Part shown: piece by piece, positions 1 to 64,000 of the stretch
How the letters are laid out: each line of letters begins with the position of its first letter
How positions within the stretch are numbered: the first letter of the stretch is position 1
Assembly (NCBI GenBank): GCA_965263035.1
Contig: OZ253580.1
Span: 1,952,001-2,016,000 of the forward strand
Origin: Acidobacteriota bacterium
GTDB lineage: Bacteria > Acidobacteriota > UBA6911 > RPQK01 > JAJDTT01
DNA: 64,000 nucleotides
Reading direction: 5' to 3'
The notes under the pieces: generated by a model
Database searches by the model: none
Seen by the model: only the letters and a program-made list of their open reading frames with translations
Told to the model about the DNA's origin: nothing
Made by a program: the position numbers and the translations under genes

Positions 1-557
1 AGCTCTATGCTGTCTGTCTGAAGTAGGTCAACCGGTTCCGCCTTAGACAACTTGGCGGCATTCTGATTCCCCATATGCCGATTTGCCGGATAGGGAATGA
101 CGAACGGGTCTACCGTCTTCTCGGGCTCGTTTACGGTTCGCCGTACGTCTTCGAGCTTGTTGTTTTTTGCGTCCAGCGTGATTCCGGTTTTTACCCGCGC
201 GGTCGACGATCGGAGTGACTCTAAAGTAGGGCTTTCGACCATCTCCGCTTGCAGTGCAGTGCGGCTGGCACCGTCACGGAACAACCTCTCCATGTCGGGA
301 GTATCCCGATCGTACAGACATGGTTGGATACCTGTCGGCCCACCCGCGGGTTGATAGTATGGCACCGGACGCATCCATGATAGACATTGCAGGAGGGTCG
401 TTTTGCCAACCCCGTTGTCGCCCACAAGCAAGGTCCAACGGGCTGGGCGATTGTTCGAGGCGGCAAGGTCCAGCACCTGCTTTTCCGCAAAGCAACGCAC
501 GTTCTCGATCTCGAGACTGAGGAAGTAGATCGCTTTCCGGCAGCATTTGGCTGACAT
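1..557 (-). CDS. ABC/AAA_21-type ATPase (PtuA-like, probable defence ATPase), runs off the left edge
   Basis: Not in the ORF track; translated by hand from ATG at 557: MSAKCCRKAIYFLSLEIENVRCFAEKQVLDL...WTLLVGDNGVGKTTLLQCL. Walker A GDNGVGKT and the typical LEIENVRCF N-terminus; open to position 1. Confidence 0.8.
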   Translation of the reverse strand, partial: MSAKCCRKAIYFLSLEIENVRCFAEKQVLDLAASNNRPARWTLLVGDNGVGKTTLLQCLSWMRPVPYYQPAGGPTGIQPCLYDRDTPDMERLFRDGASRTALQAEMVESPTLESLRSSTARVKTGITLDAKNNKLEDVRRTVNEPEKTVDPFVIPYPANRHMGNQNAAKLSKAEPVDLLQTDSIE

Positions 558-688
558 TCGAATCTCTAGATGATCGGTGAATATACACCGAGGACGGTCC
601 ACGCCGCCAAGTGTGTCGCATTTTACCGCAGGTCGACACACCGCCCGGCACATTCCGCTCGGAAAGTGATCGCGGTCATCCGATACTA

Positions 689-887
689 GGAAGTAACCCC
701 CACCCCAGCAGGGCTAAGAAATAAGGAAGCGATGAGGCTGATATTTTCTCCAAGCGAGCAAGGAGAAGATATCCGATCGGCAAGAGAAAGCGTTACAGTC
801 CGAAGTTCAAGTTTCAGGTGGTTCTGGAGATTCTGCGTCACCCGGACCTTCCAGGGGCACTCCCTCACATTCTCGAAGTGGAAGATG
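689..887 (+). pseudogene. Degenerate IS3-family left end and orfA fragment
   Basis: Translates to GKRKRYSPKFKFQVVLEIL, then in another frame VTRTFQGHSLTFSKWK (IS3 OrfA HTH-like). Ends just before array site 1. Confidence 0.55.
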
Positions 888-895
888 ACGGAAGA

Positions 896-921
896 GGGAG
901 AAGGGGACAGTTACCTTCTCT
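896..921 (+). repeat. Array site 1 (near-palindromic GGGGACAG site)
   Basis: GGGAGAAGGGGACAGTTACCTTCTCT; arms GAGAAGG/CCTTCTC. Confidence 0.9.
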
Positions 922-1076
922 ACTCGCGCTCGAATCCTGTTCCTGCACTTGGACCAGCTTTTCGATCCCACGTAACTCGGGTGCGCTACTCAAGCCTCCC
1001 TACCAAGCTAGCCACGTCACGGTAGTCCACAGACTCCCATCCAGGCCGAGAGAACAACCCTGGGCCCGATTTTTTC

Positions 1077-1102
1077 GGGAGAAGGGGACAGTTATCTTCT
1101 CT
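1077..1102 (+). repeat. Array site 2
   Basis: GGGAGAAGGGGACAGTTATCTTCTCT. Confidence 0.9.
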
Positions 1103-1399
1103 CTTCCTCGTCCGATGACTGGAAGCCTGAAAACGCCCGGAAAGACACGCTGTCACCAGAGCCGGACTTGGCCGGCCCTCTTCTCGGCCCGTTCCCGCTA
1201 GCGCGCTTGGCTCCTCACATACGCGAGGAACGCATGGGACCGATCGGCTGGTCGATCCGTGAGAATGCCATAGCGGCGACCGTATACCGTCCGCGCCGCC
1301 CGCAGTGGCTGATGAAGACGGCAGATGTTGTACTCGACGGCGCATGGTACGGGTATGGACACCGGTTGAGCCGTCTCCTGGAATCGTAAAAAATGGGCC

Positions 1400-1903
1400 A
1401 TGATGACCGACTACCTCATCCGGCCTGAGACGGACGGCGACCGGGAGGGAATCACAGGGCTTCTGCTCGCGGCTTTCCCCACTTCCTCCGAAGCCCGCCT
1501 CGTGCAGCGACTCCGCAAGGACGGCGATGTCGTGTTCTCGCTGGTCGCCGTGGAGGCTTCGGATGTCATCGGCCATGCCCTTTTCTCAAGACTGCGCGCA
1601 CCGGACGCGGCGCTCTCCCTGGCGCCGGCCGCAGTCGCGGCAAACCGCCGCCGCCGGGGGATTGCCGCCGCAATGATCGAGGCTGGACTTGAACGGGCAA
1701 GGGCGGAGTGCTGGGCGGCAGGCGTCGTGCTTGGCGATCCGTCCTATTACCGGCGCTTCGGTTTTAGCCGGAAGGCTGTGCGGGGCATGTCATGCCGATA
1801 TGCCGGGCCGGGTCTGATGGGCCTCGCCCTCTCCGGGGACGGCCTGGACGGACCGCGTATCGAACATGCGTCCGCCTTCTCATCGATCCGGGATTCCAAC
1901 TGA
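1400..1903 (+). CDS. GNAT N-acetyltransferase (YhbS-like), copy 1
   Basis: IRPETDGDREGI...EARLVQRLR...RRRGIAAAMI...VVLGDPSYYRRFGF motifs. Confidence 0.9.
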   Translation: MMTDYLIRPETDGDREGITGLLLAAFPTSSEARLVQRLRKDGDVVFSLVAVEASDVIGHALFSRLRAPDAALSLAPAAVAANRRRRGIAAAMIEAGLERARAECWAAGVVLGDPSYYRRFGFSRKAVRGMSCRYAGPGLMGLALSGDGLDGPRIEHASAFSSIRDSN

Positions 1904-2025
1904 GACACTGCCCTCGGGTGAGAATGCCGACCGCGTACCGCAACCCGGAATTTGCGGTGGATCTTGCCCATCCGCCCCAGAGCGGTAGAGTCCTCGTCAA
2001 GTTGACTCCAAGTCTGTCAAATCCC

Positions 2026-2149
2026 TCAGTCAATTTCGAACGTTACTGAAGTGCGGACGGAGTTGGCGATGAAGCACTCTTTGTGTGCAAGTTCGTGGAT
2101 CTTCTCCAACCCTTCCGGAGATGGAGGCAGGGATCCAAAGGAGACCTTG
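2026..2149 (-). pseudogene. 3' fragment of OsmC-family gene
   Basis: Matches the last about 40 codons of 8930-9376. Homology stops 6 bp before array site 3. Confidence 0.85.
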
Positions 2150-2155
2150 AGAAGC

Positions 2156-2181
2156 GGGAGAAGGGGACAGTCACCTTCTCC
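2156..2181 (+). repeat. Array site 3
   Basis: GGGAGAAGGGGACAGTCACCTTCTCC. Confidence 0.9.
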
Positions 2182-2183
2182 AG

Positions 2184-2553
2184 GAGGCTGTCCGAGAACA
2201 GAACTGTCACCGACGCTCCCAAATCTCGGGGGATCTGATCATCAGGAGAGTGTCGGATGCCCCCCGGGTTCAAGGCCTACCCGCAAGATTACTATCAGAG
2301 TCAGCAGTTTCCGGCCGACGTATTCGACTTGTTGCCGGAGGATCACAAGTGTTTCCTCTACCGGGATCTGTTCCGGCAGCTGGACACGACGGAAGTGGAC
2401 GCCCAGTACAGCTCCCAGGGTCAGCGGGCCTACGCGCCCCGGCAGATCGGCTCGATATTGATCTACGCTTACAGCCACGGGGTGTTCAGTTCCCGACAGA
2501 TCGAGCGGCGTTGCCGGGAGGATCTGGGGTTCCCGTACATCGCGGGTAAGAAC
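2184..2553 (+). mobile_element. Truncated IS1182-family element (left end plus about 99 transposase codons)
   Basis: Begins GAGGCTGTCCGAGAA like the full IS at 47810. MPPGFKAYPQDYYQSQQFPADVFDLLPEDH...YIAGKN is near-identical to the 47883 transposase and stops exactly at site 4. Confidence 0.92.
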
Positions 2554-2579
2554 GGGAGAGGGGGACAGTTACCTTCTCT
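2554..2579 (+). repeat. Array site 4
   Basis: GGGAGAGGGGGACAGTTACCTTCTCT. Confidence 0.9.
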
Positions 2580-2603
2580 ACGCCGTCCCCACTTGCTCCA
2601 TAG

Positions 2604-2972
2604 CCGATCCTGGGGACTCTGCTGCTGGCCTCCATCGAGACCACCCACGTCATCGGTCTTCGCGACCGGGCCGTCCTGGGGACCCTGATCTACACGGGCG
2701 GCCGCGTCGGAGCCATCACCCGGCTGCGGATCCAGGATCTGCGCGACCAGGGCAACCAGCGCTCGCTTCTGTTTGCCGAGAAGAACGGCAAAGCCCGGGA
2801 GACCCCCGTGCGCCATGATCTGGACCGATGGCTCACGGCCTACATCGAAGGGGCCGGGCTCAGCGCCGCGCCCAAGGGGTCGGTGAAGTTTCGGGCCGGA
2901 CTGCGGCGCTGCAGCTCCCTCACCGATCGGCCGATGTCTCCCCATCCCGTTCTTCACGCTGCCGATCCATAA
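2604..2972 (+). pseudogene. Tyrosine recombinase/integrase internal fragment
   Basis: Hand translation: LLASIETTHVIGLRDRAVLGTLIYTGGRVGAITRLRIQD...EKNGKARETPVRHDL (box I Arg and Lys loop). No start codon, no HxxR or catalytic Tyr region. Confidence 0.85.
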
Positions 2973-3009
2973 CTTCTGATTATATCTCGGGCTCCATCCC
3001 GGAGTTCAT

Positions 3010-4677
3010 CTACTCATCTTCGTCTGAAGCGTCGCTATCAGCAATGGTCGCTGCCGTCCGCTCCGTCGGCAGCTTTACGTTCTGTGCTCTCATAAATGTC
3101 CGCTCACCATCTATTAGGGTCTCCAGCCGATCTCGGATTAGACCCGCTCGGTCGCCGTTTCGTAACAAATGGACTGCTTCCGCTGGGAAGCCGTGTCTCG
3201 GTAGTAGCTCCATCAGAACGTCGTCACTCAAGTCAGCCAGGGCGCCGAACGCTTGACCAACGTGGCCACTGTCGAGGAACATGCGATTCGCGGGGCTACT
3301 AAAAAGTTCCCCGATTATCCGCGAGCTGGAAAACACATATCCCACAGCCTTAGTTCCTAAGGTAGAAAGCAGCTGACCCGGATCGAGGTTGCCCTCACCA
3401 CTAAGCGCACGAGGCTGAAGCGACGCAAGGTAGAGCAAAAAGGCACGTACGCGGGCGCTTCGACCATCGAAGCGATCGGGAAACGGCCGAGCCGGTGCGT
3501 CGAAGTCTACAACTCTGAACCCAGTCCCCTTGCCCCTAGCAAGGTTTCGGATCTCGCTCAACGCTTGAGTAGCTTGCGCAGTGTTGACTCCTCCAAACCA
3601 GCCGGTGAATGACGTCACCCAGAACCAGCGGTTCAGCAACTTGACCACTTCGGCGGACGGCGTTGGGCACCACCGGAAAAACTCACCGAGCAGCACAAGC
3701 TGGAGCCCATAGGGCAGCAATCGATCGGATGTAACGCCCAGGTCCTTGAGAAAGATCAGCGCACCTCTGATTCCTTTCGCCGCGATGTCGAAGGCTTCTG
3801 GAAGCTTCGTCCGGACCTCCGGCTTGACCATGAGGTCCGCCCAGTCTTTCGCGTAGATATCTCGGTCGAGGGCTGCAAGCACCGACCTGAGAAGGAGGAC
3901 ACGATCGAGATTGCCAAACCCCTTTCTGTCGAGCTCTTCCTTGAACTCGTCCAGCTTCTCGGCAAGATGGAACTCCCCTTCTCGGTAGGTCAGCGCGGAG
4001 ACCATCTCGTCGGCCGTCATCTTGCGCCCCTTGCGGTTGAGTCGGGCGAAGACTGTGACGGCACTGTCGAGGTCCGCCTCGCGGATATGAATAAGCGGGA
4101 GCTGATAGTCTCGAAACGCGTTCGCGAGGCGATCTGCTTCGTTGATCCAGCGTAGTATCCGCATGTCGGAAACTCCCGATTCGATGATGCGGCGGCACGC
4201 GGTAAAGAATCCGGCGGTGTTGAGCAGGCTCCCCACCGGGAAATGCTGTGGCTCGACCCCACCCGTGGGTGATCGGAGGAACTCCTGGTTTTCGAGGTCG
4301 CAGTACACGCGCCAGTCAACTTGATCCACGATCGATTCCGCCTTTTCAGGTAACCGCAGCGTGCCTACGAGGGTCGACACGCGCTGCTGACCGTCGAGCA
4401 GGTAGCCAACGAGCCCATCCGGGCGAGGACTGATGTCGATCGGCCCGACGCGCTGGTTGGTCTCGATAGTTTCCTCTGTGTCCCAGACGAGGATAGAGCC
4501 GATCGGAAAACCGCGCAAAACGCTGTCGAGCAACGCGTGCAGGTCTGGTTGCTTCCACACGAAAGCACGTTGGAACCTCGGCACGCGGATTTTTCCAGCC
4601 GCTATGCGTTCCACGAGTTTGCCCAGAAAAACAACTTCTGGGACGACCTCTGTGCGAGCCTGCCTACCGTTGGACAT
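3010..4677 (-). CDS. DUF262 (ParB/Srx-fold, GmrS-like) domain protein
   Basis: PRFQRAFVW, DSVLRGFPIGS, LLDGQQRVSTL and VFARLNRKG motifs. Confidence 0.88.
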   Translation of the reverse strand: MSNGRQARTEVVPEVVFLGKLVERIAAGKIRVPRFQRAFVWKQPDLHALLDSVLRGFPIGSILVWDTEETIETNQRVGPIDISPRPDGLVGYLLDGQQRVSTLVGTLRLPEKAESIVDQVDWRVYCDLENQEFLRSPTGGVEPQHFPVGSLLNTAGFFTACRRIIESGVSDMRILRWINEADRLANAFRDYQLPLIHIREADLDSAVTVFARLNRKGRKMTADEMVSALTYREGEFHLAEKLDEFKEELDRKGFGNLDRVLLLRSVLAALDRDIYAKDWADLMVKPEVRTKLPEAFDIAAKGIRGALIFLKDLGVTSDRLLPYGLQLVLLGEFFRWCPTPSAEVVKLLNRWFWVTSFTGWFGGVNTAQATQALSEIRNLARGKGTGFRVVDFDAPARPFPDRFDGRSARVRAFLLYLASLQPRALSGEGNLDPGQLLSTLGTKAVGYVFSSSRIIGELFSSPANRMFLDSGHVGQAFGALADLSDDVLMELLPRHGFPAEAVHLLRNGDRAGLIRDRLETLIDGERTFMRAQNVKLPTERTAATIADSDASDEDE

Positions 4678-4681
4678 GACG

Positions 4682-5644
4682 CTAGACTTCCTTCCGAATC
4701 AGGGAGATGCCACGCTCAAGGTCACCTTGTCCGCGGCTAAGAAGTTCAATCTTGGCCTGCACGTTGCAGAGATTCCAGCACTTGTACACATTCCGTCCAA
4801 ACCCACTAGAGAGGAGCGTTTGGACGGCCGAGCACAGTCCCTGAAACAGTGTCTTCTCAATCGCAGAGGGCGTTTCGGGCAAGCCATGCTTCATGTCGAA
4901 GAAGTTCTTCTGATCGTCGTTGAGACTGTCCCATGCTTCAACCAACCGGCCATGGTCTGCGCCTGCGTTCTCCCGCTCACTGAGGAGGATTCGCGGGAGG
5001 TAGTTCTCGGCCTCCCGTTTGGCCAGAACCCAGCAGGACAGACCCAGCTTCCCGCATACATGACGCAACCTTCGAGCTGTTGCGCTGCTCGTAGCGGCGG
5101 GATCCTTCCTGCCGCTATCGATGATGGCCACCAACCGTGGGCGAAACGGGATCCCCTGCACCCGACGTTTGATCTCCTCCAGCATTTGTCCCTGGCCGCC
5201 CAAGCTGTCAATTCGGATAGGATCTCCATTCTGATTCCACAGGCGAAAAAGGGCTTTGTCGAGCTCCTTCACGACGCGCTTCACGAACGCACCATCACTG
5301 ATCCGATTCTCGACCAGAATCACGAACGGTTCCTCGGCAAGGCGGGTAGCGTTCTCTGGCTCAAGTTCATCCGCAGCAGCTGGATGTGCCGTTACGCGTA
5401 CGCGTCTCCCGTGCGGGGCCAAGGTCCAGGCACTACGCCGGATCGATGCGACGAGTAATTGGCGCACCCAATCGCCTTGGGTTCCACGGTCACCAATCCA
5501 CGTCGTGGCCTGGAAGGCATTGGGATCCAACTGACACGTTGTGTCCCACACGTGCCAGCCATCTTCGATCTTGTACAGAATACGATCCAACCAGCTGTGG
5601 GCATCCGGATCATTCGCTGCGCTGAAGTCGATCTCGATGCGCAT
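4682..5644 (-). CDS. Hypothetical protein with OLD/TOPRIM-like motifs
   Basis: ILVENRISDGAF, LGGQG, AIIDSG, KREAENYLP. Lies 4-5 bp from the flanking genes in an operon. Confidence 0.6.
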   Translation of the reverse strand: MRIEIDFSAANDPDAHSWLDRILYKIEDGWHVWDTTCQLDPNAFQATTWIGDRGTQGDWVRQLLVASIRRSAWTLAPHGRRVRVTAHPAAADELEPENATRLAEEPFVILVENRISDGAFVKRVVKELDKALFRLWNQNGDPIRIDSLGGQGQMLEEIKRRVQGIPFRPRLVAIIDSGRKDPAATSSATARRLRHVCGKLGLSCWVLAKREAENYLPRILLSERENAGADHGRLVEAWDSLNDDQKNFFDMKHGLPETPSAIEKTLFQGLCSAVQTLLSSGFGRNVYKCWNLCNVQAKIELLSRGQGDLERGISLIRKEV

Positions 5645-5649
5645 CGAGT

Positions 5650-6882
5650 TTATCCCGCTGGCCGAGCGGCGCGCCGAATGGCCAGGATCTCCTCATAGTC
5701 CTCGATGAAGACGCCATCCGGCCAGCTGTCCAATTCACCACTCTCGCTCATTCTGATTTTCCGCAGAATTGATCCACGCCCTGGCTCCGTGCGAATCCAG
5801 TAAACAATGATATTTTCGGCCGGCAGTCGCCCCTCCGCAATCCAGCGTCTCGCGCGGAGTAGGAACATCTCCGAGTGAGTCTCGACGACCAGAGGCCGGG
5901 CGGGTCCTGCGAGGTTATCGAGCAAAAGCTCCGCGATATCCGCGTGGGCTGCTGGATGGAGCTCAGCCTCCGGATGCTCGATGATGTCGACACCCGGCCC
6001 TGCCTTGCGGGCCGTCAGTGCCGTCACCACGACCGGCAGAACCTGCGAGAGCCCCTGGCCCGATTGCACGAGTCGCACGTTGGCGTCGCGGGCCGGCGCT
6101 CCAACCACTAGTTCAGAGTAGATGCCCTGCGCCACAACATCGATACTCACCCCGAAGGTCCTGCGATACCATTCCCGAACGGATTTCCTCAGCTCATCGT
6201 CCGCCGCCAGCGCCAGGGGCGTATCCTGCCCGTTCGGCCCAAGAACCCTAGGCGAGTGTTCTACCCTGGTGAACGGCGACGCGAGAAGGCTACGTGGGCA
6301 CTGCAAATAGCGAACGCCGCGGGCCCAAGCTCTGAGGGCATCGACTTGCGCACCGGCCCAGTTCGCAAGATTGTCCGGATGGCCGGGGATCAGCCCTCGC
6401 CAACCGATCTGCCGCGGGGCCTGCTCTGCTCCCGAGACACAAACTTGGTAGGGGGATCGTTCGTCGAACCCTTGCCGTTGCACCACGATCTCATCGCCGC
6501 CTCTCCTGAGGCTCCAGTGCGAAATCTGGCGCTCGGATGGCCGGGCCGGCGCTACCACATTCCGAACGGTGGCCGAGAACGATAACTCGCTGCTCCCGTC
6601 CGCCAGGCCGGCGGACAATCTCAGCCGACCATGCACGGTGCGCCCGGTCACTAAGTCCTCGAACGTCTCCCCGTGGCGGATTCCACCAGACTCCAGCGGA
6701 AGCGGCTCCGAGGTGTCCTCCCCTAAAGGGGCCAAGCCGCCCGCTAACAACTGAATCACCTGAGCCAGAGCCGTTTTACCCGAATTATTGGATCCCACCA
6801 GGATGGTCAGAGGAGCGAGTTCCACCTTGGCCAACTCAGCGTAGCCCTTATAACGTTCGACACTGAACTCTCGGAGTTCCAT
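5650..6882 (-). CDS. ABC-type ATPase with DUF3696-like C-terminus
   Basis: Probable start MELREFSVERYKGY at 6882. Walker A GSNNSGKT, signature SGQGLSQVLP, IIEHPEAELHP, VETHSE, C-terminal WPDGVF. Confidence 0.88.
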   Translation of the reverse strand: MELREFSVERYKGYAELAKVELAPLTILVGSNNSGKTALAQVIQLLAGGLAPLGEDTSEPLPLESGGIRHGETFEDLVTGRTVHGRLRLSAGLADGSSELSFSATVRNVVAPARPSERQISHWSLRRGGDEIVVQRQGFDERSPYQVCVSGAEQAPRQIGWRGLIPGHPDNLANWAGAQVDALRAWARGVRYLQCPRSLLASPFTRVEHSPRVLGPNGQDTPLALAADDELRKSVREWYRRTFGVSIDVVAQGIYSELVVGAPARDANVRLVQSGQGLSQVLPVVVTALTARKAGPGVDIIEHPEAELHPAAHADIAELLLDNLAGPARPLVVETHSEMFLLRARRWIAEGRLPAENIIVYWIRTEPGRGSILRKIRMSESGELDSWPDGVFIEDYEEILAIRRAARPAG

Positions 6883-6967
6883 TGCCGAATTACCATAGCA
6901 ACTCGTGGCAGAAGGGGCCAACTGTAAGGTGTCGGCTGTCGCCGCGTTTGTCACGCAGAACGGAAGA

Positions 6968-6993
6968 GGGAGAAGGGGACAGTTACCTTCTCT
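6968..6993 (+). repeat. Array site 5
   Basis: GGGAGAAGGGGACAGTTACCTTCTCT, identical to site 1 and part of the duplication. Confidence 0.9.
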
Positions 6994-7102
6994 ACTCGCG
7001 CTCGAATCCTGTTCCTGCACTTGGACCAGCTTTTCGATCCCACGTAACTCGGGTGCGCTACTCAAGCCTCCCTACCAAGCTAGCCACGTCACGGTAGTCC
7101 AC

Positions 7103-7989
7103 TCCTGGGACTGAAGACCATCTACCCGAAGCCGAGAACCAGCACGGCCCGGCCGGAACACCGCGTCTACCCCTATCTGCTCCGGGGCCTGAAGATCGAC
7201 GAACCCCATCAGGTCTGGTGCGCGGACATCACGTATATCCCGGTCTACAAAGGGTATTTGTACCTGGTGGCGGTGATGGACCGGGCCAGTCGGTACGTAC
7301 TGTCGTGGCGGTTGTCCAACACCCTGGACAGCGAGTTCTGTGTCGAGGCTTTGGAAAGGGCGCTCTCCCAAGGGGTCCCGACGATCTTCAACACGGATCA
7401 GGGGGCGCAGTTGACGAGCCGGGTGTTCACCGAGCGGGTGCAGGCGTCCGGGGCGCGGTGCTCGATGGACGGTCGCGGTCGTTGCCTGGACAACGTGTTC
7501 ATCGAACGGCTGTGGCGGTCGCTGAAGTACGAAGCCGTGTACCTGCGGGAACTGGTGGACGGATTCGAGGCGTCACGGGTGATCGGGGAGTGGATGGAGT
7601 TCTACAACGGGGAGCGGCCGCACTCGGCGCTGGGTGGGCGGACCCCACGGGAAGCTCACCACGGGAGGGAGGCAGCGTGAAGTCGGGACACCGGAGCTCC
7701 GGATACGCCCTGGGGAGCGTCGAGTCAAGCCTCCGGCTCCTCCGCCTCGCTGCGGCCCTTCGGGTGACTCGACGCTCCCCAGGGCGTGAAGATCTGTCAT
7801 GGCCGGAAGGGGACTTCCGGCCCTCTCGGACCGGAAACGACCACTTACATCACCACAACCAAGCGGCAAGCTGGCGTCGCTCGGCGGCGCCATGTCCCCT
7901 GGATTTGAGGGCGGAATTTCACTATCGGAGTCTACTTTTCCCTACCTTAATTTGGCCCTCAAATGGTCCAACGAACCAGGACCGCCTCA
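7103..7989 (+). mobile_element. 5'-truncated IS3-family element (orfB DDE core and right end)
   Basis: IYPKPRTS...VWCADITYI...IFNTDQGAQ...DNVFIERLWRSLKYE, stop at 7680. Right end ...GGTCCAACGAACCAGGACCGCCTCA. Confidence 0.9.
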
Positions 7990-8006
7990 GGGCAGTTATC
8001 TTCTCT
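7990..8006 (+). repeat. Array site 6 (right half only)
   Basis: GGGCAGTTATCTTCTCT abuts the IS3 right end; corresponds to site 2. Confidence 0.75.
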
Positions 8007-8303
8007 CTTCCTCGTCCGATGACTGGAAGCCTGAAAACGCCCGGAAAGACACGCTGTCACCAGAGCCGGACTTGGCCGGCCCTCTTCTCGGCCCGTTCCC
8101 GCTAGCGCGCTTGGCTCCTCACATACGCGAGGAACGCATGGGACCGATCGGCTGGTCGATCCGTGAGAATGCCATAGCGGCGACCGTATACCGTCCGCGC
8201 CGCCCGCAGTGGCTGATGAAGACGGCAGATGTTGTACTCGACGGCGCATGGTACGGGTATGGACACCGGTTGAGCCGTCTCCTGGAATCGTAAAAAATGG
8301 GCC

Positions 8304-8807
8304 ATGATGACCGACTACCTCATCCGGCCTGAGACGGACGGCGACCGGGAGGGAATCACAGGGCTTCTGCTCGCGGCTTTCCCCACTTCCTCCGAAGCCC
8401 GCCTCGTGCAGCGACTCCGCAAGGACGGCGATGTCGTGTTCTCGCTGGTCGCCGTGGAGGCTTCGGATGTCATCGGCCATGCCCTTTTCTCAAGACTGCG
8501 CGCACCGGACGCGGCGCTCTCCCTGGCGCCGGCCGCAGTCGCGGCAAACCGCCGCCGCCGGGGGATTGCCGCCGCAATGATCGAGGCTGGACTTGAACGG
8601 GCAAGGGCGGAGTGCTGGGCGGCAGGCGTCGTGCTTGGCGATCCGTCCTATTACCGGCGCTTCGGTTTTAGCCGGAAGGCTGTGCGGGGCATGTCATGCC
8701 GATATGCCGGGCCGGGTCTGATGGGCCTCGCCCTCTCCGGGGACGGCCTGGACGGACCGCGTATCGAACATGCGTCCGCCTTCTCATCGATCCGGGATTC
8801 CAACTGA
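8304..8807 (+). CDS. GNAT N-acetyltransferase, copy 2
   Basis: Translation identical to 1400-1903. Confidence 0.9.
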   Translation: MMTDYLIRPETDGDREGITGLLLAAFPTSSEARLVQRLRKDGDVVFSLVAVEASDVIGHALFSRLRAPDAALSLAPAAVAANRRRRGIAAAMIEAGLERARAECWAAGVVLGDPSYYRRFGFSRKAVRGMSCRYAGPGLMGLALSGDGLDGPRIEHASAFSSIRDSN

Positions 8808-8929
8808 GACACTGCCCTCGGGTGAGAATGCCGACCGCGTACCGCAACCGGGAATTTGCGGTGGATCTTGCCCATCCGCCCCAGAGCGGTAGAGTCCTCG
8901 TCAAGTTGACCCCAGGTTTGTCAAATCCC

Positions 8930-9376
8930 TCAGTCGATCTCGAACGTTACTGAAGTGCGGACGGAGTTGGCGATGAAACACTCCTTGTGTGCAAGTTCGT
9001 GGATCTTCTCCAACCCTTCGGGAGATGGTGGCAGGGATCCAAAGGAGACCTTGGGATGGAGAACCACACGAGTCACGGCCAACTTCCCATCCGCGTTCTT
9101 CTCCAGGAATCCTACCGCTGCATCCTGGTAGCGATCCACGACCAGCCGCTTTCGAGCAGCGATCGCGAGAAAGGTGAGCATATGACAACTCGCGAGTGAC
9201 GCAACATATGCCTTTTCGGGATCGACCAGGTTCGGATTCCCAAAGAAGGCGGGCGCTGCGGACGCACTGACTCGAACCCCACCCTCAAACTTCCAAGTGT
9301 GATCGCGGGAGTAGGACCGGTACTTGAATTCGACAGAGCCCCTTTCCCATTCCACTGTCGCGTGATGCTCCGACAT
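8930..9376 (-). CDS. OsmC/Ohr-family protein
   Basis: YSRDHTW, VDPEKAYVASLASCHMLTFL, AHKECFIANSV with two conserved Cys. Start taken as MSEHHATVEW. Confidence 0.9.
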   Translation of the reverse strand: MSEHHATVEWERGSVEFKYRSYSRDHTWKFEGGVRVSASAAPAFFGNPNLVDPEKAYVASLASCHMLTFLAIAARKRLVVDRYQDAAVGFLEKNADGKLAVTRVVLHPKVSFGSLPPSPEGLEKIHELAHKECFIANSVRTSVTFEID

Positions 9377-9660
9377 GTCTCGATTCCTCTGATCTGTGGT
9401 GAAATTACCTTTCCCGTCCTCCACGGCCGATTTCGGCTGGGAGCCCCACAAGACGACCCCTCTTCAAACGCGATGACAAATGCGAGGCTAAGGCCCTATA
9501 CCCTACTCCCTTGCCCCGACCGAGATCGCCGATCGCAGGCCTCGTCATGCACTCGATTATTTCGTGGACCCAGCTTGACTGAAATCGCGTGGTGCAGTCG
9601 CCAAGTCCCGACTCGCCGCCGCGCTTGAAGCCCTGGAACATCCGGCGCATCATGATCGCC

Positions 9661-12600
9661 ATGAGACAAATTTCATTTTCCCGTATTCAACCGGCTGCGA
9701 TTCAGCCTCAGACAGTCCAACCCGCGAATCGAAGCAGGCTCCACGGGTTTCTGATGCTCGTGACTCTGCTTCTGCCTCTCGCCTGCACGGGCGGTCCGGA
9801 TGAGGAACGGGAAGAGTGGCGGCGGATCACCGATATCTCCAGAAATCCGGATCAGCTCCGCGAGTACCTGAAACCGATACCGGCGCTGGATCCGGCCGAA
9901 TCCCTGAAGACCATCGAGGCCGCCGAGGGCTTCCGGGTGGAACTGGCTGCCCACGAGCCTCAGGTGGTGGAACCGTTGTCCGCCACCTTCGACGAGAACG
10001 GGCGCATGTACGTGGCCGAGTTCTACGGCTACCCGCGCCAGCCGCGGCCCGGCGAGGCCGGCACGGGCCGGATTCGGATGTTGGAGGACCGGGACGGAGA
10101 CGGCTACTACGAAACGGCCCAGGTCTTTGCCGACAAGCTGGTCTGGCCCACCGGCGTGGCGGTCTGGAAAGGGGGGCTCTTCGTCTCGGCGCCGCCGGAC
10201 GTCCTCTACTTCAAGGACACGGACGGCGACGGCCGGGCCGACGTCCGGAAGCAGATCTATACCGGTTTCGGCGTCACCAACGAGCAGCAGATGCTCAACA
10301 ACATCATGTGGGGCGTCGACCACAAGATCTACGCCTCCACCGGCGGCAACGGCGGCTACATTCGTCCGGGAGGCCAGCCCGAGGCCGAGCCCGTCTCCGT
10401 CTACAACCGGGACTTCCGCTTCAGTCCGGTGAGCCTCGAAATGGAGCTCACCAACCAGACCTTTCAGTTCGGGTACACCTTCGACGAGTGGTTCAACCGC
10501 TACGTCTGCCGGGCGGGATCCTTCGGCCGGCATGTGGTCATGCCGCCCGGATACCTGGAGCGGAACCCCTACCTCTTCTTCGACCTCCACGGGTACCTGA
10601 CCATGGGTTCCATGGAGGTCAACCCGCTGACCCAGGGACGGCTCCCCATCTACCGGAGCAGCCCCATCGAACGGTGGCGCAAGATTCGGGAGGCCCGGCG
10701 GATCTTCGCGGGAAGAATCGCGCGGCTCGAAGAGGGCGGCCGGGAGAACTACCAGGAGTTCGCCGCCGCTTGGGCGGGAGTGAAAGTCTACACCGGACAC
10801 GCGTATCCGGAGGAGTACCGGGGCAATATCTTCACCGGAGCCGCCACTGCCAATCTGTTCCACCGGCGCGTCCTGGAACCCGACGGTGTCACCTTCAAAG
10901 CGGTTCGCCGCGAACCCGAAGGCAAGGAATTCCTTCGTTCCAGCCACAACTGGTTCCGTCCCATCAACTCGGTCAACGCTCCCGACGGGACTCTCTACGT
11001 GCTGGACATGTGCCGCGAACTGGTTGAGCACGGCCACGTCCCGGAACGGGTTCTCGAGCATCTGGATTTCTCCCGAGGTTCCGAACACGGACGGATCTAC
11101 CGGGTGGCGCCGCTCGATTTCAAGACGCCTCCGGCACCCCGGCTGGGCGAGGCCGGCATTCAGGAGCTGGTGGGACATCTGGAGCACCCTGGCGGCTGGT
11201 GGCGGGAGACGGCGCACCGGCTCATCTTCGAGCGCCAGGACAAAGCCGCGGTGCCGCTGCTGCGGCGCCTGCTGAAGGAGAGCGAGCGTCCGCTGGCCCG
11301 GATGCACTCCTTCTGGTCGCTCCACGGATTGGGCGCTCTCCGGAACGAGGACGTGGCCCGGGCGTTGTCCGATTCCTCCCCCGGGGTCCGGGAGCACGCC
11401 GTGCCGCACGCGGAGCAGCGGATGAAGCGTTCCGGACGGCTCTTCCGGAAGATCCTGGAGCTGGCCGGGGACGAGAATCCCCGGGTGCGCCTGCGGGTAG
11501 CCCTGGCTCTGGGAGAGATCGGGGACCGGCGGGTTCTCCCGGCCCTGGTGAAGATCGCCCGCAGCGATGCCGGAGACCGCTGGATCCGAAACTCGGTCCT
11601 GAGCTCCAGCACCCGCCTGGCCGACCGGCTCTTCACGAAGCTGGCGGACCTGGAAGAGTTTCAGCAGGAGCCGCTCGCGGGACAGTGGCTGCCTCCGTTG
11701 GCCCGCGTCGTCGGGGGCCGGGGCAAAGCCTCGGAACTCCGCCGTCTGACCCGAGCGGCGGCCACCCACGCAGCGCTGGCCTCACAGCCGGACCTGCAGT
11801 TGGCCATCGTGACCAGCCTCGCCGAGGGACTCGCCATCGACGGCCGGACTTTCACCCGCCTCAACAACATCCATCCGGCAGCCACCCGCATGATCCGCAC
11901 GCACTTCGAGGCCGCTCTCGCGGCGGCTGCCGACATTGAGGTCCCCGAAGAAAAACGCCTGGCGGCGATTCGGCTGATCCGGCACGCCACTCTTGAAGAG
12001 GTCCAGGAGGCCCTGACGAATCTGATCGATCCCCGGCAGCCCCAAGCGGTGCAGCTCGCCTCCATCGAGGCTCTGGCCGGCTACGACGATTCGGAGATCG
12101 CCCCGCTCCTGCTGGAGTCGTGGGGCGCCCAGACGCCCAAAGTCCGGGGCGGCGTCCTTTCGGGAGTGCTGTCGCGGGCGGAATGGACCCGCGCCCTGCT
12201 GGACGCCATCGAGTCCGAGACGGTGCCGGCCCACCAGATCGACGCCAAACGCCGCGAGCTCCTGACGAACCACAACGACCAGGGGATCCGCGACCGGTCT
12301 CTGCAACTCTTCGAGGCCTCCACGCCCGGTGACCGGCTGGAGGTTCTGGCCAACTACCAGGCCTCCTTGACGCTGCCGGGAGACCGGGGACGCGGCGAGA
12401 AGGTCTACCGCCGCGAATGCATCAAGTGCCATCGGTTGGGCTCCACCCGGCATCTGGTCGGTCCGAATCTTATCGTGGCCGGCTACCAGGACCGGGATAC
12501 GCTCCTGACCAGCATCCTGGATCCGAACCGGGTCGTGGAGCCCCAGTTCACCCAGTACGTGGTGACCGACCGGAAGGGCCGTCTCTACACCGGCCTCATG

Positions 12601-12873
12601 GCCCAGGAGACGGCAGCCAGCATCACCCTGGTGGAGAGCGAGGAGTTGCAGAACACTCTGCTGAGGAAGGACATCCATGAGATTCGAGCCACCGGGCAGT
12701 CCCTGATGCCGGAGGAGCTGGAAGAAACCATTTCGCAACAGGAGATGGCGGACCTGATGACCTTCATCCTGGACTACCAATACGATATCGGCGCCGAGGG
12801 CGGAGGTTACGGTCCCGGGGAGGAGGTCTACGGAGTGCCCCTCGAGACGCGCCGTTTCACCTCGGGGCCGTGA
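9661..12873 (+). CDS. PVC-type membrane-bound dehydrogenase domain / heme-binding CxxCH protein
   Basis: EGFRVELAAHEP, FDENGRMYVAE, HEAT-like middle, C-terminal CIKCH...VGPNL...SLMPEELE. Start uncertain. Confidence 0.88.
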   Translation: MRQISFSRIQPAAIQPQTVQPANRSRLHGFLMLVTLLLPLACTGGPDEEREEWRRITDISRNPDQLREYLKPIPALDPAESLKTIEAAEGFRVELAAHEPQVVEPLSATFDENGRMYVAEFYGYPRQPRPGEAGTGRIRMLEDRDGDGYYETAQVFADKLVWPTGVAVWKGGLFVSAPPDVLYFKDTDGDGRADVRKQIYTGFGVTNEQQMLNNIMWGVDHKIYASTGGNGGYIRPGGQPEAEPVSVYNRDFRFSPVSLEMELTNQTFQFGYTFDEWFNRYVCRAGSFGRHVVMPPGYLERNPYLFFDLHGYLTMGSMEVNPLTQGRLPIYRSSPIERWRKIREARRIFAGRIARLEEGGRENYQEFAAAWAGVKVYTGHAYPEEYRGNIFTGAATANLFHRRVLEPDGVTFKAVRREPEGKEFLRSSHNWFRPINSVNAPDGTLYVLDMCRELVEHGHVPERVLEHLDFSRGSEHGRIYRVAPLDFKTPPAPRLGEAGIQELVGHLEHPGGWWRETAHRLIFERQDKAAVPLLRRLLKESERPLARMHSFWSLHGLGALRNEDVARALSDSSPGVREHAVPHAEQRMKRSGRLFRKILELAGDENPRVRLRVALALGEIGDRRVLPALVKIARSDAGDRWIRNSVLSSSTRLADRLFTKLADLEEFQQEPLAGQWLPPLARVVGGRGKASELRRLTRAAATHAALASQPDLQLAIVTSLAEGLAIDGRTFTRLNNIHPAATRMIRTHFEAALAAAADIEVPEEKRLAAIRLIRHATLEEVQEALTNLIDPRQPQAVQLASIEALAGYDDSEIAPLLLESWGAQTPKVRGGVLSGVLSRAEWTRALLDAIESETVPAHQIDAKRRELLTNHNDQGIRDRSLQLFEASTPGDRLEVLANYQASLTLPGDRGRGEKVYRRECIKCHRLGSTRHLVGPNLIVAGYQDRDTLLTSILDPNRVVEPQFTQYVVTDRKGRLYTGLMAQETAASITLVESEELQNTLLRKDIHEIRATGQSLMPEELEETISQQEMADLMTFILDYQYDIGAEGGGYGPGEEVYGVPLETRRFTSGP

Positions 12874-12887
12874 CATTAAGACGAGCG

Positions 12888-12981
12888 CTGGGAGCGGGGG
12901 TTTTTAACCCCCGATTGGGAGCGGCGGTTTCCAACCGCCGATTCTTGGGTTCATGGGGGACAAGAATGTCCCCCCTCCCAG
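12888..12981. repeat. REP-like palindrome cluster
   Basis: GGGAGCGGGGGTTTTTAACCCCCG, GGGAGCGGCGGTTTCCAACCGCCG, GGGGGACAAGAATGTCCCCCCTCCC. Confidence 0.75.
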
Positions 12982-13065
12982 GGGATCCTGAACAAATTTC
13001 GCGCTACAAATTTTCGGCGAAACTCTGACTTTGATGTTCCGTCGCAAAAGGATCAGAATGCGAGA

Positions 13066-13299
13066 GTGTTTTCCGACCAGAAACGAACGATCATCTACTT
13101 TGACGCCGAAGTCCACCAGTCATTGCGACTTAAATCGATCGAGACTGGGCGGAGTCTCTCCGACTTTGTCAATGAGGCTGTCCGCCTCGCGCTAGACGAA
13201 GACTCTGAGGATTTAGCCGCATTCGAGGAAAGAGCCGCTGAAGAGAACATCTCGTTCGAAGACGTGGTGGAAGACATGGCACGGCGGGCCCTGATTTAA
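13066..13299 (+). CDS. CopG/ribbon-helix-helix antitoxin-like protein (orphan)
   Basis: KRTIIYFDAEVHQSLRLKS...SLSDFVNEAVR...EDLAAFEERAAE..ISFEDVV. Confidence 0.75.
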   Translation: MFSDQKRTIIYFDAEVHQSLRLKSIETGRSLSDFVNEAVRLALDEDSEDLAAFEERAAEENISFEDVVEDMARRALI

Positions 13300-13457
13300 C
13301 AGCCCGTGGCAAAAGTCATCACGGCATTCGACCGTCCCTGCATCCCGGCGGACGGCGTTGCGATTCGGGCACATACTCCCGGTATGCACCCGAATCGCGC
13401 CTTGTCCGGCGGCCGCAGGAACGGTCTCGGTGCTCGCGGGACTTTCACCACGGACTG
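13300..13457. mobile_element. MITE family A, copy 1 (158 bp)
   Basis: TIRs CAGCCCGTGG/CCACGGACTG, TTAA duplicated on both sides; near-identical copy at 21068. Confidence 0.9.
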
Positions 13458-13540
13458 TTAAGTCTCTGACCCGGCCATCGACCATAACGGAGAGCGAGAT
13501 GCGATTTCCTAAGAGGCCGACCGCCGGTCGCTGACGATTT

Positions 13541-16303
13541 ATGAAGACGATCACCACCCTCTGGACCCTGCTGCCGTTTCTCGTCACCTTGGAATTCGCT
13601 CAAGGCGCCGAGTTCAAGATCGTGCATGAGGGATTCGATAGCTTCTCCAAGGGCAGCTTCGAACATGCAGGACAGGACATCTACGTCTCCCGCGGCGGCC
13701 GCCTCCAGTTGATTCGACGCTGGGACCTGAACAACGACGGCTACTACGACCTCCCCTTCGCCAGCACCCACAACGTGATGGTGGGCAGCGTCGACGCTCT
13801 GGGCTACCTGCAGACCAACCGCGGTTACCGGTCGATCCTCTCGCCCTTGCACCGGTCCCTGGCCCTGTACGACCTGTGGCTGCAGGAGGAGAAGAGCCGC
13901 TCCAGCACGCTCCGGCTTGCGGCCGACCGCCCCAGCGCCGTCCTCTTCAGCGACGTCGATGGTGACGGCCATCCCGACATCGTCTTCGCTTCCTCGGGGC
14001 TGGGGGACACCCCCTTCTCCGACAGCCTCATCTACTGGGGGTCCGAATTCGGCTACCGGCGCGAGTCCCGCTCCGCACTGCCTACGGCGGGGGCCCGGGA
14101 CGTGGCCGTGGGAGACCTGAACCAGGACGGCCGGCAGGACGTGGTCTTCGCCAACCGGACAGGCCCGGGCCGGGCGAATCCGGGGTCCTACATCTACTGG
14201 GGGTCCAACGATTTCTATGGGGAACGTCATCGCAGCGCCGTGCCCACCGAGGGCGCCGTTGGCTGCCGGATCGCCGATCTGGACGCAGACGGCCACCCTG
14301 ACCTGGTCTTCGCCACCGCTGGCGAAGAGGGAGGACTCGAGATCTACTGGGGACGCGAGAAGGGGCCCGATCCGGAGTCGGCGGCGCGGTTTCAGATCCC
14401 CGGCCTGGTATCGCTGGAGACCGCCCGGACCGGGGATCGGACCACGGTGCTGGCAGCGCTGTCGCAGACGAAGCTGCAACTCTTCGAGTTCCAGTCCCGC
14501 CGGCCGGTCCTGCGGAAGACCGTGAACCGGGGCGGAGCGAGGGTCCGTCTGACGGACCTGGACGGGGACGGCAGGCTGGAGATCATCTTGGCCGGCGGGG
14601 ACGCCTCGGCGGTCATCTGGGGCAAGGACGGCTCGGAAACTCCCGTACCGACACTCAACGCCAGGGATGTGGCCGTCTCCGATCTCAACCGGGACGGCTT
14701 TCCCGAGCTCATCTTCGCCAACTACTCCGAGGGAACGTACGGCAACCTGGACGTCTCCTCTTATGTCTACTGGGGAAGCGTTCATGGGTATGCCGACGCG
14801 CGCCGGACTGACCTCCAGACCTTCGGCGCCGCCGCCGTGGCCGTCGGCGACCTGAACGGCGACAACCGGCAGGACCTGCTCTTCGGAAACACGGGAAGCG
14901 GGATCTCCGGGGGCAAGGACGAATTCGTCTACGTCTACTGGGGACGACCCCACCGCGGCTATTCTCCCGCCTTCGTCAGCCGCTATCCCTGCGTCATGGC
15001 CATGGGCGTCGCCATGGTCGATCTGGATGACGACGACCATGCGGAGTTGCTGGTGGCCAATTCGGGACGGCACTACTCGGGCTTGCCCGGAGCCAGCTAC
15101 CTGTACTGGGGGACCCCTGACGGACCCGCGGTGGAGAAACGCAGCGAATTCGACCTCAACGAGAACGGTTCCTGGGAGATCGCCGACCTGAATCGGGACG
15201 GCTGGCTGGACATCGTGGGATTCGATTTCGACACGCTTTTCCTCGCCTGGGGAGGCCCCCGGAAATTCTCGGATCCCGACCGCCAGATCCGGATTCCCGG
15301 CGTGGCCCACCTGGGCCAGAACTGCCGGCTGCTCGATATCGACCGGGACGGCTGGCTGGACATCCTGGCCGCCGACATCGGAAGTCCCTACAGCAAGATT
15401 CTGCTGGGCGGACCCGAAGGCTATTCGTCCGAACGGGTCCAACTGTTGAAGGAGCCGGGAATCGGCAACGTGGAGGTGGCGGACCTGGACGCCGACGGCT
15501 GGCTGGATCTGGTCCTGCTGCGGCCCTATTCCAGGGATGACGGGGTGGACCGGGCCGACTCCTGGATCAAGATCTACCATGGGAACGACCGCGGGCTGGA
15601 GACCGAACCCAGGTTCGAGTTTCCCACCGTGGGGGCCATCGACGTGGTGGCGGCGGACTTGAACGGGGACGACCGCCTCGATCTGGCCGTCTCCCAATAC
15701 GAGTCCCGCAGCCACCGGAAGCTTCCGGTCCTGCTCTTCTGGAACGACGAGCAAGAGGGATTTTCGGGGCGGCGCCGCACCGACCTGCCGGGCGAGTCCC
15801 CTTCGGCTCTGATGGCGGCGGACATGGACTACGACGGGCACACCGATCTGCTGGTGGTGAACCACAAGCTCTCGGTGGGCGAAGACAACCACAGTGCCGA
15901 GAGCTATCTCTACTGGGGCGCTCAGGACGGATTCTCGGTCGCGAATCGGAGCTACTTGCCGGCACCGGGCCCGCATTTTCTGCAGAACGTGGATGTGGGC
16001 AACCTGGCGACCCGGAAACCCGAAGCGTCCTTCACCTCGCCGGCGCTCGATTTTTCCGCATGGCCGAAAGAGGTCAAGCTGACCTGGCAGGGAGAAACCC
16101 CGCGAGGATCCCGGATCCTCCTTCTGGCCCGTTTTGCACCCGACCGCGGCGGTCTTGAGAACGCCGTCTGGAAAGCGGTCCCGGAATCCGGCCGGCTCTC
16201 GCGAGGGGAGGGTGATTCCTGGCTCCAATACCGGGCCACGCTGATCGCCGGTATGGGTTACGCCTCCCCCTATCTGACCCGGGTGACGATTCGGGCCGAC
16301 TAA
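13541..16303 (+). CDS. Secreted FG-GAP/VCBS repeat protein
   Basis: Signal peptide; many DLNxDGxxDL and YIYWG repeats. Confidence 0.9.
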   Translation: MKTITTLWTLLPFLVTLEFAQGAEFKIVHEGFDSFSKGSFEHAGQDIYVSRGGRLQLIRRWDLNNDGYYDLPFASTHNVMVGSVDALGYLQTNRGYRSILSPLHRSLALYDLWLQEEKSRSSTLRLAADRPSAVLFSDVDGDGHPDIVFASSGLGDTPFSDSLIYWGSEFGYRRESRSALPTAGARDVAVGDLNQDGRQDVVFANRTGPGRANPGSYIYWGSNDFYGERHRSAVPTEGAVGCRIADLDADGHPDLVFATAGEEGGLEIYWGREKGPDPESAARFQIPGLVSLETARTGDRTTVLAALSQTKLQLFEFQSRRPVLRKTVNRGGARVRLTDLDGDGRLEIILAGGDASAVIWGKDGSETPVPTLNARDVAVSDLNRDGFPELIFANYSEGTYGNLDVSSYVYWGSVHGYADARRTDLQTFGAAAVAVGDLNGDNRQDLLFGNTGSGISGGKDEFVYVYWGRPHRGYSPAFVSRYPCVMAMGVAMVDLDDDDHAELLVANSGRHYSGLPGASYLYWGTPDGPAVEKRSEFDLNENGSWEIADLNRDGWLDIVGFDFDTLFLAWGGPRKFSDPDRQIRIPGVAHLGQNCRLLDIDRDGWLDILAADIGSPYSKILLGGPEGYSSERVQLLKEPGIGNVEVADLDADGWLDLVLLRPYSRDDGVDRADSWIKIYHGNDRGLETEPRFEFPTVGAIDVVAADLNGDDRLDLAVSQYESRSHRKLPVLLFWNDEQEGFSGRRRTDLPGESPSALMAADMDYDGHTDLLVVNHKLSVGEDNHSAESYLYWGAQDGFSVANRSYLPAPGPHFLQNVDVGNLATRKPEASFTSPALDFSAWPKEVKLTWQGETPRGSRILLLARFAPDRGGLENAVWKAVPESGRLSRGEGDSWLQYRATLIAGMGYASPYLTRVTIRAD

Positions 16304-16323
16304 CCACTCCAGGAGAAGCAGAT

Positions 16324-17694
16324 ATGTCCGACAGTTGGCTGACCGCCTACGTCGAGCGGGGTCCCAGATGCCGAGAACTCTTCGAGCAGGCGAAGCGTAA
16401 TACCGCCGGTGGCGTCGGTCACGACCTGCGATTTTCGTTTCCCTTCCCCCGCTATATCGATCACGCCGTGGGGTCCCGAATGTGGGACGCGGATGGAAAC
16501 GAGTACATCGACTACGGCATGGGAAACGCGGCCTGTCTGCTGGGCCACTCCCCTCCCGAAGTGCTGAACGCCGTCCGCGAGGTGATCGGCAACGGACTCC
16601 ACTTTGGAATGGATCACCCGGTCCAGGTCGAGTGGGCCGGCCTGATCCAGCAGTTGATTCCCTCAGCCGCGCGCGTTCGTTTCGTCAACTCCGGGACGGA
16701 AGGTTCGATGCTGGCGTTGAGAGTTGCCCGGGCATTCACCCGGCGCACCAAGGTACTCCGTTTCGAGGGCCATTTCAGCGGCTGGCACGACTACGTGGGC
16801 AAGGGCGCCATGCCTCCATTCGACGAATCGATCTCAGCCGGCATCCCTCCCGCCACCCTGGACACCATCGTGGTGATTCCTGCCGATCTTGACCTGGTGG
16901 AGGAGACGCTCCGCAACGATCCCGACATTGCCGCCGTGATGCTGGAGCCGTCCGGCGCGTCGTGGGGCCGGGTCCCTCTGAGTCCCGATTTCAACCACGA
17001 GCTGCGCCGCCTGACCGCGGATCACGGGGTGCTGTTGATCTACGACGAAGTCATCACCGGCTTTCGGTACAGTCCGGGCGGCTACCAGGGACTCGTGGGA
17101 ATCACACCCGACATGAGCGTTCTGGGAAAGATCATGGCGGGCGGACTCCCCGCCGGAGCCCTGGTGGGCCGGACCGACATCATGAGCTTGTTCGATTTCA
17201 CGGGAGATCCCCGCCACGATCGGCACGAGAGGATCCAGCATCTCGGCACTTTCAACGCCAACCCCCTTTCGGCGGCAGCCGGGATCGCCACCCTGAAACA
17301 GGTCGCGACCGGCCGGCCCCAAGCCCAAGCCGACCGCATGGCCGCGCTGCTTCGCGACGGCATGGAGGAGATTCTGGAAAGGGAGCGGGTGGCCGGTTAC
17401 GCCTACGGAGACTCTTCCGGTTTCCATGTCTACCTGGAAGCCCACCCCGGTTCGGGCGCCACCGATCGCGTTGCGGTTCGAACCACCGACGCCACCCGGC
17501 TGAAGGGGATACCCGGAAAGGTCGTGTCCGCGTTTCAAAAGAATCTTCAAATCAGAGGCGTCGATGTACTCTCCTTCACGGCAGGAGTGACCTCCGCCGC
17601 CCATTCGGAAGAAGACATCGGTGAGACCCTCAACGTCTTTCAGGACACCATCCGGACACTGGTCCACGACAAGATCATCGCCCAACTGGCCTGA
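16324..17694 (+). CDS. Class III aminotransferase (glutamate-1-semialdehyde aminomutase-like)
   Basis: DADGNEYIDY, RFVNSGTEG, LIYDEVITGFR, LGKIMAGGLP, GTFNANPLS. Confidence 0.9.
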   Translation: MSDSWLTAYVERGPRCRELFEQAKRNTAGGVGHDLRFSFPFPRYIDHAVGSRMWDADGNEYIDYGMGNAACLLGHSPPEVLNAVREVIGNGLHFGMDHPVQVEWAGLIQQLIPSAARVRFVNSGTEGSMLALRVARAFTRRTKVLRFEGHFSGWHDYVGKGAMPPFDESISAGIPPATLDTIVVIPADLDLVEETLRNDPDIAAVMLEPSGASWGRVPLSPDFNHELRRLTADHGVLLIYDEVITGFRYSPGGYQGLVGITPDMSVLGKIMAGGLPAGALVGRTDIMSLFDFTGDPRHDRHERIQHLGTFNANPLSAAAGIATLKQVATGRPQAQADRMAALLRDGMEEILERERVAGYAYGDSSGFHVYLEAHPGSGATDRVAVRTTDATRLKGIPGKVVSAFQKNLQIRGVDVLSFTAGVTSAAHSEEDIGETLNVFQDTIRTLVHDKIIAQLA

Positions 17695-17720
17695 CAAGAA
17701 GTTGCCATTGGAGCGCGACG

Positions 17721-17780
17721 TGGAGCGGCGGCTTTCTTGCCGCCGATTGGGGGGTCAAGGGGGGCGAAAGCCCCCCTCCG
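17721..17780. repeat. REP-like palindrome pair
   Basis: TGGAGCGGCGGCTTTCTTGCCGCCG...GGGGGCGAAAGCCCCCCTCC; same family as 60913. Confidence 0.75.
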
Positions 17781-17878
17781 CGCTTCCTTCAAGCGATCCC
17801 TGTTTCCGCACGAATAAAGGAACAATCGTCAGCTTCAACTATGCTGGGAAGAAGGAGGCGAAAAATGACCCACCCTAG

Positions 17879-18037
17879 GAGCCTGCGCGGCAGAAATTGA
17901 TCTACTGCGAAAGCGGTAGAATCGGTCCATATTTCCCCGATTTCTCGGCGAATAGAACGACTATGCACCTCAAAATCGAGAAAATCTGGCCTCGATTCCC
18001 CGCTTTCTCGCTACGATCATTCCTACCGCGCAGACTC
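17879..18037. mobile_element. MITE family B, copy 1 (159 bp)
   Basis: TIRs GAGCCTGCGCGG/CCGCGCAGACTC, CTAG duplicated; copies at 38204 and 62192. Confidence 0.92.
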
Positions 18038-18108
18038 CTAGCAAGCACCAGAATCCAGACCACCGAGTTTCGCGCCTGCCCTTCACCCCATATCTACGAC
18101 GAGCCCAT

Positions 18109-19893
18109 TTGTACTCAGCCGCCCTGTTCCTGGCGGCCATCCTGACCGGACCGGTCTCCGCCCAACGAATCCTCCCCCTTCCGGGAGACAACCTGCTGTC
18201 CGGCAAGGAGGCAACTTTCTCCGTCCCACCGAACTGCAGCCACTGCGGTACCGCCGACAAATCCGACCTGACCGACGGAAAACTCTGGCAATCGGACAGC
18301 GGGACAAACTTCTGGGACCACGAGGGATCCGTCGGATGGGACCTTGGCTCCCTACCCGGAGTGATGATCGGGTTCGACCTGGGAACGGTCCATCCGATCG
18401 AAACCCTTGGCCTCCACACCGCGTCGGGAAACCCGGACATCAAAATCCCAACCGCCGTGCTGGCCTACGTGTCGGACGACGGCGAGACCTGGCGCTTCGT
18501 CACCGACCTGGTCAACGAAGTCCTCCCTGAAGGAGCTTCCGTTCGCCGCCGCTTCGTGTCGGGAGACTATTGGACCGGAGGACTGCGAGTCGGCGGACGG
18601 TACCTGGCCTTCTACGTCGTCAATCGCGGTGGCCGCACCTTCATCGACGAAATCGAAGCCCTCCGGGGCAGCCGAAACCCCGCAGACGCGATCTTCAACG
18701 ACGACGCCATCGGCAAGGACCAGCTCGAAACCGACGCCCTGAACCGGGCCCATGGTGCAACACCCCAGGCGGGTTCATTCAGTCACATGAGCACCTGGAT
18801 CCGGAAGAGCTACTCCGACGCGATTCTGCAGACGAAGCCGGCGGAAGAGCGAAGGATGGACAACCTGGAACGGTACGTGGCCATCGACAACAAGGGCAAC
18901 TGGCCCAACCTGACGCTCATGCCGGACGGTTCCATCGTGGCGACGGTCTTCGGCGAACCCGCCCACGGCTTGTGGGAAGGCAGCACCGAATGCTGGATCA
19001 GCCGGGACGGCGGCAAGACCTGGTCCTTTTTGAGCGTGGCGGCGCCTCACGCACCCGGGACCAATCACATGATCTACGGAGCCGGCCTGACTCACGGCGG
19101 CGCCCTGGTCGTCCTGGCCGGCGGCTGGGGCAACGTCCCGTCCCGAGGGGGCGAACCGCCCGTTCCCAACAAGAAGAGATTCCTTCTGACGCCCAGAATC
19201 TGCCGTTCCGAGGACGGCGGCAGGACCTGGACCCGCACGGAGATGAAGGTGCCGCCTCAGATGGAGGACCCGATTCCCTACGGCGATATCGTACTGCTTC
19301 CGGGCCGGCGACTCGCTATATCGTGTTATTCCCACGGTCCCGGAGATCTCGCCAGGAATACGGCCTGGATCTTCTTCAGCGACGACGACGGACGGACCTG
19401 GGGCAACCCTCGCCTGATCGCCGCGGACAGCTACAACGAAACGGCACTGTTGCCTCTGGACGGCGCGAAGATGCTCGCCGCCAGCCGCACCATCCGATGG
19501 GGCGGGATGAAGGATGAGCATCTGGAGCTGTTCGCCTCCGGCGACGGCGGGCAGACGTGGAAGGGGCGAGGACCCGTTTCCTTGCCGAAGGAGATTCCCG
19601 CGGACCTGTTGAGACTGCGGGACGGCTCGATCCTCCTCTCCTACGGCTCACGCCTTCGCGGAGCGCTCGGGGTCCATGCGCGGATCAGCCGGGACGATGG
19701 TCTCACCTGGGATGCTCCCCGGGTCCTCTTCAAGACAGCCGCTCACGTCTCCAGCAGCGGAGCCGGCGGAGTCGACGGCGGTTACCCTTCGAGCGTCCAG
19801 TTGGACGACGGCACCATCCTCACCGCTTACTACTGTTCCCGCCTCCCCTGGCACCAGCGGTATCACATGGGCGTGGTCTTCTGGCAGGATTGA
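18109..19893 (+). CDS. Sialidase-like BNR/Asp-box protein with N-terminal discoidin-like domain; original start (17865) cut off by the MITE
   Basis: SxDGGxTW Asp-boxes, DGGYPSSV. Removing the MITE joins AAGGAGG plus ATG 17865 in frame. Confidence 0.82.
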   Translation: MYSAALFLAAILTGPVSAQRILPLPGDNLLSGKEATFSVPPNCSHCGTADKSDLTDGKLWQSDSGTNFWDHEGSVGWDLGSLPGVMIGFDLGTVHPIETLGLHTASGNPDIKIPTAVLAYVSDDGETWRFVTDLVNEVLPEGASVRRRFVSGDYWTGGLRVGGRYLAFYVVNRGGRTFIDEIEALRGSRNPADAIFNDDAIGKDQLETDALNRAHGATPQAGSFSHMSTWIRKSYSDAILQTKPAEERRMDNLERYVAIDNKGNWPNLTLMPDGSIVATVFGEPAHGLWEGSTECWISRDGGKTWSFLSVAAPHAPGTNHMIYGAGLTHGGALVVLAGGWGNVPSRGGEPPVPNKKRFLLTPRICRSEDGGRTWTRTEMKVPPQMEDPIPYGDIVLLPGRRLAISCYSHGPGDLARNTAWIFFSDDDGRTWGNPRLIAADSYNETALLPLDGAKMLAASRTIRWGGMKDEHLELFASGDGGQTWKGRGPVSLPKEIPADLLRLRDGSILLSYGSRLRGALGVHARISRDDGLTWDAPRVLFKTAAHVSSSGAGGVDGGYPSSVQLDDGTILTAYYCSRLPWHQRYHMGVVFWQD

Positions 19894-19951
19894 AGGTCTA
19901 CTGCCCGAAGATCCTAAGCCCAGGTTGGGCTCCACGAAAGGAGGATTTCAG

Positions 19952-21067
19952 GTGGCTTCCACCATGGTGAAGGGCATGGCTTGGACTGCGGCTTTGCTCG
20001 TCGTGGTCTGCGCCGTTCTCCATTTCGTACCCGGTGCGTCCTCCCGGCGGCCGAACGTCATCCTGATTCTGACCGACGACCAGGGTTACGGCGACGTGGG
20101 CGTCCACGGCAACGACGTCCTGCGGACGCCGAACCTGGACCGTCTGGCCCGGGAAGGGGTCCGAATCAAGGAATTCTATGTGACCCCGCTCTGCGCGACG
20201 ACCCGGGCCGGCCTGCTCACGGGCCGGTACAACCAGCGAACCGGCGTCCTCTGGCCGTTTCTGGGGGCTGAAGTGCTGAGACACCGGGAGGTGACCCTGG
20301 CCGAAGCCTTGAAGGACGCCGGATACCAAACCGCGCTGATCGGGAAGTGGCACCTGGGCAGGTACGGAAAATACGGTCCCCTGACCCACGGTTTCGACGA
20401 GTTTCTGGGATTCCGGGACGGCATGATCGACGATTATTTCGACACCGCCCTGGAGCACAACGGCCTTCCGGTGCGGATCAGCAACTACATCACCGACGCC
20501 TTGACCGACGCCGCCCTCCGTTTCGTCGAGTCCAACCGGAGCCGCCCCTTACTTCCTCTTCCTGTCCTACAACGCTCCCCACATTCCCAACCAGGTCCCC
20601 CTGAAGTACGAGCAGGAATACACCGAGAAGGGCCTGTCTCCCCACCTGGCCAAGGTCTACGGCATGATCACCTGCCTGGACGATGGGATCGGGCGCATCC
20701 TCGAGTCCTTGGAGAAGCTGGGTTTGGAGGAAAATACGATCGTCGTCTTCCTGTCGGACAACGGCCCCCAGATGGAAAGCAGCCGCCAGATGCAGCAATT
20801 CCGGTCTCGAGAGTGGCACCGGATGGACGCCATGTGGAAGGGGGTCGGCCGCTACAACGCGAACCTGCGGGGAGAAAAGGCCACCGTCTACGAGGGAGGG
20901 ATCCGTTCGCCGTTCTTCGCACGCTGGGTGGGCCAGCTCCCGGCGGGAAAGACCCTGGACCTGGCGGCCTCCCATATCGACCTGCTTCCGACCCTTCTGG
21001 ACCTCTGTGAGGTTCCGCTCCCGGAAGGGCCGGCATTGGACGGCCGGAGCCTGGCTCCGCTTCTTAA
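19952..21067 (+). pseudogene. Arylsulfatase, frameshifted near 20550 and truncated by a MITE
   Basis: RPNVILILTDDQGYGD, CATTRAGLLTG, GKWHLG. Continues in another frame FLFLSYNAPH...SDNG...YEGGIRSP...LDGRSLAPLL, then MITE A. Confidence 0.88.
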
Positions 21068-21225
21068 CAGCCCGTGGCAAAAGTCATCACGGCATTCGAC
21101 CGTCCCTGCATCCCGGCGGACGGCGTTGCGATTCGGGCACATACTCCCGGTATGCACCCGAATCGCGCCTTGTCCGGCGGGCGCAGGAACGGTCTCGGTG
21201 CTCGCGGGACTTTCACCACGGACTG
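21068..21225. mobile_element. MITE family A, copy 2
   Basis: Near-identical to 13300-13457. Left flank TTAA, right flank ATAT (no duplication). Confidence 0.9.
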
Positions 21226-21431
21226 ATATGCAACCGGATCTTGCACCGCAGTGCGAGGAGGTTGCGCAATGGAATAATCCCGGAAAACTGACGCGTGAGA
21301 ACGAGGTGCCGCGGGAATGCCTTTCCGGTCTGAGCGCAACCACACAGCCCATGAGCGTCAGCTTCGGACCATGTCCTCCGCGGTAAGTTGACCGGGTCCG
21401 GCGTTGAACCTATTCTGCCCCAGGAGGAGAA

Positions 21432-22871
21432 ATGAAAAGAGTTGTTCTGGCTTGCCTGCTGCTGTCACTGCCGTTGCTGGGCGGAAAATCCGTCGTCGAC
21501 GTCGGCTCCGACCGTCAGCTTTTTCTGGACCGGGATCTCATCGACGAGATGCGCGGCGCCGAATTCGAGCAGCACCGGCCGGTGCTGCGCGAAGAGGTCC
21601 TGCGTTACGACAAACCGTGGGAGGGGGACACCTCATGGCATCCCATCGTGATCCGGGACGGGGAGCGCTTCCGGATGTGGTACCGGGTCTCCCAAGGCAA
21701 CCATGACGGCGTGGCCCAGACGGCCTACGCCGAGAGCAAGGACGGGATTCATTGGGAGCGCCCCTCGCTGGGGTTGGTGGAGTCGAAGGGCTCGACCGAC
21801 AATAACCTGATCTGGCCCACGGTCGGCAACCAGGGGATCAACATGTGCGTCTTCAAGGACCCGAACCCCGGCGTGCCGGAGGGGGAAAGGTACAAGGCCA
21901 TCGTCCAGACCCGGGACATCCACGGGCTGGTCTCTGCGGACGGGCTGCATTGGGAACCGATCCAGCCCGAACCCCTGATCCGGCGCCTCCAGGACCAGGT
22001 CAACGACGGTCCTCATGCCGCCTTCTGGGATCCCTGGCAGTCCCGGTACGTCATCTACAAGCGCGGCTGGTGGGGAGCCACCCCGGAAAAGCAACTGGAC
22101 GCCTCGGGAACCAGCGGAGAGGCCAATCGGACCATTCGCCGTTTCACCTCCCGGGACTTCCTCACCTGGGACGGCCCCGAATGGGTGGAGATCCCCTTCG
22201 GGACCCACCCCCGGGAACAGTTCTACACCAGCGCCGCCATTCCCTATCCCTGGGCCCGGAACGTCTACCTCATGTTTCCCATGCGCTTCATCCTGGACCG
22301 GGAAGGCGAGGGCTGGCCCTTTCCCGGCCTCTCGGACATCGCCCTGCTCAGCAGCCGCGACGGGCTCCATTGGCAGCGGACCTTCCGCGAAGCCTGGATC
22401 CGTCCCGGACTCGACCGGAACAACTGGCACGAACGGGCCATGTCCTTCGGCTCGGGCCTGGTCCGGACCGCTCCGGGAGAGCTCTCCATGTACATGACCC
22501 ACAACTACCGGACCCCCGATGCCCACATCCGGCGGGTGACGCTGCGGCAGGACGGGTTCATCTCGGTCCATGCCCCCGATCTGGGAGGGGAGTTCACGAC
22601 CCGGCCGTTGCAATTCAAGGGGAGCCGCCTGCGGATCAACTACTCCACCTCGGTGACGGGATCGGTCCGGGTGGAGGTGCTCAACCACTTCTCCCGTCCC
22701 GTCCTCGGCTTCAACCTGAAGGACAGCAGCGAGATCTACGGGGATGAGCTGGACCGGGTCGTCAGTTGGGGGGAGAACGAAGACCTGAGCGCGCTGGAGG
22801 GGCAGACGGTTCGCCTCCGTTTCGTGCTGCGGGACGCGAACCTCTATTCCTTCCAGTTCGGTGCGCCGTAG
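21432..22871 (+). CDS. Secreted beta-propeller glycoside hydrolase-like protein (GH32/GH43-like clan), subfamily A
   Basis: RQLFLD, YAESKDGIHWERPSLG, SRDGLHW, LRQDGFIS, C-terminal LRFVLRDANLYSFQF. Confidence 0.75.
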   Translation: MKRVVLACLLLSLPLLGGKSVVDVGSDRQLFLDRDLIDEMRGAEFEQHRPVLREEVLRYDKPWEGDTSWHPIVIRDGERFRMWYRVSQGNHDGVAQTAYAESKDGIHWERPSLGLVESKGSTDNNLIWPTVGNQGINMCVFKDPNPGVPEGERYKAIVQTRDIHGLVSADGLHWEPIQPEPLIRRLQDQVNDGPHAAFWDPWQSRYVIYKRGWWGATPEKQLDASGTSGEANRTIRRFTSRDFLTWDGPEWVEIPFGTHPREQFYTSAAIPYPWARNVYLMFPMRFILDREGEGWPFPGLSDIALLSSRDGLHWQRTFREAWIRPGLDRNNWHERAMSFGSGLVRTAPGELSMYMTHNYRTPDAHIRRVTLRQDGFISVHAPDLGGEFTTRPLQFKGSRLRINYSTSVTGSVRVEVLNHFSRPVLGFNLKDSSEIYGDELDRVVSWGENEDLSALEGQTVRLRFVLRDANLYSFQFGAP

Positions 22872-22876
22872 GGGCC

Positions 22877-22970
22877 TGGAGCGGCGGATTTCCGGTCGCC
22901 GATTCCATAGAAGAATTGGAGGACTGAAGTTTCCCCTCCCATATGGGGGACAAGACTGTCCCTTCCTACT
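22877..22970. repeat. REP-like palindrome cluster
   Basis: TGGAGCGGCGGATTTCCGGTCGCCG...GGGGGACAAGACTGTCCCTTCC. Confidence 0.65.
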
Positions 22971-23068
22971 GGTCCCTGGGTACATTCTACGGAACAAAAT
23001 TCGAGGCAAGCCCATTCAAATCAATGATGTGAAGCGAAGAATCAAGTCAGACAGGCTGGAAGTTCAGT

Positions 23069-23281
23069 CTAAAGGAGATCCTTGAACCGTTGCACCGTCA
23101 AGCCAGCATCTTGAACGACGCCACCCATCGTATAGGCATTAACCGGATTGTGGCGAGGAATTGTGAGTAGCCGCCTTCCGTCGCTCATGACCACGTGCTT
23201 ACCTTGATTCACGATCTGGAAACCAGCTTTCTCAAGCGCACGAACCGCCCGAAGGTGATTAATTCCTGGGATCTTCGGCAC
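23069..23281 (-). CDS. hicA: HicA-family toxin
   Basis: GTG start; PKIPGINHLRAVRALEKAGF..QGKHVVMSDG..LTIPRH. Confidence 0.85.
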   Translation of the reverse strand: MPKIPGINHLRAVRALEKAGFQIVNQGKHVVMSDGRRLLTIPRHNPVNAYTMGGVVQDAGLTVQRFKDLL

Positions 23282-23282
23282 G

Positions 23283-23480
23283 CTAGACGGCGACCTCAAC
23301 CTCTCGGGTTTGTTGTCCCTCAGAGATTTTCTTTACCGCCGTCAGGTACTCCTGAATCGCAGACCTAATATTTTCGAGGGCTTCCGCTTCTGTCTTACCC
23401 TGTGACCAGCACCCGGGAAGTCCAGGACACGAAATGCTATAGCCTTCTTCCGATCGCATAAGAACTACTCGGTATTTCAT
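23283..23480 (-). CDS. hicB: HicB-family antitoxin
   Basis: MKYRVVL..SEEGYSISCPGLPGCWSQGKTEAEALENIRSAI. Confidence 0.88.
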   Translation of the reverse strand: MKYRVVLMRSEEGYSISCPGLPGCWSQGKTEAEALENIRSAIQEYLTAVKKISEGQQTREVEVAV

Positions 23481-23597
23481 ATTCTATCCATTCTGCACCG
23501 AAGACCTTTGATCATACAGCCGACTTCTGCCTGGACTTTCTCTGTTTTTCTGGAGGTTCAATCCCCGTTTCCGGGCGGTTGGGGAGTGCGCCCCCTT

Positions 23598-25055
23598 CTA
23601 CGTCCCCGATTCCGGCCCCACCGGAGCCCAGCGGAAGCACCCGTACTGCGACTCGTAAAGATTGTAGTCTCCGGTACTTCGAGCGATCTCCCACATGCCC
23701 GCGGCCATCTCCCGGCACAGCGGCCCGCGGCTCCCGGCCAGGTTGTGCAGCTCGTGTGGGTCCCGCTCCAAGTCGTAGATCTCGTCTTCATCGAAGGCGT
23801 TGAAGACGTACTTGTGCCGCCCACGCCAGAGGACCCTCTGAGTGTAGGCCATCCGCTGTCCCTGCATCTCGGCGTAGGCTTGTGAATCCCAGCCGGAGCC
23901 GTCTCCCCCCAACAGCGGACGCAGCGAACGGCCGTGGCAGGAAAAGCCCTCTCCCAGCATCAGCTCCATCAGGGTCGGAGCCACGTCCAGCAGGCTGACG
24001 ATCCCGGGGGCCTCCTGCCCCGGTCTCACCCCCGGACCCTTCAGGATCAAAGGCACACGATACGCTTCCTCGAAGGCGGGGACCCCCTTGAGCATCAGGC
24101 GATGGGCGCCCATGTAGTCGCCGTGGTCCGAAAGAAACAGGACCAGCGTATTCTCCGACTGCCCCGTCTCCTCCAAGACCCTCAAGACCCGTCCGACCTG
24201 GTCGTCGATGAGGGAGCAGAAGGCGTAGTAGCAGGCGGTGGCCTCGGCGAAGTCGGACCATTGCATCTGGTCCCAGACCCGTTGCATCCGCCGGTAGATG
24301 CCGGGCCGATGGGCCAGATCATCCTGGAAACTGGGGGGAGGCGCCAGGGCGCGGGCGTCGTAGAGACGCCGGTACTCCCGCGGTACGACGTACGGATCGT
24401 GGGGTCCGACGGTACTCAGGAAGAGGCACCAGGGCTGCTCCTGCCGGGCCGACCCGGTCAGAAAGTCGATCCCGCGAGAGTAGACGTAGTGCTCGCCGGT
24501 GCCCTCCACCGGCTCGTCCACGACGCCGTGCAATAGCAGGTCCCGATACCCGCGGTGGCGAACCATGCCCCTCCGCTCCCAGCGGCGGTCCGATTCGGGA
24601 AGACCCAGACTCCGGCGTCGCTCCAGGTAACCGGTGTTGGGGACCCTCCGGCACCCCACTTCGGCCGCCTCGAAGCTCTCCATCAGCTCATAGGAATCGA
24701 ACCCGAACTGCTCCAGCCGGTTCGAGCGCTCGATGTGCCATTTTCCGAAGTAGCCGGTGCGATACCCGGCCTCCCGCAGCCGCCGGCTCCAGAACGGAAG
24801 CCCCGCCTTCAGATCGGCGCGATAGGGCTCCACCGTATGGGTGCAGTCGACCATGCCGTGGCTGTGGGGCAGGAGCCCCGTCATCAAGCTGGCCCGGCTG
24901 GGCGAGCAGATGGGGTTAGTGGAGTAGCAGCGCAGGAAACGGGTCCCCCGGGCGGCCAGATGGTCCAGGTTGGGGGTCCGGCAGGGAGAGGCAGGACCCA
25001 CCGTGTCGGCACGCTGCTGATCGGTCATCAGCACCAGCAGATTGGGTCGGGGCAA
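23598..25055 (-). CDS. Sulfatase (choline-sulfatase-like)
   Basis: TTG start after AGGAGG; RPNLLVLMTDQQRAD, CSPSRASLMTG, GKWH, SDHGD, YDLERDPHE. Confidence 0.92.
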   Translation of the reverse strand: MPRPNLLVLMTDQQRADTVGPASPCRTPNLDHLAARGTRFLRCYSTNPICSPSRASLMTGLLPHSHGMVDCTHTVEPYRADLKAGLPFWSRRLREAGYRTGYFGKWHIERSNRLEQFGFDSYELMESFEAAEVGCRRVPNTGYLERRRSLGLPESDRRWERRGMVRHRGYRDLLLHGVVDEPVEGTGEHYVYSRGIDFLTGSARQEQPWCLFLSTVGPHDPYVVPREYRRLYDARALAPPPSFQDDLAHRPGIYRRMQRVWDQMQWSDFAEATACYYAFCSLIDDQVGRVLRVLEETGQSENTLVLFLSDHGDYMGAHRLMLKGVPAFEEAYRVPLILKGPGVRPGQEAPGIVSLLDVAPTLMELMLGEGFSCHGRSLRPLLGGDGSGWDSQAYAEMQGQRMAYTQRVLWRGRHKYVFNAFDEDEIYDLERDPHELHNLAGSRGPLCREMAAGMWEIARSTGDYNLYESQYGCFRWAPVGPESGT

Positions 25056-25081
25056 GCGTCCTCCTGTTGCGCAAGCTACCT

Positions 25082-26324
25082 GGGGCTTATATATCTGACT
25101 TGACGTCAGCACACCGTTCCGGCGCCACGTTCGGCCCGCTGGCCCACGTTTCGGCACCCAGGGCAAGAACCCCCGCCCTGAGAATGTTCAGGGCGGCATT
25201 GTGGTCCCTGTCCATTCTGAGATCACAGGCTGAGCAGTGATACGTCTCGCTCCTTCCCGGTCGATTCCGGGCGCCACAACGGTGACAGTCCTGCGATGTG
25301 TATTGTGGGTTGACTTCCACGAACCCCCGACCGGCCCACTCTGCCTTGTACTGGAGTTGATTCCGCAGCAGCCCCCATTGCTGTGAGAGCATCTCTCGAT
25401 TCAGGCCCTTCCGCTTCAGGCCCTTCGTCGACATCCCCTTGATGTCCAACTTCTCCACCGCAATCAGTCCGTTCTTGCGGATGATCGCAGTGGTCTGCCG
25501 GTGACAGGCGTTCCGGTTGCGGACACCCTCCCGGTAACGCATTCCCGCCAACCGGCGGACTCTCTTCTTCCTCCGGTTGGACCCCCGCCGGCATCGGGCA
25601 ATCCTCCTCTGTTGCCGCCGGATCTCCGGCCAGTCCCGAGTGTTGCGTTCGATTCGTTCCCCGGTGGACAAAACCGCCCGCTTGCGGACACCCAAGTCGA
25701 TTCCGACCGCCGAGGCACACTTCGGCAGCGGCTGCTTCTCGACTTCATAGGTCAGATCCACATACACCCGATTCGCCTTGCGCACGATCCTCAATGCTTT
25801 CAGTTCACCCTCGGGCAAGGGTCGGGTGGGGAACATCCGAATCGTCGGAAAGCCCTTGGGACGGATGGCGAATCCCCGGGCCCGCTTCTTCACCATCGTC
25901 GTCTTGGGATCGACGATATCAATGGTCTCCATCCTGGAGATCGGTCGGAACCGGGGATACCCAGGATCCTCTCCCGCCTTGCAGCGCCGGAAAAAGGCCT
26001 GGAAGGCTCGTTCCAGGCGAAACAACATCCCCCTTTCGGCCTTGACGGCAATGGCCCCGAGCCCGGTCGGATCGTTTCTCCTCTGCTGCGTCAAACCCCG
26101 CAACTGGTCATACAGAGTCACGGATTTCTCTTCCTTCTCCCAGGCGTCCTTTCGCTCCTCCAGGGCGGAGTTGTAGAGGCGGTTCAAAACCGATCGGATC
26201 CAATCCAGACGCCGAAGCCCAGCCTTGGACATCTTGGCTCGGCACTGAAATATTGTATGATACGTCAATACAGGTATGTTAACACATCTTAGTGACAATC
26301 TATCAAGTTAGATATTTAAGCCCC
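25082..26324 (-). mobile_element. TIR-bounded non-autonomous element carrying tnpB
   Basis: GGGGCTTATATATCTGACTTGA (25082-25103) and TCAAGTTAGATATTTAAGCCCC (26303-26324) form an inverted repeat at 20/22. Confidence 0.75.
25087..26298 (-). CDS. tnpB: RNA-guided endonuclease TnpB
   Basis: RLYNSALEER, GYPRF, RuvC VGIDLG / IAVEKL / DRDHNAALNI, Zn ribbon CHRC...CSAC. No tnpA adjacent. Start uncertain. Confidence 0.95.
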   Translation of the reverse strand: MSLRCVNIPVLTYHTIFQCRAKMSKAGLRRLDWIRSVLNRLYNSALEERKDAWEKEEKSVTLYDQLRGLTQQRRNDPTGLGAIAVKAERGMLFRLERAFQAFFRRCKAGEDPGYPRFRPISRMETIDIVDPKTTMVKKRARGFAIRPKGFPTIRMFPTRPLPEGELKALRIVRKANRVYVDLTYEVEKQPLPKCASAVGIDLGVRKRAVLSTGERIERNTRDWPEIRRQQRRIARCRRGSNRRKKRVRRLAGMRYREGVRNRNACHRQTTAIIRKNGLIAVEKLDIKGMSTKGLKRKGLNREMLSQQWGLLRNQLQYKAEWAGRGFVEVNPQYTSQDCHRCGARNRPGRSETYHCSACDLRMDRDHNAALNILRAGVLALGAETWASGPNVAPERCADVKSDI

Positions 26325-26475
26325 TACCACACTATTTAATTGGGCTGTCCCTGTGTTCCAGCCCTCGACCCAGTCTACCAAGCCTCGACCTTCGGCTTGG
26401 CATTCGGTAGAAAAGTCCTGTCCGAGCGTCCCCTTTTGGGATCGTGAATTCCTTTCGCTTTCGTGAGGAGGCAGA

Positions 26476-28116
26476 TTGTCAAGAGGCAAAAAACAGGCCG
26501 CCGCGCTCTTGCTGGCCCTTCTGGCGGGCATCGCTGTGGGTGGGACCCTGCAGAAATCAGGCTATCTGATGCTTCCGGGCTGGCAGACGCCAGCCCGGAC
26601 AGGTTTCGAAGCCACCCCAGGCATCTCGGTGCAGGCCGCCGTTCCACAGGTGGTGGAGGAGGCTACGCTCTTCGCCTTCGACAACGTCTCGATTCCTTTT
26701 CACCGGAACCTGTACCTCTGGAAGCATCCCCGGAACCCCGTCATCAGCCGGGAGGAGGGTCGGCCGGATGAAGCCCGGGCTCAATATCTGGGAACCGTGC
26801 TGCGTCACGAAGGCCGATTCAGAATGTGGTACGTGGCTGCCGACAGGGAGAGCTTCCGTGCCTTCAGCACGCAGGATCTCATGACCGGCTGGAGGGTGGC
26901 GTATGCGGAGAGCGAGGATGGCGTCCACTGGAGAAAACCCAACTTGGGCCTGGTCGAATACGCCGGAAATCGCGACAACAACCTGGTTCTGGTGGACCCG
27001 CCCGAGTTGAGCGTGATCGCGGGGCTGACCATCCTCTACGAACCGGAGGACCCGGATCCCTCCCGGCGATTCAAGATGATGGCCGCCGCCCCTGCCGAGA
27101 GGACGAAGACCACGGCGGTTCCGCTTTACAGCGGCGACGGCCTGCGCTGGCGGCCGGCCAGGGAGACGAAGCTGATCCGGAAACGCGAGGGGAAGTGGCT
27201 CGCCTGGAGGGTGCCGGAGGAAAATCTCGCGATTCCCGAGTTCCTGGAACATGCCGGGCTCTACAAATGGGATGGAATGTACTACATCGCCGGGCAGCAG
27301 GTCGCTCCCTGGGTGTGGCTGTGGGACGGCAAGCCCTCCGGTCGAGTGATGTCCATCTTCCGGTCATCGGATTTCGTCGAATGGTCGGATACGAAGTCCC
27401 TGTCGTTCGTACGCTACGGCTACCGCTCGATGCCGACCAATGCGGGGGAAGAGTCTCACGAGCCCGCCAGCGTCTGGAATCGCGGCAATGTGCTGCTGGG
27501 GACCTACGGACAGTTTCACGGTGTTCCCGGGTCGCCGTCCCATCCCATGGATCTGGGTCTGCTCATCAGCAACGACGGCATCCATTTCCGGGAGCCGGTT
27601 CCCGATTTCATTTTCCTGCCTCGGGGAGAACCACAGAGTTGGGAAGGTGGAGGACTGCTCCAGGGGCAGGGATTCGAGAATGTGGGGGACGAGACCTACA
27701 TCTGGTATGGCGGTTGGGACAACGACGTCACCCGGCCCGATACCTACGGGGAGATCGGATTGGCGCGCTGGCGCAGAGATGGCTTCGGGTCCTTGTCAGT
27801 CAAGAATCCGGAGCTTCCGGCGGCGTTCGTCACCAGTCCCATCCAGGCCCGGGGAGCGGTCACGATTCAACTCAACGCGGAGGGACTCTCGGACCGGGCC
27901 TGGTTGCGGGTCGAGCTTCTGGATCGGGGAGAGCGGCCGCTTCCGGGATATTCGGGCAGTGACTCTGCGGCCGTCTACAAATCGGGTTTGAGGGAGTCGG
28001 TCTCCTGGAAGGACAAGCAGAGGATCCCGGGACTCTCGAGTGGGTTCAAGATCCGGGTCAACTTCGAAGGGGAGAGACAGGACATCAGACTCTACGCCCT
28101 CTACGTCGGCGGGTGA
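26476..28116 (+). CDS. Beta-propeller glycoside hydrolase-like protein, subfamily B
   Basis: YAESEDGVHWRKPNLG, SNDGIHFREP, QGQGFENVG; paralog of 53555. Confidence 0.75.
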   Translation: MSRGKKQAAALLLALLAGIAVGGTLQKSGYLMLPGWQTPARTGFEATPGISVQAAVPQVVEEATLFAFDNVSIPFHRNLYLWKHPRNPVISREEGRPDEARAQYLGTVLRHEGRFRMWYVAADRESFRAFSTQDLMTGWRVAYAESEDGVHWRKPNLGLVEYAGNRDNNLVLVDPPELSVIAGLTILYEPEDPDPSRRFKMMAAAPAERTKTTAVPLYSGDGLRWRPARETKLIRKREGKWLAWRVPEENLAIPEFLEHAGLYKWDGMYYIAGQQVAPWVWLWDGKPSGRVMSIFRSSDFVEWSDTKSLSFVRYGYRSMPTNAGEESHEPASVWNRGNVLLGTYGQFHGVPGSPSHPMDLGLLISNDGIHFREPVPDFIFLPRGEPQSWEGGGLLQGQGFENVGDETYIWYGGWDNDVTRPDTYGEIGLARWRRDGFGSLSVKNPELPAAFVTSPIQARGAVTIQLNAEGLSDRAWLRVELLDRGERPLPGYSGSDSAAVYKSGLRESVSWKDKQRIPGLSSGFKIRVNFEGERQDIRLYALYVGG

Positions 28117-28177
28117 AGGGATCGGACGCCGTCCCGGCGGGGTCGACTTTGGACCACACGCCGGCCGCCTCTCCCAT

Positions 28178-28258
28178 GTGGGCGGCTAGGAGGCCGGCCT
28201 TCCCAATGGGCGACTGGAAATCGCCCCTCCCGGTGGGCGATTAGAAATCGCTCCCCAG
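28178..28258. repeat. Three tandem REP-like units between convergent genes
   Basis: GGGCGGCTAGGAGGCCGGCCTTCCC, GGGCGACTGGAAATCGCCCCTCCC, GGGCGATTAGAAATCGCTCCCC. Confidence 0.65.
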
Positions 28259-29806
28259 ATCCCGCAGGATGGCGTGGGCCGCATTGTGACCGGGCGCGCC
28301 CGAGACCTCGCCGCCCGGGTGGGTGCCGGCGCCGCAGAGCCACAGGTCCCGGATCGGTGTCTTGTACTCGGCCCAGCCAGTGAGCGGCCGGCGGGAGAAG
28401 ACCTGACTCGGCGTCATGTCCAGGTGGTGGATGTTGCCGTCGGTCAGGTAGACGCGGCGTTCCAAATCCAAAGGCGTCAGGAGCATCCAGTCCGCGATGG
28501 CCTCCCGAAAGTTGGGAGCGTATTCCGCGACCGCGTCGATAAGAGCCTCTCCCGCCTCCTCCCGCCGCTCGTCCCAGGTGCCTCGGGCGAGCCGGACAGG
28601 GGCGTACTCGGCGAAGATGGACAGGACGTGCTTGCCCGGCGGGCAGATGCTGCGGTCATAGATCGAGGGGATCTGGATGGACATGACGGGCTGCCTCGAG
28701 GGGCGGCCCCGCCGGGCGTCCCGCCACGCCCGCCGCACGTAGTCGATGGAGGGGCAGATCCAGACGCGGGTCGTGATGCGCGGATCGTAGTCCCTGCCCA
28801 GATACGAGGAGAAGTCGGGCAGCTCGTTCATGGCGGCGTGGAACTTGAAGTATCCGATCTCGGTCCGCCGGCCGCGGACCCTTCGGCGGAAGCCTGAGGG
28901 GAGATGTTCGGGTTCGACCAGATCCAGGAAGGTGCGCTTGGGATCGGCGTTGGAGACGACCCGACGGCTGCGGATCGTCTCTCCGCCGGTCAATTCGACG
29001 CCTTGCGCCCGGTTGTCCTCCACCAGGACGCGGCGGACCTCGCACCCGGTCCGAATGGTCCCGCCCTGGCTCTTCAGATAACCGGCCATGGCCCGCGTGA
29101 CGGAGCCCATCCCCCCCTTGACGATGCCGACGATGCGCCGTTCCGGTTCCACGTCGCCCGGCAGGAACGCCGCCGGCAGGGAGCTGCCGATGGAGTGGGG
29201 GTCGCCATGGTCTCCGGAATGGATCACCGCGGCCCGGACATGCTCCGACTCGAAAAACTCCTCTACGAGATCGGCGTGGCTGGTGATCAGGACTTTTTTG
29301 AAGATCTCCAGGTTGCCCGTCTCCCTGGCCCGCCCCACCAGATCGGGGTAGGTGGGAGGCGGCGTGAGCACATAGGGATGCACGATGGAATGGAACCGTT
29401 CCCAGAACCGGTTCCAGCGCCGGTAGCTCTCCGCGTCCCGCCGGGAGAAGGCGCTGATGGCCTCCGCATTGCGCTCCGGGTCCTGGTGCAGCACCAGGTA
29501 CCGGCCGTCGGGGTAGGGACGAAACGCGAAGGGTTCGAGTTGAAAGACCTCGAAACCGTAGCGGTGCAGCTCCAGGTCTTCCGCAATCCTGGGGTGCAGT
29601 GCGTAGAGCATGAAGGAACAACTGGAGAAGTGGAAACCGGGGAAGAGTTCCTCCGTGACACAGGCCCCACCGACTATCGAGCGCCGCTCCAGGACCTGGA
29701 CCTCCAGACCCGCCCGCGCCAGATAACTGCCCGCGACCAGTCCGTTGTGCCCCGCCCCGATGATGAGGACGTCGACTTCCCTCGCTTTTCCGTTGGCCGC
29801 TTTCAT
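28241..29806 (-). CDS. Phytoene dehydrogenase-like FAD oxidoreductase (PYROXD2-like)
   Basis: IIGAGHNGLVA, GGACVTEE, GGMGSVT, LCGAGTHPGGEVSGAPGHNAA. Confidence 0.9.
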   Translation of the reverse strand: MKAANGKAREVDVLIIGAGHNGLVAGSYLARAGLEVQVLERRSIVGGACVTEELFPGFHFSSCSFMLYALHPRIAEDLELHRYGFEVFQLEPFAFRPYPDGRYLVLHQDPERNAEAISAFSRRDAESYRRWNRFWERFHSIVHPYVLTPPPTYPDLVGRARETGNLEIFKKVLITSHADLVEEFFESEHVRAAVIHSGDHGDPHSIGSSLPAAFLPGDVEPERRIVGIVKGGMGSVTRAMAGYLKSQGGTIRTGCEVRRVLVEDNRAQGVELTGGETIRSRRVVSNADPKRTFLDLVEPEHLPSGFRRRVRGRRTEIGYFKFHAAMNELPDFSSYLGRDYDPRITTRVWICPSIDYVRRAWRDARRGRPSRQPVMSIQIPSIYDRSICPPGKHVLSIFAEYAPVRLARGTWDERREEAGEALIDAVAEYAPNFREAIADWMLLTPLDLERRVYLTDGNIHHLDMTPSQVFSRRPLTGWAEYKTPIRDLWLCGAGTHPGGEVSGAPGHNAAHAILRDLGSDF

Positions 29807-29953
29807 CCTTATTTCTTTGTCCCGGTCTCTTGCTACCTGAGGGGAGGCCCTCTCGCTTCAGGCGCCCCTCCCAACCGAGTCAGGGTCGAGGTTCGGAGAC
29901 CGCATTCTGAAGTGGTTTGACCGCAGACTCAATTCCTGTGAGGATGCGGGTTC

Positions 29954-32026
29954 GTGTCTTCCAGCCGAGTGTCCGACACAACCTACATATTCCTCGTCGT
30001 CCTTCCTTGGATCCTGCCGGGTGGAACCATGTTCGGGGCGGAACTCCGGGTGCTTCCGGAATCGGAACGGACCGGCGGCGAAGTCCGGGTGCTGCGGGAT
30101 CATCTCCGGCCCCTCGTCCATGCCGCACTGGACCGGCGATTGCGGGCGTATGAGGAACTGAAGACCGCGGAGCAGATCCATGCCTACCAGCAACGCCTGC
30201 GGGCGGAGTTCATCGGGAGCCTGGGCGGCTTCCCGGACCGCACCCCCCTGCGGCCCCGAATCGTAGGCCGACTTGAGGGCGACGGATTCCGAGCCGAAAA
30301 GCTGATCTACGAGAGCCGGCCCGGCTTCCACGTGACGGCGGTCCTGTACCTGCCGGAGGCCGAACCACCCTATCCCGGCGTCCTGCTCCCCTGCGGTCAC
30401 AGCGAGAACGGCAAGGCAGCCGAACTCTACCAGCGGGCGGCCATCCTGATGGCCAGGAACGGCCTGGCGGTGCTCTGCTACGACCCCATCGGCCAGGGCG
30501 AACGGAAGCAGATTCTGCAGGACGGCGCGGATCGGGCGGAGACGGTGAAGGGCCGATTCCGTCCCACCGGCGAACACAATCTGGCCGGCGTCGCCCCCAT
30601 TCTGCTGGGTCAGAACCTGGCGACCTATCGCATCTGGGACGGCATCCGCAGCATCGACTACCTGGCGGGCCGGGACGACATCGACGAGTCGCGCATCGGC
30701 TGCACCGGGAACTCGGGCGGCGGCCTCATGACCGCCTACCTGATGGCGCTCGACGAGAGAATCGTGGCTGCGGCATCAAGCTGTTTCATCACCACCACCC
30801 GCCGCAAGAACGACGACCCCGGACCGGGCGACGCCGAACAGAACATCTACGCCCAGACCGCCTATGGCATGGATCACGCGGACTACATTCTGATGCGAGC
30901 GCCGAAGCCAACGTTGATTCTGGCCGCTACACGTGACTTCGTGCCCATCGCCGGCGCCTGGGAGACGTTCCGGCAGGCCAAGCGGCTCTACACCCGGTTG
31001 GGCGTGCCGGAGCGGGTCGACCTGGTGGAAGCGGACGAAGAACACGGGTTCTCCCTGCATCTGCGCACCGGCGCCTGCCGCTGGATGCGGCGATGGCTGC
31101 TGAACCGGGTCGACGAGGTGACCGAGTCCGACTTCGGCGTCTTCTCCGACCGGCAGCTTCAATGCACTTCCCAGGGACAGGTCCTGCTGCTGGAGGGTGC
31201 GAGATCGGTTTTCCAACTCTATCGTGCCGAGGAGGCGAGGCTCCGGCGGCATCGGGAGCCGTCCTGGCGCCGGATGACCGGCGAAGAACGAAGGGCCAAG
31301 GTGAGGGAGACGGCGGGCATCCGTCCCTTCTCGGAGATCCCGACACCGGAAACCCAAGCGTCGGGTACGGTCCAGCGCACCGGCTACCGCATCGAGAAGC
31401 TGATCCTGAAGTCCGACGGCGGATTTCCGCTGCCGGCGCTACGGTTTGTCCCCGGGAGATTCAGTGGGGAGTCGACCCTGTATCTGAACGGGCGGGGCAA
31501 GCAGGCCGACGCCGGTCCGGGAGGTCCCATCGAGTCGCTGGTGCTCAGCGGGCATCAGGTGCTGGCCGTGGATCTGACAGGCTTGGGAGAGACCGAGTCC
31601 ACGGCGTGGCGGTACGACCCCAAATACATCGGAAACAATTCGGCCGAGTACTTCATCGCCTACATGCTGGGGCGTTCGCTGGTCGGCATGCGGGCCGAAG
31701 ACGTGCTTGTCTGCGCGCGTCACCTGAATGCCCAAAGCGGGGAGGCGAAGGGAGTGAACCTGGTCGCCGTGGGGAGGGCGGGGGTTGCTGCGCTCCACGC
31801 CGCAGCTGTCGAGCCGCAGCTGTTTCTCCGGGTCGACATCCGTGACTCCGTTGATAGTTGGCGGCGTGTCGTCGAAACCGAATTGACCGTCGACCAGCTC
31901 GAAAACACGGTGCACGGGGCGCTCCGACGGTACGATCTGGAAGACTTGGCGCGGCTGGCCGGGAGGGACCGGGTCGTCTTCGAGAGGATCCGGACCGCGT
32001 CCGGCGCCTTGATCGAACCCGATTGA
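29954..32026 (+). CDS. Acetylxylan esterase-like tandem alpha/beta hydrolase
   Basis: PCGHSENGK, YDPIGQGER, GCTGNSGGG nucleophile, GPGDAEQN. Start uncertain. Confidence 0.85.
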   Translation: MSSSRVSDTTYIFLVVLPWILPGGTMFGAELRVLPESERTGGEVRVLRDHLRPLVHAALDRRLRAYEELKTAEQIHAYQQRLRAEFIGSLGGFPDRTPLRPRIVGRLEGDGFRAEKLIYESRPGFHVTAVLYLPEAEPPYPGVLLPCGHSENGKAAELYQRAAILMARNGLAVLCYDPIGQGERKQILQDGADRAETVKGRFRPTGEHNLAGVAPILLGQNLATYRIWDGIRSIDYLAGRDDIDESRIGCTGNSGGGLMTAYLMALDERIVAAASSCFITTTRRKNDDPGPGDAEQNIYAQTAYGMDHADYILMRAPKPTLILAATRDFVPIAGAWETFRQAKRLYTRLGVPERVDLVEADEEHGFSLHLRTGACRWMRRWLLNRVDEVTESDFGVFSDRQLQCTSQGQVLLLEGARSVFQLYRAEEARLRRHREPSWRRMTGEERRAKVRETAGIRPFSEIPTPETQASGTVQRTGYRIEKLILKSDGGFPLPALRFVPGRFSGESTLYLNGRGKQADAGPGGPIESLVLSGHQVLAVDLTGLGETESTAWRYDPKYIGNNSAEYFIAYMLGRSLVGMRAEDVLVCARHLNAQSGEAKGVNLVAVGRAGVAALHAAAVEPQLFLRVDIRDSVDSWRRVVETELTVDQLENTVHGALRRYDLEDLARLAGRDRVVFERIRTASGALIEPD

Positions 32027-32101
32027 CAATGGAACAAAAGAATTCTCGCCCCTCCCAGGGCCGAGACGACGGGTTGAACGACGGAAAGGTGAGGACATGA
32101 C

Positions 32102-32815
32102 ATGCGGGTCGTTCTGATTGGCTGCGAGTACGCGGGCACCACCACGCTGGCCGACGGCATCCAGCGCTGGAGCCATGAGGTCATGGGCGAGGGCAACGGC
32201 CTGGCGGCCTTCCATGACCACTGGAAGATCCCGCACATCAGCGGGCATCCCGGGCTCGACGACGAGAACCTGTTCACACCCGAAGAGCAGGAGCAGTTCC
32301 TGGCCCTGACTCCCAAGACCAAGGAGATGGTCCAGCGCTACAGCATCACCTATCACCTCACCGCCGGCGCCCTGCGCAACCCGGATTACGTTTCGGTCGG
32401 CCTCCACATCGAAAACGCCATCTACGGGGCGCTGTACTTCGGCTACTACACCGGAGAGCAGGCCTGGATGCGCCGGGCCATTCTGGACCACTTCGAAGAG
32501 AGCATCCTGGAATTCGCGCCCGACATGCCGCTGGTGCTGGTCAAGGCTTCGCCGGAGGCCATCGCCCGGCGGATGAAGGAGGATCCTCATCCCAACGGTG
32601 TCCTGCAGGAAACCGATATCGATCGGGTGCTGGAAGAATTCGCGGCCGGGTTCGAACGGTCGTCCATGCGCAACAAGTTCAGCATCGACACGACTCGGAG
32701 GACTCCGGAGGAGACGTTGGCCCGGTTCCTGGAAAAGTTCGAGCCCCACCTCAACGAGACCGACAAGCTCCGCATCCTGATTCACCGGGCCCGTCAGCGG
32801 AGCGAGTGGATCTGA
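32102..32815 (+). CDS. Nucleoside-kinase-like P-loop fold protein with degenerate Walker A
   Basis: MRVVLIGCEYAGTTTLA; LVLVKASPEAIARRM. Confidence 0.6.
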   Translation: MRVVLIGCEYAGTTTLADGIQRWSHEVMGEGNGLAAFHDHWKIPHISGHPGLDDENLFTPEEQEQFLALTPKTKEMVQRYSITYHLTAGALRNPDYVSVGLHIENAIYGALYFGYYTGEQAWMRRAILDHFEESILEFAPDMPLVLVKASPEAIARRMKEDPHPNGVLQETDIDRVLEEFAAGFERSSMRNKFSIDTTRRTPEETLARFLEKFEPHLNETDKLRILIHRARQRSEWI

Positions 32816-32842
32816 GCGGCGGCCGGGAGCAATGAGCACACC

Positions 32843-33889
32843 ATGACGGACACCATCCGGGTCGGCATCATCGGAGCCGGCAAGATCGCCCAGAACCGGC
32901 ACCTCCCGCTGTTGCAACAGGTTCCGGGGGTCGAGATCACTCACGCCTGGTCCCGCCGCGAGGAAACGGCTCAAACGGCGGCCCAGAGGTTCAATATTCC
33001 CAACTTGGCCGACCGGTGGGAGCGGATCATCGAGAACCGCGACATCGACGCCGTGGTGATCGCCACGCCGCCCAACCTCCACCTGCCGGCCACCGTGGCC
33101 GCCCTGGATGCCGGCAAGCATGTCCTCTGCCAGGCGCGGATGGCGCGCAACCTGAAGGAGGCTCTCCGGATGCTGGACGCCTCCCGGAAAACCGACTTGG
33201 TCACCTCCCTATATGCGGCCGGTTTCGGCCTCAAGGGGGACCGGGTGATGCGGCGGCTGATGGGGCAAGGCTACGTGGGGGACCTCCTGGAAGTGCGGGT
33301 CACGTCGCTGCTTCCGGCCGTTCCCGAGGCGGGCGCCTGGCTGGTGGACCCGGAAGTGGTCGGCGTCAACACCATGATGCTGGGGATCCTGGCCGAGGTC
33401 GTCTACCGCTGGATCGATCCTCCCGTTTCCCTGATCGCCACCACCGGCGAAGACCGGTTGGACGTGCCCCAGTCCCTTTCCATCGGAGCCGAGTTGCAGG
33501 GAGGAGCCACCGCCAGCTTCCATCTTTCGTTCCGGGTACCCCGGGGTCCGGGCAGCTCGGTGGAGATCTACGGGACCCAGGGGGTGCTGGACTACAAGCT
33601 GCTGGTGGAGAAGCCGGGAGGCCTGGTGGAGGACGAGGAGCTGTTCGGCATGACCCGCGGGGACGCGGGCATGCACCGCATCGAGATGCCGCCGGAGGAA
33701 CAGCGGGACCGGACCATGGACGCCGAGTTCATCGAGGCCATCCGCAACGGCACACCGGTGGCTCCGGATTTCGCCGAGGGCGTCCGCTACATGGAGTTCT
33801 GCGAGGCGGTGGCTCAGTCGATCTACGAAGGCAGGAGGATTTCGATGCCACCCGAGCCGAAGATGGACTCCTGGGGCCGGCCGCTGTAA
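32843..33889 (+). CDS. Gfo/Idh/MocA oxidoreductase
   Basis: VGIIGAGKIA, DAVVIATPPNLH, GKHVLCQARMA. Confidence 0.9.
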   Translation: MTDTIRVGIIGAGKIAQNRHLPLLQQVPGVEITHAWSRREETAQTAAQRFNIPNLADRWERIIENRDIDAVVIATPPNLHLPATVAALDAGKHVLCQARMARNLKEALRMLDASRKTDLVTSLYAAGFGLKGDRVMRRLMGQGYVGDLLEVRVTSLLPAVPEAGAWLVDPEVVGVNTMMLGILAEVVYRWIDPPVSLIATTGEDRLDVPQSLSIGAELQGGATASFHLSFRVPRGPGSSVEIYGTQGVLDYKLLVEKPGGLVEDEELFGMTRGDAGMHRIEMPPEEQRDRTMDAEFIEAIRNGTPVAPDFAEGVRYMEFCEAVAQSIYEGRRISMPPEPKMDSWGRPL

Positions 33890-33934
33890 GTCGTTCACAA
33901 CTCACCCACAGTTTTCCCAGAAGTTTTCCACAAC

Positions 33935-35428
33935 TTGGAACAAGCCAGCTTCGGCACCCTCAACTCCCTGGTTCTGGTGGCCTATCTGCTCGGGGTCACC
34001 GTGCTGGCGCTGTCACTGGCGGGACGCCAGCGGGACACCGAGTCCTATTTTCTGGCCGGACGGAGCATGCCCTGGCTCGCCGTCGCGTTGAGCACCGTCG
34101 CCAGCATGCTGAGCGGTCTCACCTATCTGGGGGCTCCGGCGGCGTCCTACAAGGACAACGCCTCCCTCATGCTGGCGGGACCGGCGGCACTGGTCGCCAC
34201 GCCGCTGATCATCGCCCTCTACTTCCCCATCTACCGGAGGCTCAAGGTCACCACCGTCTACGAGTACGTCAGCGCCCGTTTCGGGAACCGGGCGCGGTAC
34301 GCCGCCTCGGCCCTGGCCATACTCCAGATCCAGGGCTGGATGGGAATCGCCCTCTACGCGCCGGCCCTGGCTCTTTCCACCGTCTCCGGGATCGATCTGA
34401 CCCGCGCCATCCTGCTGATGGGGCTGGTGGCCACGGCGTATACCTGCACCGGAGGCCTGGCGGCCGTGATCTGGACCGACGTGATCCAGTTCCTGATCCT
34501 GACGGCGGGCGCGGTGCTGGTCGCCTTCTCCCTGGTCGAGAGGCTCCCGGGAGGCCTGGATCAATTTTTCGAGATCGTGACCACCGCAGACAAGCTGGGC
34601 CTGGCCGACACCCGCTTCGATTTTGCCGAGGCCACCGGGCTGGCGGTGGTCCTCTGTTACTTCATCGCGGGCTTCGGATACGGAAACAACCAAGTGGTCA
34701 TGCAGCGCCTGTTCGCGGCCAGAAGCCGCCGCGAGATGGCCCGGGCGCTGATCCTGGATCGAGTTCTGGAAATCCTCGTTGTCGCACTCCTCTACCTGAT
34801 CGGTCTCGGGATCTTCGCCTATTTCCAGGTATTTCCCGAGAGTCTGGCTCCGGGAATCGCCGGTGACCGGATCCTTCCGTACTACATCGTCCACGCCCTG
34901 CCGGCCGGCGTCTCGGGCCTGCTCATCGCCGCCATCTTCGCCGCGGCCATGTCCACGGTGGATTCGGGAATCCATTCCGCGGCCACCTTGATCCAGGTTG
35001 ATTTCGTGGCGCCCCTCAGGCAACGGCCTTTGACCCAGCGCCAGAGTCTGGCGCTGGCGCGAGCCATGACGGCGGGTCTGGGCCTGCTGGCGACCGCCGC
35101 CGCCCTGTTTGTGTCGGAAGGCGCCGGCATTCTGGACACCATGAGCAAGGTGGGCAGCCTCACGGCCGCCCCCGTCACGGCTCTCTTTCTGCTGGGAATC
35201 CTGACCCGGAGGGGACATTTCCTGGGTTGGCTGGCCGCCACCCTGGGGATCTCGATACCGCTCAGCATCTACGTGCAGAACTTCGTCGAGATGCACTGGA
35301 TCTTCTACACGCCCATCGCACTGGTGAGCTGCCTGTCCGGGTCCTGGATCTTCAGTCTGCTGCTGAGATCCGGGTCGAGCCAGGATCGCGACGTTACGGG
35401 ATTGACCATCTGGGAACCGCGAGACTGA
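33935..35428 (+). CDS. Sodium:solute symporter (SSS family)
   Basis: YFLAGRSMPW, GGLAAVIWTDVIQ, AAAMSTVDSG; many TM helices. Confidence 0.92.
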   Translation: MEQASFGTLNSLVLVAYLLGVTVLALSLAGRQRDTESYFLAGRSMPWLAVALSTVASMLSGLTYLGAPAASYKDNASLMLAGPAALVATPLIIALYFPIYRRLKVTTVYEYVSARFGNRARYAASALAILQIQGWMGIALYAPALALSTVSGIDLTRAILLMGLVATAYTCTGGLAAVIWTDVIQFLILTAGAVLVAFSLVERLPGGLDQFFEIVTTADKLGLADTRFDFAEATGLAVVLCYFIAGFGYGNNQVVMQRLFAARSRREMARALILDRVLEILVVALLYLIGLGIFAYFQVFPESLAPGIAGDRILPYYIVHALPAGVSGLLIAAIFAAAMSTVDSGIHSAATLIQVDFVAPLRQRPLTQRQSLALARAMTAGLGLLATAAALFVSEGAGILDTMSKVGSLTAAPVTALFLLGILTRRGHFLGWLAATLGISIPLSIYVQNFVEMHWIFYTPIALVSCLSGSWIFSLLLRSGSSQDRDVTGLTIWEPRD

Positions 35429-35504
35429 CCCCTGCCTACCGATCGGTTTCTGTCCAACACCGGCAAGTCGACGTCATCAATAGTGGCGGATTGCAAACGT
35501 ACAC

Positions 35505-35591
35505 CGTAGGGGCACCCCTTGTGGGTGCCCTCTTCGTTCCAAGCGCTCGGCAACCGACAGGAAGAGGGCGACCATAAGGGTCGCCCCTACG
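35505..35591. repeat. GTAG-type REPIN
   Basis: GTAGGGGCACCCCTTGTGGGTGCCC...GGGCGACCATAAGGGTCGCCCCTAC. Confidence 0.85.
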
Positions 35592-35822
35592 AAAGGGACG
35601 GGGGAAAGTCCAGGATTAAACAGCATGACGACATGCTGTTATGATGGCACCATGGTTCGAACTCAGATTCAATTTGAAGAGAGACAATACCAGCAGATCC
35701 GGACTCTGGCTCATCGAAAGAGGATTTCCATTTCCGAAGCGGTTCGCCGCCTCGTCCGCCAGAGTCTCCGGGAAGGTTTAAAGCAAAAACAGACCGGCGT
35801 GGAGGCCCTGTTGAGCATTGCC

Positions 35823-37818
35823 CCCAGATTATTCATGGGACATGTTGATAAGGGCTTCCGACCCGGCGTTTTCGTGCGGTCGCAGCCCGGTTTCTCTTGA
35901 ACCTCTTTCGATTCGACTGAATCGGCTCAAAAACAGGACGATTGAACCAGTCATAAACCATTTACCGGCCAGGGGGACCGTCACCCGCCGAAAGATTGAC
36001 TTTCCGGCCAGAAATCCCCACCGTTTCGGTCCCTTCCACGGGCCCGATTTCTCCTCCGTCCCCTATCCCGGCGCCCAGGACACCCGCGCCAGGCTCTGCC
36101 ACAACCGCTTCCAGTCTGTCGCCCCTTGACTGATGACGAAAATCAATCGCCTCCCCTGACGTAGCGCCCGAGATGCCACTCGCAACACCCGCTCGCGAAA
36201 ACGACGCAGACTCCAGCCCCGACGCGTCGCCTGCTCCATCAGCACCCGACCCAGGTGCAGGATCTCGTACCCCAGCAGATTCAGCAGGAACAAGACTTCG
36301 TTGTGGGGTCGAACCCCGGCCTCCGTCGTCGCTTCCGGCTTCGCTCCCGGCTTCAGCGGTTGGCCCCGATAGTGCGTCTTGGGCCGGCTCGCGGAGGACA
36401 AGGCCGGATCGAGCACGTCCATCAACTCCCCCATGTGGCCTTCCGCCTTCCCCCGCTTTCGATACTGTGCCAGCAACTCCTGAGCCTGGTATCGTTTCCG
36501 GCTCAGGCTCGTCAGCAGCCAGAAATGATCCGGATACAACTCCCCCAGTCGCTCCCGCACCACCAGCACCACCCGGCGCGCCCGATCCCAACTCTCCGCC
36601 TGATAGGTCAGCTCATGGAACCAGAGCCTCGGCGGTGCATCCGGGGATCGCCCCGCCGGTTGGGTCAAGTAGGGCTTCGCCATCCGGTTCAGGACCTCAT
36701 TCTTGCGGATTCGAGCGATATAGGGCACGCTTCTCGACTCCAGCCCCTTCAGCAGCCCCGGCTCCGGGAACCCCGCATCCATCCGCACGATCATCGAGCC
36801 GCACAGGCGCCCGCGACAGCGGTCCACCACCCGTAGCGTCAACTTCAGCGCCTGCTTCCCCAGGTAGCTGGCCCCCGGATAAATCTCCCCGTCGATCAGG
36901 TCCCCCGTCTCGGCACAACTCGCCACCAACCCGTGGTACATCCTTTGGCGATAATATCCGTTCCATTCGCTTCCCGGGGGATGCCCATGGACCTCGACCG
37001 GGAGCCCGTCCACGTCCAGGACCATCGTCTTTTTCCGTCTCTTCTTCCGTGGGGTCTTTTCCCCCCGTTTTCGCCGCCGGCCTTCGATCATCTCGATCCG
37101 ACGGCACGCCAGCTCCGTCACCGCCTGGTGCAGGACCGGAAGGTTCTCCTCCCGGCTGAGCGTGTCCAGCAGTCGGGACAAGGTCGGCTGCGACGCCAGC
37201 CCGTGGCCCTCCTCCAAGGCCGCCGTGCCCCGACGGGTCTGGCTCGCCACCCGCAAGCTCGGATCCTGACGCAGGCGGTCGGCGTCGGACTGGTCGCGCC
37301 AGCCCTGCCCCAGCAGCAGGAGTCGAGTCCGCAGCAGATCCGACAGCGGATAGCGGATCGAACTCGGGTGTCGCGGATCGTGCAACCGCTCGGTCAACCA
37401 ATCGATGAGGCCGCTGCGCTCCATCAGCTCCCGTTGCACCAGGGCTCCCGTGTCCGCACTGAGCAACTCGGGGCGGGTCTCGAGGCGGAGGGATCGGTTG
37501 AATGAGGGCCGGATCTGCGGTATCGTCTCAGGCATGGCGTGCTCCGTTCTTTGTGGTTGTTTCTTAGCACTATAATCATACCACAAATGACGGGCACGCC
37601 GTCTCTTTATGCCGCCCCTGGAAGGGGAGAAAACCTTGGAAATGCATGGGTTTCGGACCCCTCTGAACCCAAAGATTAAGGCGGAGTCGAAAACCACGAT
37701 AGCGTTTCACCCACGGCGGCTCTCGACCTTTTTCTGTGGGTATCCCGTAACCCTCTGATCCGACTCGACATGGCGGGAACGCTTTCCCATTTTATGTTTG
37801 TATGATGAATAATCTGGG
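35823..37818 (-). mobile_element. IS1380-family element
   Basis: TIRs CCCAGATTATTCAT/ATGAATAATCTGGG, 5-bp duplication TTGCC. Confidence 0.92.
36063..37535 (-). CDS. IS1380-family transposase
   Basis: LSADTGAL, LASQPTLSR, VLDVDG, VRMDAGF, YRKRGKAEGHMGE. Confidence 0.9.
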   Translation of the reverse strand: MPETIPQIRPSFNRSLRLETRPELLSADTGALVQRELMERSGLIDWLTERLHDPRHPSSIRYPLSDLLRTRLLLLGQGWRDQSDADRLRQDPSLRVASQTRRGTAALEEGHGLASQPTLSRLLDTLSREENLPVLHQAVTELACRRIEMIEGRRRKRGEKTPRKKRRKKTMVLDVDGLPVEVHGHPPGSEWNGYYRQRMYHGLVASCAETGDLIDGEIYPGASYLGKQALKLTLRVVDRCRGRLCGSMIVRMDAGFPEPGLLKGLESRSVPYIARIRKNEVLNRMAKPYLTQPAGRSPDAPPRLWFHELTYQAESWDRARRVVLVVRERLGELYPDHFWLLTSLSRKRYQAQELLAQYRKRGKAEGHMGELMDVLDPALSSASRPKTHYRGQPLKPGAKPEATTEAGVRPHNEVLFLLNLLGYEILHLGRVLMEQATRRGWSLRRFRERVLRVASRALRQGRRLIFVISQGATDWKRLWQSLARVSWAPG

Positions 37819-37894
37819 TTGCCGGCATTGCGGCCAGTGGCGTGAACGATCTGGGCCGTCGTCACGACGACTACCTGGCGGAAACTTACGACAA

Positions 37895-38464
37895 ATGACG
37901 TCGATCTTCGTCGACACCTCGGCCCTCTTGCCCCTCCTGGATCGAGACGATCAAGACCATGATTACCTTGTGAATGCCGTGGGCACTCTCAGCATCTCTC
38001 AGACGGCCTTGGTCACCTCTTCCTACGTGTTGGTTGAAGCGGGGTCCCTCGTCCGTTCCCGATTGGGGGTATCCGCCTTTCGGCGGTTGGGCGAGATCAT
38101 GGAACGTGGTGTGGAAATCGTCTGGGTCGATGAGGAGTTGCATCGTCGAGCCTGGAAAGAAGCCAGTGCTGGAGGCAAGAGAGCACCCGGTCTTGTCGAC
38201 TGGGAGTCTGCGCCGTAGAAATGATCGTAGCGAGAAAGTGGGGAATCGAGGCCAGATTTTCACGATTTGGAGGTGCATAGTCGTTCTATTCGCCGAGAAA
38301 TCGGGGAAATATGGACCGATTCCCCGCTTTCGCAGTAGATTGATTTCTGCGGCGCAGGCTCCTAGGTCAGTTTTCTTCTGATGGCCGAGTTGGACATAAC
38401 GACTGCCCTCGCCCGGGATCGCCACTTCGTCCAACAGGGTTTCAGAATTCTGCCGAATCCATGA
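37895..38464 (+). pseudogene. vapC: PIN-domain (VapC) toxin split by MITE B
   Basis: MTSIFVDTSALL...VLVEA...GLVDW | MITE | VSFLLMAELDITTALARDRHFVQQGFRILP*. Confidence 0.88.
38204..38361. mobile_element. MITE family B, copy 2 (inverted)
   Basis: Reverse-complement copy of 17879-18037; flanks CTGG/CTAG. Confidence 0.9.
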
Positions 38465-38611
38465 GGACCACTCACGAAGCGTAGCAGCCCCGTGTACGGT
38501 CAACCTGAATCAAACGCAGGGCGGAAAAAATAGACTGTCCCCTTGCAGTCCCCGGGTTTCTGCCCTTGTAATTCCCGCGACTTCCATCACCCCGCACTGA
38601 ATATTGGGGAC

Positions 38612-38833
38612 CGTAGGGGCACCCCTTGTGGGTGCTCTCTTCGTTCCAAATGTTCGGCAGCATGCAGGAAGAGGGCGACCACAAGGGTCGCCCCGACGAA
38701 ACCGGCAAGACCACGGCATCATTGGTGGCGGATTCCAAACCGACACCGTAGGGGCACCCCTTGTGGGTGCCCTCTTCCTTCCGAACGCTCGGCAGCCAGC
38801 AGGAAGAAGGCGACCGCAAGGGTCGCCCCTACG
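38612..38833. repeat. Two tandem GTAG-type REPINs
   Basis: Two copies of GTAGGGGCACCCCTTGTGGGTGC...GGCGACC(A/G)CAAGGGTCGCCCC. Confidence 0.85.
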
Positions 38834-38895
38834 AAACAGACGGGGGAAAATCCTGGGTTTAGGGTGAGTTAACGCTGCGCATTTTCCTCTGCCCT

Positions 38896-40521
38896 TCAAC
38901 GCCCGTTTCGGAAGCGGAACGAGAAGAGCTTGGCCTGCTTCAGATGGAATCGCAGTTTCACCGGTTTTCCGGCCAGGCGGCCCACATTGTTCGTGCCCTT
39001 CCAGGTCACGGCATGGCGGATGGCGTCTCCCTGGAAGGCGTCGCAGTCTTCCCTGGCGTAGCCGGGTATCGCCCGTCCCGTCTCGGGATCGAGGATTTCG
39101 GCGGCGACTTCGCCCTGGGGACCGGCCGTATTGGCATTGATCTCCAGCCGGTCTCCATCGAAGACCAGCGGCTTGGTCGTCATCGATCCTTCACCCGCGG
39201 TGAGTGAGACGAAACCGTCCAGCCGCAGCGTGGCCAGCGACACCGAGCTCTCCTGATTTCCGCCCCGCCGGACGGCCCAGTGTCCCCGCTCGAATCCCAC
39301 GTAGTAGATCCAGATCTCGCCCAGATCCTCCCGCACCACCGGCTGCTGGGCCACGAAGATCATGCCGGCGTCGTAGCTCCCCTCGGGTCCGTTGGGGATG
39401 AAGGTGCGCCGGTCCCCCACCCGCTGCCAGTTCCTGCCGTCGCGGCTGAAGGCCAGCTGGATGTCGATACGATCCAGCCAGGGATTGCGGGCGTTGCCCC
39501 GGACCGGCGGGACCTCGGGCTCCATTCCGGGACAGACGTGATAGGGGGTGAGGAAGCCGACGTAGACACCTTCGTACTGGAGGATCTCGAAGGTATAGAA
39601 ACCCGCGGTGCAGGGTCCGTCCTCGGCGTCGGGCGGAACCAGGATGTATTTCCGGTTCACTTCCACCGGGTCGCGCATGTCCTTGGGGGCGTCCCAATGG
39701 ATGAAGTCGGGACTGGTGGCGATTCCGGGAGTCCGGACGTTCCCTTTTCTGTTCTTGAAGTGAAACCTGGGATCGTCGGCGAAGAGGGGAGGCTTGAGCC
39801 GGATGTGGGCGACGTAGCGATTTCGTTCCCCATCCCAGAACACCGCCTGGTGGGTGTCGTTGTTCAGATAGACCGGATTCACTTCGGGATACGGGTAGTC
39901 CTTCCAGCGGATGCCGTCGGCCGAATACGCGGCCCAGACGCCGCTCTTGGGCTGGCGCCGGTTGTAGAGCATCTTGTAGCGCTTCTCCGGGTCGGTTTCG
40001 TGAAGATCCTTGAAGACTCCGGGCGCACCCAACCGGTGGGCGTTGCCAAAGACGAAATTGTGGCCTCGGGCCGCCTCTTTGCGGCAATAGGCCGACTTGT
40101 AGTCGAACTGTCCCACCGCCGGCTTCTCCCAGCGGAGGCCGTCCTCGGAGACGTAGTAGCCGAGCAGGCTGGTGGACCAGTCGTAGTTGACCGCCTGGTT
40201 CCACATCTTGAAGCGGTGGTCCTCGCCGTCGTAGACGAGGTTGGGAGAGTTGGCGAAGTGCATGTCCGCCTCCCAGCACTGGTCCATCTCGATCACCGGA
40301 TTCCCGGCATACTTGAGCGGCTGGTTCAGCAGCTTGAAGACGGTGCCGTCCAGCGACTCGATGACGTAGTCGTCGATGAAGAGCTGCTTGCCGGTGCCGA
40401 TCTCCAGCACCGCGGCGCGAATCGGCGGCGCCGACGAGAGCGCCAGGATCAGGGCCAGACCGAGGGCGCCTGCGGCATGGGTTGCTCCAACCCGTTGATG
40501 GGACGTCTTCCTGCGATCCAT
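38896..40521 (-). CDS. Secreted beta-propeller glycoside hydrolase-like protein, subfamily C
   Basis: KQLFIDD, KYAGNPV, DIQLAFSRDG, LRLDGFVSL; close paralog of 56999. Confidence 0.75.
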   Translation of the reverse strand: MDRRKTSHQRVGATHAAGALGLALILALSSAPPIRAAVLEIGTGKQLFIDDYVIESLDGTVFKLLNQPLKYAGNPVIEMDQCWEADMHFANSPNLVYDGEDHRFKMWNQAVNYDWSTSLLGYYVSEDGLRWEKPAVGQFDYKSAYCRKEAARGHNFVFGNAHRLGAPGVFKDLHETDPEKRYKMLYNRRQPKSGVWAAYSADGIRWKDYPYPEVNPVYLNNDTHQAVFWDGERNRYVAHIRLKPPLFADDPRFHFKNRKGNVRTPGIATSPDFIHWDAPKDMRDPVEVNRKYILVPPDAEDGPCTAGFYTFEILQYEGVYVGFLTPYHVCPGMEPEVPPVRGNARNPWLDRIDIQLAFSRDGRNWQRVGDRRTFIPNGPEGSYDAGMIFVAQQPVVREDLGEIWIYYVGFERGHWAVRRGGNQESSVSLATLRLDGFVSLTAGEGSMTTKPLVFDGDRLEINANTAGPQGEVAAEILDPETGRAIPGYAREDCDAFQGDAIRHAVTWKGTNNVGRLAGKPVKLRFHLKQAKLFSFRFRNGR

Positions 40522-40633
40522 GTTGCCTCCGTTTGCTGCTCGGGCGTGGCGAGGGGAACTCAGAGTTGGTACAAGAATAGCTCATTTTGGTTCCAGCCCA
40601 TGATGGGCTGCTCCTCGAAACGGAGGATGACGG

Positions 40634-42109
40634 ATGAAAGCAGGAACGATCGCCGCGTGTTTCGTCTCCGTGGCCCTCGCCGCAGTTGCCGAGCCCTCCC
40701 CCAAGGCACAGCCCGAATCCGTGGCCCTCGGCTCCCGGCTGGAGCTGTTCGTGGACGGCCACCTGATCGAGTCGCTGAAGGGAGCGCGGCTGAAGCTTCA
40801 TCCACCGCGGCCCGCGGAGCGGGTGCTCTTCTTCAACCGGGAGTGGGAAGGGGGAAACAGCGGCTACGTCACCGTATTCCAGGACGGCGGCCGTTACCGC
40901 ATGTACTATCGGGGCGCCAGCTCGACGGGATACGCAGTCCCATCCCTGTCGACAGAAGGAGAAACGGCGGTTCCGGAGCACCCCCAGGTAGCCTGCACCG
41001 CCGAGAGTCCTGACGGGATCACCTGGAGCAGGCCTTCGCTTGGCCTCTTCGAGTTCAACGGCTCAAAGGACAACAACATCGTCTGGACCGGCTCCGGCGG
41101 GCACAACTTCTCCCCCTTCAAGGACACGAATCCCGATGCGACTCCCGAGCAGCGCTACAAGGCCGTGGGGAGTGGCCGGGTCGACGGAAAACCAGTCCTG
41201 CTGGGTTACGTCTCTCCGGATGGCATCCGCTGGAAGAGGCTGCGGGAGGAGCCTATTCTCAGCGACGGGAAGTTCGACTCGCTGAACGTCGCCTTCTGGG
41301 ACTCGGTGCGGAACCGGTACGCCGCCTTTTACCGGGACTTCCGCCACGGCGTGCGGACCATCAAGCACGCCACCTCACCAAACTTCCTGGATTGGACTTC
41401 CGGGCAGTGGGCCGACTTCCGGGATACTCCTCCGGAGCACCTCTACACCAATGGGACCGTCGCCTACTTTCGTGCCCCACACCTCTTCCTGGCGCTGCCC
41501 CGGCGCTTTCTCCCCTGGCGCCGACTTTATTCGGACGCCCCGGTGGCGGGCGCGTCCGACGGGGTCTTCATGAGCAGCCGCGACGGGGTCCACTGGGACC
41601 GGCGCTTCCTGGAGTCGTTCATCCGGCCGGGTCGCGACCCCCGCAACTGGCCTCAGCGGACCAACACGCCGGCGCGGGGCATCGTCGCTACAGCCGAAGA
41701 TGAGATCTCCCTCTACGTCGAACGGCACCGGTCGTCGCCCACCAACCACCTGCAGCGGCTGGTGTTGCGCACCGACGGGTTCGTCTCGGTCCATGCCGGC
41801 TACTCCGGCGGCGAGATGATCACCAGGCCGCTCGTCTTCCAGGGCGCCAACCTGGTGCTCAACTTCTCCACCTCGGCCGCCGGCAGCATCCGGATCGAGA
41901 TTCAGGACGCCCGCGGCCACCCATTACCTGGGTTCTCCCTGGAGGAGTCGCCGCTGATCTGGGGGGACGAGATCGAGCACGTGGTCCGGTGGGAGCGAAC
42001 TCATCCCCAGGCGACCTCGGAAAAGCCTCTGGCCCGTCTCGCCGGGAAGCCGGTGCGGCTGCGCCTCGTGATGAAGGACGCGGATCTTTACTCCCTGAGA
42101 TTCCGATAG
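40634..42109 (+). CDS. Secreted beta-propeller glycoside hydrolase-like protein, subfamily A
   Basis: LELFVD, ESPDGITWSRPSLG, FDSLNVAFWD, LRTDGFVSV. Confidence 0.75.
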   Translation: MKAGTIAACFVSVALAAVAEPSPKAQPESVALGSRLELFVDGHLIESLKGARLKLHPPRPAERVLFFNREWEGGNSGYVTVFQDGGRYRMYYRGASSTGYAVPSLSTEGETAVPEHPQVACTAESPDGITWSRPSLGLFEFNGSKDNNIVWTGSGGHNFSPFKDTNPDATPEQRYKAVGSGRVDGKPVLLGYVSPDGIRWKRLREEPILSDGKFDSLNVAFWDSVRNRYAAFYRDFRHGVRTIKHATSPNFLDWTSGQWADFRDTPPEHLYTNGTVAYFRAPHLFLALPRRFLPWRRLYSDAPVAGASDGVFMSSRDGVHWDRRFLESFIRPGRDPRNWPQRTNTPARGIVATAEDEISLYVERHRSSPTNHLQRLVLRTDGFVSVHAGYSGGEMITRPLVFQGANLVLNFSTSAAGSIRIEIQDARGHPLPGFSLEESPLIWGDEIEHVVRWERTHPQATSEKPLARLAGKPVRLRLVMKDADLYSLRFR

Positions 42110-42161
42110 CGGGCCGCGCAGCGGCGCTCCGGCCTCCGCCCGGACTGAAAGGTTCACGTTA

Positions 42162-43016
42162 ATGGACATCAACTTCATTCCCCATCCCCTGCAGGGTACG
42201 CCCTACGGCGAAGCGCTCGACCTGGCAATCGTTTTCGCCATCGCCTGCTGGCTCTTGTCGGTCATCACCCGTGAATACTCCTGGGTGGACCGCATCTGGT
42301 CCATCTGTCCCGCCATCTATTGCCTGATCGTGGCCGCCGACTCGGATTTCAGTTCGACGCGGCTCAACGTCATGACCCTCCTGGTGGTGGCGTGGAGCGT
42401 TCGATTGACCTTCAATTTCGCGCGCAGAGGCGGTTACCGGGCCGGCAGTGAAGACTATCGCTGGCAAGTCGTGCAAGAAAGACTCGGCCCGGTCAAGTTT
42501 CAATTCCTCAACATCGCCTTCGTCGCACCCGGACAGATGTTCGTGATTTGGTTATTCACATCTCCCGTGCACCAGGCATGGTCGGGACACAATCAAACAT
42601 TAAATTATGTTGATATTATTGCAATTATTCTATTTGTGGTCTTTTTAGCGGTAGAGACGATAAATGACGAACGGATGTGGACGTTTCAACAAGACAAGAA
42701 GCGTAAACTCAAGGCCGGCGAGCCCGTAACGCAACCTTTTATCACGAGCGGGTTCTTCAAATATTGTCGCCACCCCAGTTATATATGTGAAATGGGCATG
42801 TGGACCGTATTTTATTTATTCGGGATCGCGGCGACGGATCAATGGATCCATTGGTCCGGACTTGGATTTATTTTTTTTATGTTTATAATTTCCGGATCGA
42901 CAAGATTGGGCGAATCCATATCTGCAGATCGATACCCTTCTTATCGAGACTATCAAGCCTCGACACCTCGATTCATTCCATTTACTCGCATAGGATGCAT
43001 TAAACGTGACAACTAG
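42162..43016 (+). CDS. DUF1295 / steroid 5-alpha-reductase-like membrane protein
   Basis: YSWVDRIWS, EDYRW, GFFKYCRHPSY.CE, YPSYRDYQ. Confidence 0.85.
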   Translation: MDINFIPHPLQGTPYGEALDLAIVFAIACWLLSVITREYSWVDRIWSICPAIYCLIVAADSDFSSTRLNVMTLLVVAWSVRLTFNFARRGGYRAGSEDYRWQVVQERLGPVKFQFLNIAFVAPGQMFVIWLFTSPVHQAWSGHNQTLNYVDIIAIILFVVFLAVETINDERMWTFQQDKKRKLKAGEPVTQPFITSGFFKYCRHPSYICEMGMWTVFYLFGIAATDQWIHWSGLGFIFFMFIISGSTRLGESISADRYPSYRDYQASTPRFIPFTRIGCIKRDN

Positions 43017-44781
43017 CCCGGATATCTCATCAGAAAGATTGATAAAGGCCGAGTTTTCTGCTATAAGTGTTGTGTAATCAATAACTTACAAAGCAGAAGG
43101 GACGCGACCTTATGACCGCAGAGTGTACCAGAACAAAGCTCAGATTTCAGGGCCTGGACGGACGGGACGTCGTGGGCCGGTTCGACGGCGGCGAGATCAC
43201 CTCCGACGCCGGTGGCGTGCTCCTGCGCGAAGTGGAGCAGCGGACCCGGATTCTGGGTCGTCTGAGCGAATGCTTCACCGACTATCGAGACCCGGATCGA
43301 GTCGAACACCCGGTGGAGGCGTTGATCAAACAGCGGGTGCTGGGGCTGTGCCTGGGCTACGAGGACCTCAACGACCACGACGAGTTGTGCCGGGACCGGC
43401 TCCTGGCGCTACTGTGCGACCGGGACGACCTGACGGGGGAGTTCCGGCGCGTGGAGTCGGATCGAGGCAAACCGCTGGCAGGCAAGAGCACCCTGAACCG
43501 ACTGGAGCGGACTCCGTTGGAGGGACCGGAGGGCGCGTACAAGAAGATCGTGGCCGACCCGGCGGGGATGGACGAGCTGCTGCTGGAGGTGTTTGTGGAA
43601 GCGCATCCGGAGCCCCCGGAGGAGGTGATCCTGGATGTAGACGCCACGGACGATCCGCTGCATGGGAAGCAGGAGGGACGGTTCTTCCACGGCTATTACA
43701 AACGCTACTGCTACCTGCCGCTGTACGTCTTCTGTGGGGAACATCTGTTGTGTGCGCGGCTGCGCACGGCGGATCGAGGCGCGGCCCACGGGGTGGTGGC
43801 GGAGTTGGAACCAATCGTGAGGCGGCTGCGTGAAGCGTGGCCCCAGGTCCGGATCCTGGTCCGCGGGGACAGTGGATTCTCCAACGACGAGTTGATGGTC
43901 TGGTGCGAGAAGGAAGGGATCGATTACGTCCTGGGGTTGGCGCAGAACGATCGGCTGAAGCGGAGGATCGCGACCCGGATGGAGACCGTCCGGCAGTTGC
44001 AGCGGGCGATCGGGAAGGCGGTGCGGCAGTTCCAGGAACTACGCTACCAGACGCGGGACACGTGGTCGTGCGAGCGTCGGGTGGTGGCGAAGGTGGAGCA
44101 CCTGCCCCGGGGAAAGAACCCGCGATTCATCGTGACTTCGGTCCCGGTCCAGGAATGCGATGGGCGCAGATTGTACGAGGAGGTCTACTGCGCGCGGGGA
44201 GACATGGAGAATCGGATAAAGGAACAGCAGCTGGGTCTGTTTGCGGACCGCACGTCGACCCGGAAGCTGGCGGGGAATCAACTGCGGTTGTATTTCTCGG
44301 CGTTCGCCTACGTGATGATGGAGACGTTGCGACGGGTGGGACTGGCGGGGACGAAGCTGGCGCGGGCGCAGAGCTGGACCCTGCGGGTGAGATTGCTGAA
44401 GATCGGGGCACAGGTCCGAATCACCAGCCGCAAGGTCTGGTTGTCCTTTTCCGAGAGCTATCCGTATGCGGCGCTGTTGAGGACGGCTCTGACGCAAGTG
44501 CAAGCCCTCCCGCTTCGCTGTTAGCAACGGATGGAAAGAACTCTTTGGACGATGGCGACTTGGGAGTCCCCAGGATGGACTGCGCCCCGGAGTGGGCACC
44601 GGGTCGAGAGTCGTCGCTCAGAAGCGCAGGATGGGCGTCAAAAGGCTCTGGAGAAGCGCTGCATCTGGCCGTTGGTCGGCACGTTCGAGCACGAAAACTG
44701 CCTCTTGAACTCGTATGGATAAAGAATCACCCAGACGACGGTTCAACTTCCGTTTATTGTTCTACTGATGAGAAATGCAGG
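43017..44781 (+). mobile_element. IS1380-family element (second type)
   Basis: TIRs CCCGGATATCTCATCAG/CTGATGAGAAATGCAGG; CTAG duplication at the stop codon of the upstream gene. Confidence 0.9.
43112..44524 (+). CDS. IS1380-family transposase
   Basis: FDGGEITSDAG, LAGKSTLNRLE, ILDVDATDDPLHG, VRGDSGF, YCARGDMENRIKEQQ. Confidence 0.95.
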   Translation: MTAECTRTKLRFQGLDGRDVVGRFDGGEITSDAGGVLLREVEQRTRILGRLSECFTDYRDPDRVEHPVEALIKQRVLGLCLGYEDLNDHDELCRDRLLALLCDRDDLTGEFRRVESDRGKPLAGKSTLNRLERTPLEGPEGAYKKIVADPAGMDELLLEVFVEAHPEPPEEVILDVDATDDPLHGKQEGRFFHGYYKRYCYLPLYVFCGEHLLCARLRTADRGAAHGVVAELEPIVRRLREAWPQVRILVRGDSGFSNDELMVWCEKEGIDYVLGLAQNDRLKRRIATRMETVRQLQRAIGKAVRQFQELRYQTRDTWSCERRVVAKVEHLPRGKNPRFIVTSVPVQECDGRRLYEEVYCARGDMENRIKEQQLGLFADRTSTRKLAGNQLRLYFSAFAYVMMETLRRVGLAGTKLARAQSWTLRVRLLKIGAQVRITSRKVWLSFSESYPYAALLRTALTQVQALPLRC

Positions 44782-44858
44782 CTAGAGGACGCCGGTGCTG
44801 GGATTGCCGAAGGCTCGATTCCACTTCCCGGCACGATAGCACTTCCATTTCCCACGGA

Positions 44859-46556
44859 ATGACCCGCGCTCGCCGGGCAGTTCGATTCGCCTGGGTAACG
44901 ACCCTGCTGCTGGTCTGTCCGGGAACTCCGGCTTGGAGCGCCGAGCCACCCGTTCTCCTACACGCCTCGCCGCCCAGCAAGGCGGTCGTGACCCTTCCCG
45001 GGGGGGATCTCAGCATCCTCTACATGGTCTCCGGCCAACACTGCGCCTCGATCCGGTCCGGCGACGGGGGAGCGACCTGGAGCAAACCCCGGGTCGAGTT
45101 CGAGTTCAGGAAGCCCGCCGGGGTCCCGGTGGTGCTGGTGGACCAGGAGGGAGAGCTCCATGCCTTCCTGCTGGTGCGGCGGGGCGGCGGCCGGACGCCG
45201 ACCGTGGACTACTTCTACGACATCTGGCACGCCGCGACCCGAGACGGCCGGACGCGATGGTCCCGACCCCAACGGATCTTCGAAGGCTACGTGGGGGCAC
45301 TGAACGGAGTCGTGCAGCTTGAGAACGGGCGGATCGTGCTGCCCCATCAGTTCTGGGTTCCGGGTCTCCGCTCGGAGCCGCCGACAGGCTCCCATGTGGT
45401 CACCACCAGCTACACCGGCGACGGCGGCAGGAACTGGAGGCTCTCGCCTGCGCGGCTCACTTCCCCCTGCCGCAGCGATTACATCGGCAGCAATTACGGG
45501 GCGACCGAGCCGGTGGCGACCCAGCTGCGGGACGGCCGGGTCTGGATGTTGATCCGGACCCAGACCGGATTCCTCTACGAATCGTTCTCCCCGGACGGAA
45601 TCGAGTGGTCCGAGGCCCGACCCACCCGGTTTCGTTCCTCCAACTCTCCGGCCAACCTGCTGCGGCTGCCCGACGGCAGGCTGGTGGTGTTCTGGAACAA
45701 CTGCGAGAATCCGTCCCGGGTGGACGGCGAGCCCGTGTACACCACCCGCGACGCCCTGCACGTGGCCATCTCCGCTGACGAGGGCCACACCTGGGCCGGG
45801 TACCGGGAGGCCTTCCGGGACCCCAACCGCAACCAGTCCCCGCCCCGGCGAGGCGACCGCGGCACCGCCTATCCCTTTTCCACGGCGACCCGGGAGGGCC
45901 AGGTCATTCTGGCCACGGGCCAGGGGCAGGGCCGGATCGCCCTGGTGCGCATCGACCCGGAATGGATCGGGGCCGCCTCCCGGGAGGACGACTTCTCCTC
46001 CGGACTGGAGGGCTGGTCCATCTTCAAACCCTTCGGCCCCGCCGAATACTACTGGCGCGCCCGGGGCCAGGGACCGCGGCTGGTGGATCATCCGACCCGC
46101 TCCGGGGCCAAGGCGCTTCAGGTGCGGCGGCCCGACGACAGGAGCGGTGACGAGGCGGTCTGGAACTTCCCGGCTGCAAGGCGTGGCCAGGTCTCGCTTC
46201 GAATCCTGCTGCCGGAAGGCTCCGAGGGTGGAGTCATCGCTCTCGCTGACCGATTCATGCAGCCGACTGAGCCGGCGGCCGAACGGTTGGAGGTCTTCCG
46301 GCTTAATTTGGACACCGGCGGAAGGATTGAGGGTGGCCCGGTCCTCGCCAAGGGTCGCTGGCATGCCCTCCGCCTCTCCTGGGACCTGGATAACAACCGC
46401 TGTTCGGTCGCGGTTGACGGCAAGCCGGCGCTGGTCTTGCCCAGGCTGAATTACGATAGCGATCTCCTGAGCTACTTGCGGTTGCGCTCAAATGCCCCAT
46501 CACCGGGCCCGGTGGGAATGCTGATTGAGCGGGTCTTTGCGAAGAGAGAGGAGTGA
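44859..46556 (+). CDS. Sialidase-like BNR/Asp-box protein
   Basis: Signal peptide; SGDGGATWS, ATEPVATQLRDG, ISADEGHTW, GTAYP. Confidence 0.82.
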   Translation: MTRARRAVRFAWVTTLLLVCPGTPAWSAEPPVLLHASPPSKAVVTLPGGDLSILYMVSGQHCASIRSGDGGATWSKPRVEFEFRKPAGVPVVLVDQEGELHAFLLVRRGGGRTPTVDYFYDIWHAATRDGRTRWSRPQRIFEGYVGALNGVVQLENGRIVLPHQFWVPGLRSEPPTGSHVVTTSYTGDGGRNWRLSPARLTSPCRSDYIGSNYGATEPVATQLRDGRVWMLIRTQTGFLYESFSPDGIEWSEARPTRFRSSNSPANLLRLPDGRLVVFWNNCENPSRVDGEPVYTTRDALHVAISADEGHTWAGYREAFRDPNRNQSPPRRGDRGTAYPFSTATREGQVILATGQGQGRIALVRIDPEWIGAASREDDFSSGLEGWSIFKPFGPAEYYWRARGQGPRLVDHPTRSGAKALQVRRPDDRSGDEAVWNFPAARRGQVSLRILLPEGSEGGVIALADRFMQPTEPAAERLEVFRLNLDTGGRIEGGPVLAKGRWHALRLSWDLDNNRCSVAVDGKPALVLPRLNYDSDLLSYLRLRSNAPSPGPVGMLIERVFAKREE

Positions 46557-47057
46557 AGTACCGAGAACAAGGAGTTGGCGGGAGGAGCAACAGATTTGAT
46601 CGATTCGGGCGTAGGCGACTGCGCCTCTGCACTCTCCCACATCACCGGAGGCACCCTTTTCAATACGCGGCGGTTGCTCATGGCCGTATGCAGGGCCGAG
46701 TGCCGGGCGATTCACCAGCTTCCCCGACTGCTGTGGGCCACTCGGAGAAACGGGGGACGGGTGTTTCTCTCCGGCTGGTTCTCAAACCGTAACGTGTCAG
46801 GGTCGCCGACTAGGATCGACGATGCCTTGATGGAGTCTTCTGTCGAAAGGCCAAGATGGAGGCAGTCGACTAGAGAGGCTGGTGGACTGGCATCGTGCTA
46901 CGGGTTGAACTGGTTGCTTCCGTCTAGACTTGTCCGAATGTTCCCGGCCTCTTGGTTGATTTTGTTCGGAGGAACAATCTTATGAGCAGTACAGGTCACA
47001 AATGTACGCAATCGGGAATCTACTAAGCGAGCTGCATCCACAGGACACAGATCGCCC

Positions 47058-47624
47058 TTAGCCGGGGAGACACGTTTCCACCATGTCAGCGCGGGAACCA
47101 CGGTGTGTACTGGATTTTGATTCAAGCGACCTACTGAGAGACTGGAATCTTCTCCCGGATTCTGCTTCATCCAAGGCCGCGACCGCATCTGGAGAATAGC
47201 CTAGGAGCAGCCCAATTATTCGGTTTGCGTGGGGCTGGGGAGCGTTGTTCGTTACCCACTCAAACGTCTCCACAACCCAACTCTTGGCTGCGAATCCATA
47301 GTCTGTACAGGTGCCGTCCCGTCGAGGAACAACCACTGGGATCGGCTCCAGACCCTGGGCTCCATTGGTGCTAACAAGCAAGAGTTGGGTGTACAACTTG
47401 GTCAGTTCCAGCAGGTCCACTCCCGGTATTATTCCAATCAGGGCAAATGGCCGGACTCCCTTGGACACTAGATATGCTTGTTCTTGAAGCAGTTCATCCG
47501 ACGGAAGTTTGAAGTCCACAATCTCGCTTTTGAAGGGACATCCCGAGAGAAGACGTTCCTTCTGGTAATCCGTCAGGACTGGCTCCGTCACTATGAAGTT
47601 TCGACAAGGCTCAACGAACACCAA
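47058..47624 (-). CDS. Hypothetical protein (accessory island)
   Basis: Plausible globular protein, HANRIIGLLLGYSPDAV motif; family not recognised. Confidence 0.55.
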   Translation of the reverse strand: MVFVEPCRNFIVTEPVLTDYQKERLLSGCPFKSEIVDFKLPSDELLQEQAYLVSKGVRPFALIGIIPGVDLLELTKLYTQLLLVSTNGAQGLEPIPVVVPRRDGTCTDYGFAAKSWVVETFEWVTNNAPQPHANRIIGLLLGYSPDAVAALDEAESGRRFQSLSRSLESKSSTHRGSRADMVETCLPG

Positions 47625-47809
47625 AGCCAGAGGGGATTTTGTCCCATAGCCCTAACATCCCGTTTTTTTAAGAAAATGGCAAGGAGACAAACTCATGGAA
47701 GAAGAAAAACTCACTCCCAAAACCCCAGCGTAGCTGAAGGGAGAAATCGTGGGACTCCAGGCGCTGGTCAGCATACTTGTTGGCCGCCTTCAGCGGGGAG
47801 AGACGCTAG

Positions 47810-49580
47810 GAGGCTGTCCGAGAACGGGGCTGTCACCGAAGCTCCTTAAAATCAGGGCATCTGATCATCAGGAGAATGTTGGATGCCCCCGCGATTCAAA
47901 GCCTACCCGAAAGACTACTACCAGAGTCAGCTGTTTCCGGCCAACGTGTTCGACCTCTTGCCGGAGGATCACGAATGTTTCCTCTATCAGGAACTGTTCG
48001 AGCAACTGGACACGTCGGAAGTGGAGGCCCAGTACAGCGACCGGGGCCAGCGCGCCTACGCGCCGCGTCAGATCGTGTCGATCCTGATCTACGCCTACAG
48101 CCGCGGCGTGTTCAGCTCCCGGCAGATCGAGCAGCGCTGCCGGGAGGATCTGGGGTTCATGTACATCGCGGGGAGGAACTGCCCGAACTTCCGGGTGTTG
48201 AGCGATTTCCGGAAGGACCACGGGGAATTCTTCCGGTCCTGCTTCAAGCAGACGGTGCAACTGGCGATGGGGCTGGGGCTGGTGAGTTTGGGCCACGTGA
48301 GCCTGGACGGGTCCAAGTTCAAGGCGAACAGCTCGAAGCACAAGGCGATGAGTTACGGACGGCTGAAGGAGAAGGAGCAGGAATTGTGCGAGGAGATCGA
48401 AGCCTTGACCCGGCAGGCGGACCGCTGCGACGAGGAAGAGGATCGGGTCTACCAGGAGCGGACCGGGTATGAGCTGCCCGATGACCTGCGCGACAAGAAG
48501 CAGCGGTTGAAGAAGGTCCGGGAGATGAAGCAGCTGCTGGAAGCGCGGGAGCAGGAGCTTCGACCGGGTCAGGCGATCGAGGACAAGAAGCAGATCAGCT
48601 TTGCGGACCCCGAGGCGCGGATCATGAAGCAAAAAGGGGACTTCGAGTACGCGTACAACGCACAGATCAGCGTGGACGGCAAGTCGCAGGTGATCGTGGG
48701 TCAGCACGTGAGCCAGCAGGCGAACGATTCCCAGGAAGTGGCTCCAGCCTTGGATGAGGTGGAGGAGACGAGCGGTCGGTTGCCGGAGAAGCTGAGTTTG
48801 GACAACGGGTACTACTCGGGGAAGAACCTGCAGGAGACGTCGGATCGGAAGGTGGAAGCCTACATCGCGACGGACCGGGGAGAGAAGCGGGGGAAGGGGG
48901 ACCTGGACGCGAGCAAGCGTTACTTGGTGAAAGCGGACTTTCGTTACGACGAGGAGCAGGACGGCTTTCATTGTCCCGGTGGCCAACTGCTGAGGTTGAA
49001 GACCACCCGCGGCACGGGACAGCGGGTGTATCAGGGGGACATCGATGAGTGCCGATCCTGTGCCTACTATCGTCGTTGCTGCCGGTCGAAGTCAGGGGCG
49101 GCGCGCACGATCACGAGCGACGGGAAGGAGCCGTTGCGACGGGCGATGAACGAGCGGATGTCGAAACCGGAGAGCCAGGCGATCTACGCGCGTCGCAAGA
49201 CGATCGTGGAGCCGGTGTTCGGGCAGATCAAGAACTCGGGATTTCGGGGATTCGGGCTGCGGGGCAAGGCGAAAGTGGCGGGGGAGTTCTCGCTGGTCTG
49301 CGTGGCACACAATCTCAAAAAGATCATGCTTGCGGCTCTGCGGGGAGAGGTGTGTCCGGAGTTCGGGAAGCGAGCGGCCTGGGCGTAAGAAAGGGGCGGA
49401 TAAGGGCGGATGAAGTCAAAAATCGGCCTCTGTAGCCTCTTTTCGCGTCGGAATTAGAGCAATCCATCGGTTCCCTCGGCTTCGGAGGCCAGGATTCGAG
49501 GGTCTTCGGAGCCTTGGACCATTGCCCCTGAGCATGGTTATGGGTGAAGGTCGCTCAATGCCGAATTCTCGGACAGGCTC
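47810..49580 (+). mobile_element. IS1182-family element, complete
   Basis: TIRs GAGGCTGTCCGAGAA/TTCTCGGACAGGCTC, CTAG duplication. Confidence 0.93.
47883..49388 (+). CDS. IS1182-family transposase
   Basis: LIYAYSRGVFSSRQIE, SLDGSKFKAN, DPEARIM, LDNGYYS, RKTIVEPVFGQIK. Confidence 0.95.
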   Translation: MPPRFKAYPKDYYQSQLFPANVFDLLPEDHECFLYQELFEQLDTSEVEAQYSDRGQRAYAPRQIVSILIYAYSRGVFSSRQIEQRCREDLGFMYIAGRNCPNFRVLSDFRKDHGEFFRSCFKQTVQLAMGLGLVSLGHVSLDGSKFKANSSKHKAMSYGRLKEKEQELCEEIEALTRQADRCDEEEDRVYQERTGYELPDDLRDKKQRLKKVREMKQLLEAREQELRPGQAIEDKKQISFADPEARIMKQKGDFEYAYNAQISVDGKSQVIVGQHVSQQANDSQEVAPALDEVEETSGRLPEKLSLDNGYYSGKNLQETSDRKVEAYIATDRGEKRGKGDLDASKRYLVKADFRYDEEQDGFHCPGGQLLRLKTTRGTGQRVYQGDIDECRSCAYYRRCCRSKSGAARTITSDGKEPLRRAMNERMSKPESQAIYARRKTIVEPVFGQIKNSGFRGFGLRGKAKVAGEFSLVCVAHNLKKIMLAALRGEVCPEFGKRAAWA

Positions 49581-49918
49581 CTAGAAGGAAAAATCCTTGA
49601 GAAACTGAGATCGGACATGTCGACGGTTATCGGGACCCTGGCACTGGTCGTTCAGCCCGGCGCGACAGAAACCGACTTCGCCCAAGGCTTTCACAATTCA
49701 TTCGAGATGGTACTTGAAAAGATGACTCCCTCTGGATGGGGTCAGGAGTAATCAAGAACGGTGGAGATCCCGACCTGCGCCACATGCTAGAATGAATTCC
49801 CCCGGCACGGCTTTGCAAGGCGTAGTATGCCTTGGCTAGGCAAGGTCCGGCACGGAATCTCCTTCCCCTCTCCTCTCTGACTCATGAGACGATCTAAGAG
49901 GGGGGGAGGCTAGGGTCT

Positions 49919-49940
49919 TCAAGTCAAATATATAATTCCC
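49919..49940 (+). repeat. Orphan copy of the tnpB-element TIR, containing TATAAT 60 bp upstream of CBASS
   Basis: TCAAGTCAAATATATAATTCCC vs TCAAGTCAGATATATAAGCCCC (19/22). Confidence 0.6.
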
Positions 49941-49995
49941 AAAGATATCATCGGCAATCACAGCAGTGGATTAGCTCTACAAATATGGTGAATCT

Positions 49996-51147
49996 ATGAC
50001 TCAGGACGTAAGCCGGTACATTCGGCCTCCCGTCGAACGCGAATTGTGGGGCCGGGCGGCAGGCCGTTGCGAGTTTTGGGGTTGCAACCGGCTCCTCTAC
50101 AAGTCGCCGGTCACTCAGGAACGGGTCAATCTTGCAGAAAAGGCGCACATCTACTCCTTTTCTGAGCACGGACCGCGCGGCTGGGGCCCGTTTGTTAAGA
50201 ACAAGAAGGGACTGAACGACATCTCAAACTTGATGCTGGTTTGCCACGACTGCCACAAAAAGATCGATCAGGACGTTGACGGTGCCCGCTACAAAGCGAG
50301 CCTCTTGATTGATTGGAAACGCCAGCACGAAGAGCGTGTGCGCATCGTCACCGGGACCAGTCCGAACAGGAAATCCCACGTCATTCTCTATGGCGGAAAG
50401 ATCGGCGAAGAGAATTCGCCGCTACAGTTCGAACGTGCGATTGCCGCCATGTTCCCGGAGTGGTTTCCCGCAGATGAGCGGCCAGTCATCCTCTCGATGA
50501 GTTCAGAGCATGAGGACACGGAAGAACTGTTCTGGCAGAGCGAAACGGCCCATTTGCGTGCCGCGTTCGAGCGCCACGTCGTGCGTCGAATCAACGAAGC
50601 CAACCCCAACCATTTTTCCGTCTTCGCGTTTGCCAATCAGCCGCTTCTCATCCTTCTAGGTGTACTGCTCACTGACAAAGTCCCGGCTGAACTGTATCAG
50701 CTGCACCGGGAACCCGCCGGATGGTGCTGGCAGCCCGACGGGCCTGAGGGGTTCTCCTTCCGCACGGTCAGGCCGCAGCAGCAACATGGGACACCGGCTC
50801 TTGTCATTTCACTCAGCGCCCGCATTGATTCTGACCGCATCACGTCCATTCTTGGGCCGGCGACGGCTATCTGGGAACTGACAGTCGATGAATGCCACAA
50901 CGACTTTCTCAAGTCTCGCGCCCAGCTTGCGGCTTTTCGTGAAGCCGCAAGGAAGCTCATTGTTGAGATTGCGGACGCTCACGGCCAGCGCACACCGCTC
51001 AACATCTTCCCGGCCATGCCCGTTGCCTGTGCTGTCGAGCTGGGACGCATACGCATGCCGAAAGCCGACATGCCCTGGATTGTTTTCGATCAGAACAACA
51101 AGCTTGGGGGATTTATCAAGGCACTGGAGATAGGAGGAACATCGTGA
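49996..51147 (+). CDS. cap5: CBASS effector HNH-SAVED (Cap5-like)
   Basis: LWGRAAGRCEFWGC, EKAHI, NLMLVCHDCHKKID (HNH/Zn); SAVED-like FAFANQPLLILLG, YQLHREP, IFPAMPVACAVELGR. Confidence 0.88.
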   Translation: MTQDVSRYIRPPVERELWGRAAGRCEFWGCNRLLYKSPVTQERVNLAEKAHIYSFSEHGPRGWGPFVKNKKGLNDISNLMLVCHDCHKKIDQDVDGARYKASLLIDWKRQHEERVRIVTGTSPNRKSHVILYGGKIGEENSPLQFERAIAAMFPEWFPADERPVILSMSSEHEDTEELFWQSETAHLRAAFERHVVRRINEANPNHFSVFAFANQPLLILLGVLLTDKVPAELYQLHREPAGWCWQPDGPEGFSFRTVRPQQQHGTPALVISLSARIDSDRITSILGPATAIWELTVDECHNDFLKSRAQLAAFREAARKLIVEIADAHGQRTPLNIFPAMPVACAVELGRIRMPKADMPWIVFDQNNKLGGFIKALEIGGTS

Positions 51148-52343
51148 GTACTACGACTGGACACGGGATCCTTGAAGAGATTGCTAAGACGATAGAAATA
51201 CCGGATTCCGCCTATGAAACCGCGGAAAGGCGTTATAGAGACCTCGGCAATTGGTTCGCGCAACCTAGTTCGCTTTGCGGCCGCTTCGATCCGCACATCC
51301 ACGCGCAGGGCTCGTTTCGCTTAGGCACCGTCATCCGCCCGCTGGGGGATGCCGAAGCCTATGATCTCGACCTCTCCTGTAAGCTCAGGCAGGGCATCAG
51401 CAAGACCACTCAGACCCAGGAAGATGTCAAAATGCTCGTTGGGGTCGATGTGAAAAGCTACCGTAGGGCTCGCCAAATCGACAAACCTGTGCAGAATAAG
51501 CATCGCTGCTGGCGCCTGGAATATGCCGACGATCTCAGCTTCCATATCGACATCGTTCCGTGCATTCCAGAAGAGTACTCCCGACAGCGCCTGATTGAAG
51601 ACGCCATCATTAAGGCTCAATCATCAGATGAGGCTCTGGCGAAGACCATTGCCGACCTAAGCGTCAACATTACGGACGACCGCCTTCCCGGATACAGGAT
51701 ACTCACCACCGACTGGCTGCTTAGCAATCCGGAAGGTTACGCGCGCTGGTTTGAATCGCGGATGAGTTTGGCCAGGACGATGCTTGAAGCCCTCAAACGT
51801 CAGTACAAGGCTGCCGAGATCGAAGACATCCCTGCATTCAAGTGGAAGACACCGCTCCAGCGCTGTGTACAAATGTTCAAGCGCCATCGCGACATCATGT
51901 TCGCCGACAAGCCGGACGTGAAACCGATCTCGATCATCATCACGACTCTCGCCGGGCGCGCCTATCAAGGGGAAACCGATCTCTGGGAAGCCGCACGCAA
52001 TGTCCTCGACAAGATGGGGGGACTTGTCAATCCGCAAGCGCCGCGCGTTCCGAATCCGGTGAACCCGGCGGAGGATTTTGCCGATAAGTGGAGCACGCAG
52101 GAAGGGCGTGCCAACCGGCTCGAAGAGAACTTCCACGCATGGCTGACCCAGGCCGGATCGGACTTCCAGGCGCTGGCCTCCTCTCGGGATACTGAATTTA
52201 TATCCGAACTGGCCCACCAGAAACTGGACGCCCGCCTCAAAGCCGCTGATTTACGCTCCATAGCCAGCCTTGCGGCACCAATCGGCTTCGCGCCGAAGAC
52301 GCACCACATCGTCGAAAAGCCCGCCCGGCCTTGGATGCGATGA
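51144..52343 (+). CDS. CD-NTase (cGAS/DncV-like, SMODS nucleotidyltransferase)
   Basis: QGSFRLGTVIRP...YDLDL, HIDIVP, SNPEGYARWF, KRHRD, PISIIITTL, NPVNPAEDFADKW. Confidence 0.92.
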   Translation: MSTTTGHGILEEIAKTIEIPDSAYETAERRYRDLGNWFAQPSSLCGRFDPHIHAQGSFRLGTVIRPLGDAEAYDLDLSCKLRQGISKTTQTQEDVKMLVGVDVKSYRRARQIDKPVQNKHRCWRLEYADDLSFHIDIVPCIPEEYSRQRLIEDAIIKAQSSDEALAKTIADLSVNITDDRLPGYRILTTDWLLSNPEGYARWFESRMSLARTMLEALKRQYKAAEIEDIPAFKWKTPLQRCVQMFKRHRDIMFADKPDVKPISIIITTLAGRAYQGETDLWEAARNVLDKMGGLVNPQAPRVPNPVNPAEDFADKWSTQEGRANRLEENFHAWLTQAGSDFQALASSRDTEFISELAHQKLDARLKAADLRSIASLAAPIGFAPKTHHIVEKPARPWMR

Positions 52344-52352
52344 GGGGCACGA

Positions 52353-52991
52353 TTGAGGGAAATCTTACCGGGGTTGCGGGCCTTTCTGAAAGACTACCCT
52401 CACATGAGCATCCGACCAGCCTCCTTTCCGGGCCTGGTGATCCGAGGGCCATTTCATTTTACGGCCCGGCATGAAGGTAAACCTGAGATCACCGACAGCT
52501 TCGACCTGCGTATCGCGGTTCCTCCCGCGTTCCCTTGTGATCTACCTAAAGTCACCGAACTAGCAAAGAGGATTCCGCGAAACGGTGACTTCCACGTCAA
52601 CCCCGATACCACCTTGTGTCTGGGTTCTCCTTTGCGCCTGCTCTCTAGGCTTTCCAAGCACCCTTCCTTACCGGGTTTTGCGTCTTATTGCCTAGTTCCT
52701 TACCTGTATGCGGTGACCCATAAACTCCAGTTCGGTGGCGAGTTGCTTTTCAGCGAACTCAAACACGGTACGGAAGGTATCATTGAGGACTATTTGGATC
52801 TGTTCGGTCTGAGCAATCCTGAGCAGGCACGGAGCGTCTTGCGCCTGCTTGGCATGAAAAAGCGCAGCGCCAACAAAGAGCCGTGCCCGTGTGAATGCGG
52901 CAAACGCCTCGGCCGCTGCCGCTTCAACAGAAAGATGAGGGAGTTTCGCCAGCGGGCAAGCCGGTCGTGGTTCAGGACCCACCAGATATAG
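52353..52991 (+). CDS. Prokaryotic E2-like protein with C-terminal SEC-C-like Cys motif
   Basis: VPPAFPCDLPKV...FHVNPDTTLCLG (E2 catalytic Cys region), LVPYLY, ELKHGTEG, CPCECGKRLGRC. Confidence 0.78.
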   Translation: MREILPGLRAFLKDYPHMSIRPASFPGLVIRGPFHFTARHEGKPEITDSFDLRIAVPPAFPCDLPKVTELAKRIPRNGDFHVNPDTTLCLGSPLRLLSRLSKHPSLPGFASYCLVPYLYAVTHKLQFGGELLFSELKHGTEGIIEDYLDLFGLSNPEQARSVLRLLGMKKRSANKEPCPCECGKRLGRCRFNRKMREFRQRASRSWFRTHQI

Positions 52992-53129
52992 CCCCGAGCC
53001 GTGGTATCTGACCGGCTACCCTACCGAAATTTGCAGTGGACGACGCTGGCCCGGGCGGGGAAGAGGACGGCAAAGACGGGAGATCTGGAGGTGGATTGGG
53101 TCACCTACACAACGCGCGAATGGATTCGG

Positions 53130-53240
53130 AAAGCGCCACACCGGTGGATCAAAGAAGTGTTGGCAACTCGTCGGTTCAGCGTCCGCAGACTGGAGAAGGC
53201 GCGAGCCGAGTGGGGTTTGGTGTGTCTGGCACAAATGGTG
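53130..53240 (+). pseudogene. IS1182-family transposase C-terminal remnant
   Basis: WIKEVLATRRFSVRRLEKARAEWGLVCLA resembles the end of the 47883 transposase. Confidence 0.6.
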
Positions 53241-53554
53241 ATATCGGTACAATCCTTGATGGCTACCTACCAGAGCCCAGGGGAACCCTTCGACAATGTC
53301 ATCAACGGTCGGAACCAGTATTCCCGTCGATTCTGTGGCGCTTCGGCCGCTCCTCCCACCTGCCAACCGGAAGATTCTCTCCGACCCGGGTCTTAACCGC
53401 GAGGATCAATAACCCTACTGGTCGTGCAAGTTTTCTACGGTGCAGCCTCCTAGCCGGCAAACTTCCAGGGGCAAGCAGGGGAGGGGAAGTGGCGACTGCA
53501 ATGTCGCCACTTCAAATGGGATTTTCGACCTTGAAGAGAGGAAGATTCGGAAAA

Positions 53555-55171
53555 ATGAGATTGTCTTCTTTGGTGAAAATCTATTCGCTGCTCGGGTTGT
53601 CGCTGGCTGTCTCCTGCCAATCAGGAGAGCCAACCGAGGATCGCCCCGACGGGGTGACGGTTCTGGTGGGGAGTCGCCCCGTGGTGAAGGAGGCTTCGCT
53701 TTTCCCTTTCGACAACGGCTCGATTCCCTTCACCCAGAACGTCGGGTTGGAGCTGCACCCGCCGCGCAAGTATCCGGGCAATCCGGTCCTGCCCAGAGGC
53801 TCGGAGGGGGAACCGGACGAATTCGGAGTCCAGTTCTACGGCTCAGTGGTCCGACACGAGGGAAAGTTCAAGCTCTGGTACGTGGCCATCGGCAGCGATC
53901 CCTTTACGGTCGTGGAGAAGGACCTGATGTGGACCCCCCGCGTGGACATCGTCCCATTGAAGTGGCGTCCCGCCTACGCCGAGAGCGCCGACGGCATTCA
54001 CTGGACACGGCCCGCACTGAGTCTGGCGGAGTACGACGGCAGCCGGGACAACAACCTGGTGTTGATGGAGCCCGCACCTTTGGGAGCCATCAACCTGAAG
54101 GTGATCCACGATCCGGAAGACCCGGATCCCTCCCGGCAATTCAAGATGTCCATCCACACCTGGTGGCACGAGGAGGGGAAGAAGGGGTTGGGGACTCTGG
54201 CCCCAGCGGTGAGCGGCGACGGCCTGCGCTGGCGGCTGGCCATTCCCGGGACTCCGGAGAACGGCCTGCTGCCCAAGGAGAACACGGTCATCCCGACGGA
54301 CCACTTCGAGGCCGCCGGGGGTCTCTACAAGTGGGGCGGGCTGTTTCACGCCTCGGGCCAGGGAGCCCGGCCGGTCTACGCGGTCGACTCCTGGGGCCGA
54401 TCGGTCGGCACCTACCGCTCCGCCGACTTCGTCCACTGGGAACATACCGGGACCCTCTCCTTCTCCCGGGAGGGGCAGCACCAGAAGGTCCCCAGCGGGC
54501 AGGGTGAAGAGTCTCACGAGGGGATCAGCGTCTGGAACCGGGGCAACGTCCTGCTGGGACTCTATGGAATCTGGCATGGGTCGCCCGACTGGCGGGGGCG
54601 GACCGTGGATCTGGGTTTCGTCGTCAGCAACGACGGCATCCATTTCCGGGAGCCCCTCACCGACTTCGTCTTCATCCGCCGGGGAGAGGACCACGAATGG
54701 GACCAGGGCGGCCTGATCCAGGGTCAGGGCTTCGAAAACGTGGGGGAGGAGACCTACATCTGGTACGGAACCTGGGACCCGGGGTCGCTGGAGCCCCGGG
54801 GCGGCGTGGGTCTGGCCACGCTGGAGCGGGACCGCCTGGGCTCCTTCTCGGTTCGGGACGACTCGATTCCGGCGGCCTTCATGACGGCCGCCATCGAGGC
54901 CCGTGGAGAAGCGAAGTTGTGGATCAACGCCGATGGCGTCTCCGAAGACGCCACGCTTCGTCTGGAGCTCTATGACGCGTTGGAGCGGCCGCTGGCCGGT
55001 TTCTCGGGTAAAGAGGCCGCCGTGTTGAAGGAATCGGGTCTGCGGGTCCCGGTCTCCTGGCCGGGATCGAACGGGATCCCGCGAGTGGAGAAACCTTTCA
55101 AGATCAAGGTGGATTTCGAAGGAGCGGAGGCGGCAGGCATCCGCGTCTACGCCCTGTATATCGGAACCTGA
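53555..55171 (+). CDS. Lipoprotein beta-propeller glycoside hydrolase-like protein, subfamily B
   Basis: MRLSSLVKIYSLLGLSLAVSC lipobox; motifs shared with 26476. Confidence 0.75.
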   Translation: MRLSSLVKIYSLLGLSLAVSCQSGEPTEDRPDGVTVLVGSRPVVKEASLFPFDNGSIPFTQNVGLELHPPRKYPGNPVLPRGSEGEPDEFGVQFYGSVVRHEGKFKLWYVAIGSDPFTVVEKDLMWTPRVDIVPLKWRPAYAESADGIHWTRPALSLAEYDGSRDNNLVLMEPAPLGAINLKVIHDPEDPDPSRQFKMSIHTWWHEEGKKGLGTLAPAVSGDGLRWRLAIPGTPENGLLPKENTVIPTDHFEAAGGLYKWGGLFHASGQGARPVYAVDSWGRSVGTYRSADFVHWEHTGTLSFSREGQHQKVPSGQGEESHEGISVWNRGNVLLGLYGIWHGSPDWRGRTVDLGFVVSNDGIHFREPLTDFVFIRRGEDHEWDQGGLIQGQGFENVGEETYIWYGTWDPGSLEPRGGVGLATLERDRLGSFSVRDDSIPAAFMTAAIEARGEAKLWINADGVSEDATLRLELYDALERPLAGFSGKEAAVLKESGLRVPVSWPGSNGIPRVEKPFKIKVDFEGAEAAGIRVYALYIGT

Positions 55172-55194
55172 CGCCCTGGCGGGTGGCTCCGGCT

Positions 55195-55929
55195 TCAAAC
55201 CGGTCTCGACGCCGCGAAGGCCGTGATCGGAGGGGAGGCCATGAAGTCGTCCCAGAAGGGATTGCGGTGTTGGGACGGATGCAACGACAGCTCAACCCAT
55301 CGGAAGTCCCGGAATCCGGCTGCGCGGAAGGCTCGCTCGTAGGTGCGCGGTTCGAGGTAGAAGTTTTCGAACTCGAATTGCTGCCCGTCCTCGTTGGTCA
55401 CGGTGTACAGAATGACGTCCCCCTCCTTCGGATCGGGCGGACAGGACTTCTCCAGGCCGTATTTCCTCAAGGACACGGACCCCACGGGCGGATGCCGGAC
55501 ATTGTCGTTCACGCCGGTGAAACGTCCTCCCGGCCGTAGCGCATCGTGACAAACCCGGCAGAATTTGCCGAGTTGCTCCCGAGTACGAGCGTAGTTCAGG
55601 AGGTACATGGCGACAACCAGGTCGACCGGTTCCGCCGGTTCGAAGGCCGCGGCGTCCCCATGCAGATAGGCACAGCCGAGAGGACGTCTCCTCTCTTCCT
55701 GTTCCGCCAATCGAATCATCTCGATGGAGACATCGACACCCGTGACCTGGGAAGCTCCGGCCCGTTTCAGCAGGCGCGTATAGAACCCGTGCCCGCAGGC
55801 CATGTCCAGCACCCTTTGGCCTCGAATGTTTCCCAGGATCTCGAACAGCGTGTGTCGCTCGATCACCGCCCGAAAGGGGAGCTGTTTGGAATCCCGGTAC
55901 GCTTCCGCGATGGAGTCGTATGGTTCCAT
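55195..55929 (-). CDS. Class I SAM-dependent methyltransferase
   Basis: VLDMACGHGFYTR, VTGVDVS, YLLNYA. Confidence 0.9.
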   Translation of the reverse strand: MEPYDSIAEAYRDSKQLPFRAVIERHTLFEILGNIRGQRVLDMACGHGFYTRLLKRAGASQVTGVDVSIEMIRLAEQEERRRPLGCAYLHGDAAAFEPAEPVDLVVAMYLLNYARTREQLGKFCRVCHDALRPGGRFTGVNDNVRHPPVGSVSLRKYGLEKSCPPDPKEGDVILYTVTNEDGQQFEFENFYLEPRTYERAFRAAGFRDFRWVELSLHPSQHRNPFWDDFMASPPITAFAASRPV

Positions 55930-55986
55930 TGCGTGTGGTGCGGACGATTGATTTGCGGCGGCAGCTCTCGCCGCCCGCCTTTGGGG

Positions 55987-56788
55987 CTAGTCCGGAACCA
56001 CCATCGTGATAGAGGAGCGGCTGCACGTCCTCCGGAAGGCGCCGGTAGACCGATTCCGGCAGAGGTTGGACTTTGGGATCGGTATGGTCGCCCCCCCCTC
56101 GGTCCTCGATGATCTGTTTGCGGTCGCGGCTGCCGGGGCGCAAGGGTCCCAGGTTGACCCACCACGGAGCGTAGCGTACGAGGACGCCGACCCGCTCCTC
56201 GTCGGTCACGTTGGGCGCGATGCTGTGCCAGGTCCGGGCATCGAAGACGGCCACGTCGCCGGGATTTCCCTCGATCTGGGTCTCCCCCTCGAACACCGAG
56301 TTCGGGTCCAGGTCGGTCCCTTTCCGGGGCGCCCGGTTCCGCATGTGGCTGCCCGGCACCACCATGGTTCCGCCATTGGCCCGGGTGAACCGGGACAGCA
56401 TCCACATGGTCACCAGATTCAACACCACGTCGGGATAGGGGGCCCGGACGCAGGAGAGCTGGTCCTGGTTGTAGGGCCAGTCCGCGTGGACGGTTCCCCG
56501 CTGGAGTCCGGGGCCGTTGATGGTGCCGGTGAGCATGGAGATGCGGGCGTTGTGACCGAAGAGCTCGCCCACGATGGCCATGATCCGAGGATGGTTCAGG
56601 TAGGGGGCGAGGGCCTGGTTCAGACGGAGGAAACCGGTGACGTATCCCTGGGGCAGCGGCAAGCTGGTGTGCTTGCGGACCGTTTCGGCAACGCTTCGCC
56701 GCACCGCGCCCACCAGGTCGGCCTGGATGACCGATCTCAGAATCACATACCCGTCGCGGCGGAGCACCTCCATTGGATCTTCATGCAT
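55987..56788 (-). CDS. Phytanoyl-CoA dioxygenase (PhyH) family protein, probable 1-bp frameshift near the 3' end
   Basis: LRRDGYVIL, VHADWPY, NGGTMVVPGSH, FDARTWH. The track ORF reads through the downstream gene; the alternative frame ends LYH/MVVPD* at 55987. Confidence 0.8.
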
Positions 56789-56998
56789 GGCTGAACCTCT
56801 CCCGGAAGTCTCACACGTCGGGCCGGTGTTCTCAAGAGGACGGGAAGGCGCCGCCTGCGACCTGCGTGCTGGTTCCCGATCACCCGGTTTCCGGTCCCGG
56901 CATATGACAAGGAGGACCCGACACTGTAGAGTTTCCTCATGTCACGGGGTTGCATTGCCTGCCCCCCCACGCCTGCCGTAACCATGGGAGAAACCAGG

Positions 56999-58591
56999 AT
57001 GTCCATCCGCACCGCCATCCGCCGCCTCCAGTCGCTGACCCTGCTCCTTCCCGTCTTTGCCGCCGGAGCTCTGGCCAACACCGTCGACGTGGGGTCCCAG
57101 AAGCAGCTCTTCTTCGACGACCACGTGATCGAATCCATGCAGGGCGTCTACCGAATCATGAACCAGCCGCTCAAGTATGCCGGGAACCCGGTGATCCGGA
57201 TGGACCGGTGCTGGGAGGCGGACATGCACTTCGGCAACTCTCCCAACCTGGCCTACGATCCGGATCGAGGCGTCTACCAGATGTGGCACCAGGTGGTGAA
57301 CTACAACTGGTCGGAGAACTTCGTCGGCTACTACGAATCCCGTGACGGGATGCACTGGGACAAGCCGCTGGTGGGGCAGTTCGACTATCACTCCTCCTGG
57401 TGCCGGGGAGAACCCTCCCGGAACCACAATTTCGTCTTCGGGAAGGGCGTGGGCGCCCGCGCGCCGGGGGTCGCCCGCGACCCGCACGAGTCCGATCCCC
57501 GGAAGCGCTACAAGATGCTCTACCGCCACAACAGCAAGGACCCGAAAGTGAACGGAGTCTGGGCGGCCCATTCGCCCGACGGCATCCAATGGGAACTCTA
57601 CGACGGCGTCAATCCGGTCTTCTTGAACAACGACACGCATCAGGTCTTCTTCTGGGATCCCCGGCGCCGGCTCTACGTGGCGCATATTCGCCTTTGGCCC
57701 CCCATCTTCAAGGACCATCCGCTGTTTCAGGGGACCCGCCGGGAAGGCCGGGTGAGGACCCCGGGAATCGCCACCAGTCCCGATTTTCTGAGTTGGGACG
57801 CCCCCACGGAGATGAAGGATCCGGTCGAGGTGAACAAGAAGTACATCCTGGTTCCGCCGGACGAGAAGGACGCTCCCTGCACCGGCGGGTTCTATACCTT
57901 CGAGACCCTGCTCTACGAAGGGATCTACATCGGGTTCCTGACCCCCTACCACATCTGTCCGGGGATGGAGCCCATGACGCCTCCCAGCCGGGATCTGGCG
58001 CGAAACCCGTGGCTGGACCGGATCGACATCCAGCTGGCCTTCAGCCGGGACGGAACCACCTGGCAGCGGGTGGGACAGCGGCGGCCCTTCATTCCCAACG
58101 GCTCCGAGGGCAGCTACGACTCGGGGATGATCTTCGTGGCCCAGCCGCCCCTGGTCCGGGAGGATCGGGGTGAGATCTGGCTCTACTACACCGGGTTCAA
58201 AAAGGGGCATTGGGGCGTGAACCGGGGCGAGAACCAGGAGAGTTCCCAGAACCTGGCCGTGCTTCGCCTGGACGGATTCGTCTCGCTGGCGGCGGGGCGG
58301 GGCAACTTCACCACCAAACCCCTGAGATTCTCGGGGAACCGGCTGAAACTGAACGGGTCGACGGCGGGAGACGAGGGGAGCATCCAGGTGGAAATCCTGG
58401 ATCCTGAAACCGGCGAGCCCTTGCCCGGTTACTCGCGGGAGGATTGCCAAGCCTTCCGGGGAGACTCGATCGCACACACGGTGAGTTGGGGGAACCAAGC
58501 CGGCTTGGCGTCCCTGGCCGGCAGCACGGTCCAGCTCAGATTCCACATGCAGCGCAGCAAGATCTTCTCCTTCCAGTTCTCTTCGGAATGA
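56999..58591 (+). CDS. Secreted beta-propeller glycoside hydrolase-like protein, subfamily C
   Basis: Long identical blocks with 38896-40521 (CWEADMHF, KYILVPPD, RNPWLDRIDIQLAFSRDG). Confidence 0.75.
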   Translation: MSIRTAIRRLQSLTLLLPVFAAGALANTVDVGSQKQLFFDDHVIESMQGVYRIMNQPLKYAGNPVIRMDRCWEADMHFGNSPNLAYDPDRGVYQMWHQVVNYNWSENFVGYYESRDGMHWDKPLVGQFDYHSSWCRGEPSRNHNFVFGKGVGARAPGVARDPHESDPRKRYKMLYRHNSKDPKVNGVWAAHSPDGIQWELYDGVNPVFLNNDTHQVFFWDPRRRLYVAHIRLWPPIFKDHPLFQGTRREGRVRTPGIATSPDFLSWDAPTEMKDPVEVNKKYILVPPDEKDAPCTGGFYTFETLLYEGIYIGFLTPYHICPGMEPMTPPSRDLARNPWLDRIDIQLAFSRDGTTWQRVGQRRPFIPNGSEGSYDSGMIFVAQPPLVREDRGEIWLYYTGFKKGHWGVNRGENQESSQNLAVLRLDGFVSLAAGRGNFTTKPLRFSGNRLKLNGSTAGDEGSIQVEILDPETGEPLPGYSREDCQAFRGDSIAHTVSWGNQAGLASLAGSTVQLRFHMQRSKIFSFQFSSE

Positions 58592-58650
58592 GCAACGGTG
58601 GATGCCCCCGCCATGATTTATCCACGGGCTGCTATATTGTCCTCATAAAG

Positions 58651-60264
58651 ATGCTTACCGTTCGAACCTCGGTGGCTGCCGGCTGGATCTTGTTGGCTTC
58701 TGCCTCGACGGCCGCCGTGGGGCCATCCCAGAGCGACCAAGAGCGCCGCGAGCAGATGCTCCAGGAGGAGCAGGAAGACTACTACCGGAAATGGCTCAAG
58801 GAGGACGTGGTCTACATCATCACCCGCGAGGAACGGGAGATCTTCGAGAGTCTGACTGCCGACGACGAGCGGGACGCCTTTATCGAGCAGTTCTGGAGGC
58901 GGAGAGACCCGGACTCCAAAACCTCCTACAACGAGTTCAAGGAGGAGCACTACCGCCGCATCGCCTACGCCAACGAACGCTACGCCTCCGGTGTGGAGGG
59001 CTGGTATACGGACCGGGGCCGCATCTACATCAGCTACGGCCCCCCCAACACCATTGACGATCACATGGGCGGCATCTATCGCCGCCGCCCCGAAGAGGGA
59101 GGCGGCTGGACCAGCACCTACGCCTTCCAGCGCTGGTTCTACAACCACCTTCCGGGCGTGGGATCGGGGATCGAGATCGAGTTCGTGGACGCCAGCAAGA
59201 CGGGGGAATACAAGCTGGCCCTGAGGCCTTCCGAGAAGGACGCCCTCTGGGTGAGCGGAGGAGGACCGACCCGTTGGGAACAGATGGGTCTGGCGACCCG
59301 TGACGGAAGCATGGTCTCCGACCTGGCCATGCGACGCCTGGGTCTGGAAACCGAGCCCATGTTCATGAGAGGAGCCAAGCCCTTCGACCGCCTGCGCCAA
59401 TACTTCGACCTTCGCAGACCTCCCGAGTTCAAGTTCGAAAAGCTGGCGACCGAGGTGGAGACCCGGATTCTGTACAATCCGATCCCTCTGAAGGTGGTGT
59501 CCGCCGTCTACCGGGTGGGGCAGAACGCCTTCCTGATTCCTCTGACGGTCCAGATCCCGGCGACCGAACTGTCGTACGCGCAGTTCGGAGATTCGAACCA
59601 ACGGGCCACGGTGGAGATCTACGGCAGGGTCGAGGACCTGTCCGGGAAGGTCGTCTACGAGTTCGAGGACACGCTGGCGGGAGACAAGGGAGTCGACGAG
59701 ATTCTGAGTACGGAGACCCATTTCCTCTACCAGAAGCAGATTCCGCTCCGGCCGGGACGCTTCAAGTTCAGTCTGGTGGCCAAGGACACGCGCAGCCAGC
59801 GTGTGTCCCAGGCAGCGACCTCGATTCACGTCGGCGAGTCGAAGGCCGGGAATCTGGCGACCAGCAGCCTCATCCTGGCGGACGGGTTCGCCTCCTCCGC
59901 ACGGGAAGAGACGCTCTCCGACCCCTTCAACACACCCAGCGGCCTGAAGGTCTTTCCCAACATCACCCGCCAGTTCCGGAATGGATCGAAGCTGCACGTC
60001 TACACCGAGATCTACGAGCTGCAGGTGGACCAGGCCGCGCTGGCGCCGCTGGTCCAGGCCAAGCTCCGGCTCTTCCACGGCCGGGACGAGATCCTGGTGC
60101 AGGAGCCCAGGATGATCCAACTGGACGATCGGGTCGTACTGATTCAGGAGGTGGAGCTCAAGGATCTGCGGCCCGGCTTATACCGGATCATGCTGCAGGT
60201 GCAGGACCAGGTTTCAGGTCAGTCGCTGGTGGAGCCGGCGAGCTTCGAGATCAGGCCGAGTTGA
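58651..60264 (+). CDS. GWxTD domain protein
   Basis: WLKEDVVYII, FWRRRDP, EEHYRRIAYAN, GWYTDRGRIYI. Confidence 0.92.
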   Translation: MLTVRTSVAAGWILLASASTAAVGPSQSDQERREQMLQEEQEDYYRKWLKEDVVYIITREEREIFESLTADDERDAFIEQFWRRRDPDSKTSYNEFKEEHYRRIAYANERYASGVEGWYTDRGRIYISYGPPNTIDDHMGGIYRRRPEEGGGWTSTYAFQRWFYNHLPGVGSGIEIEFVDASKTGEYKLALRPSEKDALWVSGGGPTRWEQMGLATRDGSMVSDLAMRRLGLETEPMFMRGAKPFDRLRQYFDLRRPPEFKFEKLATEVETRILYNPIPLKVVSAVYRVGQNAFLIPLTVQIPATELSYAQFGDSNQRATVEIYGRVEDLSGKVVYEFEDTLAGDKGVDEILSTETHFLYQKQIPLRPGRFKFSLVAKDTRSQRVSQAATSIHVGESKAGNLATSSLILADGFASSAREETLSDPFNTPSGLKVFPNITRQFRNGSKLHVYTEIYELQVDQAALAPLVQAKLRLFHGRDEILVQEPRMIQLDDRVVLIQEVELKDLRPGLYRIMLQVQDQVSGQSLVEPASFEIRPS

Positions 60265-60282
60265 TCCGGATCGTTGGCTTGG

Positions 60283-60912
60283 ATCGGGTCGAGTGCAGGG
60301 GATTGCGCCCCTGCACCCTCCCACACCACCGGACGTACCGTTTTCAGTATCCGGCGGTTGGAGTCACTCGAGGCTCTTTCGAGCCTCGTAAAGGGCCTTT
60401 CTTTCCGGTTTTCGCCGCCGCTGGGACTTGATCTCCGCCCTTCCGGCTTGACGGGTTCCACCCTTGGGCCTTCCGTGCCGGGTCCGAGGGGCCTCCCCCC
60501 GCCCCGTTTCCGGAGGTAGTTGCGATCCCGCTGACGAGTCCACCATAGGGCCCGTCCGACTCCTTCGGTCCTTCGCTCCACCGGCATTATCCGGCTTCTT
60601 CGCTACTATGACCTCTGCTGACTTCTCAAAGGCTCTCACCCTTGAGATCTCCCCGAGTAAGGTGCTGCATCTTTCCCCCCGGGCCGCCCGGCTCTACCTG
60701 GTACGTCTGGATGGGGTTCGGGTTTCGCTGTTGCTCGCCAGCTCACCGCCCGCACCCGGCCTCGCTGCCGGTTCGTGTTCCTGCGGTCGTGGGTTTGCCT
60801 TCCGCTTCCTTCAGCTTCACCTCGCGGCTACGCCTTGCGGTTCGGCTAGGGTTGGTCCCATCACCTCCCTTGGGATCTTTCATCCCTTAGATACAGCCCA
60901 TGTCGGGCGCAC
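60283..60912 (-). ncRNA. ORF-less group IIC intron
   Basis: 5' GTGCGCCCGACATGGG; domain V/VI AACCGCCGGATAC...GTACGTCCGGTGGTGTGGGAGGG...CGACCCGAT 3'; no RT ORF; follows a hairpin. Confidence 0.88.
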
Positions 60913-60970
60913 GAGCGGCGGCTTTCTTGCCGCCGACCAGGGGGGCAAAGGGGGGACGGAGTCCCCACTT
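60913..60970. repeat. REP-like palindrome (intron target)
   Basis: GAGCGGCGGCTTTCTTGCCGCCG identical to the 17723 REP. Confidence 0.8.
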
Positions 60971-61136
60971 TACACTCTCCGGCCGCCGAACTCCGAGAGC
61001 AACACAGAAGTCCTTCACCGGCCGTCCTCCAGCGCGATCCAACCAGAAAAACCGGGTGGATGGGAGCAACAGCTTTCCAGCCGCCGGGTTCGGGTCGGTG
61101 ATGAAGACGGGGGACAAGACTGTCCCCCCTCCCAGG

Positions 61137-62060
61137 TCAATTCGCCTTCAGCCGGGTGAAGGCTTCCATTTCCCGCGCCGCATTCTCAATCTGATCCTGC
61201 TCCTGATAGATCTGGGCCAGGATGTAGTGCGGCTCAGCCAGATCGGGGTCGAGCTCCACACACTTCAGGGCCGAAGAGACGGCTTTCTCCAGCCGTCCCA
61301 GCTCCCGGTAGGCCTTGGCCAGGAGCAGGTGCAGATGGCTCGGGGGAAGAGCGGTCAGCGTGACGTAGAGCCGCCGGCTCTTGGCCACCGCCACCGCCCG
61401 GCGATCACGGCTGTAGAACCCGGTCTCGGCGATTTGCAGATGCCCCAACGCTTCCGCCGCCTGTCCCTGCTTCAGCAGCATCTCCGCCAACTCGAGCCGG
61501 GCCACCACGTTCTTGGGATAGAGTCCGATCTCGGCGGCAAGCTCTCGAATGGTGTCTTCCGCGGCCCCGTTGTTTCGATGGACCCGGGCCATATGGTAGT
61601 GCAGCGTGGGAAAGCTGTAATCGGTTGCGGCGATGGAACTGAACTCCTCCAAGGCCTGTCCGAGACGGTTGAGCTCGTGGTAGGTCCGGCCCAGGTAGAA
61701 GCGGGTCATCAGGTTCGTCCCATCCATCTCGACGGCCCGCTGCAACAGGGGCAGGGCTTCTTCCTGCCCCTGTTGCTGGAGCAGGATGACGGCCAGGTCG
61801 AAGTGACGGCCGGGCTGGTCCGGCCCCAGCTCGACGGATCGTCTCAGGCTCGCTTCGGCCTCGGGCAACTGCCGCAACTGGGCGAAGATCAGTCCCTGGA
61901 GATGATGGCCGGCGGCGTTGTCGGGGTCCTCCGCCAGGAGCTCGCGGGTGACGGCCAAGGCTTCAGGGTAGTTCCTCTGCTGAAAGTGGCGGACCGCCTC
62001 GTCGTAGCTCTGACCCCAGAGCGGCAGGAAGCCGAGGCCCCAGACGAGTGTCGCAAGCAT
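61137..62060 (-). CDS. Tetratricopeptide repeat protein
   Basis: Signal peptide MLATLVWGLGFLPLWGQ; repeated TPR helices (AAGHHLQG, RFYLGRTY, PHYILAQIY). Confidence 0.85.
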   Translation of the reverse strand: MLATLVWGLGFLPLWGQSYDEAVRHFQQRNYPEALAVTRELLAEDPDNAAGHHLQGLIFAQLRQLPEAEASLRRSVELGPDQPGRHFDLAVILLQQQGQEEALPLLQRAVEMDGTNLMTRFYLGRTYHELNRLGQALEEFSSIAATDYSFPTLHYHMARVHRNNGAAEDTIRELAAEIGLYPKNVVARLELAEMLLKQGQAAEALGHLQIAETGFYSRDRRAVAVAKSRRLYVTLTALPPSHLHLLLAKAYRELGRLEKAVSSALKCVELDPDLAEPHYILAQIYQEQDQIENAAREMEAFTRLKAN

Positions 62061-62191
62061 CCGTTTCGAGTTTTTCTGAAACTGTCGTGCGGGACGCCTG
62101 GGATCTGAAGCTGGCACCAACCGAATGGTACAATCCACGCAAACCTCCAACAAGGCCGGCTCGGAGAGGCCGAACGACCGGGAACCGCTGG

Positions 62192-62350
62192 GAGCCTGCG
62201 CGGCAGAAATTGATCTACTGCGAAAGCGGTAGAATCGGTCCATATTTCCCCGATTTCTCGGCGAATAGAACGACTATGCACCTCAAAATCGAGAAAATCT
62301 GGCCTCGATTCCCCGCTTTCTCGCTACGATCATTCCTGCCGCGCAGACTC
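62192..62350. mobile_element. MITE family B, copy 3
   Basis: Near-identical to 17879-18037; flanks CTGG/CTCG. Confidence 0.9.
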
Positions 62351-62353
62351 CTC

Positions 62354-64000
62354 GTGGGAAAGAAGACGATTCCTCCCGTCAGAATCCGGCTCGGCGCCGT
62401 CCTCTGGCTCGGATGCTGCCTCTGGCCATCCGCCTGGGCCCAGGATCTCCCCTCCTTCAAGACGGCGACGGAACTGGTTCTGGTGGATCTGGTGGCGACC
62501 GACCGGGATGGCAATTTCGTTTGGGATCTGCGTCCCGACGAGCTGGAAGTGCTGGAAGACGGCAGGCGCCAGACAGTGACGTTCTTCAGCCTGCAGAACC
62601 GAGGGGCTCCAGTCCCGGAGAGAGCACCGGAGAAACCTGGGCAACCGGCACCGAGCGCCAGCAGTGTGCCAGTTCAGAGGATCGAAGAGGGATACCACGT
62701 CTTCCTGATGGACCTGCACAGCATGCCCTTCGATGCACTGGGCCGCAGCAAGGAGGCCGTTCGTGGCTTCGTCGAGTCACGCCTGGGTCCAAACGACCAG
62801 GTGATGCTGGCCACCATTCGCCACCGGCTTCGGATCAATCAGACCTTCACCAGGGACATCGACAAGTTCAGCCGGGCGCTGGCCCGGGTGCCCTTCAAAC
62901 CTCGATTGGAGGGCAATTTCAGTCGTTTCATGGAGAAGATGGACGACATCTTCGCCGATATGGGTGCCCTCGGTGTGGCCAACGATCCGAGCCTGGCTCA
63001 GGGAAACGCGGAAGAACTGGCCCCACAGATCGAAGGAGCGATCCAGATCGCCGCGGGAGAATCGCGGCAGTTCCTCTCCCAGATGGAAATCCAGGTGGCG
63101 TTCAGCTGCGCCGCCATCGGGGCCCTGGCCCGCCATCTGCGTTCTCTTCCGGGACGCAAACACCTGCTGCTGATCTCGGCCGGATACCCGCTGAACGCCC
63201 GGACCGTCATGAAGAACATCATCCGGGAGCGTGCCGCAACGTTTGCCCCGAACCAGTACCCACAGGTCCACATGCTCGTGAACAGCAGCATGGCGGGTTC
63301 GGGCCGGCGGAGCAGCTTCGAGTCCCGGTTGCGGTCCGTCATCGACCAGGCGAATCGATCGCAGGTCTCGGTCTACAGCATCGATCCCCGGGGACTGATG
63401 CCCCCGGCCATTTCATATGCCGGGACCAGGCAATCGGGTAGCCATTTGTACGCATCCCACTCGAATCAGGACATCACGGCTCCTCAGGATTTTCTGACCA
63501 CCCTGTCCTCGGGCACCGGAGGACTCTCCTTTCTGAACGACAACGACATGGCGCGAGGCATCGGGAAGGCCTTCGACGACGGGCGCAGCTACTATCTGCT
63601 GGGCTACGCGCCCCGCGCGAAGCGGAAGCCCGGCAAGTTCCACGAGATCCGGGTCAAGCTGGCGCGCAAGGGCGTCAAGCTTCGTTATCGCAGAGGCTAC
63701 GTCGACACGGACCCGGAACAGACCGCGCATGCGGATCTGGCCAACGCTTTCAAGTTTCCCGAACCGTTCCGGGATTTCCCCTTCCGGGTCCAGGTCTCCA
63801 ACCAGACGGGAAAGTTGAAGGTCCGCACCTTGATTCCGACGCGTTCTTTCGCTTTTTCGCGGAATGGCGGGAAGAACCGTTGCGTCATGGAGATGTTCGG
63901 TGCGCTGGTCGACGATTCAGGCAAGTGGGTGGGTGAGGATTTTCTCTTTTTCAAACGTCTGGATCTGGATCTGGACAGGGAGGGTCTGAATCTGTTTCAG
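62354..64000 (+). CDS. Acidobacterial VWFA-related domain protein, runs off the right edge
   Basis: Hand translation: signal peptide, FKTATELVLVDLVATDRDG..DLRPDELEVLEDGRRQ, LPGRKHLLLIS, VYSIDPRGL, YYLLGYAP, FHEIRVKL. Confidence 0.88.
   Translation, partial: MGKKTIPPVRIRLGAVLWLGCCLWPSAWAQDLPSFKTATELVLVDLVATDRDGNFVWDLRPDELEVLEDGRRQTVTFFSLQNRGAPVPERAPEKPGQPAPSASSVPVQRIEEGYHVFLMDLHSMPFDALGRSKEAVRGFVESRLGPNDQVMLATIRHRLRINQTFTRDIDKFSRALARVPFKPRLEGNFSRFMEKMDDIFADMGALGVANDPSLAQGNAEELAPQIEGAIQIAAGESRQFLSQMEIQVAFSCAAIGALARHLRSLPGRKHLLLISAGYPLNARTVMKNIIRERAATFAPNQYPQVHMLVNSSMAGSGRRSSFESRLRSVIDQANRSQVSVYSIDPRGLMPPAISYAGTRQSGSHLYASHSNQDITAPQDFLTTLSSGTGGLSFLNDNDMARGIGKAFDDGRSYYLLGYAPRAKRKPGKFHEIRVKLARKGVKLRYRRGYVDTDPEQTAHADLANAFKFPEPFRDFPFRVQVSNQTGKLKVRTLIPTRSFAFSRNGGKNRCVMEMFGALVDDSGKWVGEDFLFFKRLDLDLDREGLNLFQ

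What the first reader, a model, noticed from the sequence alone, without database searches (positions are those of the whole stretch)
689..9376. Integron-like DNA-capture array punctuated by co-oriented GGGAGAAGGGGACAGTYAYCTTCTC palindromic sites
Seen: six copies of a 23-26 bp near-palindrome, all on the same strand, at 896, 1077, 2156, 2554, 6968 and a half copy at 7990. Sites 5 and 6 belong to a duplication, so four contexts are independent. The segments between them are unrelated and range from about 155 bp to 4.4 kb. Their coding content breaks at or near the sites: IS3 orfA remnant before site 1, OsmC 6 bp before site 3, IS1182 transposase exactly at site 4 (YIAGKN|site), a headless ORF after site 2 and a headless integrase just after site 4. 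Cargo is defence/stress-type. Knowledge: these are not attC sites (no RYYYAAC...GTTRRRY), CRISPR repeats or IS TIRs. From memory, GGGG(A/T)CAG-type short repeats have been reported next to RAYT-like HUH (Y1) transposases; this needs verifying. Inference: an enzyme uses these sites to capture arbitrary DNA fragments and stack them into an array, a poorly described acquisition platform. No intact cognate enzyme is in the window.
Basis: partly seen in the sequence, partly recalled or inferred. Interest (0 to 1): 0.88.

Follow-up and report, generated by a model that had tools for sequence, protein, structure and literature searches.

The report
Palindrome-bounded gene cassette arrays
A 23-base palindrome marks the joints between swappable blocks of genes in several hypervariable regions of one Acidobacteriota genus, much as in an integron, but the integron enzyme and site type are missing and the responsible enzyme is unknown.

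Summary
GAGAAGGGGACAGTYACCTTCTC occurs five times plus one half copy in window 689-9376, all on the + strand (0 expected). Genome-wide there are 71 copies with up to 3 mismatches, packed into about 15 clusters. Neighbouring copies share orientation in 46 of 49 pairs. The motif is in 8 of 8 genomes of the genus and almost nowhere else. Two arrays were compared across the genus: one 149 nt behind the tmRNA gene, and the window's own locus. Both lie between conserved genes and vary from 1.2 kb with no site to 39 kb. Homology blocks start at the site. One 97-codon cassette present in this genome is replaced in a relative by a single hybrid site. A 4-kb defence cassette (PDC-M55) is 99% identical between two species. 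IS1182-like, IS3-type and integrase genes are cut at the sites. No integron integrase exists in the genus, the site is not an attC, and it does not flank a RAYT gene. Best reading (0.5): an integron-analogous cassette system using a short site and an unidentified recombinase. Main rival (0.25): a REP-like palindrome that is merely a hotspot for general recombination and IS insertion.

The parts
898..920 (+). site 1 (GAGAAGGGGACAGTTACCTTCTC)
   Evidence: lies inside the 143-nt duplication 888-1030 = 6960-7102
1079..1101 (+). site 2
   Evidence: Together with site 1 it bounds a 158-nt ORF-less unit. A 95%-identical copy of that unit precedes a site at genome 1947396
2158..2180 (+). site 3
   Evidence: An OsmC 3' fragment ends 7 nt before it, and the IS1182-like terminus starts 1-2 nt after it
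2556..2578 (+). site 4
   Evidence: It cuts the IS1182-like element after nt 373. A public-run contig spans it unchanged
6970..6992 (+). site 5 (duplicate context of site 1)
   Evidence: The PDC-M55 block ends at 6958, 12 nt before it
7990..8005 (+). half site (GGGCAGTTATCTTCTC), a copy of site 2 whose left arm is replaced by an IS3-type right end
668..887 (+). TGA-initiated end with a short frame that looks like an IS3 orfA; cut at 887/888
   Evidence: read. No Pfam match and no other copy in the genome, so the identity is unconfirmed
1400..1903 (+). GNAT acetyltransferase (second copy at 8304-8807)
   Evidence: Pfam. Present in the 'empty' locus of relative G001
2043..2149 (-). 3' fragment of OsmC (full copy at 8930-9451)
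2182..2553 (+). first 373 nt of an IS1182-like element (DUF772 transposase N-terminus)
2580..2945 (+). internal fragment of a Xer-like tyrosine recombinase (P0001 family, residues about 135-254)
2947..6958 (-). PDC-M55 candidate defence cassette: M55C/GmrSD-like 3010-4677, M55B 4682-5644, M55A ATPase 5650-6882
   Evidence: PADLOC and Pfam. It is 99% identical to a block in another species, G007
7103..7989 (+). 3' part of an IS3-type element (rve domain 7105-7677) carrying a 130-nt palindromic repeat at 7693-7823
8930..9451 (-). intact OsmC gene. In contigs of two public runs a site is joined, through 11 other letters, 4 nt beyond its stop codon

Best explanation
The 23-bp near-palindrome is the recombination site of a genus-specific cassette system that works like an integron without belonging to that family. 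In this model a circular segment carrying one site integrates at a resident site, Campbell-fashion. That builds arrays of direct, co-oriented sites separating unrelated cargo: defence systems, toxin-antitoxin pairs, metabolic genes and dead mobile elements. Recombination between two resident sites removes a cassette again. Occasional recombination between a site and a look-alike sequence cuts whatever gene lies there, which would explain the headless and tailless IS and integrase genes in the window. SHOWN: the clustering, the co-orientation, the restriction to one genus, blocks that begin at the site, cassette presence/absence with a hybrid site, hypervariable loci between conserved genes, and a near-identical cassette in two species. 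INFERRED: the circular intermediate, the action of a dedicated recombinase, and its identity. The only candidate with any support is the multi-copy Xer-like tyrosine recombinase family P0001, and that support is weak.
For: 1) Not chance and not scattered. There are 71 copies with up to 3 mismatches. 49 of 70 neighbour gaps are at most 10 kb, against a mean of 7.6 and a maximum of 19 in 2000 random placements. 46 of the 49 close pairs share orientation. The clusters are listed.
2) Orientation is a property of the array. It follows neither the replichore (skew turns at about 2.85 and 5.8 Mb, and both orientations occur on both arms) nor gene direction (genes run with the sites at 2.28-2.31 Mb and mostly against them at 5.548-5.559 Mb).
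3) Distribution. 8 of 8 genomes of the genus carry it, 0 of 6 of the sister genus, and 1 of 26 others of the order. The exact pattern occurs only in records of this group among 185,579 species genomes. A relaxed pattern hits 7 of 301 Acidobacteriota.
4) The array behind the tmRNA gene is orthologous in 8 genomes. Homology blocks start within a few nt of a site's first base, while the DNA upstream differs. Among between-genome site pairs, 55 share only the right flank, 11 only the left and 7 both. In right-only pairs, identity falls to background exactly at position -1.
5) A clean indel. G000 has L1-site-[97-aa HTH cassette]-site-R2. G003 has L1-one site-R2. That single site carries the rare left-arm variant AATGGG of the first G000 site and the right flank of the second.
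6) The window's locus lies between conserved flanks in the seven genomes compared (G006 and G008 were not, their locus being split over contigs). It is 1.2 kb with no site in G001, has one site in G004, and spans 18.4 kb in G000 and 39 kb in G007.
7) The PDC-M55 block (window 2947-6958) is 99% identical in G007, where conserved flanks are 86-92% identical, and it has different neighbours there.
8) Contigs of two runs from two studies join a site to the OsmC cassette in an arrangement absent from G000.
Against: No recombinase is linked to the arrays. No integron integrase was found in 9 genus genomes. The Y1 transposases are not adjacent. Only 1 of 5 large-serine-recombinase copies or fragments lies within 3 kb of a site. 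P0001-family genes occur next to sites at only 3 of 15 places. No full-length P0001 gene was found in G004, G005 or G008, which still have arrays, and the family occurs in the sister genus, which lacks the motif.
The joints are not always clean. Unrelated spacers of 5-70 nt often lie between the end of a conserved block and the next site. Breaks occur at the left edge, the right edge and possibly the centre of the site. The pair counts are dominated by a few block families and are not independent.
A 23-bp repeat could in principle support rare RecA-dependent or microhomology events. IS elements abut or interrupt sites, as they do with REPs. A relaxed pattern finds the same core as inverted doublets forming long hairpins in unrelated metagenome contigs, which points to a REP- or terminator-like ancestry. 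No circular intermediate was seen, and contigs cannot show one.
Confidence: 0.5

Rival explanations
1. The motif is a REP-like or terminator-like extragenic palindrome with no enzyme of its own. It marks imported DNA. Rearrangements end at it because short identical repeats and hairpins are hotspots for RecA-dependent, microhomology-mediated or replication-slippage events, and for IS insertion. Arrays are co-oriented only because Campbell-type insertion and tandem duplication always give direct repeats.
For: The motif is short, imperfectly palindromic, genus-specific and mostly extragenic (median 72 nt to the nearest end of a crudely called ORF). It folds as single-stranded DNA at -5 to -9 kcal/mol with z-scores of -1 to -3.9. 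An IS1182-like terminus lies 1-4 nt from a site twice, and an IS3-type end lies inside a site, as is known for REPs (recalled). Joints have variable spacers and use both edges. A left half-site stands within 30 nt upstream of 12 of 71 sites, against 0 of 71 in controls, which looks like decay products. G001 joins core DNA to the GNAT block at a look-alike of the right arm. The same core occurs as inverted, REPIN-like doublets in at least 9 of 92 metagenome loci. No linked recombinase was found.
Against: The copies are confined to about 15 islands and do not spread through intergenic DNA. Inverted doublets are almost absent in this genome, with 3 opposite pairs of 49. No copy flanks a RAYT gene. 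This reading does not say how the same 23-mer came to bound nearly every unrelated cassette. Twenty-three bp is at the lower limit for RecA-dependent exchange (recalled). Blocks start at the first base of the site in up to 8 genomes, which is sharper than expected for slippage.
Confidence: 0.25
2. The hairpin is the origin or terminus signal of a single-strand (HUH, IS200/IS605- or IS91/Helitron-like) transposition process. Copying starts at one hairpin and ends at the next, or at a look-alike. That would give units made of a site plus DNA to its right, with variable right ends and captured gene fragments.
For: The site travels with the block on its right far more often than with the block on its left (55 against 11 pairs; sharp drop at -1). 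Right ends of blocks are followed by variable filler. One relative has [site + first 190 nt of a block][site + another cassette][site + the whole block] (G007). Gene fragments lie beside sites. The genome has two Y1_Tnp genes and many TnpB-only elements.
Against: Orientation is not tied to the replication direction, as expected for Y1 elements (recalled). The Y1 genes have no motif core near them. No Y2/IS91-type gene was found, although that search also rang in no control genome. Left-flank-only sharing also occurs, and the clean hybrid-site indel fits conservative recombination.
Confidence: 0.1
3. The arrays are ordinary integron cassette arrays (CALINs) with divergent attC sites, or they are an assembly artefact at a repeat.
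For: They are co-oriented arrays of cassettes that include toxin-antitoxin pairs. Acidobacteria are among the taxa with their own attC type, according to passages of PMC8352920.
Against: No integron integrase above the curated cut-off occurs in 9 genus genomes. Conservation is limited to 23-27 nt with no R''/L''-L'/R' architecture. Rfam gave no match in 1-12000. Against an artefact: the same architecture is in 8 genomes, 6 of them in one or two contigs, and independent contigs span sites 3 and 4.
Confidence: 0.03

Closest known systems
Chromosomal integrons and CALINs (attC cassette arrays)
   Same: Co-oriented arrays of short recombination-type sites separate unrelated cassettes of one or a few genes, including toxin-antitoxin pairs. 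Cassette content differs between related genomes with breakpoints at the sites. The site travels mainly with one neighbouring cassette.
   Different: No IntI occurs in the genus. The site is a 23-27-nt sequence-conserved palindrome, not a 55-140-nt structure-conserved attC (attC features recalled). Genes lie in both orientations. There are many arrays per genome, and no attI-integrase platform was found.
pdif modules and other Xer-dependent mobile elements (recalled from the literature)
   Same: Short palindromic sites of about 28 bp bound gene modules that have no recombinase of their own and are moved by an enzyme encoded elsewhere. A Xer-like recombinase family (P0001) is abundant here.
   Different: pdif modules are flanked by inversely oriented sites, whereas these sites are direct. 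The 23-mer bears no evident likeness to the dif-like palindrome that stands in front of the P0001 genes. The chromosome's own dif site was not located.
Composite SCC islands of staphylococci (Ccr large serine recombinases; recalled)
   Same: Tandem cassettes, some without a recombinase, are separated by direct copies of a short integration sequence and moved in trans.
   Different: SCC uses one chromosomal target, whereas this genome has about 15 loci. The 694-aa serine recombinase here only distantly resembles XisF/CcrA and lies near 1 array.
REP/BIME/REPIN elements and Neisseria dRS3/NIME arrays (recalled)
   Same: These are genus-specific short palindromes in extragenic DNA. They are targets of IS elements and are found at the borders of variable regions. 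dRS3 arrays likewise separate short unrelated segments.
   Different: There is no RAYT association. The copies are few, strictly clustered and co-oriented, and they bound kilobase-sized gene cassettes.
Tandem accretion of genomic islands at tRNA/tmRNA genes, such as tycheposon islands (recalled)
   Same: The largest array begins 149 nt behind the tmRNA gene, and others lie near tRNA genes. The cargo is defence and niche genes. Integrase remnants are present.
   Different: The repeated site is not derived from a tRNA or tmRNA gene. The best match in or within 60 nt of any of the 64 such genes has 9 of 23 mismatches. Most cassettes carry no integrase.

Membership tests
Integron / CALIN | Integron integrase (IntI) in the genome or beside the array | tested here: not met
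   TIGR02249: the best hit in G000 scores 78.7 bits against a cut-off of 265. None of 9 genus genomes has a match at E <= 1e-25.
Integron / CALIN | attC architecture (R''-L''...L'-R', 55-140 nt, RYYYAAC/GTTRRRY; recalled definition) | tested here: not met
   In 71 aligned sites, information content is confined to positions 0-23, with weak CGG at -3..-1. No such boxes appear in the sequences.
Integron / CALIN | Co-oriented array whose cassettes are gained and lost at the sites | tested here: met
   46 of 49 close pairs are co-oriented. Block starts, an indel and replacements fall at sites in 8 genomes.
REP / REPIN-RAYT | Short imperfect palindrome, extragenic, specific to a narrow taxon | tested here: met
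REP / REPIN-RAYT | Copies flank a RAYT (Y1_Tnp) gene | tested here: not met
   There are two Y1_Tnp genes. No GGGACAG or GACAGTC core lies within about 1.5 kb of either.
REP / REPIN-RAYT | Dispersed through intergenic DNA, often as inverted doublets | tested here: not met
   In G000 the copies are clustered, with 3 opposite pairs of 49. Inverted doublets of a related core do occur in at least 9 of 92 metagenome loci of unknown origin.
Xer/dif modules | Site related to the host's dif and bound by XerC/XerD | not tested
   The chromosomal dif was not located. Binding cannot be tested with these tools.
Xer/dif modules | Modules flanked by inversely oriented sites (pdif; recalled) | tested here: not met
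   The sites are direct repeats.
SCC-like elements (large serine recombinase) | Ccr-type recombinase in or beside the arrays | tested here: inconclusive
   A 694-aa serine recombinase has 4 copies. One lies 1.6 kb behind an array and one 9.5 kb from another. 1 of 5 copies or fragments lies within 3 kb of a site.
Single-strand / rolling-circle transposons (IS200/IS605, IS91) | HUH enzyme linked to the hairpins, and orientation tied to the replication direction (recalled) | tested here: not met
   Y1 genes are unlinked. The Y2 search found nothing but its controls were also silent. Both orientations occur on both replichores.
tRNA/tmRNA-targeting island accretion | The repeated att site is a copy of the 3' end of the tRNA or tmRNA gene | tested here: not met
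   The best match of the 23-mer in or within 60 nt of the 64 tRNA/tmRNA genes has 9 mismatches. Proximity itself is met for the tmRNA gene (149 nt), tRNA-Ala (285 nt) and tRNA-Phe (964 nt).

The most novel reading that the evidence does not exclude
This may be a previously undescribed gene-capture platform, analogous to integrons but built from different parts. It would use a 23-bp double-strand palindromic site and a non-IntI recombinase encoded away from the arrays. The Xer-like P0001 family and the host Xer proteins are the leads. The platform would stockpile and exchange defence, toxin-antitoxin and metabolic cassettes at a dozen or more chromosomal loci and pass them between species of the genus. 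The PDC-M55 cassette at 99% identity in two species is an example.
Probability: 0.35. Interest if true: 0.85.

Novelty: new variant of a known kind. Interest (0 to 1): 0.7.

Why it matters
Integrons are the only well-understood system in which bacteria stockpile promoter-poor gene cassettes at a dedicated site. If a second, unrelated site and enzyme pair does the same job, cassette platforms would be a convergent solution, not a single invention. It would also explain how defence islands in this lineage are assembled and shuffled. A 23-bp site with a simple recombinase could be a compact tool for DNA integration. Even under the modest reading (a palindrome that is only a recombination hotspot), the motif is a practical marker for hypervariable islands in these genomes. 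It also gives a clean set of natural breakpoints for studying how such islands turn over.

Tried and rejected
Enzyme hunts that found nothing linked to the arrays:
- TIGR02249 in G000 and in the genus.
- Y1_Tnp.
- Y2_Tnp (its controls were also silent, so this is not proof of absence).
- Resolvase and Phage_integrase maps, with distances to sites.
- A tblastn of 28 recombinase-like proteins of G000 against the arrays of the relatives. It gave only fragments, one P4-like integrase next to the tmRNA gene of G001, and pieces that proved to be dispersed short repeats.

A protein family recurring near 7 arrays gave no Pfam match. Its sequence looks like a secreted enzyme with a signal peptide, not a recombinase.

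tRNA or tmRNA origin of the site is rejected. A replichore explanation of orientation is rejected. An Rfam match for the site region was not found.

Scans of viral contigs and a strict scan of metagenome contigs found nothing. The relaxed scan gave 92 loci of unknown organisms, part of which may be chance.

Reads: all four runs are kept as contigs, so circles, depth and absence cannot be judged. Stretches without cover and the joints with sides of 21-29 letters at repeated sites (921>2159, 2178>6968) are not used. The joints 1043>6968 and 1043>896 are the paralogous unit at genome 1947390, not variants.

G023 of another family has five tandem copies of a non-palindromic variant within 320 nt. 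This was not informative.

Two full-text searches listed no paper describing such arrays. Only listings were seen, plus passages of PMC8352920. No structure prediction, complex prediction or large protein search was run.

Full report
WHAT IS IN THE WINDOW. The degenerate 23-mer matches at 898, 1079, 2158, 2556 and 6970, always on the + strand. No match occurred in 100 shuffles. The repeat finder gives the same five copies as a 30-nt family. It also shows two duplications, 888-1030 = 6960-7102 and 1086 onward = 7990 onward. The 'half copy' at 7990 is a copy of site 2 whose left arm has been replaced by the right end of an IS3-type element (rve domain at 7105-7677).

The order of segments in the window is:
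- an unconfirmed IS3-orfA-like stub (668-887);
- site 1, a 158-nt ORF-less unit, and site 2;
- a short frame, a GNAT gene and the last 35 codons of OsmC;
- site 3;
- the first 373 nt of an IS1182-like element;
- site 4;
- an internal piece of a tyrosine recombinase;
- a three-gene PDC-M55 defence cassette on the minus strand;
- site 5 with the first 110 nt of the ORF-less unit;
- the 3' part of an IS3-type element;
- the half site, then the second copy of the short frame and GNAT, and an intact OsmC.

THE MOTIF GENOME-WIDE. The window is 1,952,001-2,016,000 of a single 6.2-Mb contig. With up to 3 mismatches there are 71 copies, and with up to 5 there are 91. They form about 15 clusters plus 15 singletons. 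Of 70 neighbour gaps, 49 are at most 10 kb, against a mean of 7.6 and a maximum of 19 for random placement. Of the 49 close pairs, 46 share orientation. Spacings run from 48 to 7375 nt. The window's array extends 9 kb to the left of the window and has 10 sites, all on +.

Conservation is limited to the 23 nt, a weak CGG before them and a T after them. The sequence is an 11+1+11 palindrome with one fixed mismatch (G8/A16). Its arms sometimes change in a compensating way, for example GAAATGG...CCATTTC. As single-stranded DNA it folds only modestly, at -5 to -9 kcal/mol. Orientation differs between arrays on the same replichore. It also differs in its relation to gene direction. It is therefore a property of each array.

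WHERE ELSE. With up to 2 mismatches the motif is in 8 of 8 genomes of the genus (10-62 hits each). It is in 0 of 6 genomes of the sister genus, and appears once in 26 other genomes of the order. The reversed control pattern gave no hits. The exact pattern occurs in 17 stretches of 5 records titled Acidobacteriota among the species genomes. A relaxed pattern occurs in 7 of 301 Acidobacteriota genomes. Viral contigs gave none. A relaxed scan of metagenome contigs gave 92 loci. In at least 9 of them the core occurs twice in inverted orientation, 25-64 nt apart, making a long A-tract/T-tract hairpin. The core therefore exists elsewhere in a REPIN- or terminator-like form.

COMPARISON OF ORTHOLOGOUS ARRAYS. 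The largest array (2,278,208-2,310,794; 18 sites, 17 of them on the minus strand) begins 149 nt behind the tmRNA gene. It is present in all genomes of the genus. When the arrays are oriented by the sites, homology blocks begin within a few nt of a site's first base, and the DNA upstream is unrelated. This holds in 8 of 8 instances for one block and in most instances for two others. Between genomes, 62 site pairs share the flank on the right of the site and 18 the flank on the left. Of these, 55 share only the right, 11 only the left, and 7 both. These pairs are not independent. With flanks defined at least 30 nt away from the site, identity in 50 right-only pairs stays at 0.6-0.98 down to the site. 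It drops to background at position -1. In 6 left-only pairs it drops just after the site.

One event is clean. In G000 two sites enclose a 97-codon HTH gene. G003 has a single site with the rare left arm of the first G000 site and the right flank of the second. Other differences are replacements, a partial duplication ([site + 190 nt of a block][site + another cassette][site + the whole block] in G007) and moved blocks. Between the end of a conserved block and the next site there are often 5-70 nt of unrelated filler. A left half-site stands within 30 nt upstream of 12 of 71 sites, against 0 in controls.

THE WINDOW'S OWN LOCUS. Its conserved left and right flanks are found in all genomes. Between them G001 has only GNAT and OsmC and no site (1.2 kb). 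G004 has one site exactly between the left flank and GNAT. G003 and G005 have about 5 kb, G000 and G002 about 18 kb, and G007 39 kb. In G001 the joint lies at a look-alike of the site's right arm. The PDC-M55 block (2947-6958) is 99% identical in G007, where the conserved flanks are 86-92% identical. There it has other neighbours: a GNAT cassette on one side and the last codons of a P0001-type recombinase gene on the other. Short-read contigs of public runs span sites 3 and 4 unchanged. In two runs of two studies they join a site, through the same 11 letters, to a point 4 nt beyond the OsmC stop codon. That arrangement is not in G000.

THE ENZYME QUESTION. No integron integrase is present. The two Y1 transposases have no motif core near them. 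The Xer-like family P0001 has about 15 copies or fragments. Sites join it at four different positions:
- four codons before its stop (the copy that heads the 11-site array at 5.548 Mb);
- directly before residue 105;
- before about residue 135 (the window);
- after residue 71 (a relative).

Every P0001 copy or fragment that lies near sites is co-oriented with them (6 of 6, at 5 loci). Against this, three intact copies have no site within tens of kb. No full-length copy was found in G004, G005 or G008. The family also occurs in the sister genus. Each intact copy has its own dif-like palindrome just upstream. A 694-aa serine recombinase lies near one array only. The enzyme is therefore unknown.

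READING. The pattern has four parts: direct repeats bounding unrelated cargo, blocks delimited at the repeat, hybrid sites after loss of a cassette, and empty and filled states of the same locus. This is what conservative recombination of one-site circles would give, and it is integron-like in logic. Membership in the integron family fails on both defining features. The main rival is a REP-like palindrome that only attracts general recombination and IS elements. That rival explains the untidy joints and the IS contacts. It does not explain the strict clustering or how the same 23-mer came to bound nearly every cassette. I put 0.5 on the cassette system, 0.25 on the hotspot reading, 0.1 on a single-strand or rolling-circle process and 0.03 on a classical integron or an artefact. 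The rest stays open.

Noticed in passing
window 60282-61140 (Rfam matches at 60568-60831, minus strand): An ORF-less group II intron (RF02001 at 81 bits, RF01998 at 47 bits), present in about 20 copies in the genome. About 200 nt upstream of its 5' end lies a palindrome, GGGGGACAGTCTTGTCCCCC, which shares the GGGACAGTC core with the finding's motif.
   Followed up: partly
genome 1,299,000-1,365,000 and window 38533 (minus strand): A second motif family, GAAAAGGGACAGTCTATTTCTTCC, with the same core. It is also clustered and mostly co-oriented, and it may be a sister site type.
   Followed up: no
genome 2087369-2088391, 3683196-3684218, 5547241-5548258, 5656001-5657018 (outside the window): Multi-copy units of about 1.05 kb. 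Each is a Xer-like tyrosine recombinase gene preceded by a conserved dif-like palindrome (GTACGATAAAG[G/T]ATATTATACGTA). They look like mobile recombinase-plus-site modules.
   Followed up: partly
window 7693-7823: A 130-nt repeat with 23-nt perfect inverted arms, present in about 12 copies at 87-91% identity. One copy lies about 230 nt from the ORF (about 600 nt from the Pfam hit) of one of the two Y1_Tnp (possibly RAYT) genes, at genome 2483721. It may be that gene's REPIN.
   Followed up: no
L043 4000-5246 (genome 1946000-1947246): A TnpB-only IS605-type element (OrfB_IS605 plus a Cas12f-like TNB domain). There is one more identical copy in G000 and at least 12 copies in relative G007.
   Followed up: partly
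window 2947-6958: A PDC-M55 A/B/C candidate defence operon, 99% identical between two species whose conserved genes are 86-92% identical. This indicates recent transfer.
   Followed up: partly
genome 16989-17096 and about 160 other places: A repeat of about 108 nt read as the first 36 codons of an integrase ORF. It is a dispersed MITE-like element at 83-94% identity, and a second repeat of about 170 nt interrupts the recombinase gene at 4176007.
   Followed up: no
L145 5530-5870 (G023, another family of the order): Five tandem copies of GAGAAGGGGACAGTCACGATTTC within 320 nt of a repetitive intergenic stretch. Here the right arm is not complementary to the left.
   Followed up: no

Follow-up and report, generated by a model that had tools for sequence, protein, structure and literature searches.

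A tnpB cassette bounded by terminal inverted repeats

The window, by which we mean the complete 64,000-nt stretch of Acidobacteriota DNA analysed here, harbors on its minus strand a compact element in which tnpB is the sole gene enclosed by two inverted repeats (Table 1). Several features read from the letters in a preliminary description held up: the arms at 25082-25103 and 26303-26324 are complementary at 20 of 22 positions, no second gene and in particular no Y1 (HUH) TnpA gene lies between them, and the TAA stop codon of tnpB (25087-25089) falls within the 3' repeat. Comparison with relatives places the probable start of tnpB at TTG 26268. Residues are numbered from an ATG that is also present, at 26232. 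A sigma-70 scan of the minus strand found no tnpB promoter. At this one locus the repeat exceeds chance expectation by a modest margin: when the 3.5-kb region was shuffled 30 times, two shuffles reached 20/22 (self-overlapping palindromes included). Its proof is its recurrence in other copies.

Table 1 Features of the tnpB element (coordinates are those of the 64,000-nt window)
Feature	Position	Strand	Remarks
Whole element	25082..26324	minus	1243 bp, tnpB-only, non-autonomous; BLAST matches of other copies stop here
Left terminal inverted repeat	26303..26324	minus	IS1595-type
Right terminal inverted repeat	25082..25103	minus	contains the tnpB stop and the predicted pseudoknot 3' strand (25082-25087)
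Left flank	26325..26333	minus	probably a decayed target duplication; motif position is A instead of the family's G
Predicted guide source	25062..25081	minus	host DNA past the right end, start 25081 or 25080; from the pseudoknot register and published TnpB RNA structure
Predicted omegaRNA scaffold core	25082..25190	minus	overlaps tnpB 3' end
Predicted omegaRNA stem	25175-25180 with 25159-25164	minus	
Predicted omegaRNA pseudoknot	25168-25173 with 25082-25087	minus	loop strand 25168-25173
tnpB open frame	25087..26298	minus	403 aa from first TTG; NF040570 202.8 bits (cut-off 100)
RuvC-I Asp, D179	25696..25698	minus	by alignment to ISDra2 TnpB
RuvC-II Glu, E260	25453..25455	minus	by alignment to ISDra2 TnpB; canonical position
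RuvC-III Asp, D343	25204..25206	minus	by alignment to ISDra2 TnpB
Arg67	26032..26034	minus	aligned to ISDra2 Q80; candidate reader of G

Sister copies and empty alleles

The boundaries were fixed by comparison with other copies and empty sites, the check that the preliminary description had suggested. BLAST searches of the source genome (G000, 6.2 Mb) found the same ends around three further copies with unrelated flanks, and this genome holds 11 related tnpB loci in all. Together with 27 copies from other genomes, titled as Acidobacteriota MAGs, these form a clade set of 38; clade matches were present in five of eight same-genus genomes and in none of the 32 others searched. Both ends and an 8-bp duplication (at least 7/8 matching) were found in 27 of the 38 copies, and the duplication is exact in 24. 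Of the 11 excluded copies, five lack an end; the other six, to which the window copy belongs, have both ends but a duplication that matches at no more than 6/8. The duplications of the sister copies are located outside the repeats. In four same-genus genomes the allele is empty and all 1243 bp are missing, both repeats included, and contigs from public RNA runs terminate at 25081/25082 and at 26324.

In the window copy itself the 8-bp flank positions match at just 3/8, and an orthologous insertion in another genome (locus L172 in G007) is in the same state. Since G007 shares this insertion, flanks included, the window copy is probably an old resident whose duplication has decayed. The imperfect pair TACCT/TACCA, put forward earlier as a possible target duplication, is not the footprint of the family: a 5-bp footprint is ruled out by the 8-bp duplications of the sister copies.

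These comparisons also bear on one of two origins suggested in the preliminary description, in which the loop of a palindrome had received an IS1341-like element directly behind TTGAT, the element ended at TCAA and the repeat itself was the guide. In the window subfamily both TTGAT and TCAA are indeed found immediately inside the repeats. The empty palindrome, however, was not found in G000 and occurred in none of nine genomes of the genus, searched by exact match to a degenerate pattern, and the empty alleles contain neither repeat. Other subfamilies have repeats without TTGA or TCAA, of the four full window-subfamily copies in G000 one has TTGAC instead, and TTGA sits at the same place in the repeats of tnpB-free IS1595 elements (L154 and L159). 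With the duplications lying outside the repeats and an RNA loop that pairs with the repeat tip instead of TCAA, we rejected this origin, which we now regard as barely credible.

Other sites were observed as well. Loci L018 and L028 retain intact repeats (22/22 and 20/22) between unmatched flanks, which suggests recombination between copies or adjacent rearrangements. At one chromosomal site, G000:C1:1410204-1410852 and L025 represent two subfamilies in two genomes, through repeated use of the site or replacement by conversion. Within the window, a solo IS1595-type end lies at 49919-49940 (minus strand), with 3 mismatches in 22 to the element repeat and no partner end found; it has a G outside the 8-bp position and is situated 55 bp upstream of a defence operon (49996 on).

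IS1595 transposases as probable movers of tnpB

The IS1595 family has a known end consensus, makes 8-bp duplications and includes non-autonomous cassettes with passenger genes. The preliminary description had proposed looking in the genome for the repeat and for a transposase enclosed by it, and this search was productive: G000 contains 17 matches to the IS1595 transposase profile PF12762, and PF12762 elements in G000 and related genomes bear ends of the same type. A scan of G000 for repeat pairs with duplications likewise showed that tnpB elements and IS1595 elements share an end type, and repeats with an 8-bp duplication were present at 26 of 57 IS1595 loci examined. One tnpB subfamily has a left end 23/24 identical to the commonest IS1595 end. 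For the repeat of the window subfamily, the best IS1595 matches reach 15-16/22 and come from other genera, none close being present in G000.

Direct genomic evidence of IS1595 moving tnpB is provided by composites in a second genome, G880. Each composite unites an IS1595 element and the tnpB cassette with a captured gene fragment of 470 bp, spans 3.7 kb (e.g. L540:989-4689) and has two nested left ends; its transposase matches NF033547 at 189 bits. Among 43 tnpB loci sampled there, out of 49 scored matches and 415 candidates, at least 12 composites and at least 13 tnpB-only cassettes have exact outer duplications. Additional cases were found in a SAR202-titled genome (G423) and a relative, and a profile search of the G424 family gave matches in 16 of 38 genomes (G424 contains a Rhodothermaceae-titled locus). 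At 30 IS1595 loci in other G424-family genomes, no pair of terminal inverted repeats with a duplication was found. The other origin suggested at first, that TnpB resides in a DDE transposon with IS1595-type terminal repeats, is borne out by the ends, the 8-bp duplications of the sister copies, the transposases of G000, the G880 composites and the predicted repeat-tip pseudoknot described below. As judged from these sequences, the window element is non-autonomous and IS1595-type, and was likely moved by a DDE transposase encoded elsewhere in the genome.

An 8.6-kb IS1595-type element with an exact 8-bp duplication and cargo other than tnpB is also present in the source genome (G000:C1:42443-51073).

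The TnpB protein and its relatives

All three RuvC acidic residues, reported as intact at the outset, are in place in the alignment to ISDra2 TnpB. E260 sits 56 residues ahead of the zinc-finger residue C316, and the C4 zinc finger is intact, its four cysteines aligning with those of ISDra2 TnpB. Across all 21 aligned relatives neither the catalytic residues nor these cysteines vary. The dN/dS values of the window tnpB are 0.13-0.22 against all eight relatives compared, which indicates that the gene is under purifying selection.

When 401 genomes of the phylum were queried with a second-tier protein, the clade was found only in G000 and G005. Further relatives that are 45-58% identical are known as proteins, scans of metagenomes, plasmids and viruses found only distant TnpBs (at most 47%), and three plasmid tnpB loci had no IS1595 neighbour. 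The TnpB of G880 is 31% identical to that of the window.

In trees built with FastTree and rooted at the midpoint, for which 71 of 272 rows were kept, the TnpBs with IS1595 ends form three deep groups separate from all sampled IS605-hairpin TnpBs (support 1.0); the end-type labels were assigned automatically, with errors, four of which were corrected by eye. The tree is compatible with one capture or with several, and either may have occurred. Related TnpBs at L043, L281 and L310 (G423 and G435) lie in another repeat, 17 bp long and starting GAGACG, with 6-7-bp duplications, and an upstream AGACG could pair with the tip of this repeat. A nested SAR202 pair with a different repeat and 6-7-bp duplications thus indicates that partners switched within the lineage. 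More distant TnpBs at L057, L211, L212, L214 and L219 have a third end type (CTGAGACACTACC-like); L057 has a matching inverted repeat upstream, and this end type is perhaps a published DDE branch.

A predicted omegaRNA that reaches the repeat tip

The omegaRNA-like stems pointed out in the 3' region proved to be real and covarying. An alignment of 18 3' regions was scored for three stems and a fourth helix, and 98.9% of 468 cells were paired; 11 of 26 pairs had changed on both sides, a count that none of 500 shuffles reached. The structure was drawn from the same sequences, which favours it over slid controls, and kinship inflates the covariation counts. The fourth helix, a predicted pseudoknot, forms between the first stem's loop and the six terminal bases of the repeat. 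Its cells are paired at 96.3% in the 18 sequences and two of its six pairs have changed on both sides. The compensatory changes, by which a tip AUUCCC faces a loop GGGAAU, are confined to one subfamily (L025 and L036); a U-U mismatch occurs in one subfamily. In the distant elements an upstream stretch starting GGG pairs at five or six of the last six bases in 17 of 17 cases, a count without a chance control. A single-strand fold gave z = -2.15, and such a fold cannot represent a pseudoknot; Rfam returned no meaningful match. The right-end hairpin of the IS605 type is absent from the element, in agreement with the initial reading, whereas IS605-type relatives do have one.

Contigs from RNA libraries cover the predicted scaffold. 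In two runs the contig depth was in the thousands over 25044-25226 versus 39-92 over most of tnpB, a depth that pools all related copies and is therefore no guide to the relative abundance of the parts of a gene.

In ISDra2 the pseudoknot spans positions -6 to -2 ahead of the guide (PMC10097598), and the scaffold of IS607 TnpB includes one flank base (PMC10711439). If this register applies, the scaffold would finish on the first base of the duplication and the guide would start from the second. We infer that the guide is host DNA beyond the right end, that is, the duplication and the right flank.

At the window locus (25055-25081), the start codon of a sulfatase gene lies 26 bp downstream of the element end and the predicted guide overlaps its ribosome-binding site, so tnpB transcripts could run on into the sulfatase gene.

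A guanine outside the left duplication

A base that played no part in element detection is nearly constant in the flanks. Just outside the left duplication, G is present in 68 of 69 tnpB-bearing elements when three sets are pooled. In the window clade it is found in 26 of 27 copies (12 of 27 at the mirrored position on the right), followed by A in 27/27 and then by A or T in 27/27; counted as independent sites the figure is 25 of 26, one site being common to two genomes with different subfamilies. In G880 the G is present in 25/25 (mirror 9/25) and the next base is not fixed (T in 12/25), and in other lineages it is present in 17/17 (mirror 5/17), this last set being the 17 of 35 loci that passed the end test, oriented by tnpB. 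Four of the six excluded two-ended copies also have the G; the two without it are the window copy and its orthologue, which have A there.

Elements without tnpB differ. Among 28 tnpB-free IS1595 elements, 26 of them from the 57 loci above and two from the scan for repeat pairs, G occurs at 13/28 left and 8/28 right ends, and the window clade is significantly enriched by comparison (Fisher p 1.8e-7). In G880, solo IS1595 elements with the same left end have the G in two of five cases with an exact duplication and in 5 of 12 overall, one misfiled composite being excluded, against which the tnpB-bearing elements give Fisher p 0.002 (exact duplication, control n=5) and 8e-5 (overall). In other G424-family IS1595 elements the left-end G was seen in 3/17, scored by eye from 26 loci with duplications unchecked.

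Could TnpB then be a passive passenger, with the G arising from the target preference of a particular transposase or from unequal ends? IS1595 targets are AT-rich with some outside G (21/56 ends), many copies are internally deleted with their ends retained, and a search for the cognate transposase of the window subfamily found none, all of which would suit a passenger. In G880, however, the same transposase and left end go with G in 12/12 elements with tnpB versus 2/5 without, and the bias persists in subfamilies whose ends are equal (4/4 in the L023 group and 2/2 in L025 and L036). A passive role also fits poorly with the purifying selection that acts on tnpB and with an RNA loop whose sequence follows that of the repeat tip, and we therefore consider it improbable.

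The flanking G is more likely a one-base target motif, as the distribution of flanking bases and the protein alignment suggest. Guanine is often read by arginine. In ISDra2 TnpB, Q80 contacts motif position -2 and K76 position -3 (PMC10097598); the window protein has Arg67 at Q80 and Val63 at K76, and K76 and F77 are not conserved. The Q80 column holds Arg in 46 of 48 TnpBs bound by terminal inverted repeats versus 1 of 37 labelled as IS605-hairpin. Five TnpBs of another end type also have Arg in this column, and the Arg/Gln contrast amounts to one split in the tree.

A proposed homing model for the cassette

Collectively, we propose that the element is a tnpB cassette likely moved by IS1595 and that its TnpB is probably a homing nuclease that would take its guide from the flank and cut the empty allele at a G-preceded 8-bp target. 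In the proposed sequence of events, an IS1595 transposase would act in trans on the ends of the cassette. The RNA scaffold would end at the repeat tip or one base past it, and every insertion would rewrite the guide. The motif would consist of the outer G (position -2) plus the base that opens the duplication (position -1), which makes GA in the window clade, with Arg67 as the putative reader of the G. A filled right junction, with C at the motif place, would be spared, and a filled left junction would match 7-8 guide bases only. TnpB would then cut empty sister or incoming alleles, and repair from the filled allele would allow insertions at G sites to persist and become fixed. Homing by the cutting of empty alleles is the published model for IS605 TnpB (PMC10690162), and in IS200/IS605 elements TnpB cutting of empty alleles reportedly fixes insertions (PMC11870625). 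The purifying selection on tnpB agrees with such a model. The window copy, being old and lacking the G, may no longer home.

A simple model of excision and restoration yields a steady G share of 0.55-0.68 versus the 68/69 observed. The observed share lies far above that of the model, so the mechanism is incomplete and calls for some additional drive or purge. The gap could close if insertions are driven to fixation among recombining relatives or chromosome copies, or if TnpB steers or blocks the transposase in cis. This second possibility can be taken as an explanation in its own right: with the same ends and guide, TnpB would act before or at transposition, steering insertion to G or sitting on the left junction (G plus 7-8 matching bases) and blocking excision, with the result that the element would go on moving until it comes to lie beside a G. 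It accounts for the G share that simple retention does not reach and, by anatomy, the filled left junction shows G followed by the first guide bases. The tnpB-free IS1595 copies of the same genomes, however, are unbiased and are kept at non-G sites, which would require a strictly cis effect; moreover, contact between TnpB and the transposase is hypothetical, and empty-allele cutting as reported for IS200/IS605 (PMC11870625) could suffice. We thus regard action before or at transposition as unlikely, although less so than a passive role, and favour homing at empty alleles.

On a broader scale, we tentatively raise the idea, rather unlikely as it stands, that IS1595-borne TnpBs may be widespread, compact one-base-motif nucleases that decide the residence of DDE transposons, acting in cis on insertion or excision beyond the cutting of empty alleles. 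If true, this would represent a natural first step towards DDE transposition under the control of RNA and protein, and an editor almost free of a motif.

Other features of the window

A CBASS-like operon occupies 49996-52343 and continues to about 55171. It encodes an HNH-SAVED effector and a DncV-like nucleotidyltransferase, with two further ORFs (212 and 711 aa) that have no Pfam match. The window also contains two DDE transposase genes, a DUF772/DDE_Tnp_1_6 gene at 47883-49388, which we take to be IS1182-like, and a DDE_Tnp_1_4 gene at 43112-44524, presumably IS1380-like.

Relation to known systems

Capture of prokaryotic TnpB by DDE transposons is already published, and IS1595 is unnamed as a partner in the text covered. 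Six DDE-linked TnpB branches (DDE-1 to DDE-6) have been described, with inverted repeats and with solo tnpB genes moved in trans (Altae-Tran et al. 2023, PMC10691335). The present elements resemble them in their inverted repeats, in a tnpB 3' end near the element end and in solo tnpB genes between ends like those of transposase elements; the main text of that paper does not mention IS1595, which appears in its supplement PDF only as a profile name. One line of the same supplement describes a motif, TA, lying 8 bp upstream of the DDE-5 end, where the window clade has G and then A(A/T). The place of this TA is taken by A(A/T) in 27/27 copies of the window clade, and in G880 T is found there in 12/25. 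The DDE partners named in a 2026 review are ISL2, IS630 and IS1031 (PMC13565253), and a literature search by title and abstract start, mainly of open-access papers, found no link between TnpB and IS1595 among the papers listed. One of the six published branches may already be this lineage.

The elements share with the IS1595 family 22-24-bp repeats starting GGG(G/A)(A/C)TTAT, AT-rich 8-bp duplications and non-autonomous members with no transposase of their own. They differ from IS1595 members without tnpB in that the passenger TnpB is under purifying selection, the stop codon and the predicted RNA end lie within the right repeat and the flanking G is oriented. With IS200/IS605 and IS1341 TnpBs, exemplified by ISDra2 (PMC10097598), they have in common the RuvC D-E-D residues, the zinc finger, an RNA overlapping the 3' end, a pseudoknot at the end and a predicted guide from the right flank. 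Unlike IS200/IS605 elements, they have no Y1 gene inside and no end hairpins, and they do have repeats and duplications, where IS200/IS605 elements insert behind a fixed motif of 4-5 bases and leave their target unduplicated. The 5-base motif TTGAT of ISDra2 is apparently replaced here by one G (Q80 changed to Arg; K76 and F77 lost), and if the motif is indeed a single G, these nucleases of ~390 aa would be able to reach far more targets than ISDra2 TnpB.

The preliminary description had likened the element to the capture of Fanzors by transposons. The comparison is a fair one, since Fanzors in eukaryotic DDE transposons are also nucleases rehoused in repeat-bounded elements; capture by DDE elements as such had, however, already been published in general terms. 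As in Fanzor and IS607 TnpB (PMC10711439), fixed bases of the flank or duplication may enter the scaffold and the left duplication enters the motif. The host here is bacterial and the pseudoknot, which Fanzor1 lacks, is retained. A criterion for Fanzor is a RuvC-II Glu moved next to the zinc finger (PMC13565253), whereas that of the window protein is at the canonical position. The duplications also differ from short, fixed TA duplications in being long (8 bp) and variable.

Pairing of prokaryotic TnpB with DDE transposases is rare, and rigid target recognition has been suggested as the limit (PMC10711439, PMC13565253). The IS1595-tnpB family would offer a direct test of this question, with loose 8-bp targets, an RNA that tracks the repeat tip, a predicted one-base motif and a candidate reader for it. 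The excess of G, found in 68 of 69 elements where a share of about 60% would be expected, suggests that some additional step is at work when such elements become fixed.
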